Part shown: piece by piece, positions 1 to 11,059 of the stretch | How positions within the stretch are numbered: position 1 is the first letter of the stretch | How the letters are laid out: each line of letters begins with the position of its first letter | Virus record (IMG/VR): IMGVR_UViG_2690316115_000019 | Length of the DNA stretch: 11,059 bases | Direction: 5' to 3' (one strand) | Source: a virus | Lineage: Duplodnaviria > Heunggongvirae > Uroviricota > Caudoviricetes | Notes under the pieces: generated by a model | Told to the model about the DNA's origin: nothing | Databases searched by the model: none | Seen by the model: only the letters and a program-made list of their open reading frames with translations | Program-made: the position numbers and the translations under genes

Positions 1-69
1 ATTTTCAAGAACCGTTCTGACAGCTTCGGCTTTGAACTCTTTAGAGTAACGTTGGGTTTTTCTGCTCAT
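1..69 (-). CDS. IS3-family transposase OrfA, N-terminal fragment (partial; runs off window)
   Basis: Minus-strand ATG at 67-69 with AAGGAG 6 nt upstream. Translation MSRKTQRYSKEFKAEAVRTVLEN shows the SxEFKxEAV pattern of IS3-family OrfA helix-turn-helix proteins (recalled, resembles IS600-group OrfA). It is not on the ORF track because it is truncated by the window edge. Confidence 0.6.
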   Translation of the reverse strand, partial: MSRKTQRYSKEFKAEAVRTVLEN

Positions 70-133
70 TATTAGCTCCTTCTGATGCCATTCTATTTCA
101 GGAAGGAGTGTCCGTTAAACTCAGGCTACCTCA
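1..133 (-). mobile_element. Partial IS3-family insertion sequence; terminal inverted repeat ends at about 133 and the element continues beyond the window start
   Basis: Reverse complement of 101-133 reads TGAGGTAGCCTGAGTTTAACGGACACTCCTTCC, a TGA-initiated terminus typical of IS3-family inverted repeats. It lies about 65 nt upstream of an OrfA-like start preceded by AAGGAG. Only one end is in the window, so element identity and target duplication cannot be checked. Confidence 0.55.
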
Positions 134-642
134 TGCAGCTTAAGCTCCGGATACATGGCGTTAACTTCTGGCATTTTCATCAACGCTTCAACGATATGTC
201 CGTCGAATGTTGCCATGTCTTCCTGCAACAGTTCCTGTGCGCTAATAACCATATCAACGGTGATGTTTTCACATGTGTCGAACTTAACCATGACAGCGTT
301 CTGTACTTCAGGGGCCAGCTTGTCAAAAGTGACGTTCATCGGATAGGATTCAGTCTCAACCGGGACAAAAGAAGCAGACTCCTCATCCCAGCGGTTTTCC
401 TGCATATATTCAGCATCCCATGAATCGAGGGCAGGGCGGGGTATGCCAGGTTTATCCTCGCAGATAATAAATTTATAAGCGCAGTCCTGAGCAGCCGGAT
501 AATGTTCCAGGAATTGCCAGTGAAATTTTGCTCGAGCACGGCGTTCGTCGCCAGCTTCAATGGCTGTGGCTACAGCCACAGCGCCTTCTTCCCTTGTTGC
601 CAGTTCGTCAGGAATAGCGGCGCAAATAAAGACTTTACTCAT
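121..642 (-). CDS. Acidic hypothetical protein at the ydfE position downstream of dicB/ydfD; last 4 codons and stop lie inside the IS terminus, so the native C-terminus is probably replaced or truncated
   Basis: 173-aa ORF, same strand as dicB and ydfD, GAGG about 10 nt upstream of the ATG at 642. The ORF stop at 121-123 is within the IS inverted repeat (IS end about 133). No family recognised from sequence. Confidence 0.45.
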   Translation of the reverse strand: MSKVFICAAIPDELATREEGAVAVATAIEAGDERRARAKFHWQFLEHYPAAQDCAYKFIICEDKPGIPRPALDSWDAEYMQENRWDEESASFVPVETESYPMNVTFDKLAPEVQNAVMVKFDTCENITVDMVISAQELLQEDMATFDGHIVEALMKMPEVNAMYPELKLHEVA

Positions 643-735
643 TTTGTTTTAACCTCATGACAGATTTAAGGATGAACAAATCCCTGCCATTGCTGGCATA
701 TAAGAATGAAACCGGATATTTATTACGGAACTGTT

Positions 736-927
736 TTAAAGACCTGCCGGGATTTCGATATTATCCTGGTGAATAACTTTATCGACCGGGTAACAGTTAC
801 CGGGAATTTTCTGTTCGGTTGCTGCAGTCATACACTCCTGCATTGTCCTGTGAACACTGACTGCAATATCAACTGGCTCTCCGGAAACAAGAAAAACTGT
901 CAGAACAAGTGCAAATGCTGTATTCAT
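736..927 (-). CDS. ydfD: YdfD-like small protein (63 aa) with N-terminal hydrophobic/signal-like segment
   Basis: Internal ATG of ORF 736..981 with AGGA upstream. Its start overlaps the dicB stop in an ATGA arrangement (925-927 versus 924-926), suggesting translational coupling. N-terminus MNTAFALVLTVFLVSG is hydrophobic. Size and position match ydfD of the Qin dicB operon (recalled). Confidence 0.55.
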   Translation of the reverse strand: MNTAFALVLTVFLVSGEPVDIAVSVHRTMQECMTAATEQKIPGNCYPVDKVIHQDNIEIPAGL

Positions 928-1112
928 TGCCAGCATCCTTTTTGTATCGGACGTAAACGGGCCAGCATTGAAAGAATGCATATTTTATTTAATAACTCCC
1001 GTTCGTGTTTTCTCTTGTTAATGGCATCTTCAGTAAATACAGGGTTACTGATAGTGACACCAATTTCAAAACAACCTTCAGACGTATTAACGTTTGGTAA
1101 TAACGTTTCCAT
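924..1112 (-). CDS. dicB: DicB cell-division inhibitor (62 aa)
   Basis: Internal ATG at 1110-1112 of ORF 924..1217 with GAGGA 8 nt upstream. Protein METLLPNVNTSEGCFEIGVTISNPVFTEDAINKRKHERELLNKICILSMLARLRPIQKGCWQ closely matches my recollection of E. coli DicB (MKTLLPNVNTSEGCFEIGVTISNPVF...). It lies about 170 nt downstream of the DicF-like RNA, as in Qin. Confidence 0.75.
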   Translation of the reverse strand: METLLPNVNTSEGCFEIGVTISNPVFTEDAINKRKHERELLNKICILSMLARLRPIQKGCWQ

Positions 1113-1281
1113 TATCGCGTCCTCAACAATGAATTTTGTGATGCAGTGCCTGGTGCCTCCAGGTGACGTTAACCAGTTAACAATTAACGCCGGATACAGA
1201 GAATCCACCCATAACACTGTTTTTGGTTTTAACTGTTCCGCGTGCGCTTAGCCGCATTCACCGCATCACAAAATTCACTTT

Positions 1282-1339
1282 AAAAAGGGCGGCAGAGCAG
1301 TCACGGAGTAGAACTGATACCGCCAAAAGTCACCAGAAA
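1282..1339 (-). ncRNA. dicF: DicF-like small regulatory RNA with 3' intrinsic terminator
   Basis: Reverse complement of 1282-1339 is TTTCTGGTGACTTTTGGCGGTATCAGTTCTACTCCGTGACTGCTCTGCCGCCCTTTTT. This differs at about two positions from the DicF sequence as I recall it and ends in GCCGCCC plus a T-run. Position between a 72-aa gene and dicB matches the Qin dicB operon. Confidence 0.75.
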
Positions 1340-1680
1340 ATTGATAACAGAGGGCGTTGCAGCGGGGTTGTCACTTAAGCGTATGGTCAACCTGACAACC
1401 CGGTGTCCTCAACGGTGGAAGGAATAACCCCGCCATACTTACCGCCGCGCCATTTCGCGGAGTGCCACAACCGGAAGCGCACGGTCGACGAAAATTTAAC
1501 GACAGGTTATCTATGAACCAGCTACCTCGCCGTGCGCTTTCGCGTTATGGTCTGACTTTTCATGGAAATATCCTTTCAGTAAACTGTCAGTGCCGGATGC
1601 TCACCCGTGTCCGGCGCACGCACTCCACCTCACCCGTGGAGAACTCCTTAATTACCAACCTTAGCTTCGTTGGTTAGCTA

Positions 1681-1899
1681 TTAACGCGGGTATGTAATCA
1701 TTCTGGCAATGCTTAATGCCGCTGCTTTTTCCAGCCTGGTGATATCCTGCTCCAGAGCGGACAGATTTTCAGCCTGCTTAGCCCTGGCTTCATTGGCCCA
1801 TTTCAGGTCCTGCGCTGCCTTAATTTTCTGGTGCATCCACTCATAAAGTTCATCATCGGTATAGTCTGGCGCGATGATGACGGGTTCTCGTTTCTGCAT
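1681..1899 (-). CDS. Small charged, probably coiled-coil protein (72 aa); possible YdfC-like gene preceding DicF
   Basis: ATG at 1897-1899 with consensus AAGGAG 5 nt upstream. It is the same size as, and in the same position relative to DicF as, ydfC in Qin. Assignment is by size and position only, not sequence. Confidence 0.55.
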   Translation of the reverse strand: MQKREPVIIAPDYTDDELYEWMHQKIKAAQDLKWANEARAKQAENLSALEQDITRLEKAAALSIARMITYPR

Positions 1900-1991
1900 G
1901 TCGGCTCCTTGTGGTTAGCGTTGCCTGCTTTTAACCACGTCAGGCGAGGTGGTATCCTCTGAGGGGTCTGTTACTCGAGAGGAAATTGGTT

Positions 1992-2192
1992 ATGAATACA
2001 ATCAAGTTTTCTTGCCCAGAATGTGGCGGCGAAGTCTTTGACACATCCTTTAAACCGCATGGCTCTGACAGTTTCGCGGGAGCCATCTGCAAAAATTGTG
2101 GTCACCTTGTAACTGAAGATGAGTCCTCGCAGTTTGATGACGAAATCGTTGACAATATCTTCGGTGCACTCACCAGAGACTTTCTGAAGTAA
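1992..2192 (+). CDS. Small zinc-ribbon protein (two CxxC pairs: CPECGG...CKNCGH), acidic C-terminus
   Basis: ATG at 1992 preceded by GAGAGGAAA. CxxC-x24-CxxC arrangement. It is oriented opposite to the surrounding minus-strand operon and conflicts with minus ORF 1971..2327, so it is uncertain. Confidence 0.4.
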   Translation: MNTIKFSCPECGGEVFDTSFKPHGSDSFAGAICKNCGHLVTEDESSQFDDEIVDNIFGALTRDFLK

Positions 2193-2227
2193 AGGCGCAT
2201 ACCGCTTAGTTACCGCTCTGATAATTC

Positions 2228-2416
2228 TTACCTGTCCGGCAATGGCGCTGATATCAATATAAAGCGCCATCGCTGTTTCTTTGCTGATCCCTGGATGCCT
2301 TCCATTCTGATGTTTGACTTCGCCCACTGAGAAATCCTCTGTTTCCCCTTAACGCCGGGGTAGCGGAACAAAAAACCTGCTGCATAGTTAAACGTAATCC
2401 CCGCCGTCATGTTCAT
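2228..2416 (-). CDS. Possible small basic protein just downstream (minus strand) of the left operator-like region, at the ydfA/ydfB position; low confidence
   Basis: 62-aa ORF on the track. GAGG lies close to the first ATG and a second ATG follows at 2408-2410. No recognisable domain. Confidence 0.2.
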   Translation of the reverse strand: MNMTAGITFNYAAGFLFRYPGVKGKQRISQWAKSNIRMEGIQGSAKKQRWRFILISAPLPDR

Positions 2417-2506
2417 ACGCCTCAGGCTGGCTACTTAACCCCTGACCACTGCCGGGTAACTCGAAGTATTGCCCTGCGTTCTGTGGGGCGGGGTGGGTTT
2501 ATGGAT

Positions 2507-2563
2507 ACAATTTACAAATTAAAATTTAACCGGTCAACATGTTTATTATTAAATTTGTAATTG
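2507..2563. promoter_or_regulatory. Operator-like region (OL-like) with half-sites TTACAAAT (2512-2519) and ATTTGTAA (2553-2560), sharing a 14-bp exact match with the immunity-region operators
   Basis: TTAAATTTGTAATT at 2549-2562 is identical to 3791-3804. TTACAAAT at 2512-2519 is identical to 3765-3772. AATTTACAAATT (2509-2520) is itself near-palindromic. It lies upstream of higB and at the head of the leftward dicB-type operon. Confidence 0.45.
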
Positions 2564-2605
2564 CGAGCTGTTGCATCAGTCCCAAAATGGGACTACTATA
2601 CAGTT

Positions 2606-2908
2606 ATGAAGATTATCTCAGTTAAAACACTCAGGGATTTTTGGGCGGAGAATCCTGATGCAGAACAACCGCTAAGGGCATGGGTGGATGAGGCGGCAAA
2701 AGCTGACTGGAAAAGCCCAGCAGACATTAAGGCACAATACCGAACGGCCAGTATATTGAAAAACCGGCGCGTGGTATTCAACATAAAAGGTAATCATTAC
2801 CGTTTAATTGTTGCAATTGCGTATCAGCGAGGATGGGTATTTGTTAAATTCATCGGAAACCACAAGGAATACGATACTATTGATGCTGATACCATCGAAC
2901 TGGAGTAA
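2606..2908 (+). CDS. higB: HigB-family type II toxin (mRNA interferase, RelE/ParE superfamily)
   Basis: 100 aa from ATG 2606. C-terminal pattern FNIKGNHYRLIVAIAYQRGWVFVKFIGNHKEYD resembles E. coli HigB/YgjN (GN..R....V.FIGTHKEYD). It is followed 2 nt later by a HigA-like gene. No clear Shine-Dalgarno, so the start is uncertain (track ORF begins at a TTG at 2561). Confidence 0.75.
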   Translation: MKIISVKTLRDFWAENPDAEQPLRAWVDEAAKADWKSPADIKAQYRTASILKNRRVVFNIKGNHYRLIVAIAYQRGWVFVKFIGNHKEYDTIDADTIELE

Positions 2909-2910
2909 GC

Positions 2911-3270
2911 ATGAACATCAAACCTATTCGTACAGAGCAAGATTATGAAGCCGCGTTGCGTGCTGTTGAACCCATGTTCGACAATGAGCCCGAAATTGAC
3001 ACGCCTGAGGGGGATTTTTTTGAGGTGATGTGTTTGCTAATAGAGGAATATGAAAAAAAACATTATCCCATTGAGCCACCATCCCCAATTGAAGCTATAA
3101 GATTTCGCATGGAACAGCAGGGGCTGACTGTGAAAGATTTGGAACCCGCAATTGGGAAAAAAAATCGGGTTTATGAGGTGTTGAATGGTACCAGAAGCCT
3201 TACGTTACCAATGATTCGCCGTCTTCATAATCAATTTGGTATCCCCCTGGAAAGCCTGGTTGGATTATAA
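2911..3270 (+). CDS. higA: HigA-family antitoxin (XRE-type helix-turn-helix)
   Basis: 119 aa. C-terminal helix-turn-helix segment LTLPMIRRLHNQFGIPLESL resembles E. coli HigA/YgjM (LTLEHAKKLATRFGISPALF). Toxin-first gene order with a 2-nt gap is typical of higBA. Confidence 0.75.
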   Translation: MNIKPIRTEQDYEAALRAVEPMFDNEPEIDTPEGDFFEVMCLLIEEYEKKHYPIEPPSPIEAIRFRMEQQGLTVKDLEPAIGKKNRVYEVLNGTRSLTLPMIRRLHNQFGIPLESLVGL

Positions 3271-3286
3271 AATCTGCTAGTCATTT

Positions 3287-3335
3287 GCCTGATGCTCGTT
3301 CCAGAAAAGGAATGCATCAGGCAGTTTTGTTTTTC
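3287..3335 (+). terminator. Intrinsic terminator after higA; overlaps the 3' end of the convergent repressor gene
   Basis: 9-bp inverted repeat GCCTGATGC (3287-3295) / GCATCAGGC (3313-3321), followed by AGTTTTGTTTTTCT (3322-3335). Confidence 0.55.
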
Positions 3336-3709
3336 TGCCGCAGTAACTCTTCAAGTTTCCGTTTATAGAAATCGCGTTTTTGCTCCATATCACGAATGAT
3401 CTGCTCTGCGTCGCTTTGAGGTAACTCATCTAAAAGCGATATGATTTTTCGTTGTTGTTCTGTAAGTTGCGGTTGGTTGTCATTACTGGATACAGCCATT
3501 TTATCGCCGAGAGTTTCTTCTTCCATAAAGAACCAATGGACGGGATGTTGTGAGAGCTCTGCTAATTTTTCCAGTTTATCCATTCTTGGCATCACGCCTT
3601 TCAACCAACCTTGCACGGATTGGGGTTTTACACCAAGACGTCTTCCCAGCTCTGACTGGTTTATATTCAATTCCTGCAACACCTGCTGAAGGCGTTTTAC
3701 AAAGATCAT
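3317..3709 (-). CDS. DicA/CI-like prophage repressor (N-terminal helix-turn-helix, C-terminal dimerisation-like region)
   Basis: ATG at 3707-3709 with GAGGGG upstream (track ORF starts two GTG codons earlier). Segment NQSELGRRLGVKPQSVQGWLKG is a helix-turn-helix. The C-terminal LTEQQRKIISLLDELPQSDAEQ...KLEELLRQK aligns with the DicA C-terminus as recalled. It is divergent from a Cro-like gene. Confidence 0.75.
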   Translation of the reverse strand: MIFVKRLQQVLQELNINQSELGRRLGVKPQSVQGWLKGVMPRMDKLEKLAELSQHPVHWFFMEEETLGDKMAVSSNDNQPQLTEQQRKIISLLDELPQSDAEQIIRDMEQKRDFYKRKLEELLRQKNKTA

Positions 3710-3763
3710 CACCACCCCTCGTAAACTAGTTCCGCGATCCTACAGAAAAAATTGATAAGTGGC

Positions 3764-3804
3764 ATTACAAATAGAAGTTGAAATTTAAATTTAAATTTGT
3801 AATT
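3764..3804. promoter_or_regulatory. Immunity-region operator/promoter block (OR-like) between the divergent repressor and cro-like genes
   Basis: ATTACAAAT (3764-3772) and ATTTGTAAT (3795-3803) are inverted copies. Tandem AAATTT repeats lie at 3781-3798. A candidate rightward promoter has -35 TTGAAA (3778-3783) and -10 AATTAT (3801-3806) overlapping the right site. GGAGGG precedes the ATG at 3836. Confidence 0.55.
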
Positions 3805-3835
3805 ATCGGTGTCATCGTAAAGTTCGGAGGGAAAC

Positions 3836-4096
3836 ATGCAAAAAAGTACTCAAGTGAAAATCCTGTCAATAATGAGCCAATCAGAATTAGGGCGTCGTCT
3901 TGGTAAAACACCGCAAACCATAAGTGGGTGGTTTAAAAAACGAGTGCCAGCGGAGGAGGTTATACCAGCATGTGAGGCGCTTGACTGGGGAGTAACTCCG
4001 CATGAATTGCGCCCTGATAAATACCCTAATCCAACCGATGGTTTACCTGTTGAGTATCAGGCTAACGCACAAGCAGCGGCGGGAGTTGATTCATGA
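3836..4096 (+). CDS. Cro-like helix-turn-helix regulator of the YdaS/DicC family
   Basis: 86 aa with a GGAGGG RBS. SQSELGRRLGKTPQTISGWFKK...ACEALDWGVTPHELRPD resembles Rac YdaS (recalled). Confidence 0.7.
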   Translation: MQKSTQVKILSIMSQSELGRRLGKTPQTISGWFKKRVPAEEVIPACEALDWGVTPHELRPDKYPNPTDGLPVEYQANAQAAAGVDS

Positions 4097-4518
4097 AAAT
4101 CAAGCATGAACACATCCGCATGGCGATGAATGTCTGGGCGCATCCGGACGGCGAAAAAGTGCCGGCTGCGAAAATTACCAAAGCGTATTTCGAGCTGGGA
4201 ATGACGTTCCCGGAACTGTATGACGACAGCCATCCGGAAGCCCTGGCCCGTAATACCCAGAAAATTTTCCGTTGGCTGGATAAAGACACCCCTGATGCTG
4301 TTGAAAAAATGCAGGCTCTGTTACCGGCGATCGAAAAGGCGATGCCGCCTTTGCTGGTGGCCCGTATGCGCAGCCACAGTTCTGAATATTACCGTGAGAT
4401 CGTCGAACGGAGGGATCGGCTGGTGAAGGATGTCGATGATTTTGTTGCGTCAGCGGTTGTTTTGTATGACCAGATGAATCGCGGCGGCCCGGCAGGGAAT
4501 GCTGTGGTGATGCACTAA
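4093..4518 (+). CDS. YdaT-like protein (CII-like regulator/toxin family of Rac-type prophages)
   Basis: 141 aa. Its start overlaps the upstream stop (ATGA at 4093-4096). N-terminus MKIKHEHI matches my recollection of YdaT. GGGAG RBS. Confidence 0.6.
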   Translation: MKIKHEHIRMAMNVWAHPDGEKVPAAKITKAYFELGMTFPELYDDSHPEALARNTQKIFRWLDKDTPDAVEKMQALLPAIEKAMPPLLVARMRSHSSEYYREIVERRDRLVKDVDDFVASAVVLYDQMNRGGPAGNAVVMH

Positions 4519-4540
4519 AAGCACGGTGTTCGGGGGTTTT

Positions 4541-5503
4541 ATGAGCAGCAAGCTTCATGGTCTTGTCTGGGAAGGGTGCGCCTTCACCGGCATGATCTTA
4601 TCCAGGGTGGCGGTTATGGCCCGTCTTGCAGACTACAGCAATGACGAGGGCGTGTCATGGCCTGCCATTGAAACTATCCGGCGTCAGATCGGTGCAAGAA
4701 GTGAATCCACAGTGAAATCGGCTATTGCAGAACTGGCGAAAGAGGGCTGGCTGACGAAGGAAGAGCGTAAGGTCGGTGGGCGTAATGTAAGCAATATCTA
4801 TCGGCTTAATGTGGAAAAACTCGAAGCAGCTGCGGCGGCGGCGCGTGAGTCATATAAACCGAAAAGAAAAATTAGCCCGGCAAAAAATGACCCGTTAACA
4901 GTTGACCCGTCAAATATTGACCCCTCAACGGTTGACCCGTCAAATTTTGATGGATCAACTGTTGATAAAAAACTGCCGATTAGGGGGCCGATGATTGACC
5001 CCGATCCGTCAGTATTAAAACCTGATCCGTCAGATAAAAGATCTTCTTGTCCGGACGCTTCGCAACCGGACCCGCAGACGGCTGAACAGGATTTTTTAAC
5101 CCGACACCCTGACGCGGTTGTGTTCAGTGCGAAAAAACGCCAGTGGGGAAGTCAGGAAGATTTGGTGTGCGCACAGTGGATCTGGGGACGAATCGTGAGT
5201 CTTTACGAGCAGGCGGCCAGCTATGATGGCGAGATCACTAGACCGAAAGAACCCAACTGGACAGCATGGGCCAATGACGTTCGCACAATGCGGATGCTGG
5301 ATGGCAGAACTCACAGACAAATTTGTGAAATGTTTGGGCGTCTCCAGCGGGATTCGTTCTGGGTAAAAAACATCATGAGTCCGGCAAAACTCCGGGAAAA
5401 ATGGGATGAACTGGTTATCCGCCTGGGGCGTTCGCCTGCGCAGCGTTGCGTGAATCACATTTCTGAACCGGACACTGAAATACCGCCGGGATTCAGGGGG
5501 TGA
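4541..5503 (+). CDS. Phage replication initiator: N-terminal winged-helix/helix-turn-helix domain, repeat-rich linker, C-terminal DnaT-like domain
   Basis: ATG at 4541 (track ORF from GTG at 4526). The C-terminus ...VNHISEPDTEIPPGFRG matches the E. coli DnaT C-terminus as recalled (...SEPDSQIPPGFRG). The N-terminus has a helix-turn-helix-like segment (WPAIETIRRQIGARSESTVKSAIAELAKEGWL). It is followed immediately by a DnaC-like gene. Confidence 0.75.
   Translation: MSSKLHGLVWEGCAFTGMILSRVAVMARLADYSNDEGVSWPAIETIRRQIGARSESTVKSAIAELAKEGWLTKEERKVGGRNVSNIYRLNVEKLEAAAAAARESYKPKRKISPAKNDPLTVDPSNIDPSTVDPSNFDGSTVDKKLPIRGPMIDPDPSVLKPDPSDKRSSCPDASQPDPQTAEQDFLTRHPDAVVFSAKKRQWGSQEDLVCAQWIWGRIVSLYEQAASYDGEITRPKEPNWTAWANDVRTMRMLDGRTHRQICEMFGRLQRDSFWVKNIMSPAKLREKWDELVIRLGRSPAQRCVNHISEPDTEIPPGFRG
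4887..5033. repeat. Iteron-like 15-bp direct repeats containing the palindrome TTGACCCGTCAA, embedded in the replication initiator gene (candidate origin)
   Basis: GTTGACCCGTCAAAT at 4901-4915 and again at 4931-4945. Degenerate copies: ATTGACCCCTCAACG (4916-4930), TGACCCGTTAACA (4888-4900), GATTGACCCCGATCCGTCAG (4992-5011), CCTGATCCGTCAG (5021-5033). A-rich spacers lie between them. The repeats encode the VDPSN(I/F) peptide repeats. Confidence 0.55.
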
Positions 5504-5509
5504 CGTGTC

Positions 5510-6256
5510 ATGAAAAACATTGCGGCAGTTGGGGTTCTTGAACGTATTCGCAGACTTGCACCACAGGGGTCGGTTCCACCGTACCGGACGGTGGAGGAGT
5601 GGCGGGAATGGCAACTTGCTGAAGGACGAAAACGCAGCGAGGAGATTAACCGCCAGAATCGCCAGTTGCGGGTGGAAAAAATCCTGAATCGTTCGGGCAT
5701 CCAGCCTCTGCACAGCAAATGCTCGTTTGCAAATTATCAGGTGCAGAACGACGGGCAAAAATACGCGCTGAGCCAGGCCAAATCCATAGCTGACGAACTG
5801 ATGACCGGGTGCACGAATTTTGTGTTCAGCGGTAAAACCGGCACCGGGAAAAATCACCTTGCAGCGGCGATGGGCAACCGGCTGATGGTGAAGGGGAGAA
5901 GCGTGATTATCGTCACCGTGTCTGACGTCATGAGCGTGTTGCATGACAGCTACGACAACGGCAAATCCGGGGAAAAATTTTTACAGGAGCTTTGCGGGGT
6001 TGATTTGCTGGTCCTGGATGAAATAGGCGTTCAGCGGGAGACGAAAAACGAGCAGGTGGTATTGCACCAGATAATTGATCGCCGGACAGCATCACTGTGC
6101 AGTGTCGGGATGTTAACAAACCTGAATCATGCCGCAATGAGCACGCTTCTTGGTGAGAGGATTATGGACCGCATGACCATGAACGGTGGTCGATGGGTGA
6201 CGTTTAACTGGGATAGCTGGCGTCCAAATGTCAGCAATATGAGGGTTGTGAAGTAA
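5510..6256 (+). CDS. DnaC-like replicative helicase loader (AAA+ ATPase)
   Basis: 248 aa. Walker A is GKTGTGKNHLAAA and Walker B is LLVLDEIG. It is alignable along its length to E. coli DnaC as recalled (NRSGIQPLH, FANYQV, MLTNLN, LGERIMDRM, FNWDSWR). Confidence 0.85.
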   Translation: MKNIAAVGVLERIRRLAPQGSVPPYRTVEEWREWQLAEGRKRSEEINRQNRQLRVEKILNRSGIQPLHSKCSFANYQVQNDGQKYALSQAKSIADELMTGCTNFVFSGKTGTGKNHLAAAMGNRLMVKGRSVIIVTVSDVMSVLHDSYDNGKSGEKFLQELCGVDLLVLDEIGVQRETKNEQVVLHQIIDRRTASLCSVGMLTNLNHAAMSTLLGERIMDRMTMNGGRWVTFNWDSWRPNVSNMRVVK

Positions 6257-6277
6257 TTTTGTCCGGAGGAAATTTTA

Positions 6278-7048
6278 ATGGAAACCGTATCTGACGCACT
6301 GAAAGCACTGAAAAAAGCCTCTTCACATGTGGTGGCAGCTCGCCTTGGAATCAGTCGTGAAGAGGCTGTCAACGAGCTGTGGGAACTCAAAAGAAAAGGC
6401 GTCGTTGATAAAACTGGTCACACCTGGTTTCTGGCTGGCGAAGGTGAATCCCGGGTAACCGAAGAGCGGCCAGTAAAATCTGAAGCACAGGATATGCTGA
6501 CCGGGGAGGTCGAACAAAAAGTTACCGCAGACATGATGATTGAGTTTATCGGTCAGGATGGGGCTAAAACGTGTGAGGAACTGGCGGGTAAGTTCGGTGT
6601 CAGTACTCGCAAGGTTGCTTCCACGCTGGCGGTGGTAACCGCAACGGGGCGGCTGGCACGCGTTAATCAGAGCGGTAAATTTTGTTACTGCATGCCGGGC
6701 GATAATTTACCAGCAGAGTCGAAAGCCGCGCTGGTAACGGAAAATGATGGTAAGGCCTTTCCTCAGCCAGCAGGTGCTGCGTTACCAGTCCGGGAAGCCG
6801 CAACACAGGAAGAAATTAAAACAGAAACTGTGGCGGACATTGTGCAGCCGTTGCTATCGTTTACCGAAACGCAAGCAGATGAGCTGATTTTTCCGTCCCT
6901 GCGCAGGGCAAACCTGGCGCTGCGCAGGGCGAAAAGTGATGTTCAGAAGTGGGAGCGAATCTGCGCCGCGCTGCGGGAGCTGAACAAGCACCGGGATATT
7001 GTTCGACAGATTACTGATTCTTCCCGCCGTGTTGTATCGGAAAAGTGA
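6278..7048 (+). CDS. Hypothetical protein at the ydaW position (two repeated winged-helix-like segments); function unknown
   Basis: 256 aa with a GGAGGAAA RBS. The internal duplication-like segments (VAARLGISREEAVNELWELKRKG and TCEELAGKFGVSTRKVASTLAVVTATG) are my reading only. Confidence 0.55.
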   Translation: METVSDALKALKKASSHVVAARLGISREEAVNELWELKRKGVVDKTGHTWFLAGEGESRVTEERPVKSEAQDMLTGEVEQKVTADMMIEFIGQDGAKTCEELAGKFGVSTRKVASTLAVVTATGRLARVNQSGKFCYCMPGDNLPAESKAALVTENDGKAFPQPAGAALPVREAATQEEIKTETVADIVQPLLSFTETQADELIFPSLRRANLALRRAKSDVQKWERICAALRELNKHRDIVRQITDSSRRVVSEK

Positions 7049-7063
7049 TTGCCGAAGGCGCTT

Positions 7064-7489
7064 ATGGCAAAAGTATTTACACAAGAAGAGCGAGAAAAAA
7101 TTAAAGGGCAGGTTGTTGAGCTAGTACGCCGGAGTGGGCGCGAGACGTTACGGCAACTGGAAGCCAGGACAGGTGCGACAAGATATCTGATGAGCGTTCT
7201 TGCCAGAGAGCTGGTTGCCAGTGGTGATGTATATCACTCTGGCTATGGGTTGTTCCCGTCAGAACAGGCGCGTAAGGACTGGCAAAACGCCCGCAAAAAA
7301 CTCTCGAGGGCAAAGGTGAAGAAACCTGTTGTGGTTGATCCGGGCCTTATCTGGACATTACCCGACGGAGAAATACACCGCTACGACAGGCGTATGAACA
7401 TAATCTGTCGCGAGTGCCGGAAGAGCGAAGCTATGCAGCGTGTACTGGCATTTTATCAAGGAAATGTTAGATATTTTAGACGTTACTAG
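7064..7489 (+). CDS. Protein with Ren-like C-terminal region
   Basis: ATG at 7064 with GAAGG upstream (track ORF starts at a TTG at 7049). The C-terminal ICRECRKSEAMQRVLAFY resembles lambda Ren (KECRQSAAMKRVLAVY, recalled). Position after the replication genes matches ren. Confidence 0.5.
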   Translation: MAKVFTQEEREKIKGQVVELVRRSGRETLRQLEARTGATRYLMSVLARELVASGDVYHSGYGLFPSEQARKDWQNARKKLSRAKVKKPVVVDPGLIWTLPDGEIHRYDRRMNIICRECRKSEAMQRVLAFYQGNVRYFRRY

Positions 7490-7642
7490 ATTAAAGAGCA
7501 TTAGTTCAGATGTGAATTGACATTTTCATGGCGCAGGGTAGAGCCAGCGTGGTTGTCCGCTTTGCGTCAAAACCAGATATTACCAGATTTAGACATATAT
7601 TCCCGATAGCCCTGCTCTGATGCTACACTCTGTGCTATTTTC

Positions 7643-8329
7643 ATGACCCCAATAAAAATATTTATGACTATTGCTGATTTCAAACGGCCTAAATTGGAGC
7701 TTCCAAACGGGGCAAACAAACTACTACTGCACTCTTGCTGTGCTCCATGTTCCGGTGAAGTGATGGAGGCGCTTCAGGCCTCGGGAATCGACTACACCAT
7801 CTTTTTCTACAACCCGAACATTCATCCTCAGAAAGAGTATTTAATTCGTAAGGATGAAAATATTCGCTTTGCTGAACAACACGGCGTGCCGTTTATCGAT
7901 GCTGATTACGACACCGACAACTGGTTTGAACGTGCCAAAGGAATGGAATGGGAGCCTGAGAGGGGGATCCGTTGTACCATGTGTTTTGACATGCGTTTTG
8001 AGCGGACAGCGTTGTACGCTGCTGAAAATGGTTTCAGTGTGATCAGTAGTTCACTGGGCATTTCACGCTGGAAAAATATGCAGCAGGTTAACGAGTGTGG
8101 GCGGCGAGCTGTTGCGCATTATCCGGGTATGGTGTACTGGGATTATAACTGGCGCAAGCAGGGCGGCTCGTCCCGTATGATTGAAATCAGCAAGCGCGAA
8201 AAATTCTATCAGCAGGAATATTGTGGCTGTGTGTATTCTCTGCGCGATACCAATCTACACCGCAAATCTCAGGGACGCCCTCTTATCAAAATTGGCCAAC
8301 TCCACTACGGAAAAGAAGAGAAGGAGTGA
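7643..8329 (+). CDS. QueH-like (DUF208) protein, putative Fe-S epoxyqueuosine reductase family
   Basis: Motifs [11 protein letters not shown] near the N-terminus, CTMCFD mid-protein and [10 protein letters not shown] near the C-terminus fit DUF208/QueH as I recall it. The start could be ATG 7643 or 7664; neither has a good RBS. Confidence 0.6.
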
Positions 8330-8399
8330 TTTTATGGATCACCTTTCTGATTGATTTCATATTGGCGAGGTGACGTGAGTTAAGTAGAATTGCTGCGGG

Positions 8400-8424
8400 T
8401 GCCTGAGGCTGTCTGCCTCAGGCA
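8400..8424. repeat. Perfect 10-bp inverted repeat (TGCCTGAGGC ... GCCTCAGGCA) with 5-nt loop, between the QueH-like and methyltransferase genes; no T-tract
   Basis: 8400-8409 and 8415-8424 are exact reverse complements. No U-run follows on either strand, so it is not a canonical intrinsic terminator. Confidence 0.5.
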
Positions 8425-8507
8425 TGAACACCAAAAGGCAGATAGAGAAAGCCCCAGTTAACATTACGCGTCCTGTAAGACGCTCAACATTAATCTGAGG
8501 CATATGG

Positions 8508-9632
8508 ATGCGGATGAAAGAATTAAATAAATTCAGAGTGATAGACCTCTTTTGTGGGGCAGGTGGATTATCTTATGGTTTTCTTCATGGAGAGATGTCT
8601 GACTACTTTGAAAGTATCCTTGCTATTGATAATAATGCTGCAGCTATAAATACCTACAATGCCAATTTTGGTTTGCATGGAGTTCAGGCAAATATTGAGG
8701 AGTGGGCATCCAGCAATACTGTTCCTGAGGCTGATGTGGTCATAGGTGGCCCCCCGTGTCAGGGATTCAGTTTATTGAATAAGAATCGTTATGGTGATCA
8801 CCGAAGAGCATTGTGGGAGCCTTATATGGATGTCATTGAGCGTTCAAGGGCTTGTATGTTCGTCATGGAAAATGTCCCCGGATTGCTGATAAGCGATGAG
8901 TTTGCGGACATTACGTTTAGAGCGAAATCCATGGGCTTTATTCTGCTTAATCCAATGGTGTTGAATACTGCTGACTATGGAGTACCTCAGACAAGAAAAC
9001 GAACGATAGCAATCGGTATCAAACGAGAACTCTTCGATGTGCATAGTATTCCGGCGTTCCCGCCAGCACCAACGCATCGTTCCCCTGATAAGGATGTCGC
9101 TTTGCCTGAATGGGTCTGTACGCGTGATGCAATTGGTGACTTACCTGCTCCTGTTGGAACTGATATTCGTAATGAACTTCCTCCGCTGAACTTACATTTT
9201 GGGCGTAATCCCACTCCTGTTTCTCTGGAGCGATATAAAGCGGTTCCACCAGGAGGTAACCGTTTCGATTTACAGAAAAAAAGACCTGATATAACCCCGG
9301 CGTGCTGGCTAAAAAAGAAATCTGGAGGGACCGATTTGTTTGGACGTCTGTGGTGGGACAAACCTTCAGTAACGATTCGTACTGAGTTTTTCAAACCGGA
9401 GAAAGGGCGATATTTACATCCGGAAGAGGATCGGCCAATAACTCATCGTGAGGCAGCGAGATTAATGTCTTTTCCTGATAATTTCATTTTTACCGGTTCA
9501 AAAACTGAGATTGCAAAGCAGATCGGGAATGCTGTTCCACCGCTATTTGCGGCAAAAATCGCACAATATGTGTATGGAGTTTTGCAGGGACGGTATAAGA
9601 ATAACATCAGTAAGAATAGTCAAGCAGCCTGA
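8508..9632 (+). CDS. DNA (cytosine-5)-methyltransferase
   Basis: Motif I DLFCGAGGLSYGF, motif IV GGPPCQGFS, motif VI ENVPGL, motif X QIGNAVPP. GAGG RBS 8 nt before ATG 8508. Confidence 0.9.
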   Translation: MRMKELNKFRVIDLFCGAGGLSYGFLHGEMSDYFESILAIDNNAAAINTYNANFGLHGVQANIEEWASSNTVPEADVVIGGPPCQGFSLLNKNRYGDHRRALWEPYMDVIERSRACMFVMENVPGLLISDEFADITFRAKSMGFILLNPMVLNTADYGVPQTRKRTIAIGIKRELFDVHSIPAFPPAPTHRSPDKDVALPEWVCTRDAIGDLPAPVGTDIRNELPPLNLHFGRNPTPVSLERYKAVPPGGNRFDLQKKRPDITPACWLKKKSGGTDLFGRLWWDKPSVTIRTEFFKPEKGRYLHPEEDRPITHREAARLMSFPDNFIFTGSKTEIAKQIGNAVPPLFAAKIAQYVYGVLQGRYKNNISKNSQAA

Positions 9633-9645
9633 AGGAAATCCAGAA

Positions 9646-10524
9646 ATGAATGGAGATTTGGTTGACAGCATAGTTGGTTTTGCTGAAGCCAGAAAGGAGT
9701 TTCATGCCCAATTGTTACTGAATACGCTCACAATTAATACTGCCGGAGTTGTTAGTAACGCAGATAGCAGTAACAAAAACAGTAAAGCTATAGCAAGAGA
9801 AATTGCTCGCTTCTTGCAGGCTGAAACGATTGGTGAACGTGTTGCAGGGCAAACATCTGGTAATCAGTTTGAGAGTATCTGCGCAGAGTTTATAGAAAAA
9901 ACCTTTTTTAAACTCAGCCACTTACGCCCTGGAAAATGGAATGTACATCAGGTTTCTGGTAGAAACAGATTAGAGATAGCTAAATATGAACAATATGCCC
10001 ATCTTATAGCATTGGATAGTGCTGCAAAAAGTAATCCTCAGCTAGCTGCTGCACTGGGGAGTGATTATACGATTTCACCAGATATTATTGTTGAAAGAGA
10101 ACCTGAATGTGATCAAGTTATCAACAGTCCTGAATTACTGGTGGATGATTCTGTTACCCGCATGTCAGCTCTCAGGAGTTCGAATGGTGGGAAACCAATA
10201 TTACACGCAAGTATTTCCTGCAAATGGACAATAAGAAGCGACCGGGCCCAGAATGCTCGTTCTGAGGCATTAAATCTTATTCGCAACCGTAAGGGAAATC
10301 TCCCTCATGTAATGGTTGTTACTGCTGAGCCTACTCCAAGTCGTCTGGCGTCTATTGCTCTTGGTACTGGTGATATAGATTGCGTGTATCATTTTGCGCT
10401 TTATGAACTTATATCAGCAGTTGAAATACTGGGGCTCAGCGATGCAGCTGACATGCTTTCCGTGATGGTTAATGGTAAAAGATTAAAGGATATTTCTGAT
10501 CTTCCCTTGGATCTTGCAGTCTGA
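9646..10524 (+). CDS. Putative type II restriction endonuclease, Cfr10I/NgoMIV/Bse634I-like active-site arrangement
   Basis: ATG 9646 with GAAGGAAA RBS, 13 nt after the methyltransferase stop. The spacing of putative catalytic residues is PD (SPDIIV), then S-x-K (ISCKW) 45-47 residues later, then E exactly 14 residues after the K (RSEALN), as in Cfr10I-family enzymes (recalled). Gene is AT-rich. Confidence 0.55.
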   Translation: MNGDLVDSIVGFAEARKEFHAQLLLNTLTINTAGVVSNADSSNKNSKAIAREIARFLQAETIGERVAGQTSGNQFESICAEFIEKTFFKLSHLRPGKWNVHQVSGRNRLEIAKYEQYAHLIALDSAAKSNPQLAAALGSDYTISPDIIVEREPECDQVINSPELLVDDSVTRMSALRSSNGGKPILHASISCKWTIRSDRAQNARSEALNLIRNRKGNLPHVMVVTAEPTPSRLASIALGTGDIDCVYHFALYELISAVEILGLSDAADMLSVMVNGKRLKDISDLPLDLAV

Positions 10525-10549
10525 CATCTCTACGTAAATAGAGTCTGTC
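10523..10549 (+). terminator. Imperfect hairpin at the endonuclease stop (possible weak terminator)
   Basis: GACATCTCTA (10523-10532) / TAGAGTCTGTC (10539-10549), followed by ATATTTTAA. Confidence 0.3.
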
Positions 10550-10596
10550 ATATTTTAACTGTGATGGCACGTCATTGACTTCAGTACATTTTTACT

Positions 10597-10622
10597 AACC
10601 CGCTTCGCGGGTTTTGTTTTTT
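10597..10622 (+). terminator. Rho-independent terminator closing the cargo island
   Basis: AACCCGC (10597-10603), loop TTC, GCGGGTT (10607-10613), then TTTTGTTTTTT. Confidence 0.7.
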
Positions 10623-10694
10623 CCTGGCATTCTGGTTTACAATCCACACGCCAGCCTGAACAACTGGCACCTGCTGCGCCAGCAGAGACAACCG

Positions 10695-10982
10695 ATGGCG
10701 CACAATACCAAACACCACAATTCTGATGCCGACCCTGCCAGCAGACACGGACGGCGCTCTCACGCATTCAAATATGACTGGTACCAGCATGACCAATGCA
10801 CTGAAGAACAGGCCGAGTGGCTGATTCAGAATTACCGCAGACGTGGATACCAGTTTCAGAAAGGCCTCAATCCTGACTTCCGACACTGGATAATTTCCGT
10901 CAGGCTCCCTTATTCCGAACGCCCGCCGCGTCCGTCCCGCACATATGTAAGCGTCGTCTCAGCACCGTCTGGCAGATCCTGA
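10695..10982 (+). CDS. Hypothetical basic protein (95 aa), unknown function
   Basis: ATG at 10695 within ORF 10614..10982, whose first codons lie inside the terminator. No strong RBS and no recognised family. Confidence 0.35.
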   Translation: MAHNTKHHNSDADPASRHGRRSHAFKYDWYQHDQCTEEQAEWLIQNYRRRGYQFQKGLNPDFRHWIISVRLPYSERPPRPSRTYVSVVSAPSGRS

Positions 10983-11059
10983 AATTCCTGAGAGAATAGT
11001 GGACACCAAATATGGTGGACGCTATCCATGAAATCATTAACCGCAGTGCGTAAAAAAAG

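Follow-up and report, generated by a model that had tools for sequence, protein, structure and literature searches.

The window, by which we mean the whole stretch of 11,059 nucleotides that was analysed, carries at its left end a short leftward group of genes with a small RNA, followed by a control region, immunity genes and a rightward replication arm. The features are given below with their window coordinates, their strand and the evidence on which each call is based.

1..131, minus strand: end of an IS600 element (IS3 family), the left boundary, which truncates the exonuclease gene
121..642, minus strand: stub of a ydfE-type (RecE-like) exonuclease, N-terminal 173 amino acids, last gene of the leftward operon
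736..927, minus strand: ydfD, DUF1482 lysis protein of 63 amino acids (Pfam DUF1482, 92 bits; 96.8% amino acid identity to K-12)
924..1112, minus strand: dicB, cell-division inhibitor of 62 amino acids (Pfam DicB, 127.4 bits; 88.7% amino acid identity to K-12)
1287..1339, minus strand: DicF small RNA, 53 nt, allele G12U + U29C (Rfam RF00039 and alignment to K-12)
1340..1680, minus strand: ydfC-dicF spacer, comprising the ydfC 3' UTR and the DicF precursor (approximately 97-98% identical to K-12)
1681..1899, minus strand: ydfC, 72 amino acids (95.8% amino acid identity to K-12 YdfC)
1986..2192, plus strand: zinc-ribbon gene, family ECs_2282, opposed to the leftward transcription unit in which it lies (NCBIfam NF047912)
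2342..2499, minus strand: 5' leader of the leftward early operon, conserved and apparently non-coding, approximately 160 nt
2537..2509, minus strand: PL-like promoter, TTGACC, 17 nt, TAAATT (promoter scan)
2606-2908, plus strand: higB, toxin (Pfam HigB_toxin, 113 bits)
2911-3270, plus strand: higA, antitoxin (Pfam HTH_3)
3317..3715, minus strand: prophage repressor with a helix-turn-helix, 132 amino acids, distantly DicA-like (Pfam HTH_3; PHROG transcriptional repressors)
3836-4096, plus strand: Cro-like protein of the YdaS family (Pfam YdaS_toxin, 34.6 bits versus 30)
4093-4518, plus strand: CII-like protein of the YdaT family (Pfam YdaT_toxin, 40.9 bits versus 21; phrog_163)
4526-5503, plus strand: O-like initiator (phrog_391, E = 4e-115)
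5510-6256, plus strand: DnaC/YdaV-like loader (NCBIfam PRK12377, 506 bits)
6278-7048, plus strand: DUF1627 YdaW-like protein (Pfam DUF1627)
7049-7489, plus strand: DUF977 protein (Pfam DUF977)

The segment singled out by the original prediction, 736-1899, runs exactly from the stop codon of ydfD to the start codon of ydfC, and the two genes that it described as recognisable, dicB and ydfD, are so by the Pfam scores and the K-12 identities listed above. The DicB match to Pfam PF05358 extends over positions 1-62 of 62 at 127.4 bits versus 27, the exact DicB sequence carries the name DicB in NCBI records, and the start of ydfD overlaps the dicB stop codon (ATGA). At the DNA level, ydfC, DicF, dicB and ydfD are 96-98% identical to their counterparts in the Qin prophage of K-12. 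DicB inhibits Z-ring formation, YdfD is a lysis protein and the DicF-dicB module blocks host cell division once the prophage is switched on. The exonuclease stub that follows ydfD shares 97.1% amino acid identity with residues 1-173 of K-12 ydfE and corresponds to positions 1-172 of the 823 of the phrog_2082 exonuclease, the intact homologues having 823-835 amino acids. Homology to prophages begins at window position 132; the IS600 end on the other side has 100% identity with IS600 transposase loci annotated in more than 3000 complete genomes, and its insertion shows decay in this prophage arm.

The RNA lies between ydfC and dicB, all three on the minus strand, and every feature open to testing places it in the DicF family. 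An Rfam scan, the check proposed together with the original prediction, was run with cmscan on the whole window and gave a single match to RF00039, which covers 1287-1338 of the minus strand and model positions 1-52 of 52 (71.5 bits, E = 1.5e-14), the gathering score of this model being 48 bits. Alignment of the reverse complement of window positions 700-1960 with K-12 Qin (NC_000913 1648780-1650010) showed exactly two differences in DicF, G12U and U29C, the other 51 of the 53 nucleotides being identical, including the 5' seed and the loop; the estimate of about two differing positions was thus accurate. The flanks of DicF share 97-98% identity with K-12; a single 1-nt indel lies within the spacer 1340-1680, where the Rfam scan gave no match besides DicF. 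In the minimum-energy fold of the window DicF (-15.3 kcal/mol), nucleotides 16-52 are paired and nucleotides 1-15 are free, and the terminator hairpin formed by nucleotides 16-52 is intact and followed by a U5 run, CCCUUUUU.

In K-12, ftsZ is repressed through pairing of its ribosome-binding site with the 3' region of DicF, xylR is repressed by the 5' end, and DicF needs Hfq (PMC5069750). The question of whether the two substitutions fall in the ftsZ-pairing region has a divided answer: U29C lies inside the block of DicF nucleotides 26-36 whose pairing partner is the Shine-Dalgarno sequence and spacer of ftsZ, CGGAGAGAAAC, whereas G12U lies outside it, in the xylR seed. In silico, the DicF:ftsZ duplex (ftsZ -29 to +25) reached -36.9 kcal/mol for the window allele versus -38.5 for K-12, and the duplex limited to DicF nucleotides 24-53 and ftsZ -29 to -1 reached -26.6 versus -27.9 kcal/mol. 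The U29C change is accommodated in the model by a one-nucleotide register shift leading to a G-C pair, and its effect on ftsZ pairing is predicted to be nearly neutral. For xylR, the K-12 allele forms in silico a perfect 13-bp duplex between DicF nucleotides 5-17 and xylR +8 to +20 (-20.3 kcal/mol), in which G12 pairs with C+13 at the centre, outside the region that matters for ftsZ. Since G12 lies in the middle of this 13-bp seed, G12U is predicted to weaken the xylR pairing, the modelled energy dropping to approximately -15 kcal/mol, i.e., approximately 5 weaker; this is a small, testable prediction. All these duplex energies ignore Hfq and target-site accessibility.

These calculations lead to a first alternative, in which the G12U/U29C allele would be a functional variant with shifted targets: repression of ftsZ would be kept, and that of xylR and of further targets bound through the 5' seed would be lost or weakened. 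Besides the central position of G12 and the predicted loss of pairing energy, this possibility is in agreement with the variability of the site: among 125 DicF copies sampled from IMG/VR and six representative genomes, no site of DicF varies more than position 12, with G12A in 14 copies and G12U in 4, and U29C was seen once, within the same double allele. Point mutations in the 5' seed are also described as abolishing xylR regulation in K-12 (PMC5069750). However, the case for a target shift is made of energy predictions, 5 + 7 bp of the DicF:xylR pairing are left with G12U, and Hfq may compensate. We consider this alternative as possible but rather unlikely. The general form of the idea, that natural DicF alleles may differ in the genes they regulate, with G12U/U29C keeping ftsZ and losing xylR repression, is in our opinion unlikely. 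If it were true, prophage copies of one small RNA would diversify their metabolic targets with the cell-division target kept, and in any case the polymorphism of position 12 provides a cheap testable hypothesis on target divergence between DicF alleles.

Upstream of ydfC the window departs from Qin. The Qin homology begins at the ydfC start codon, with the alignment breakpoint just upstream of the ATG, and the alignment to K-12 Qin showed that the window lacks ydfA, ydfB and the dicA/dicC control region, as well as any DUF1391 gene. The promoter scan gave no consensus promoter in the 86-bp gap upstream of ydfC. Beyond this gap is the zinc-ribbon gene, which matches NF047912 at 57.2 bits versus a cut-off of 37 and is annotated at the same place in complete genomes. 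Two minus-strand open reading frames of this region were considered as first genes of the operon and rejected. The first, a minus-strand ORF of 99 amino acids (within 1971-2327), matches phrog_21318 (E = 3e-66); it is treated as a shadow ORF because its position, wholly antisense to the zinc-ribbon gene, and a variation restricted to wobble positions of the plus-strand gene (4 of 4 variable sites, weak evidence with n = 4) both favour the zinc-ribbon gene. The second, an ORF of 62 amino acids (2228-2416) taken as a possible first gene of the operon, has a frame that is not conserved because of 1-nt indels in a T-run.

The approximately 160-nt leader recurs at 82-92% identity in some 45-60 loci that carry DicF and have unrelated promoters and operators, K-12 Rac among them, and every reading frame in it is broken by indels. 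Its interpretation as a structured RNA is not supported: its fold is no better than that of shuffled sequence (z = +1.14), the Rfam scan gave no match in it, and RNAalifold gave a covariation term of only -0.38, double changes being seen in 3 pairs. It holds a possible hairpin followed by a U-run. This leader is conserved across prophages whose promoters and operators are unrelated, and it has no annotation.

The candidate promoter of the operon lies in an AT-rich control region and matches the consensus at 9 of 12 positions, at a level at which 8 matches were found in the region versus 6.1 expected in shuffled sequence. It is flanked by an operator-like 14-mer, TTAAATTTGTAATT, at 2549-2562 and by its inverted copy at 2510-2523. 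The same TTAAATTTGTAATT is found again at 3791-3804, in the intergenic region between the repressor and cro genes, giving 3 matches versus 0.18 expected. The higBA pair separates the PL region from the repressor gene, and NCBI records give its exact proteins the names HigB and HigA. The repressor matches the NCBIfam DicA model at E = 2.3e-13, below the cut-off of that model, with 22% identity to DicA. The immunity region formed by HigBA, the repressor and Cro is neither that of Qin nor that of Rac.

Taken together, these data indicate that the flagged region is very probably the distal end of a leftward early operon, of PL type, in a lambdoid E. coli prophage, for which the following action and regulation are proposed. 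In the lysogen, the DicA-like repressor (3317-3715) would probably be bound to the 14-bp operators at the PL-like promoter and in the repressor/cro region, keeping the operon silent. Upon derepression, leftward transcription would start from the PL-like promoter near 2500, and the transcript would cross the 160-nt leader, run antisense over the zinc-ribbon gene and enter ydfC. Within these approximately 600 nt before ydfC, the opposite-strand gene, or the hairpin and U-run of the leader, could attenuate leftward transcription. In K-12, read-through transcripts processed by RNase III express dicB and ydfD. DicF in K-12 is a product of the ydfC 3' UTR, early Rho-independent termination and RNase E cleavage at the 5' end giving the 53-nt form and RNase III processing of the long transcript giving a 72-nt form (PMC9438474). 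Together with Hfq, the DicF of the window would then occupy the ftsZ translation-initiation region (-29 to -1) through its nucleotides 24-53, and FtsZ synthesis would be blocked. Identity, anatomy, conservation and in silico pairing are established here, and we infer transcription, processing and regulation in the source strain.

The second alternative is that this copy would be a silent relic in a defective, IS-disrupted prophage, with no useful transcription and with DicF and DicB having no effect on the host. IS600 cuts the exonuclease gene off at codon ~170 and the window holds nothing to the left of it; moreover, the window has an intact repressor gene and no consensus promoter in the 86-bp gap upstream of ydfC, and the leader holds the possible hairpin and U-run described above. 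Nevertheless, none of the four products is truncated, conservation of the DicF terminator and its flanks reaches 97-98%, and at least 30 genomes carry the same allele without a difference over 161 nt. The Qin prophage of K-12 is defective too, yet its DicF is functional when expressed (PMC5069750). A silent relic seems to us quite unlikely, and a leftward early operon that can be derepressed remains the reading that we propose.

The flagged stretch is a genuine and very common E. coli prophage module, and its allele is a known minority allele. Window positions 600-2000 were matched in 4762 of 5426 complete E. coli genomes, at a median of 2 places per genome and a maximum of 10, and the exact DicB, YdfD and YdfC proteins are each present on at least 1000 contigs. 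The exact DicF allele was found in 90 complete-genome records, approximately 2% of complete E. coli genomes (66-nt query, 100% identity), and many of the matches listed for this G12U/U29C allele are ST131-like. The genomes with a 100% identical 161-nt region around DicF, at least 30 in number, include O25b:H4-ST131, and the complete genomes among them usually carry 2 DicF loci. A scan of species-representative genomes gave only 6 DicF loci, too few for a survey of species, and the DicF matches in MAGs of Veillonella and Collinsella probably come from contaminating E. coli contigs. The occurrence of DicF homologues in several prophages of pathogenic E. coli, mentioned in the original prediction, is documented: dicF and parts of dicBF are described in various lambdoid prophage contexts, with up to four copies in EHEC (PMC5069750, PMC7873438). 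At the matched loci, RefSeq/PGAP has no feature annotated under DicF, and therefore such copies are easily overlooked. The module is an ordinary one since many genomes already sequenced contain exactly this version. Its significance beyond correct annotation is thus small: DicF, DicB and YdfD are well studied, and the allele and the modules are already public.

The comparison with known prophages gives the origin of each block. In K-12 Qin, ydfC, DicF, dicB, ydfD and ydfE have the same order and strand as in the window, with 97.6% DNA identity over 1767 bp (window 134-1899); the DicF terminator is the same, and the exonuclease gene is cut by an insertion sequence in both, by IS600 in the window and by IS2 in Qin. 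The DicB of the window differs from that of K-12 Qin at 7 of 62 residues. In contrast, the Qin head, i.e., ydfA, ydfB, dicA, dicC and the dicB promoter and operators, is replaced in the window by the zinc-ribbon gene and the leader, of which K-12 Qin retains only the last 28 nt. The description as a Qin-type dicB operon consequently holds for the collinear part from ydfC through ydfE and fails for the operon head, which lacks ydfA, ydfB and the dicA/dicC control.

With K-12 Rac, the window shares the gene order of the right arm (racR-ydaS-ydaT-ydaU-ydaV-ydaW), the YdaT family and the leftward leader (87%), and in both prophages a small RNA lies upstream of a small FtsZ-inhibiting protein. The differences concern the initiator and the repressor, YdaU/DUF1376 and RacR in Rac versus an O-like HTH initiator and a repressor that is not RacR in the window, and the small RNA and its inhibitor, the diverged kilS and KilR in Rac versus DicF and DicB. 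A Rac-type, KilS-like RNA, which would fit a prophage described as Rac-type and has in its favour a terminator scaffold and 100 nt of downstream sequence in common between the Rac kilS region and DicF as well as a sub-threshold match of the DicF model to that region (39.1 bits), is refuted by the far higher score of the window RNA, by its near identity to K-12 DicF in the 5' seed and the loop as elsewhere, and by the downstream gene, which is dicB and not kilR. The RNA of the window is clearly a Qin-type DicF and not a diverged Rac counterpart. DicF and KilS, the small RNA annotated upstream of kilR at the equivalent position of Rac, are related to each other, having only the terminator scaffold and the downstream flank in common.

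Each block of the window is 98-100% identical to a sequenced prophage, which confirms the mosaic nature of the element. The prophage integrated at yccA in strain Z1322HEC0009 (NZ_CP148570) is 100% identical over window 1900-4100 and has the same gene order (ydfD, dicB, ydfC, zinc-ribbon gene, higBA, repressor, cro, ydaT, initiator, loader, DUF1627, DUF977), and another yccA-integrated prophage, in strain fS25a (NZ_CM176579), is 99.0% identical over 4087-10946, including QueH and the methyltransferase/NgoMIV cassette. Strain DA33137 is 98.3% identical over window 132-2499. The O25b:H4 genome CP015085 carries the window initiator in two prophages, both without the immunity region, the restriction-modification cassette and the IS600 of the window. 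The prophages of EHEC O157:H7 hold multiple dicF copies, whereas the window has no Stx or LEE context. No complete genome covers at least 80% of the window in one place, and the combination of blocks with IS600 was not found whole in them; such a missing single-genome counterpart is the normal state of lambdoid mosaics, and the arrangement of the blocks is not unusual.

The right arm had been described as Rac-type, with ydaS/ydaT-like genes, a DnaT-fused initiator and a DnaC-like loader. The Rac likeness holds for the gene order and for two of the proteins: the loader, with 80% amino acid identity to Rac YdaV and 48% to DnaC, is DnaC-like as stated, and the DUF1627 protein is 53% identical to Rac YdaW. 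It does not extend to the initiator, which is not YdaU, or to the immunity genes, which are not those of Rac. The ydaS/ydaT-like genes match the Pfam families YdaS_toxin and YdaT_toxin; at the level of the proteins, the YdaT-family member is 31% identical to Rac YdaT, the Cro-like protein has no match to Rac YdaS at E <= 1e-3, and the neighbouring repressor is not RacR. The initiator matches Pfam HTH_36 and resembles YdaU in its last 19 residues only. Its description as fused to DnaT is not supported: no DnaT family match was found in Pfam or NCBIfam, and the likeness is limited to a C-terminal tail of 20 residues (306-325, aligned with DnaT 160-179 at 70% identity, E = 1e-7). A short DnaT-like C-terminal tail of this kind is common to unrelated initiators encoded upstream of DnaC-like loaders. 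Finally, a hok-leader remnant was observed fused to the start of the C5-methyltransferase/NgoMIV-type cassette.

The sequence immediately following the PL-type promoter is better conserved than the control elements that precede it. Over its length of about 160 nt, this leader shows 82-92% conservation across about 45-60 DicF-carrying prophage loci, and the promoters and operators of these same loci are mutually unrelated. The leader and its counterparts lie as follows.

Leader downstream of PL
Window 2342-2499, minus strand: leader, apparently non-coding, directly after the PL-type promoter
K-12 Rac prophage (L004), 2466-2615: counterpart
L002, a further locus carrying the leader, 8092-8258: counterpart
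L134, likewise, 8528-8687: counterpart

In most loci the end of the leader coincides with the ribosome-binding site of ydfA/ydaF; K-12 Qin differs in having retained only the last 28 nt. Within the leader lies a hairpin whose loop varies; GG and a run of 5-6 U come after it, and one pair of the hairpin covaries from A-U to G-C. The predicted fold of the leader was no better than that of shuffled sequence, an Rfam search with it gave no match, and the leader is not annotated in phage records. The hairpin together with the U-run could act as an attenuator.

DicF itself (window 1287-1339) has a counterpart in position. In Rac, the annotated sRNA KilS (L004 1406-1503) is located upstream of kilR, as DicF is upstream of dicB. 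Both RNAs have the terminator arms in common, as well as a downstream flank of about 100 nt, whereas their 5' part and loop differ, and the KilS region scores 39.1 bits against the DicF model, which is sub-threshold. DicF and KilS give the impression of homologues that have diverged and whose seeds have been swapped. In the PGAP-annotated RefSeq complete genomes under hits H61-H150, no feature lies beneath the DicF matches; dicF is therefore without annotation outside K-12, and extra copies are consequently invisible to standard annotation. DicF core sequences were also found in contigs of two metagenome-assembled genomes assigned to Veillonella parvula (L010, Negativicutes) and to the Gram-positive Collinsella sp. 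(L011), and in both the likeliest explanation is mis-binning of contigs from E. coli prophages.

Upstream of ydfC, two ORFs overlap fully in antisense, each with a protein-family match.

Antisense ORF pair
Window 1986-2192, plus strand: zinc-ribbon gene, matching NF047912
Within window 1971-2327, minus strand: 99-aa ORF, matching phrog_21318 (E = 3e-66)

Since every one of the four sites that vary among homologues is a wobble position in the plus-strand gene, the phrog_21318 family was probably built on shadow ORFs.

The remaining features are listed below.

Other features of the window
1-131: IS600 end, adjoining the prophage
121-642: ydfE-type exonuclease, cut by IS600 after about 170 codons
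2606-3270: HigB/HigA toxin-antitoxin pair, flanked by the PL control region and by the repressor gene, with which it is convergent
5443-5503: C-terminus of the initiator (last ~20 residues, ending …SEPDTEIPPGFRG)
7643-8329: homologue of the epoxyqueuosine reductase QueH (Pfam, 221 bits), lying after the replication genes and before the hok/restriction-modification locus
8372-8505: hokD-type leader of about 130 nt, ~93-95% identical to prophage hokD loci by alignment
8508/8514-9632: C5 DNA methyltransferase, in place of the hok ORF from ~8505

The ydfE gene of K-12 Qin is likewise disrupted, but by IS2 rather than IS600; any sequence to the left of the IS600 end, such as an integrase gene or attachment site, falls beyond the window. 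Because an operator-like 14-mer (2549-2562) is found directly upstream of higB, higBA and PL might have control sequences in common. The higBA module recurs at 99.8-100% identity in 129 complete genomes, O26 and O103 STEC among them, and the QueH homologue is also carried by related ompW- and yccA-integrated prophages.

The initiator tail shares 70% identity with the C-terminal end of host DnaT, and it matches the end of Rac YdaU as well; each of the three proteins is encoded directly ahead of a DnaC-type loader. It seems to be a short portable tail common to otherwise unrelated proteins, and may act as a loader-binding element.

An Rfam 'sok' match (8372-8577, 61 bits versus 59) covers the hokD-type leader. 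Since this leader is kept while the hok ORF is replaced, it seems that a restriction-modification cassette, which also includes an NgoMIV-family endonuclease, went in precisely where hok begins, so that the promoter and leader of hok now stand ahead of the methylase gene. The junction between hok leader and methyltransferase is found in other genomes too, such as E. coli fS25a.

Follow-up and report, generated by a model that had tools for sequence, protein, structure and literature searches.

The segment 2500–4087 of the window (the whole stretch of DNA that was analysed, 11,059 nucleotides) is, in our opinion and with a probability of roughly 85%, an immunity cassette of the Rac/Qin/CP-933P type, as comparison with related prophages indicates; the repeats found in it would be the OL and OR operators, and a separate higBA toxin–antitoxin module would be lodged between them. 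The proposed order is PL/OL, higBA, a gene of a DicA-like repressor, OR and a cro-like ydaS gene. The repressor of 130 amino acids and, by analogy, also a Cro protein of the YdaS type would bind all four putative operator sites, two of them in OL (2510–2523 and 2549–2562) and two in OR (3763–3776 and 3791–3804). Such binding would shut both PL, driving the ydfC-dicF-dicB operon, and PR, driving ydaS, ydaT and the replication genes. The higBA module (approximately 2563–3335) would be a separate cassette, bounded by OL on one side and by the 3' end of the repressor gene on the other. Its own promoter, with a HigA palindrome in the spacer, would send transcription toward the repressor gene and away from PL, and the transcript would stop at its own terminator.

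The host element is a lambdoid prophage of E. coli of the Rac/Qin/CP-933P type. On the minus strand to the left of the cassette lie a ydfC-like gene, the DicF small RNA (1287–1338), dicB and a DUF1482 gene; an O-like gene and a DnaC-like gene are found to the right of it. The main components of the immunity region and of its borders are as follows.

2342–2499, minus strand: conserved leader of the leftward early transcript (PL or dicBp type), found by megablast; left boundary of the exchangeable cassette
3317–3709, minus strand: gene of the immunity repressor, 130 amino acids, with an N-terminal HTH_3 domain and a C-terminal region resembling that of DicA; devoid of a peptidase domain
3836–4096, plus strand: cro-like gene with an HTH of the YdaS family (PF15943, 34.6 bits; phrog_35)
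4093–4518: YdaT/CII-like gene
4086–4103, plus strand: YdaT box, TTGATT-N6-AATCAA, containing the start codon of ydaT

Of the 5426 complete E. coli genomes compared by megablast, 3736 contain the leader, which stands there beside many different repressors, and similarity to other immunity types was shown to break at about 2499 and to return at about 4087, the latter being the right end of the cassette. The left motif region belongs to the exchangeable immunity cassette, because it starts exactly where the leader ends (2499). Judged from these alignments, the region 2505–2562 is the outer edge of this cassette and lies outside both the conserved backbone and the higBA cassette; similarity to the plasmid homologues of higBA starts only at 2578–2603. 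The YdaT box is identical in sequence to the published box of Rac and CP-933P (PMC11879457).

The start codon of the repressor was taken from the RefSeq annotation of an identical gene. The protein shares 22% identity with K-12 DicA over the full length and gives a full-length match of 49.9 bits to the NCBIfam DicA model (NF007257), which is below the curated cut-off of 101 bits. Its membership in the DicA subfamily was rejected on this score, and the protein should be regarded as having a DicA-like architecture and not as a DicA orthologue. Its gene, divergent from the gene of the YdaS family and separated from it by about 120 bp, is preceded by a GAGG ribosome-binding site, and because of this site the repressor is probably not translated from a leaderless message, unlike cI and paaR2.

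The two regions that flank higBA and the repressor gene have a repeated motif in common. As the original prediction had it, the 14-mer TTAAATTTGTAATT occurs exactly at 2549–2562 and at 3791–3804, on the plus strand in both cases; a third copy, with two mismatches, is located on the minus strand at 2510–2523. The positions given there for the shorter word TTACAAAT, 2512–2519 and 3765–3772, were also confirmed, and each of these copies has an inverted partner. The left pair consists of 2512–2519 (plus) and 2553–2560 (minus), 41 bp apart from centre to centre, and the right one of 3765–3772 (plus) and 3795–3802 (minus), 30 bp apart, so that the two spacings differ by about one helical turn. These four exact copies, against 0.57 expected, are the only ones in the 11-kb window. 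With up to three mismatches allowed, 9 matches to the 14-mer were counted window-wide, where 1.8 would be expected; 8 of these fall inside the two motif regions.

It might be supposed that the repeat is a by-product of AT-rich intergenic DNA of low complexity, or the scar of a duplication, and has no binding function. Both regions are indeed AT-rich and contain (AAATTT)n-like tracts, but this explanation is extremely improbable. Chance is excluded because none of 3000 composition-matched, first-order Markov simulations of the two AT-rich segments gave a common word of at least 14 letters; the longest had 13, and common words of at least 11 letters appeared with a probability of 0.014. As a host control, 200 kb of a genome carrying a 2.7-kb region of the window at 100% identity were taken. 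In this sample, TTACAAAT has 8 copies outside the immunity region, i.e., about one per 25 kb, and even in the segments with at least 70% A+T (21 kb) only 2 copies were found, about one per 10 kb. The motif does not, in these 200 kb, recur at an equal frequency across AT-rich host DNA, and inverted pairs of the form TACAAAT-N15-45-ATTTGTA were absent from the sample outside the two sites of the immunity region. Together, the simulations and the host sample rule out chance or AT-richness as the origin of the motif.

Natural variation speaks against a functionless repeat as well. Among 12 sequence variants of the cassette, obtained from 23 IMG/VR loci and going down to about 91% identity, the segments 2513–2529, 2548–2553 together with 2555–2557, 3764–3783 and 3791–3799 are invariant. 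The right core of OL (2548–2559) is changed at two positions only, each in one variant. The flanks do vary; for example, 2563–2570, the most variable part of the region, is changed in up to 6 of 11 variants. Prophages with other repressors, considered below, follow the same two-position logic with different motifs.

If the repeats are operators, their places relative to the promoters are of importance. The sites and the candidate promoters are the following.

2509–2537, minus strand: candidate PL promoter from a consensus scan, with the −35 element TTGACC at 2537–2532, a 17-nt spacer and the −10 element TAAATT at 2514–2509
2510–2523, minus strand: putative OL site A, TTTAATTTGTAAAT, with two mismatches to the 14-mer; overlaps the −10 element and the spacer of PL
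2549–2562, plus strand: putative OL site B, TTAAATTTGTAATT, upstream of the PL −35 element and 8 bp upstream of the −35 element of higBA
3763–3776, minus strand: putative OR site D, TTCTATTTGTAATG, with three mismatches to the 14-mer
3791–3804, plus strand: putative OR site C, TTAAATTTGTAATT, overlapping the spacer and the −10 element of PR
3778–3806, plus strand: candidate PR promoter from a consensus scan, TTGAAA-17-AATTAT, with TG right before the −10 element
3788–3815, minus strand: candidate PRM-like promoter, ATGACA-16-TAAATT, from the scan only; weak and uncertain

PL and PR were called as consensus matches only (9 of 12). PL is predicted to start at about 2502, just where the conserved leader begins, and the TTGAC of this promoter is invariant in the 12 variants of the cassette. 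When each core is read on its own strand, PL and PR agree at 13 of the 14 positions that lie upstream of GTAA. In each region, one copy of the operator lies over the −10 element and spacer, and its inverted partner is placed upstream of the −35 element; sites D and C of OR form a 40-bp near-palindrome (3764–3803). There are two clear sites per side, not three, plus AAATTT tracts, and no compact palindromes of 14–18 bp, such as those of classical lambdoid operators, were present at the candidate sites. The scan revealed no convincing PRM-like promoter for the repressor, only the weak candidate listed above. With spacings of 30 and 41 bp, both sites of a pair would lie on one face of the helix, an arrangement suggestive of cooperative binding. 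We infer the binder of the sites, the activity of the promoters and the cooperativity.

The same two positions, namely the first bases past the conserved leader and the intergenic region between the repressor and cro genes, were compared in other prophages. The comparison covered six loci (L003–L008) with five distinct types of repressor, L005 and L007 being identical. A motif of its own common to both positions is clear in three of these six loci with other repressors and weak in the other three. It is clear in the RacR type, with a 23-bp mirrored word at both positions, and in the CP-933P type, with mirrored words of 12 and 11 bp and ACTAAACCG. In L004, words of 10 bp are common to both positions, and the locus was counted as weak in the type-level grading. 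Only 8-bp words, also graded as weak, were found in L005/L007 (AATGTACT/AGTACATT) and in L008 (AATACCCA..GGTA). In the Qin prophage of K-12, TGTTAGTCAT..CTAA clearly occurs at both flanks of dicA. When all left regions were matched against all OR regions, the pair from the same locus was at the top, or tied for it, in each row of the resulting matrix. For L005 and L008, where the operators are imperfect palindromes, this exact-word comparison is weak. In the six loci and Qin, the motif differs with the type of repressor, which is the pattern of operators specific for the immunity type.

Published studies on two relatives are of help here. In CP-933P, PaaR2 and YdaS give footprints within the intergenic region that separates the repressor gene from ydaS (PMC8630535), and this 97-bp region matches locus L003. 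The PL933P region has sites OL1–3 similar to those of OR and is repressed about 100-fold both by PaaR2 and by YdaS (PMC8630535). In Qin, dicBp is repressed by DicA, and both flanks of dicA carry operators (PMC10448788). The boundary of the cassette, the overlap with promoters, the comparison of prophages and these relatives all support the view, expressed in the original prediction, that a single regulator, in the simplest case the DicA/CI-like repressor, would serve both the OL-like and the OR-like region.

Among complete E. coli genomes, the repressor was found in 148, and the number of chromosomal copies of higBA was also about 148; the carriers among the matches listed are mainly strains of O26, O103, O111 and O45. 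In IMG/VR, all 23 loci with the repressor carry the whole cassette, including higBA. No relative of the repressor was detected outside E. coli in a scan of one genome per species, and no deposited phage genome holding the cassette was found. A repressor without higBA did not occur among the approximately 148 copies from E. coli and the 23 copies from IMG/VR. The assignment of the sites to the repressor rests on homologues and analogy, because no natural variant separates the repressor from HigA. Plasmid homologues of higBA and prophages with other types of repressor were used as a substitute set for comparison.

The toxin–antitoxin module itself comprises the following elements.

2606–2908, plus strand: higB toxin gene, 100 amino acids (PF09907, 113 bits at a cut-off of 27)
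2911–3270, plus strand: higA antitoxin gene, 119 amino acids, with a C-terminal HTH (HTH_3, 27.1 bits at a cut-off of 23)
2571–2599, plus strand: inferred higBA promoter, TTGCAT-N17-TACTAT, with the −35 element at 2571–2576; below the threshold of the scan, with the same geometry in homologues
2578–2594, no strand assigned: predicted HigA operator, a perfect palindrome AGTCCCA-AAA-TGGGACT in the promoter spacer
3285–3335, plus strand: intrinsic terminator of higBA, a hairpin at 3285–3324 followed by GTTTTGTTTTT, overlapping the 3' end of the repressor gene

By their protein families, the two genes probably encode a type II toxin–antitoxin pair of the K-12 HigBA type; the toxin gene comes first and is separated from the antitoxin gene by 2 nt. 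HigA matches the structures of E. coli K-12 HigA 5IFG and 5YCL with E = 3e-9, and HigB matches the PADLOC profile PD-Lambda-2_A with E = 9e-41. No alternative promoter with an acceptable −10 element was seen further upstream of higBA, either by eye or by the scan. The higB start codon is located 7 nt past the −10 element and has no ribosome-binding site; because of this, the higB mRNA may be leaderless.

The terminator has a predicted folding energy of −26.1 kcal/mol (z = −3.7). Because this strong hairpin and the U tract end the unit at 3285–3335, higBA is, by its sequence, self-contained and convergent with the repressor gene. Its opposite orientation and its own terminator set it apart from the repressor, and the two are not co-transcribed. 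The suggestion that higBA occupies the slot of lambda rexAB, on the opposite strand, holds good, as the module lies between OL and the repressor gene. Its promoter does adjoin an operator, as had been supposed, the −35 element (2571–2576) being 8 bp from 2549–2562.

This proximity brings up the question of whether HigA, or the HigB–HigA complex, and not the repressor recognises the motif at both regions, with cross-talk between the toxin–antitoxin module and the immunity switch, which was the alternative offered in the original prediction. HigA has an HTH and its gene lies between the two regions, the motif at 2549–2562 is situated just 8 bp upstream of the −35 element of higBA, and this type of repressor was never found without higBA in the approximately 148 E. 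coli and 23 IMG/VR copies mentioned above. The operators of HigA homologues, however, are of another kind. Four plasmid homologues, two from E. coli and one each from Citrobacter and Vibrio (55–82% HigA protein or 73–80% nucleotide identity), all have a palindrome xCCCA-N3-TGGGx at the same position upstream of higB, and K-12 higBA has GTTGCCA-N3-TGGCAAC twice; all five fit the general form xCCA-N3-TGGx, and neither TACAAAT nor ATTTGTA is present in any of them. A palindrome of this form is present in the window at 2578–2594. Moreover, prophages without a toxin–antitoxin module and with other repressors still have their own motif, which is clear for the RacR type and for Qin and weak for the remaining ones. 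Recognition of both regions by HigA is not supported, because the HigA operator is of a different type and the homologues lack TTACAAAT; we consider it very unlikely.

Another possibility accepts the sites as true OL and OR operators and adds that the repressor, when bound at OL site B, also co-regulates higBA, this site replacing a missing distal HigA operator. In the plasmid homologues, a second, distal HigA palindrome lies about 30 bp from the proximal one, which alone is present in the window; the distal position is occupied, in exact alignment, by OL site B, 30.5 bp from the centre of the proximal palindrome and 8 bp from the −35 element, and the AT-rich segment 2540–2562 lies at the position of an UP element. 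This arrangement may, however, be a mere recombination junction, the segment 2563–2570 being the most variable one. Furthermore, one variant has a deletion of 1 nt between OL site B and the HigA palindrome, and a site near −50 is not a classical position for an activator or a repressor. On balance, such co-regulation seems unlikely. Slightly less probable again is the wider proposal, drawn from the sequence, that OL site B has taken the place of the distal HigA operator and that higBA, co-regulated by the repressor, may be an addiction or abortive-infection device of the immunity region, set on the lysogenic switch. If this were true, loss or inactivation of the repressor upon induction, immunity-swapping recombination or superinfection would alter the output of HigB and HigA.

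The preferred reading, with operators OL and OR for the repressor and an independent higBA between them, can be compared with several named systems. One of them is CP-933P (Sp12) of E. coli O157:H7, in which the paaR2-paaA2-parE2 genes, ydaS-ydaT and the PL933P region were described by Jurenas et al. in 2021 (PMC8630535). It has the same backbone, with a PL leader 93% identical to that of the window and with matching ydaT, O-like and DnaC-like genes. In both prophages, a toxin–antitoxin module is inserted between the repressor and PL/OL (paaA2-parE2 in CP-933P and HigBA here), operator motifs are common to the PL region and the intergenic region between the repressor and ydaS, and the YdaT box is present. 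At the same time, the repressor of CP-933P is PaaR2, whereas that of the window is DicA-like, and the operator sequence is also different. In addition, paaA2-parE2 is co-transcribed with paaR2, whereas higBA is on the opposite strand and has a promoter, an operator and a terminator of its own.

The dicA-dicC/dicBp region of the K-12 prophage Qin resembles the cassette in the DicA architecture, in a repressor gene divergent from a cro-like gene, in a PL promoter that drives ydfC-dicF-dicB and in operators on either side of that repressor gene. The operator sequence is different, however, and Qin has no cargo between dicA and dicBp, where higBA stands in the window. In the OL-rexB-rexA-cI-OR region of lambda, one motif likewise occurs in two regions that flank the repressor and the cargo and lie over PL and PR. 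However, cI and rexAB of lambda share a transcript, whereas higBA and the repressor gene are convergent; on each side, lambda carries three 17-bp operators and the cassette two clear sites; and the repressor of the window, unlike that of lambda, is devoid of an S24 self-cleavage domain.

With HigBA of the K-12 type (PF09907 toxin; HigA structures 5IFG and 6KML), the module has in common the toxin gene in the first place, the protein families and promoter palindromes CCA-N3-TGG. The K-12 type has two such palindromes and the window one, and the module studied here is embedded in the immunity region of a prophage. PD-lambda-2 is an anti-phage system described by Vassallo et al. in 2022 (PMC9519451). 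HigA matches positions 1–119 of the 402-position profile PD-Lambda-2_B (E = 1.7e-42), and both HigB and HigA are close relatives of parts A and B of this system. Component B of PD-lambda-2 consists of a HigA-like HTH and a C-terminal peptidase, and a component C is also present, whereas in the window a HigA of 119 amino acids is followed by the terminator and the repressor gene. Membership of higBA in PD-lambda-2 was rejected because the peptidase domain and the third gene are absent.

Summarizing the data on related prophages, it may be concluded that the layout of the cassette is already known from them and that its regulatory logic is a textbook one, shown experimentally in close relatives. 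What is added, for an immunity type of which the papers found contain no description, is a definition of its operator motif, of its likely promoters PL and PR and of its boundaries (2500–4087). This immunity type occurs in about 148 complete E. coli genomes and would control the dicF-dicB operon of cell-division inhibitors. For prophages of the Rac/Qin type, there is now a second toxin–antitoxin module, wired differently from the first, in the slot that separates the repressor gene from PL, and the case of higBA supports the view that this slot collects addiction or defence cargo.

Downstream of the candidate PL, the predicted leftward promoter at 2509-2537 (-), lie the DicF small RNA and DicB, and the leftward region comprises the following features.

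924-1112, minus strand: dicB
1287-1338, minus strand: DicF sRNA (Rfam, 71.5 bits)
1681-1899, minus strand: ydfC-like gene
1986-2192, plus strand: gene of an ECs_2282-family CxxC zinc-binding protein
2342-2499: non-coding leader of the leftward transcript, 158 bp

It is probable that a cell-division-inhibitor operon of the dicBF type is kept silent by the DicA-like repressor (3317-3709, minus strand). The leader retains 88–93% identity among prophages with differing repressors. A search of 5426 complete E. coli genomes found it in 3736, many of which carry several copies. The ECs_2282-family gene is antisense and is located inside the region of the leftward early transcript.

At the right-hand end of the immunity cassette, another regulatory element was found.

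4086-4103, plus strand: YdaT box TTGATTCATGAAAATCAA, the spacer of which contains the ydaT ATG

Its form is identical to the site of the YdaT/CII-like activator of Rac and CP-933P (PMC11879457), and this implies a putative PRE-like leftward promoter.

Cargo is present in the right arm of the prophage (7643-10524, plus strand), namely QueH and a type II restriction-modification pair.

7643-8329, plus strand: QueH (epoxyqueuosine reductase)
8397-8577, plus strand: match to sok, the hok/sok antitoxin RNA (Rfam, 61 bits, barely over the gathering score)
8508-9632, plus strand: C5 cytosine DNA methylase ORF of the pair
within 9511-10524, plus strand: NgoMIV-family endonuclease of the pair

The sok match overlaps the start of the methylase ORF. 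On the right-hand side of its replication genes, the host genome with a 100%-identical immunity region has other genes (DUF551, hokD) and lacks QueH, the C5 methylase and the NgoMIV enzyme.

As for higBA, the higB mRNA may be leaderless, because the higB ATG (2606) follows the inferred –10 element TACTAT by 7 nt and is not preceded by a Shine-Dalgarno sequence (window 2594-2608). The same arrangement was found in the plasmid homologues L002 and L037, whereas in a third plasmid homologue, L001, higB is preceded by a 25-nt leader that contains AAGGAA. Among PADLOC profiles, HigB matched PD-Lambda-2_A (E = 9e-41) and HigA matched positions 1-119 of PD-Lambda-2_B (E = 1.7e-42), and HigBA (genes at 2606-3270) is a two-gene version relative to the anti-phage system PD-Lambda-2.

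Follow-up and report, generated by a model that had tools for sequence, protein, structure and literature searches.

Where a lambdoid prophage starts to copy its DNA is the question raised by this locus, in which short palindromic repeats lie inside the coding sequence of a replication initiator, directly upstream of a gene for a helicase loader. The window (the whole stretch of DNA analysed, 11,059 nucleotides) carries the following genes and domains in this part:

4541..5503, + strand: replication initiator gene, 320 aa, by open reading frame and translation (PHROG 391 'replication initiation O-like', matched over its full length, E 4e-115)
4541..4852, + strand: N-terminal winged helix-turn-helix domain, aa 1-104, presumed to bind the iterons (Pfam HTH_36, 27.9 bits, cut-off 25)
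5072..5425, + strand: C-terminal domain, aa 178-295, a homologue of the corresponding domains in lambda O and phi80 gp15 (pLDDT mostly 78-95)
5438..5500, + strand: C-terminal tail, aa 300-320, ending in IPPGFRG and weakly resembling the C-terminus of the primosomal protein DnaT
5510..6256, + strand: DnaC-like helicase-loader gene, directly downstream of the initiator gene (PHROG 50, NCBIfam, Pfam IstB_IS21)

Many E. coli chromosomes carry the initiator gene with 100% identity, and of 5426 complete E. coli genomes 3265 have it; the carriers include prophages of O157:H7, one of them next to ynfA. The preliminary description had placed the repeats in a linker between an N-terminal helix-turn-helix domain and a C-terminal DnaT-like domain, and most of this stands. 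Residues 109-170, which include the array codons 116-145, are predicted to be disordered by AlphaFold2 (pLDDT < 50), and the N-domain is modelled as four helices, a beta-hairpin wing and a fifth helix, with winged-helix DNA-binding proteins as Foldseek matches (target-normalised TM-scores mostly 0.4-0.68). Since the PDB matches were only generic winged-helix regulators and DnaD-N, all with E > 0.001, no specific initiator relative was found for this domain, and it is the winged-helix fold only that the model supports for this candidate iteron-binding domain; Phage_rep_O (PF04492) had no match in the protein at E <= 0.01. The C-domain, on the other hand, is not DnaT-like but of the lambda O/phi80 gp15 type (aa 153-300 against aa 145-277 of lambda O, 35% identity, E 5e-26; 36% identity with phi80 gp15, E 4e-26). 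The resemblance to DnaT is confined to the last ~21 residues, which match positions 159-179 of the NCBIfam model (E 0.004, 16.7 bits against a cut-off of 201) and PDB chains of DnaT over the same residues 300-320 (E 0.01-0.03); the family model is unmatched beyond them, and an identification of the protein as DnaT (primosomal protein I) was rejected. The product of 5510-6256 matched models of the DnaC/IstB AAA+ family, namely PRK12377 (E 1.4e-152, 506 bits, cut-off 389), the DnaC equivalog (E 2.2e-89, 299 bits, below its cut-off of 357) and IstB_IS21 (E 7e-19).

The array itself, at 4886-4975, has TTGACCCGTCAA as the basis of its five to six units of 15 bp, which are in frame, two of them exact copies of the 15-mer GTTGACCCGTCAAAT at 4901-4915 and 4931-4945 (units 2 and 4, with the core starting at 4902 and 4932). 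The other units and the larger symmetry that they form are:

4886..4975, no strand: candidate iteron array, six 15-bp units, codons 116-145, each unit with a 12-bp near-palindrome TTGAC-CC-GTCAA
4886-4900: degenerate unit in register, AATGACCCGTTAACA
4916-4930: degenerate unit in register, ATTGACCCCTCAACG
4946-4960: degenerate unit 5 in register, in inverted orientation, TTTGATGGATCAACT
4961-4975: degenerate, A-rich unit 6 in register, GTTGATAAAAAACTG
4897..4963: large dyad of the array, with 33-nt arms (4897-4929 against 4931-4963) that are 79% complementary, from the inverted-repeat search

The repeats are real and non-random, and the two exact and several degenerate copies first described were recovered by repeat searches. 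Tandem Repeats Finder reported periods of 15 (5 copies) and 30 (2.5-3 copies, score 96-101) across 4867-4965, and the pattern TGAYNNRTCA occurs five times in the window against 0.79 expected, with four of the five within 4903-5032. An iteron-like palindrome with two mismatches at 2526-2537 was set aside, as chance predicts about 0.8 of these by a rough estimate. Because the units are in phase with the codons, the array can also be read as a pentapeptide repeat (xDPSx), and as such it may double as part of a disordered linker that tolerates changes in copy number.

This double reading makes it necessary to ask which of the two products is under selection, and comparative data indicate that the constraint on the array is on DNA and not on peptide. 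When the peptide was kept fixed and its codons were resampled, the observed pairing of 22 of the 25 arm positions of the palindromes compared with 11.1 +/- 2.6, and for pairs made by third codon positions only the figures were 9 of 10 against 2.6 +/- 1.4 (P = 5e-5, synonymous resampling), so that a repeat of peptides alone, the outcome that the preliminary description had named as a refutation, does not account for the palindromes. Relatives were then selected by the N-domain alone, 80 in total and each from another Enterobacterales species; in all 78 with a full-length gene a 15-bp array directly follows the N-domain, and the two truncated reading frames (L088 and L124) end before or inside it. 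For the comparison of codon usage 49 non-redundant loci were retained. At conserved columns of the N-domain the commonest synonymous codon averages 0.50, and in the units it reaches 0.89 for TCT at Ser1 and 0.82 for GAC at Asp2, while at codon 5 Lys is AAA in 142/142, Glu is GAA in 51/51 and Asn is AAT in 34/35 cases. Synonymous sites are thus nearly fixed in the units across distant genera and have drifted in the adjacent N-domain, and the middle codon of the units is free to encode Ala, Pro, Gly, Thr, Leu, Arg, Val and others.

Orientation and reading frame point in the same direction. The window's clade holds 27 units of the TTGACCCCTCAA type, coding for xDPSx, and 19 that are exactly its reverse complement, TTGAGGGGTCAA, and code for a different peptide, xEGSx, with the '+' units tending to come first and the '-' units last. 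Copies of the unit in another reading frame are found in two loci (L103 and L148), and TTTTCACCCGTCAGAATCTG, which most loci translate as GFHPSES, gives VFTRQNL in one (L162). The conservation at the DNA level that the preliminary description had proposed to look for in homologues is therefore borne out. The number of copies varies from 2 to 6, in steps of five residues, among close E. coli relatives, and from 2 to about 11 across the family. The array is a clear case of dual coding, in which the same 15 bases make up a candidate protein-binding palindrome and a pentapeptide, and the reverse-complement and frame-shifted copies reveal which of the two constraints dominates. As a side observation, DNA identity within the array exceeds the synonymous null significantly in 41 of the 49 loci; it does not count as independent evidence and was not relied on, because recent duplication can produce the same high identity. 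A scan of viral contigs returned only 100% identical copies, which have no comparative value, and a protein search with a 110-residue query returned mostly fragments.

The second line of evidence is position. Lambda (NC_001416) has four annotated iterons inside gene O, followed by an AT-rich region, and the parallel with lambda suggested at the outset turned out to be closer than claimed: the array (codons 116-145) occupies the same codons as the lambda iterons (approximately 117-145), in a protein whose C-domain is homologous to that of lambda O. In both phages the individual repeats are imperfect and inverted and have an A+T-richer stretch after them, the gene of the helicase-loading partner comes directly next, and the upstream order is repressor, cro-like gene and a gene in the cII position. 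The differences are that the N-domain is HTH_36 in the window and Phage_rep_O in lambda O (E 6e-36), the repeat sequences are unrelated (TTGACCCGTCAA against TCCCTCAAAACGAGGGA), the units recur every 15 bp in step with the reading frame instead of every 20-24 bp, and the loader is DnaC-like instead of lambda P. The A+T-rich stretch of the window is weaker than that of lambda and carries conserved GATC sites, and the window protein has an extra DnaT-like tail, unlike lambda O. Lambda has 4 iterons and Stx phages have 6 (PMC7466680), against 2-11 in the window's family; the variation in five-residue steps among close E. coli relatives parallels this difference between lambda and Stx phages. Phage phi80 (JX871397) also has four annotated gp15 binding sites inside gene 15, in the linker-coding region as in the window, and its sequence after the iterons, AGTATTAAAAGATCTTCGTCCG, resembles window 5011-5053; however, its N-domain is Phage_rep_O (E 6e-25), its iterons are TTCCCGAAAACGGGAA-like with 20-21 bp spacing against 15 bp here, and its partner protein gp14 is lambda P-like, whereas the window loader is DnaC-like. 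Some database entries of the window's initiator family bear the name 'Replication protein 15'.

Because it is conserved as DNA rather than as protein, the array is very probably the origin of this E. coli prophage, and we propose, with a probability of roughly 0.77, that approximately 4886-5050 is the replication origin of the lambdoid prophage, placed within the linker-coding part of its own initiator gene. The constraint on DNA, the exchange of the array together with the N-domain and the position equivalent to that in lambda all favor this reading, which was already that of the preliminary description, and our verdict is of a lambda-type candidate origin with a new class of iteron and N-domain. 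If lambda and phi80 are a guide, the N-terminal winged helix would bind cooperatively to the units as dimers or oligomers, with distortion of the DNA, the neighboring A+T-richer, GATC-bearing segment at about 5003-5050 would melt, and the lambda O-type C-domain, perhaps together with the DnaT-like tail, would recruit the DnaC-like loader (5510-6256), which in turn would load the host DnaB. In lambda, contact with the loader is made by the O-type C-domain. As in lambda, the origin would be crossed by rightward transcription that starts at the promoter on the cro side. Both the binding of the initiator to the units and the origin activity are here inferred from these analogous systems, and a single winged-helix dimer on every unit would be crowded, because the centre-to-centre spacing of 15 bp is tighter than in lambda and phi80. 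The prophage of the window may be defective, and for that reason the origin might be inactive in situ. The placement offers a testable site for studies of how the many lambdoid prophages that reside together in pathogenic E. coli are induced and replicate, and of their incompatibility, and the initiator, candidate origin and DnaC-like loader together form a compact candidate replicon for vectors; the general picture of lambdoid replication is unchanged.

The segments that flank the array bear on where such an origin would open, and are as follows:

4856..4886: A-rich tract to the left of the array, 65% A+T, including a very degenerate unit at 4871-4885
4976..5002: G+C-rich spacer, 37% A+T, with a degenerate inverted unit TTAGGGGGCCGA (in relatives TTAAGGGGTCAA) and the half unit ATTGACCCC
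5000..5033: CCYGATCCGTCAG twice, at a distance of 21 bp, with a GATC (Dam) site and the palindrome CTGAtccgTCAG in both copies
5003..5050: A+T-richer segment, 63-68% A+T, with GATC at 5003, 5024 and 5040; candidate unwinding region, with the module junction AAAAGATCTTCTTGTCC

The A-rich DNA reported near the repeats is represented by the first of these and by 4962-4975 (79% A+T). The A+T-richest 30-40 nt of the initiator gene, at 4942-4982 (70-77%) and 5009-5050 (68%), flank or overlap the array and are only moderately rich (68-77%), and the composition scan found no strongly A+T-rich unwinding element in the gene. To the right of the array, the CCYGATCCGTCAG sequence, with individual copies CCCGATCCGTCAG at 5000-5012 and CCTGATCCGTCAG at 5021-5033, is kept across all iteron classes of the family (alignment of 48 loci), and two GATC sites are present in the segment matching 5000-5033 in 32 of 38 loci. 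Over the approximately 70 bp that follow the array, third codon positions are conserved as strongly as first and second ones (1.30 bits against 1.42 and 1.43), compared with 0.73 bits at third positions of the N-domain. The segment 5003-5050 aligns with the AT-rich region after the lambda iterons, on the basis of the BLASTP alignment of aa 153-300 of the window protein with lambda O aa 145-277, lambda aa 145 being the end of iteron 4, and the junction AAAAGATCTTCTTGTCC is common to SfIV and mEp460 and in part to phi80.

A bolder proposal built on these observations, which we regard as speculative and rather unlikely, is that the ~70 bp to the right of the array form a universal core origin across Enterobacterales, gated by Dam and SeqA, next to an array coated by a winged-helix filament, in an architecture distinct from the lambda O-some. 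The core would be the segment TTTsACCCGTCAGAATCTGG-GGGGATCCGTCAGTA-N9-GATCCrTCAGATAAAAAA (window 4994-5050, with GATC sites 21 bp apart), common to initiators that differ in iteron specificity and in C-domain, and would act as the site of unwinding or of helicase loading; the variable 15-bp array, whose half-sites alternate in orientation every 7-8 bp, would be covered by a continuous filament rather than by one dimer per iteron. DnaA boxes gave no assistance in placing the origin, as TTWTNCACA with at most one mismatch had 23 matches against 24.4 expected, and the lone perfect box at 4810-4818 carries no weight. Scans for promoters and terminators over 3700-5600 gave matches only in the cro/repressor intergenic region and none near the array, and an Rfam search of the whole window found nothing matching in the initiator gene.

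Constraint on DNA does not by itself identify the function of the array, and the units could instead be operator-like sites, bound by the initiator or by another phage or host protein in the control of expression or copy number, or a module junction that promotes recombination. In favor of such readings, the 3' part of the region (AAAAGATCTTCTTGTCCGG...) is common to initiators with different N-domains and different C-domains and sits at a mosaic breakpoint; many E. coli genes share the C-domain only, with the breakpoint at approximately 5003-5036, just 3' of the repeats. The moderate A+T content around the array, with no strong unwinding element, would also suit a site that is not an origin. 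Nevertheless, the array sits where lambda and phi80 have their annotated iterons, and the C-domains of the proteins are homologous; nothing promoter-like was seen within the array or close to it, and in iteron replicons the same sites normally carry copy control as well as origin function. Module exchange is informative here as well. Initiators with other N-domains (lambda, phi80, mEp460 and Min27) have different repeats at the same position, of the GGTCAAAATG type in mEp460 and GGTGGGGCAGGAGCTGCCC three times in Min27, and gene comparison thus shows the array to travel with the N-terminal winged-helix domain; repeats that change whenever the N-domain changes are what is expected of sites bound by that domain. 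Taken together, we consider a function other than origin unlikely. Iteron subtypes in the family track the N-domain clades, but this pattern goes back to only two or three evolutionary events; it is consistent with the model, and with so few independent events it is no test of it.

It is also conceivable, but very unlikely, that the selected feature is a structure of the nucleic acid, i.e. a long hairpin, either in the mRNA, where it would affect translation or decay, or in single strands of unwound DNA, where it might signal priming or loading. For the dyad at 4897-4963 as single-stranded DNA the folding energy is -16.9 kcal/mol, compared with -6.6 +/- 2.0 for shuffled sequences (z = -5.0), and the order of '+' before '-' units in the window's clade gives a global dyad of this kind. 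In the larger clade, however, the units have mostly the same orientation and a free central triplet, leaving little long-range pairing, a copy number of 2 to about 11 is a poor fit to a defined structure, and no Rfam family matches the region; moreover, if such a hairpin formed in origin DNA on unwinding, it would fit into the origin model and not compete with it. Least credible of all is a mere xDPSx peptide repeat in a flexible linker, with DNA similarity left by recent slippage or codon bias, which exact codon phasing, a Pro/Ser/Asp-rich, predicted-disordered product, copy number in five-residue steps and the resemblance that recent duplication can create within an array might suggest, but which is already contradicted by the comparative data, in the near-fixed synonymous sites beside a drifted N-domain, the free central amino acid between fixed third positions, the reverse-complement and frame-shifted units with their different peptides, and the excess of third-position pairs over the synonymous null.

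The candidate origin also has to be seen against other replicons. Iteron plasmids such as those of F RepE, R6K pi and pPS10 RepA share with the window a winged-helix initiator, tandem iterons and a neighboring unwinding region, but their iterons lie outside the rep gene, usually with ~22-bp spacing, and are direct rather than palindromic (PMC4980987); the sequence relation with these was examined only through the generic winged-helix fold matches. The origin oriJ of the Rac prophage is no guide here, because Rac YdaU is an initiator of a different type (DUF1376), and was discarded as such. Among plasmids, the search for natural mini-replicons returned a circular record of 16 kb (NZ_CP148542.1) that comprises this early region and nothing else, but the assembled initiator gene has a frameshift and the record therefore proves nothing on autonomous replication; another record, of 15 kb, is an e14-like element in excised form whose homologue is truncated.

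The papers on SfIV, SfI and Eru describe no origin for this initiator family, and our literature searches found no published description of one. Among the closest known systems are uncharacterised relatives, namely the Shigella phages SfII and SfIV, phages like e14 and many prophages of Enterobacterales (PHROG 391, HTH_36), whose N-domains are 52-74% identical to that of the window. As in the window, they have a 15-bp in-frame array right after the N-domain and the conserved segment bearing GATCCGTCAG, but their commonest unit is TCTGAC-nnn-TCAAAA instead of nTTGAC-ccn-TCAAnn. Many of their genes have other C-domains, and in SfIV and vB_EcoM-689R6 the initiator stands without a helicase-loader gene beside it.

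Comparative evidence supports the repeat region of the initiator gene as a candidate replication origin of the lambda type. The window covers the early part of a lambdoid E. coli prophage, with the following features (strand where assigned).

1287-1338, minus strand, DicF small RNA (Rfam, 71.5 bits)
2561-2908, plus strand, HigB toxin (Pfam, E = 8e-33)
2911-3270, plus strand, HTH_3 antitoxin-like gene
3317-3715, minus strand, repressor
3836-4096, YdaS/Cro-like gene
4093-4518, YdaT-like gene in the cII position
4541-5503, plus strand, initiator gene, 320 aa (PHROG 391)
About 4994-5050, conserved segment right of the array, with GATC at 5003, 5024, and 5040
5438-5500, DnaT-like tail of the initiator, aa 300-320, ending SEPDTEIPPGFRG (NCBIfam and PDB matches)
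5510-6256, DnaC-like gene, directly downstream of the initiator gene
After the DnaC-like gene, DUF1627 and DUF977 genes
7643-8329, plus strand, QueH epoxyqueuosine reductase homologue (E = 1e-65)
8397-8577, plus strand, sok antitoxin-like RNA (Rfam, 61 bits against a threshold of 59)
8508-9632, plus strand, C5 cytosine DNA methyltransferase (E = 4e-54)
9511-10524, plus strand, NgoMIV-family restriction enzyme (E = 1e-126)

The 15-bp repeats that the preliminary description had placed inside this gene are present as two exact copies of GTTGACCCGTCAAAT (4901-4915 and 4931-4945) and four degenerate, in-register copies (at 4886, 4916, 4946, and 4961), in codon phase over codons 116-145 (NDPLT VDPSN IDPST VDPSN FDGST VDKKL). 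Their location in the interdomain linker was likewise confirmed with an AlphaFold2 model (30 homologues), in which the winged-helix N-domain spans aa 1-104 and the helical C-domain aa 178-295, the linker between them (aa 109-170) being of low confidence and the tail disordered; Foldseek with this model returned generic winged-helix matches only. Tandem Repeats Finder gave periods of 15 and 30, and a repeat search found an imperfect inverted repeat of 33 nt across the array as well as two copies of another repeat, CCYGATCCGTCAG, at 5000-5012 and 5021-5033. The pattern TGAYNNRTCA occurs five times in the window against 0.8 expected, four of them within the repeat region. The fifth unit, TTGATGGATCAA, is an inverted-orientation copy, and the array forms a chain of TTGAC/GTCAA half-sites whose orientation switches every 7-8 bp. 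No Rfam family matched the initiator gene, and DnaA boxes, whose number is at chance level, were rejected as an origin signal.

The array is positionally equivalent to the iterons (initiator-binding repeats of the origin) of lambda and phi80, and the parallel with lambda's in-gene iterons drawn earlier holds well: the units occupy codons 116-145, compared with about 117-145 for the four annotated iterons inside gene O (starts 20, 24, and 23 bp apart), and initiator aa 153-300 align with lambda O aa 145-277 (35% identity, E = 5e-26). Four gp15 sites, 20-21 bp apart, are annotated inside gene 15 of phi80, and aa 183-304 align with gp15 aa 174-285 (36% identity, E = 4e-26). The N-domains differ, Pfam HTH_36 matching the window's protein and that of phage SfIV, whereas lambda O and phi80 gp15 match Phage_rep_O. 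Because the N-domain family differs from that of lambda O while the C-domain aligns with it, the gene is a mosaic, in which an HTH_36 winged-helix domain with its own repeats is joined to a lambda-O-type C-domain. The last ~21 residues weakly resemble the very C-terminal end of DnaT, primosomal protein I (NCBIfam, E = 0.004; PDB chains 2ru8, 6aep, and 9zbt, E = 0.01-0.03), and this tail, kept in SfIV (IPAGFRG) and mEp460, might mimic DnaT and engage the host DnaB/DnaC machinery; the annotation of such genes as 'primosomal protein I' is probably due to this weak match.

The stretch of approximately 70 bp that adjoins the array on the right is conserved across all iteron subtypes and different C-domains. 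Among 38 non-redundant loci, its third-codon positions match the first and second in conservation, with 1.30 bits (1.42 and 1.43 for first and second positions), compared with 0.73 bits in the N-domain (1.60 and 1.75), and two GATC sites, 5003 and 5024 in the window, are retained in 32/38. With a further site at 4953, four lie within 91 bp (4953-5043), although overall the window is GATC-poor (27 sites vs 41.5 ± 6 in shuffles); the cluster and its conserved pair suggest control by Dam methylation. Within the gene, A+T content over 30-40 nt peaks at 4942-4982 (70-77%) and 5009-5050 (68%); these stretches fit the origin model, though they are only moderately A+T-rich. The codon for residue 145 of lambda O lies at the end of iteron 4, and therefore 4997-5050 is positionally equivalent to lambda's post-iteron AT-rich region.

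From what is known of lambda replication, the N-domain would bind the units cooperatively and bend the DNA, the neighbouring segment would melt, and the C-domain would bring in host DnaB and the DnaC-like loader. An alternative in which the DNA element has some other role, for example as an operator, in copy control or as a recombination junction, is improbable; a promoter and terminator scan found none near the array. An origin at this position is what a specialist would expect, and the design itself is known, but we found no origin description for the HTH_36-type initiator family in the literature searched. What would be new is the sequence class of lambda-type in-gene origin, distinguished by the HTH_36 N-domain, 15-bp codon-phased palindromic units, the conserved right half with its GATC sites, and a loader of the DnaC type. 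Its value lies in placing the candidate origin of a prophage replicon that is very common, and in showing dual coding cleanly.

Close E. coli relatives (P0055-P0079) carry 2 to 6 units in exact five-residue steps, with protein lengths of 305, 310, 315, and 320 aa (329 aa in the six-unit P0079), a range resembling the variation between four iterons in lambda and six in Stx phages (PMC7466680). A 21-bp element encoding DPSVLKP occurs once or twice in these relatives and is absent from P0067 and P0073. A hairpin function of the array, for which its strong single-strand fold (z = -5.0) speaks, fits poorly with such variation in copy number and with the family's large clade, in which most units point the same way, and we consider it very unlikely.

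Constraint on the DNA itself was evident when synonymous codons were redrawn from the family's own usage with the window's peptide fixed: 22/25 complementary arm positions were paired vs 11.1 ± 2.6, and the arm pairs consisting purely of third-codon positions (2/5) were paired at 9/10 vs 2.6 ± 1.4 (P = 5e-5). Relatives (80 loci from 80 species) were gathered by conserved N-domain peptides alone, so that selection bias toward repeats is impossible; all 78 full-length genes have a 15-bp in-frame array right behind the N-domain, and the remaining two are truncated ORFs ending before or inside it. In 49 loci with N-domain nucleotide identity <85%, the commonest synonymous codon averages only 0.50 at 56 conserved N-domain columns, whose silent sites have drifted. 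Within the units of the same loci, Ser1 is TCT at 0.89 and Asp2 GAC at 0.82, and position 5 is nearly fixed (Lys AAA 142/142, Glu GAA 51/51, Asn AAT 34/35); Ser4 TCA (0.95) was excluded from the evidence, since TCA defined the register. Third-codon positions 3 and 15 hold 1.31 and 0.76 bits, and the middle codon, encoding Ala, Pro, Gly, Thr, Leu, Arg, Val, and others, 0.27-0.67 bits at all three positions, a profile that is the inverse of a coding pattern. The window's clade has 27 units of the TTGACCCCTCAA type (xDPSx) and 19 of its exact reverse complement, TTGAGGGGTCAA (xEGSx). Units of TTAAGGGGTCAA lie outside codon phase in two loci (L103 and L148), and the conserved TTTTCACCCGTCAGAATCTG, read as GFHPSES in most loci, is read as VFTRQNL in Citrobacter sp. 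NCU1 (L162, ~2936-2965), and a Salmonella protein (P0037) has this VFTRQNL peptide too; in these cases nature has run the frameshift experiment, keeping the DNA but not the peptide. The DNA-level conservation in homologous initiators that had been proposed as a check was therefore found, in near-fixed silent sites and in reverse-complement and out-of-frame copies, and a peptide-only repeat, which fails on palindromes, relatives, synonymous sites, orientation, and reading frame, is essentially excluded.

The C-domain is all that many E. coli genes, as well as phage mEp460, have in common with the initiator gene, with 86-91% nucleotide identity starting at query position 496 and some weaker matches at 463, which places the breakpoint at 5003-5036, just past the repeats. 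In mEp460 an unrelated N-domain goes with GGTCAAAATG-type repeats, and Min27, whose N-domain is a distant HTH_36 member, carries GGTGGGGCAGGAGCTGCCC three times. Units are nTTGAS in 29/48 cases in the window's clade and TCTGAY in 124/231 in the large clade; this tracking of N-domain clade by unit subtype agrees with co-evolution, though it reflects few independent events. The junction AAAAGATCTTC(T)TGTCCGGAcGCTTCGCAACCGGAC (5034-5060) is also found in mEp460 (L163, about 1500-1545), next to the unrelated N-domain, and partly in phi80 gene 15 (L166, 8770-8800); because it coincides with the mosaic breakpoint, it may be a recombination linker between modules.

The 320-aa protein has a full-length match to PHROG 391 ('replication initiation O-like', E = 4e-115). 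Copies 100% identical to the gene occur in many E. coli chromosomes, and at least part of it is matched in 3265/5426 complete genomes, among them in an O157:H7 prophage adjoining ynfA. In SfIV (L002, 2690-4122) and vB_EcoM-689R6 (L001, 2978-4410) a PerC-like or YfdN-like gene comes after the homologous initiator, and no P-like or DnaC-like loader is annotated beside it; loader recruitment may differ there, perhaps with direct use of host DnaC. NZ_CP148542.1, a circular 'plasmid' (15,977 bp) from a canine E. coli strain, carries the prophage early and late-control region alone (repressor, cro, initiator, DnaC-like gene, DUF1627, DUF977, hokD, rusA, Q, and lysis genes), with no plasmid replication gene listed. 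This record could represent a natural mini-replicon of the lambda-dv kind on this origin, but its initiator reads as frameshifted across 5002-5035 in the assembly, possibly by homopolymer errors. The 15.2-kb circular record OR902858.1, with an icd fragment, mcrA, an invertase, and tfaE, looks like an excised e14-type element and encodes a truncated N-domain homologue (3701-4252, 67% identity over 79% of the query).

Elsewhere in the window, the HigB and HTH_3 antitoxin-like pair lies directly upstream of the prophage repressor, and a 282-aa ORF (5096-5944, minus strand) antisense to the initiator and DnaC-like genes is without support and probably spurious. The QueH gene is unusual cargo for a prophage; it is followed, in a nin-like region, by a restriction-modification cassette composed of the methyltransferase and the NgoMIV-family enzyme. 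The sok-like match, barely over threshold, overlaps the start of the methyltransferase gene, and may be what is left of a hok/sok locus that the cassette displaced.

Follow-up and report, generated by a model that had tools for sequence, protein, structure and literature searches.

The 11,059 bp window examined here (IMG/VR record IMGVR_UViG_2690316115_000019) comes from a lambdoid prophage of the Rac/Qin type in Escherichia coli, and three genes on the plus strand were found between a DUF977 gene, which ends at position 7489, and a terminator-like hairpin. These genes encode a QueH-family protein, a C5 cytosine DNA methyltransferase and an NgoMIV-family restriction endonuclease. The queH gene and the restriction-modification (R-M) pair are two unrelated pieces of cargo, the former common and the latter rare. 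It is very likely, as the best explanation of the whole region, that two neighbouring variable slots lie between the replication genes and the DUF968-RusA-Q genes and have been filled independently, and that the adjacency of queH and the R-M pair reflects phage genome architecture and not shared function. The second slot would normally be occupied by a hokD/sok type I toxin-antitoxin locus, and the R-M genes have replaced the coding part of this locus. All parts of the region are of known kinds.

Identical DNA was found in RefSeq with matching annotation of all three genes, queH being already so named, and the identities proposed in an earlier note on this sequence were confirmed by Pfam (QueH, PF02677; DNA_methylase, PF00145; NgoMIV_restric, PF09015). 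The variable slot is bordered on its left by the DUF977 gene, the final replication-side gene of the backbone (Table 1). As the earlier note had proposed, its product matches a family annotated as Ren-like (PHROGs 'Ren-like exclusion protein'), and an exclusion function is predicted by the family name. Homology with the backbone of prophages that lack queH ends at ~7455-7465 and starts again at ~8343. Beyond the hairpin, the backbone resumes at a small conserved phage gene located upstream of DUF968-RusA-Q, the product of which shares ~80% amino acid (aa) identity (79.8%, tblastn) with that of the gene following hokD in an intact hokD locus, L002.

Table 1. Features of the two cargo slots and their borders in the window
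Feature	Coordinates	Strand	Basis
DUF977 / 'Ren-like exclusion protein' gene	7064..7489	+	Pfam PF06163, 1.2e-27; PHROGs phrog_142, 2.6e-45; RefSeq CDS
queH cassette	7548..8335	+	blastn of window against L003 and L087 matches 7548-8335
Putative extended -10 element TGCTACACT for queH	7621..7629	+	~35 nt upstream of ATG; conservation
queH, epoxyqueuosine reductase (DUF208 family), 221 aa	7664..8329	+	Pfam; PDB 7lc5; dN/dS; RefSeq name
hokD promoter (TTGGCG, 17 nt spacer, TAGAAT), retained	8362..8390	+	Promoter scan
hok mRNA leader, first ~105 nt (Sok-complementary region)	8397..8501	+	Rfam RF01794; alignment
R-M cassette	8502..10595	+	Replaces 287-bp mok/hokD/fbi segment of hokD locus
C5 cytosine DNA methyltransferase, 372 aa	8514..9632	+	PF00145; TIGR00675; PADLOC; motifs
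NgoMIV-family type II restriction endonuclease, 292 aa	9646..10524	+	PF09015; PDB 1fiu; PADLOC
Intrinsic terminator, native hokD terminator retained	10597..10622	+	7-bp stem (5 GC), 3-nt loop, T-run
Small conserved phage gene (phrog_1212)	10695..10967	+	RefSeq CDS; PHROGs 1.7e-32

The two modules differ widely in distribution. Among 5,426 complete E. coli genomes, queH was present in 995 (18%) and the R-M pair in 60, where it is over 99% identical across unrelated serotypes, making queH 17 times more frequent. The queH gene adjoins the R-M pair in 57 genomes and is followed by hokD in at least 741. Likewise, hokD was found downstream in 53 of 80 IMG/VR loci with an identical QueH, and the R-M pair in 20. 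The R-M cassette was also found without queH, in strain A34, and the slot before hok can alternatively hold an alpha/beta hydrolase gene or an sce7726 and Beta-protein pair. When 80 species-representative queH loci were surveyed, none was next to an R-M system, and a neighbouring methyltransferase gene, an orphan dcm accompanied by vsr, was seen in only three related Erwinia/Pantoea loci. The functional link between queH and the R-M genes raised in the earlier note is thus unsupported, and the recurrent pairing of queH with C5-methyltransferases that it had suggested looking for was rejected.

Base composition also sets queH, which resembles the backbone, apart from the R-M genes. The GC content of the four replication-side genes is 51.8, 52.2, 52.8 and 49.7% (per-gene count), compared with 47.9% for queH (GC3 51.8%), 44.0% for the methyltransferase gene (GC3 36.5%) and 41.6% for the endonuclease gene (GC3 30.0%). 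In 300-nt windows, GC content ranged from a minimum of 39.7% inside the endonuclease gene to a maximum of 55.7% in the replication genes. The sequence is thus non-uniform, as predicted, but the AT-richness is confined to the R-M genes and queH lies outside the AT-rich block; the gap of 23 points (35% versus 58%) estimated previously was reduced to about 8-10 points. That the R-M pair was gained horizontally, as a moron, is supported by its low GC and GC3, its rarity and its near identity across unrelated serotypes. Joint acquisition with queH as a single three-gene island was rejected on distribution, composition and module boundaries; queH has boundaries of its own and is usually found beside hokD.

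The queH cassette shares ~93% nucleotide identity between different prophage backbones (blastn). The predicted QueH protein matches Pfam PF02677 (DUF208) with 221.5 bits (cut-off 23.5; 1.1e-65), residues 27-201 covering profile positions 1-174 of 175, which supports the DUF208 assignment of the earlier note; no NCBIfam model matches it. Sequence similarity to QueH structures (PDB 7lc5, 9dco and 9d86) extends over 177 residues with two small gaps at E-values of about 1e-21 (7.6e-22 for Thermotoga maritima QueH, 7lc5). The CC..C, CxxC and CxC motifs, through which QueH holds its [4Fe-4S] cluster and extra iron, are aligned, and all six aligned cysteines are kept (C25/C26, C104/C107 and C187/C189), with HSCCAPC, RCTMC and YCGCV corresponding to C9/C10, C87/C90 and C169/C171 of the T. 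maritima enzyme. These motifs are identical across prophage and chromosomal orthologues. The position of T. maritima Asp13, which we take to be a ligand of the extra iron, is occupied by Cys in the prophage protein (CCAPC versus CCAPD), and this is probably normal variation in the family.

The most likely start of queH is 7664 and not 7643 as first proposed, since 7664 is the RefSeq start and the chromosomal orthologues all begin MT(I/T)ADFKRP. Prophage queH is 75-92% identical to chromosomal queH genes of many Proteobacteria, which are located among housekeeping genes. Its dN/dS of 0.04 indicates strong purifying selection and, together with the six conserved cysteines, suggests that the prophage carries an intact enzyme gene. 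It differs from known QueH proteins such as that of T. maritima in being encoded on a lambdoid prophage whose host has a QueG of its own; the isolated phage HannyBb also carries QueH. The earlier note had considered queH an unexpected phage gene, and this agrees with a survey of viruses in which no QueA, QueG or QueH was reported (Hutinet et al. 2019; PMC6884629). Lambdoid prophages of E. coli nevertheless carry the gene commonly, and its presence there is new relative to the 2019 survey. A literature search turned up no publication on queH in a prophage.

DNA homology to the chromosomal queH region of Scandinavium reaches 50 nt upstream of the gene and includes a conserved TGCTACACT. When two prophage alleles were aligned to the sequences upstream of chromosomal queH in Scandinavium, Enterobacter and Symbiopectobacterium, ATGCTACA.T was invariant while the sequence around it had diverged. 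A simple -35/-10 scan flagged no promoter for queH, and it is this conservation that identifies TGCTACACT as a putative promoter element. It is likely that queH was captured from an enterobacterial chromosome with ~50 nt of its own upstream sequence, including the extended -10, and that it forms a separate transcription unit in the lysogen. QueH would then convert epoxyqueuosine to queuosine in tRNA-Asp, tRNA-Asn, tRNA-His and tRNA-Tyr without cobalamin, backing up the host QueG, which is cobalamin-dependent in E. coli (PMC4646009, PMC11841063). A B12-independent route to queuosine via the prophage enzyme is plausible.

The methyltransferase was identified by matches to PF00145 (184.6 bits, 4e-54), TIGR00675 (154.5 bits, cut-off 100.65, 5e-45) and PADLOC MTase_II (9e-88). 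Its sequence includes FCGAGG, PPCQGFS, ENV, QTRKR and GNAVPP, and motifs I (FxGxG), IV (PCQ), VI (ENV), VIII (QxRxR) and X (GNxVP) are invariant among the aligned homologues. The endonuclease gene lies 13 nt downstream and starts at 9646, not at the TTG at 9511. Its product matches PF09015 over profile positions 1-275 of 275 (422 bits, about 1e-126) and PADLOC REase_II (8e-126), and no match was found in NCBIfam. NgoMIV of Neisseria gonorrhoeae (PDB 1FIU) recognises G^CCGGC. The prophage endonuclease is 66% identical to NgoMIV (9.6e-119), the block SISCKWTIRSDRAQNARSE (K..RSDR..E) is identical and PDIIV is conserved, hence cleavage of G^CCGGC is predicted. One GCCGGC site is present in the window against an expected two to three, a difference that is uninformative as to avoidance of the site.

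The prophage endonuclease is 75-79% identical to NgoMIV-family enzymes encoded by IncP and other plasmids, and the gene order, methyltransferase then endonuclease, is the same as in the NgoMIV and plasmid systems. However, those methyltransferases are of 318 aa, and the 372-aa protein in the prophage belongs to another C5-methyltransferase lineage, with 23% identity to the protein encoded upstream of NgoMIV in N. gonorrhoeae and 25% to the plasmid copies. As it is not an orthologue of M.NgoMIV, the one basis for predicting its specificity is that it is stably paired with the endonuclease. The prophage pair is also AT-rich (42-44% GC), in contrast to the plasmid copies (63% GC), and is located in a prophage, inside a hok scaffold. 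The same pair, also AT-rich and in an equivalent position, was found in a lambdoid prophage of Klebsiella michiganensis (79% identity for the methyltransferase, 80% for the endonuclease), suggesting that the two genes form a coherent unit that has diverged together. Between the two E. coli alleles, dN/dS is 0.14 for the methyltransferase and 0.10 for the endonuclease. By family, the pair would be expected to methylate and cut at or around GCCGGC, protecting the lysogen from incoming DNA and stabilising the prophage.

The location of the R-M pair inside a gutted hokD/sok locus was missed in the earlier note. Compared with the hokD/sok loci of lambdoid prophages, the hokD promoter, 105 nt from the start of the leader and the terminator are kept at 90-98% identity, and the genomic position, directly ahead of the small gene and DUF968-RusA-Q, is unchanged. 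The promoter scan flagged the same site in L002 (4720-4748), and in the window this promoter ends 6 nt upstream of position 1 of the Rfam RF01794 model. The match to this model scored 61 bits (gathering threshold 59), only positions 1 to ~89 of 157 truly aligning, and intact loci score 115-120 bits. The retained leader, which would be the Sok-complementary region and hence a sok remnant, stops at the mok Shine-Dalgarno sequence GAGG (8497-8500). In alignments with hokD loci, identity ends after ...CTGAGGC, placing the left cassette junction at 8501/8502, and homology to L002 resumes on the right at 10596 (L002 5148). The same junction was found in all 60 genomes that carry the R-M pair, including the A34 prophage that lacks queH.

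The mok/hok reading frame (Hok is ~50 aa) is absent, as alignment with two hokD loci showed that the whole stretch between the mok start and the near edge of the terminator has been replaced. Since 2.1 kb of R-M genes now stand in place of this frame, of the fbi element and of the part where the sok promoter would be expected, the locus is no longer a hok/sok system. The earlier note correctly placed a terminator at the end of the region but missed that it is that of hok: the hairpin at 10597-10613 and its T-run, which extends to about 10622, show homology to the terminator in the intact locus (L002 5149-5176). It is the sole terminator-like site in 7000-11059, a count that is not significant as shuffled sequences averaged 3.1, and it is the homology that argues for a real terminator.

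It is likely that a single recombination event swapped the coding part of mok/hokD for a two-gene type II R-M operon, which now lies behind the hok promoter and leader and ahead of the hok terminator. The start codon of the methyltransferase, 8514 or alternatively 8508 (7 nt past the mok Shine-Dalgarno sequence), would then be where the mok start was. By analogy with the hok/sok paradigm of plasmid R1, the sok promoter has presumably been lost with the replaced segment, and the R-M operon is probably expressed constitutively from the hok promoter. The simple promoter scan misses the sok promoter even in intact hokD loci, and is thus unusable as evidence of its loss. The predicted RNA fold at the junction of hok leader and methyltransferase gene has a z-score of -3.4, which leaves the accessibility of the ribosome-binding site unsettled. 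No paper on an R-M system inside a hok locus was found in the literature.

Since phage DNA can be protected against restriction by 7-deazaguanine derivatives (PMC6884629), and 57 genomes have queH and the R-M genes side by side on one strand, QueH could conceivably have been acquired with the R-M pair in one island and be coupled to it, for example by supplying a modified base for restriction or self-protection. This is very improbable, and already largely refuted by the distribution: queH is far commoner and usually precedes hokD, the R-M cassette has no queH beside it in A34 and Klebsiella, composition and module boundaries differ, and none of the species-level queH loci adjoins an R-M system. 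A role for queH in a 7-deazaguanine DNA-modification pathway was also rejected, as no dpdA, tgt, queCDE or preQ0 genes are annotated in the E110019 prophage from integrase to tail fibres, except for ~350 bp (record 2637001-2637311, holin gene). Instead of serving queuosine maturation in host tRNA, prophage QueH might act on another substrate or in another role, such as escape from anticodon nucleases or colicins via tRNA wobble bases, or tuning of phage gene translation solely in the lytic cycle. The host has QueG, loss of which has no known growth phenotype in E. coli (PMC11841063), PHROGs files the QueH family under unknown function, and queH is in the early-right operon with no terminator between 7000 and 10597, predicting that it is also transcribed on induction. 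However, such a role is unlikely given the close identity to chromosomal housekeeping QueH, the retention of every Cys motif and a dN/dS that fits the constraint on chromosomal copies, and the upstream element retained from the chromosome points to unchanged regulation and function.

A similarly low probability was assigned to the R-M pair not being an active restriction system, either as a remnant whose methyltransferase alone is functional or as mainly an addiction module without a part in phage defence. The pair has no controller protein, its methyltransferase is not the orthologue of M.NgoMIV, the cassette displaced an addiction module and the prophage is defective in E110019, with frameshifted portal and integrase genes and an internal stop in the terminase gene. 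However, both R-M open reading frames are intact in 60 of 60 genomes with no pseudogene flags, both are under purifying constraint (dN/dS 0.10-0.14), the endonuclease shares an identical catalytic and recognition block with NgoMIV, and the genes have diverged in step with the Klebsiella copy.

It is possible, though somewhat short of probable, that queH is a self-promoted auxiliary gene of lambdoid phages in E. coli and E. albertii and offers B12-independent queuosine to about one fifth of sequenced E. coli strains, that this is the first queuosine-specific (tRNA-specific) step on a phage, and that the R-M operon is transcribed and translated from the signals of the displaced hok toxin. If so, under B12 scarcity lysogeny would alter the tRNA modification state, and hence how NAU/NAC codons are decoded. 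A queH gene that is carried by phages and kept by selection raises the testable questions of whether lysogeny removes the B12 dependence of the last queuosine step, and whether epoxyqueuosine versus queuosine matters for fitness or for phage gene expression. For annotation, the genes are best described as two morons in neighbouring variable slots of lambdoid prophages, the adjacency of which says nothing about shared function.

Exchange of hok for an R-M pair would be a like-for-like swap of addiction modules, making a defence/addiction cassette exchangeable inside a conserved promoter and terminator scaffold and able to spread by homologous recombination between unrelated prophages. A PstI-like R-M system is carried by the Stx2 phage of E. 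coli O104:H4, and is likewise a type II system in the early region of a lambdoid prophage, expected to confer lysogen-specific methylation and probably superinfection defence. However, the enzyme families and the predicted target differ, and it is the signals of a displaced toxin-antitoxin locus that are used here. Close relatives of the prophage methyltransferase are also paired with HNH nucleases, indicating that one methyltransferase lineage serves two unrelated nuclease families.

The window covers the early part of an E. coli lambdoid prophage of Rac/Qin type, and positions 7400-10700 were found with 100% identity in the chromosomes of E110019 and two other strains. The RefSeq gene order is dicB, ydfABC, repressor, YdaT-family protein, replication initiator, DnaC-like ATPase, DUF1627, DUF977, QueH, DNA cytosine methyltransferase, NgoMIV-family endonuclease, a small hypothetical gene, DUF968 and RusA, with a lysis cassette later. 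The DicF region, together with dicB and ydfABC of the related record, marks the prophage as Qin/Rac-type. Our searches concurred with the RefSeq names of queH, the methyltransferase and the endonuclease, and these three genes and a terminator-like hairpin with a T-run are present as the earlier note claimed. Some of its gene starts were revised, to 7664 for QueH (the RefSeq start, giving the N-terminus MTIADFKRP common to chromosomal orthologues) and to 9646 for the endonuclease. The gene upstream of queH is DUF977 in Pfam and 'Ren-like exclusion protein' in PHROGs (2.6e-45), and the 'Ren-like' label used previously is thus a database name and not a mistake.

The earlier note had treated queH and the restriction-modification (R-M) pair as a single three-gene island. 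However, queH was detected in 995 of 5,426 complete E. coli genomes (18%), whereas the R-M pair was found in 60, and queH adjoins it in 57. The hokD/sok type I toxin-antitoxin locus of lambdoid prophages follows queH in at least 741 of these genomes, counted using a query that spans the queH 3' end and the hokD locus and was at least 80% covered. The typical order is DUF977, queH, hokD, small gene, DUF968, RusA and Q. In IMG/VR, queH was found on 190 contigs, and an identical QueH is encoded on 80 viral contigs, with hokD downstream in 53 and the R-M pair in 20. What lies between DUF977 and hok is variable, and in an O157:H7 prophage this slot holds an alpha/beta hydrolase gene. In strain A34 the same R-M cassette is present but queH is not. 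The region consists of two modules, with boundaries drawn from pairwise comparisons (see table).

In the A34 slot (locus L004, 1866-3501), a 'sce7726 family' gene overlaps a convergent 'Beta protein' gene (PF14350, 2e-52) before the hok leader, and the two may form a further pair of defence type. A different prophage backbone, which includes phage HannyBb (L003, 3735-3920; L087, 3741-3947), has a truncated methyltransferase fragment between DUF977 and queH, suggesting that most of another methylase gene was displaced there by the queH cassette.

Features of the window, with coordinates (strand where given), base composition and supporting matches
Feature	Coordinates	GC (%)	GC3 (%)	Detail
STnc100-like match, beside DicF	1080-1289 (-)			34.7 bits, weak, under gathering score
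DicF sRNA gene	1287-1338 (-)			Rfam RF00039, 71.5 bits
HigB toxin gene	2561-2908 (+)			PF09907 8e-33; PADLOC PD-Lambda-2_A 1e-40
HTH antitoxin-like gene	2911-3270 (+)			PD-Lambda-2_B match limited to positions 1-119 of 402
Four replication-side genes		49.7-52.8
queH cassette	7548-8335
queH	7664-8329	47.9	51.8	PF02677 1.1e-65
hok upstream region and leader	about 8332-8501
hok promoter	8362-8390			TTGGCG, 17 nt, TAGAAT
Rfam sok match	8397-8577			61 bits
R-M cassette	8502-10595
Methyltransferase gene	8514-9632	44.0	36.5	PF00145 4e-54; also TIGR00675 and PADLOC MTase_II
Endonuclease gene	9646-10524	41.6	30.0	PF09015 1e-126; PADLOC REase_II 8e-126
hok terminator and backbone	from 10596
Terminator hairpin (T-run follows)	10597-10613

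The R-M cassette lies inside the remnant of a hokD/sok locus. The Rfam sok family, which describes the sense-strand hok mRNA leader, scored barely over its gathering score in the window, with good alignment over only the first ~89 positions, to 8501, as against 115-120 bits for intact hokD loci. When the window is aligned with two such loci, the left junction is sharp: identity runs to ...TTAATCTGAGGC, after which the hokD loci lead into the start of mok and then hokD, and the window into ATATGGATGCGGATGAAAG, the methyltransferase start. On the right, homology to the hokD locus picks up again precisely at the terminator hairpin, which identifies the 'strong terminator' recorded earlier as the native one of hok. 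The promoter of hok occupies the same position in the window as in an intact hokD locus. An ATG at 8508 is 7 nt past the mok Shine-Dalgarno GAGG, and the methyltransferase start chosen in RefSeq is the in-frame ATG at 8514. The segment lost from the hokD locus is 287 bp and includes mok, hokD and the 3' fold-back element, which pairs with the 5' end of the hok mRNA. It presumably also held the sok promoter, by analogy with hok/sok of plasmid R1, and on the same analogy the R-M cassette may have lost control by Sok.

A 131-nt query across the left junction had a coverage of at least 80% in exactly 60 genomes, indicating that the cassette arose by one event. Carriers include prophages of O157:H7, O111, O103, O39 and other strains, and the cassette probably spread via recombination through the flanking hok sequences. 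The replacement of the hok toxin by an R-M operon inside the hok promoter and terminator scaffold is a tidy cassette exchange, of which no description was found in a literature search.

Foreign base composition is confined to the R-M pair. The AT-rich character previously attributed to the whole island thus holds for these two genes, with a contrast of ~8-10 points, but not for queH, and the hand-estimated difference of 23 points was not reproduced.

QueH gave the expected DUF208 profile match, and over 177 residues it aligned with the T. maritima QueH of known structure (E 8e-22), all six cysteines being retained. Its CCAPC motif ends at residue 29 in a Cys that all close proteobacterial homologues examined share, as against CCAPD in T. 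maritima, the Asp of which we take to be a ligand of the extra iron. The protein is 75-92% identical to many proteobacterial QueH sequences (Scandinavium, Kluyvera, Enterobacter, Serratia, Dickeya, Pseudomonas and Sphingomonas), in whose genomes the queH neighbours are unrelated housekeeping genes; the DUF977 prophage context was seen in E. coli and E. albertii only. Recurrent adjacency of queH to C5-methyltransferase genes, which had also been raised, was found outside E. coli only with a divergent dcm-vsr pair (PF00145 8e-76 with PF18284; PF03852 3e-35) ~0.2-1.5 kb upstream of queH in three related Pantoea/Erwinia species (L012, L016 and L018), an orphan methylase and repair nuclease rather than an R-M system. 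Two prophage queH alleles differing by 6.5% in nucleotide sequence gave a dN/dS of 0.04. DNA homology with the Scandinavium chromosome extends 50 nt upstream of the start codon, and within these 50 nt ATGCTACA.T, a putative promoter element with the extended -10 form TGnTAnnnT, is invariant across prophage and chromosomal queH loci while the remainder has diverged. From this we infer that queH was captured with its own promoter and would be expressed as a moron.

To our knowledge, E. coli is incapable of de novo cobalamin synthesis, and we know of no phenotype that distinguishes epoxyqueuosine from queuosine. As E. coli QueG requires cobalamin (PMC4646009; PMC11841063), the B12-independent route put forward in the earlier note would be the most economical function for the prophage QueH. 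A role in DNA modification is unlikely, as no other 7-deazaguanine pathway genes are annotated in the stretches of the E110019 prophage examined. Homologues of QueA, QueG and QueH were not found in the viruses analysed by Hutinet et al. 2019 (PMC6884629), and our literature search found no paper on phage-borne queH. The gene is nevertheless present in the isolated Escherichia phage HannyBb (96.8% identity, annotated hypothetical), and the PHROGs entry for the family gives unknown function.

The endonuclease is 66% identical to N. gonorrhoeae NgoMIV and 75-79% identical to copies on IncP and other plasmids. It matches the sequence of the solved NgoMIV structure (E 1e-118), with the block SISCKWTIRSDRAQNARSE identical, and this likeness makes G^CCGGC its likely target. 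The methyltransferase shares only 23-25% identity with the Neisseria and plasmid methyltransferases and is not their orthologue, belonging instead to a lineage of ~370 aa proteins common in Gammaproteobacteria. It has the complete set of canonical C5-methyltransferase motifs, which, together with dN/dS values of 0.14 for its gene and 0.10 for the endonuclease gene between two E. coli alleles, suggests that the R-M pair is active.

The same pair (M 79% and R 80% identical, likewise AT-rich) was found in a Klebsiella michiganensis lambdoid prophage directly before DUF968 and Q, where the hok leader is absent, indicating that the two genes have travelled together for some time. Methyltransferase relatives with 66-76% identity conserve the target-recognition region, but their partners are HNH endonucleases and not NgoMIV-family enzymes, as in a Yersinia kristensenii P2-like prophage (L097, 4001-6092) and Idiomarina (L098 and L099, 4001-6073). 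The methylation specificity predicted from this conservation thus seems to serve two unrelated nuclease families. The Yersinia pair adjoins a PvuRts1I/SRA-type gene and HicB.

Each of the three proteins is an ordinary member of a known family and is already named in RefSeq, and prophage-borne R-M systems are well known. The less ordinary points are the phage-borne queH and the R-M operon within a hok scaffold, neither of which alters the understanding of these systems.

For positions ~2500-4081 of the window, where the HigB toxin gene and the HTH antitoxin-like gene lie, no similarity was found in the E110019 prophage copy, in which an IS3 element is located further left, between dicB and ydfC. 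That prophage (record 2,610,000-2,660,500) adjoins tRNA-Ser, and its tail end contains the effector genes nleH and nleF. Frameshifts in the portal and integrase genes and an internal stop in the terminase gene suggest that this copy is probably defective.

Follow-up and report, generated by a model that had tools for sequence, protein, structure and literature searches.

The window, by which we mean the whole stretch of 11,059 nucleotides that was analysed (IMG/VR record IMGVR_UViG_2690316115_000019, Caudoviricetes), carries at positions 8508-10524 an intact two-gene type II restriction-modification (R-M) system with an NgoMIV-type endonuclease, borne by an Escherichia coli prophage. The methyltransferase gene (M) and the endonuclease gene (R) are framed by parts of a hok/sok locus (Table 1).

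Table 1. Features of the R-M locus and its hok-derived flanks in the window.
Feature	Position	Strand	Description and basis
Former hok promoter, sigma-70-type	8362..8390	+	TTGGCG-17 nt-TAGAAT; promoter scan, 9/12 matches
5' hok mRNA leader	8397..8501	+	Rfam RF01794, model positions 1-88 of 157
C5 cytosine DNA methyltransferase M	8508..9632	+	374 aa ORF; Pfam, TIGR, motifs, PADLOC
M motif I	residues 15-20		FCGAGG
M motif IV	residues 81-88		GPPCQGFS, with Cys84
M motif VI	residues 121-123		ENV
M motif VIII	residues 161-165		QTRKR
M motif IX	residues 314-324		REAARLMSFPD
M motif X	residues 340-345		GNAVPP
M-R spacer	9633..9645	+	AGGAAATCCAGAA; 13 nt, starts with AGGA ribosome-binding site for R
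NgoMIV-family type II restriction endonuclease R	9646..10524	+	292 aa; Pfam, PDB, residues, PADLOC
Cassette-specific 3' untranslated tail	10525..10595	+	71 nt
Intrinsic terminator of former hok locus	10597..10625	+	AACCCGCTTCGCGGGTT + T-run; terminator scan; 7-bp stem, 5 GC pairs

An earlier reading of the sequence alone (the sequence-only reading) had described a complete type II R-M operon at this place, and we agree: both ORFs are full length, their motifs are complete, and the two genes are kept together. The pair as such is no discovery, because the same M and R already carry RefSeq annotations in E. coli, namely in 60 complete genomes out of 5426, O157:H7 among them. A published description of the pair was not found in the literature on NgoMIV in E. 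coli prophages, on GCCGGC methylomes or on hok/sok with R-M. It belongs to a known family and is an ordinary representative of it; what is unusual is where it lies in the genome. Two points appear to be new from sequence comparison. First, a cassette holding M and R replaces precisely that stretch of a prophage hok/sok locus which encodes mok and hok. Second, M is not an orthologue of M.NgoMIV.

The boundaries of the cassette follow from comparison with intact loci. Over 8332-8501 the window shares 93-94% identity with the leaders that precede mokW/hok in phage HannyBb and hokD in E. coli S88; against both, homology breaks at 8501/8502. Homology to the hok-bearing prophage backbone restarts at 10596, at the terminator. 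This corresponds to position 2501 of the S88 locus, which according to the S88 sequence lies immediately past hokD and an fbi-like sequence. The cassette in between (8502-10595, 2094 bp) stands in for a 287 bp internal part of the S88 hok/sok locus that contains the mok and hok frames and, as read there, the sok promoter and the fbi element. What is left of hok starts with the promoter, which ends 6 nt upstream of 8397, where the hok-leader model of Rfam begins. The window leader scores 61 bits with RF01794 (gathering score 59) and aligns convincingly over model positions 1-88 only, as compared to 113-115 bits for intact hok/sok loci. The leader ends with the mok Shine-Dalgarno sequence GAGG (8497-8500), and the ATG of M at 8508 follows 7 nt downstream. 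On its minus strand, 8397-8501 also holds the sok antisense gene body, the sok promoter excepted. A promoter scan found no minus-strand promoter near 8500-8600, and this result together with the position of the break suggests that the sok promoter was lost. A Hok-like ORF was not found at the locus, the mok/hok frames being gone, and an fbi-like complement of the leader 5' end was not found in 10525-10595. Like lambdoid hok/sok loci (hokW/mokW, hokD), the locus has the promoter, the first ~105 nt of leader with the mok Shine-Dalgarno sequence and the terminator, and it occupies the same prophage position upstream of DUF968, RusA and antiterminator genes. Unlike them, it keeps the hok leader but fails to provide toxin frames, sok promoter and fbi 3' element. 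Because all of these have been replaced by M and R, the locus is no hok/sok system.

The cassette also seems to have exchanged its own expression signals. An upstream box, TTTATACAGC...ATATGATAAATT, is common to the Cronobacter, Pantoea and L007 copies of the R-M pair. It is absent from the window, for which reason the cassette's own promoter appears to have been replaced. Judged by its match to the consensus, the hok promoter at 8362-8390 is now likely to drive the R-M operon, and the former hok terminator would now end it. With 10525-10760 as query and a coverage of 80% or more, the 3' tail was found in 59 E. coli genomes; E. coli A34 has it as well. It had no match downstream of R in L007, L004 and L008. 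In E. coli A34, homology to the window is confined to 8385-10615 and the flanks are unrelated. Its upstream flank differs, yet TTGGCA-17-TAGAAT is again present in the sequence. This pattern suggests that the chimera of promoter, leader, R-M genes and terminator moves as one block between lambdoid prophages.

Within the operon, the sequence-only reading had placed the endonuclease ORF 13 nt after the methyltransferase stop, which is exactly what we read: the TGA of M occupies 9630-9632, the spacer 9633-9645, and the ATG of R begins at 9646. The same order of M before R, with the genes 13-14 nt apart, is found in Cronobacter, in Pantoea and in a second lambdoid contig. The earlier reading had also missed no controller gene when it reported none. 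No small HTH-type ORF flanks M or R (searched in 8330-8507, 9633-9645 and 10525-10694), and M has no N-terminal HTH extension, as its motif I begins already at residue 15. The operon thus has no C-protein, but it is joined to the promoter and leader of a hok mRNA that it has captured.

One rival explanation concerns the role of this leader. Upstream of the cassette the window contains DicF RNA, a repressor/Cro-like pair, replication genes and QueH. The same region lies within annotated lambdoid prophages, in line with the earlier view that the system is prophage-borne. Within the early-right operon the cassette follows the replication genes and QueH, and M and R might be expressed by early pR-type read-through or from an unrecognised internal promoter, with the hok leader as a mere recombination scar. 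The promoter is a 9-of-12 consensus match of a kind no commoner than in shuffled sequence, and what makes a hok leader regulatory, namely sok promoter and fbi element, is gone. However, the early operon is silent in a repressed lysogen, yet constant M is needed to survive R. Moreover, the mobile unit starts precisely at the -10 box (8385), both flanks rebuild TTGGCx-17-TAGAAT, and the break point sets the ATG of M 7 nt past the mok Shine-Dalgarno sequence. We consider the scar explanation rather unlikely and favour transcription from the hok promoter.

One can also go further and regard the hok leader as a working control element. The hok promoter would drive the operon, folding of the leader would set the level of translation, and Sok antisense RNAs from intact hok/sok loci of sibling prophages in the same cell would perhaps modulate it; leader and terminator would serve as homology arms by which the cassette overwrites hok in any lambdoid prophage. 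O157:H7 carriers possess 4-6 further copies of the leader. RNA folding predicts that the chimeric leader is more stable than shuffled sequences (z = -3.2), with the start region of M partly paired, a fold that would fit open as well as closed translation. Control by Sok in cis was considered and judged unlikely, the sok promoter and the region complementary to the 5' tail both lying in the replaced segment according to the S88 sequence. As a whole, this extended proposal is speculative and in our opinion improbable. If true, type II restriction-modification would here be linked with type I antitoxin RNAs.

The identity of M is clear from its motifs, which the sequence-only reading had called unambiguous with good reason. 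The six diagnostic C5 motifs (I, IV, VI, VIII, IX and X) were all located in the canonical order of C5 methyltransferases. M matches Pfam DNA_methylase PF00145 (4e-54) and TIGR00675 dcm (5e-45), and PADLOC reports it as MTase_II (9e-88) and DruM (2e-90). RefSeq sets the start at 8514 as an alternative to the ATG at 8508, resulting in a protein of 372 aa. Identity to M.NgoMIV amounts to 22% and is restricted to the common catalytic motifs, which rules out M as the M.NgoMIV orthologue. When the genome loci of R homologues were searched with the window M, 58 of 80 were without a match at E<=1e-10; identity in the remaining loci did not exceed ~35%. At the two loci inspected, in N. gonorrhoeae (L058) and Halopseudomonas (L011), a short M.NgoMIV-type methyltransferase of 312-337 aa is found upstream of R. 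Three relatives of M from three genera (73-76% overall identity) each adjoin an HNH nuclease of ~325 aa and not an NgoMIV-type R. The target-recognition region of M is 72-78% identical to that of methyltransferases which partner a different nuclease. An attempt to derive the specificity of M via these relatives led nowhere; for the neighbouring HNH nuclease, Pfam, NCBIfam, PADLOC, PDB and plasmid tblastn searches gave no name and returned HNH domain matches only (McrA-like, IscB-like proteins). As M is only 22% identical to M.NgoMIV, its site is not readable from a characterised relative. We infer that the methylated base and the site lie at or around GCCGGC.

R is assigned by Pfam solely to NgoMIV_restric PF09015 (6e-127; 423 bits, cut-off 23.2; the whole profile, 1-275 of 275) and by PADLOC to REase_II (8e-126). 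Among proteins of solved structure it matches NgoMIV (PDB 1FIU/4ABT) with 66% identity over 281 residues (1e-118). Since its identity to a solved structure is that high, the PD-(D/E)xK fold of R seems beyond doubt. The sequence-only reading had spoken of a Cfr10I/NgoMIV-like endonuclease. The NgoMIV part of this description stands and the Cfr10I part does not: NgoMIV was the sole PDB sequence match of R at E<=1, where neither Cfr10I nor Bse634I came up, and this result together with the Pfam assignment rules out R as a member of the Cfr10I/Bse634I group. R and these enzymes (R^CCGGY, type IIF) share the fold class of the CCGG family and its motif PD-X46-53-K-X13-E (PMC3413111). The arrangement PD...SxK...E that had been noticed in R is indeed present, namely P145-D146, 46 residues, S191-C-K193, 13 residues and E207. 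The permuted catalytic motif of NgoMIV consists of E70, D140, K187 and E201, with S185 replacing the usual acidic residue (PMC3413111, PMC2532715). In the alignment R has the same residues (E76=E70, P145-D146=P139-D140, S191=S185, K193=K187, E207=E201).

Conservation extends to the residues that contact the bases. In NgoMIV, RSDR reads the CCGG core, and D34, R227 and Q63 read the outer G:C (PMC2532715, PMC3413111, PMC5389614). R corresponds in all of them (R197-S-D-R200=RSDR191-194, Q69=Q63, D40=D34, R233=R227), and the RSDR motif as well as D40, R233 and Q69 are invariant in 12 homologues. Bse634I, in contrast, has no more than Asn73 and Pro203 for contact with the outer base pair (PMC3413111), whereas both NgoMIV and the window R carry D34 and R227 (NgoMIV numbering). 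The CCGG core proposed earlier is therefore retained, but the specificity need no longer be called unknown: because all base-contact residues named in the cited papers are conserved, it is predictable as GCCGGC. The target of R is predicted to be G^CCGGC and not the degenerate Cfr10I site, and R would act as a type IIF homotetramer that requires two sites.

It may still be that the system is active on another sequence, R accepting RCCGGY like Cfr10I and Bse634I or M modifying CCGG, RCCGGY or some other site that is broader or different. The earlier comparison with Cfr10I pointed in this direction. M is unrelated to M.NgoMIV, its site may be broader than that of R, and its target-recognition region resembles methyltransferases with another nuclease partner. 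Against this, the outer-pair contacts that give NgoMIV its strict GCCGGC specificity are conserved in R and invariant in the family alignment, and NgoMIV alone was found among solved structures. A broader M site would still protect GCCGGC, so that details would change and the mechanism would stay. We regard another target as unlikely and retain GCCGGC as the predicted site of R.

The NgoMIV system of N. gonorrhoeae (type IIF, G^CCGGC) is accordingly the closest point of comparison for R, which is 66% identical to its endonuclease over the full length (292 versus 286 aa). Both share the permuted PD...SxK...E site, the CCGG-reading RSDR motif, the contacts to the outer G:C and the gene order M then R. 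They differ in the partner M, which here belongs to another C5 lineage (374 versus 312 aa). They also differ in the junction of the genes, with a 13-nt spacer and ribosome-binding site here and the M stop abutting the R start in N. gonorrhoeae (3988/3989), and in the location, a prophage hok locus here and the gonococcal chromosome there.

The earlier remark that one GCCGGC (4161-4166) and several RCCGGY sites occur in the window is correct, and these are chance-level counts: one GCCGGC versus 2.6 +/- 1.7 expected and eight RCCGGY versus 8.8 expected. A carrier locus of 42 kb contains 13 GCCGGC versus 15.2 expected. The depletion of sites that had been proposed as a check was thus found neither for GCCGGC (window and 42-kb carrier locus) nor for RCCGGY (window), and therefore there is no selection footprint.

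The carriers among the 5426 complete genomes of E. coli number exactly 60, and each has the cassette in full length, in single copy and on the chromosome. Both coding sequences are annotated as intact in all carriers among the matches listed (30 of 60), and a lone remnant of M or R was not found in the 5426 genomes. In sequenced phages the cassette was not found by DNA; there was one distant (56%) protein match. In E110019, integrase and portal genes of the carrier prophage are frameshifted and the terminase gene is disrupted by an internal stop, so carrier prophages may be defective. Compared with two homologues, dN/dS is 0.14 and 0.04 for M and 0.10 and 0.04 for R; the values of 0.10-0.14 are those between the two closest E. 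coli alleles. The range of 0.04-0.14 over both genes indicates ongoing purifying selection. M is accordingly not an orphan methyltransferase with a chance neighbour: adjacent, co-oriented, conserved together and both under purifying selection, M and R appear to be a cognate type II pair, in which M presumably methylates the sequence that R cuts, GCCGGC. That the locus is a decayed or silent relic, with R or both genes inactive or unexpressed in lysogens and without present function, is very improbable: visibly degraded carrier prophages, the lack of GCCGGC avoidance, the loss of the promoter box of other genera and the predicted leader structure partly over the M start would fit it, but every catalytic residue is retained in full-length ORFs, the cassette is complete in 60 of 60 genomes, both genes show purifying selection between the closest alleles, and a consensus-like promoter is kept in two different flanking contexts.

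We hold it very probable that the locus is a functional type II R-M operon without C-protein, carried as a moron on the hok backbone of a lambdoid prophage. Morons are additional gene units equipped with a promoter and a terminator of their own; this one would reside in the early-right region of the E. coli prophage. The cassette took the place of the 287-bp interior of a resident hok/sok locus. Transcription would most likely begin at the hok promoter, giving a transcript with the 105 nt hok leader first and the hok terminator last. Translation of M would use or abut the mok Shine-Dalgarno sequence, and R would be translated from its own AGGA site. M would mark host and prophage DNA at or around GCCGGC; by analogy to NgoMIV, R would bind two GCCGGC sites as a homotetramer and cut G^CCGGC on unmethylated incoming DNA. 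The pair would defend the lysogen against superinfecting phage and plasmid DNA, and prophage loss would be penalised as with other type II R-M pairs. Leader and terminator are common to the hok loci of most lambdoid prophages and probably serve as homology arms for spread by recombination.

Phage-borne R-M morons have a precedent in E. coli O104:H4, whose Stx2 prophage carries a PstI-like type II R-M system. Both are complete type II pairs on a lambdoid prophage of pathogenic E. coli, for which host methylation and restriction are expected; they differ in enzyme families and target site. We know of no description of a hok-locus replacement for PstI-like phage-borne R-M systems.

About 1% of complete E. 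coli genomes carry the cassette, including a clade of O157:H7 and other Shiga-toxin-associated serogroups. DNA of carriers is predicted to be resistant to NgoMIV and NaeI, with 5mC at GCCGGC. The pair should bar incoming phage and plasmid DNA, and in recipient strains methylation by M may clash with McrBC or McrA, nucleases that depend on methylation. One nuclease family, NgoMIV, is paired with two unrelated methyltransferase lineages. R-M and hok/sok modules are both able to act as post-segregational killers. Here one such module, hok/sok, is overwritten by another, R-M, with promoter, leader, ribosome-binding site and terminator re-used. The locus would thus offer a compact natural example of the modular exchange of addiction and defence genes at a fixed moron site of prophages.

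The methyltransferase and endonuclease genes (M and R) form a real and maintained pair. When a cassette-only query (8515-10590) was searched against 5426 complete E. coli genomes, exactly 60 gave a match, each full length, single copy, chromosomal and at least 97.4% identical; neither M alone nor R alone was found in these genomes. Carriers include many O157:H7 isolates, O103, O111 and E110019, and all 30 of the 60 matches listed are annotated as a DNA cytosine methyltransferase followed by an NgoMIV family type II restriction endonuclease. The same gene order, with 13-14 nt between the genes, also occurs on Cronobacter and Pantoea chromosomes and on another lambdoid contig (L007). Compared with the 97%-identical allele of E. 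coli A34, dN/dS is 0.14 (M) and 0.10 (R); compared with the 79%-identical L007 copy, both genes give 0.04. The cassette was not found in sequenced free phages. R homologues of 58-79% identity are carried on 17 plasmids, and R relatives are encoded in more than 590 stretches from many phyla in a one-genome-per-species collection.

Features of the window and the evidence for them
Feature	Position	Strand	Evidence
DicF antisense sRNA	1287-1338	-	Rfam RF00039, 71.5 bits, full length
HigB/HigA-like pair	2561-3270 (2561-2908 and 2911-3270)	+	Pfam HigB_toxin 8e-33 (RelE-family toxin), then HTH_3 antitoxin-like protein
Divergent HTH repressor with YdaS/YdaT-like pair	3317-4518		Pfam
Replication-organiser-like HTH protein, DnaC/IstB-like ATPase, DUF1627, DUF977	in the window		Pfam
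Epoxyqueuosine reductase QueH	7643-8329	+	Pfam 1e-65; adjoins the hok-leader/R-M unit on its upstream side
C5 cytosine methyltransferase (M)	8508-9632 (RefSeq start 8514)		PF00145 4e-54, TIGR00675 5e-45
NgoMIV-family endonuclease (R), 292 aa	9646-10524		Pfam NgoMIV_restric 6e-127, whole profile
Intrinsic terminator	10597-10625		lies where backbone homology restarts (10596)

R matches crystallised NgoMIV (1FIU/4ABT) at 1e-118 with 185/281 residues identical, and NgoMIV is its sole PDB sequence match at E<=1. R therefore groups with NgoMIV rather than with Cfr10I or Bse634I. The PD...SxK...E arrangement described in the sequence-only reading was recovered as P145-D146, S191-C-K193 and E207, with spacings of 46 and 13 residues that fit the CCGG family signature PD-X46-53-K-X13-E (PMC3413111). 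The active site of NgoMIV consists of E70, D140, K187 and E201 (PMC2532715), its RSDR segment reads the CCGG core in published structures, and the outer G:C pair is recognised by D34 and R227 in the major groove and by Q63 in the minor groove (PMC5389614; PMC3413111). All equivalents are conserved in R (E76, D146, K193, E207; R197-R200; D40, R233, Q69), and the catalytic and DNA-reading residues do not vary across 12 aligned homologues drawn from several genera. Because all three sets of residues are conserved, cleavage at G^CCGGC is a well founded prediction from the sequence, in agreement with the CCGG-core target suggested earlier.

The methyltransferase motifs had been called unambiguous, and the complete set (I, IV with Cys84, VI, VIII, IX and X) is present. 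The 13 nt reported between the genes were likewise confirmed (TGA 9630-9632, ATG 9646) and open with AGGA. The true start of M is uncertain, since the ATG at 8508, 7 nt past the mok Shine-Dalgarno (SD) sequence, is GTG in A34; the RefSeq ATG at 8514 lies 13 nt past it.

M does not belong to the NgoMIV system proper. In Neisseria gonorrhoeae the gene upstream of R encodes a 312-aa C5 methyltransferase, to which M is only 22% identical, and a Halopseudomonas locus (L011) likewise has a short M.NgoMIV-type gene upstream of R. Across 80 loci from other species, M had no match at E<=1e-10 or was only about 25-35% identical. Its relatives at 65-80% identity are many, chiefly in Gammaproteobacteria; in the three genera inspected (Yersinia, Edwardsiella, Idiomarina) they stand next to a protein of about 325 aa with an HNH domain, and not next to an NgoMIV-type nuclease. 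Residues 186-300, the target-recognition region, show 72-78% identity between M and the methyltransferases with an HNH partner. This equals the conservation of the catalytic core and suggests a shared methylation site. We infer the specificity of M from the obligatory protection of GCCGGC, as the HNH nuclease could not be named. One nuclease family is combined with two methyltransferase lineages, and one methyltransferase lineage with two nuclease folds; such modular shuffling of partners is known for R-M systems.

The HNH partner (L092 5088-6068, L094 5105-6073) comprises a winged-helix region and a C-terminal HNH domain, resembles only the HNH domains of McrA (6GHC, 7.5e-8) and IscB, and is not assigned to a named family by Pfam, NCBIfam or PADLOC. 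It may represent a family of type II restriction enzymes, as yet uncharacterised, whose methylation site is also that of M. In a P2-like prophage of Yersinia kristensenii (L091 2472-6092), a 76%-identical M homologue and its HNH nuclease have as neighbours a HicB antitoxin and a PvuRts1I-like/SRA protein, the latter putatively a modification-dependent nuclease. The group is bounded by the GPA replication gene of the phage on one side and its portal and terminase genes on the other, and resembles a small defence cluster, here in another type of phage.

Accessory genes differ between loci. A conserved 265-aa ORF without Pfam match follows R in all three Pantoea loci (L008 6952-7749, L009 2724-3521, L010 2719-3516) but is missing where the cassette occurs in E. 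coli, Cronobacter and L007. In Halopseudomonas formosensis the M.NgoMIV-type methyltransferase and NgoMIV-type R genes are followed by a small ORF (L011 4889-5245) with GCFWHGH, a motif judged by eye to be characteristic of Vsr mismatch endonucleases. No Vsr-like repair gene accompanies the window cassette, and deamination of 5mC at its sites would therefore stay uncorrected unless host Vsr covers them.

The cassette stands in place of a hok locus. Rfam RF01794, although named 'sok', in fact represents the hok mRNA leader in sense orientation as far as the hok AUG; it matches 8397-8577 at 61 bits (113-115 bits at intact loci), aligning well only over model positions 1-88 and ending at GAGGC of the mok SD. 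Block 8332-8501 shares 93-94% identity with the DNA that directly precedes mokW/hok in phage HannyBb and hokD in an E. coli S88 prophage. This homology breaks off at 8501/8502 and returns at 10596, exactly at the terminator. In S88 the break points are separated by 287 bp that contain the mok and hok reading frames and, judging by the sequence, the sok promoter and an fbi-like stretch complementary to the 5' end. The corresponding interval of the window measures 2094 bp and is made up of M, R and a 71-nt tail. An fbi-like element is missing from the window, and no minus-strand promoter was predicted near the junction. A predicted promoter, TTGGCG-17-TAGAAT, ends 6 nt ahead of the leader start. 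The leader block on its own occurs in 3921 of the 5426 genomes. The absence of a controller gene held up, with no HTH-type small ORF within or beside the operon and no N-terminal extension of M.

The chimeric unit of leader, M, R and terminator moves as a single block. Homology of A34 to the window is confined to 8385-10615, from the -10 box through the terminator, with unrelated flanks on both sides, and a TTGGCA-17-TAGAAT promoter is re-formed upstream. The Cronobacter, Pantoea and L007 copies lack the hok leader and share another upstream box (TTTATACAGC...ATATGATAAATT), absent from the window, which is probably the cassette's original promoter. This box (TGGGxxTTTATACAGCxTxAAxATATGxTAAATT; L004 4806-4850, L007 4241-4285, L008 4805-4850) looks like an extended -10 promoter, and in the window the hok promoter occupies its place. 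In the simplest history, a promoterless M-R segment would have joined a hok locus one time; the fusion would have been viable because the hok promoter and SD give expression in the lysogen, and it would now be spreading among lambdoid prophages, most likely by recombination via leader and terminator.

The window comes from a lambdoid prophage of E. coli and represents its early-right region. Among complete E. coli genomes it is matched best by annotated prophages, integrated beside tRNA-Ser/mtfA in E110019 and beside yccA in fS25a, whose gene order continues with DUF968, RusA, an antiterminator-region protein, lysis genes and head genes. DicF, as in Qin/Rac-type prophages, marks the left part as the dicB/dicF immunity-side region. 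QueH, a tRNA-modification enzyme, is odd content for a phage early region; it is kept at 93% in HannyBb, annotated there as hypothetical only. The type II toxin-antitoxin pair and the hok-derived R-M unit make two potential addiction modules in one element.

Within the operon M comes first, preceded by a constitutive-type promoter, and R has an RBS of its own. NgoMIV works as a homotetramer, binding and cutting two target sites at once (PMC5389614). By analogy, restriction by R should require enzyme build-up and two unmodified sites, a need that could supply the establishment delay. Elsewhere this delay is given by C proteins. In a lysogen both the chromosome and the prophage should be methylated by the system, and unmodified invaders should be cleaved. 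Loss of the prophage should also be penalised, which was the role of hok/sok at the same spot. The check for site depletion showed no avoidance of GCCGGC, either in the window or in the carrier prophage locus of E110019 (13 sites, 15.2 expected; not unusual), a result that is expected for self-methylated DNA and is evidence neither way. All but one of the E110019 sites (L001) fall in the late half, with the lysis and head genes (28473-42271, compared with 7325-28472), and the 21-kb early region, R-M genes included, has none; this may be a composition effect.

The finding of the sequence-only reading is real and correctly interpreted, yet ordinary: the family is well studied, the system itself is one of its uncharacterised members, and RefSeq already labels it accordingly. 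Literature searches listed no published description of the hok-locus replacement or of the methyltransferase from a non-cognate lineage, which are modestly interesting additions.
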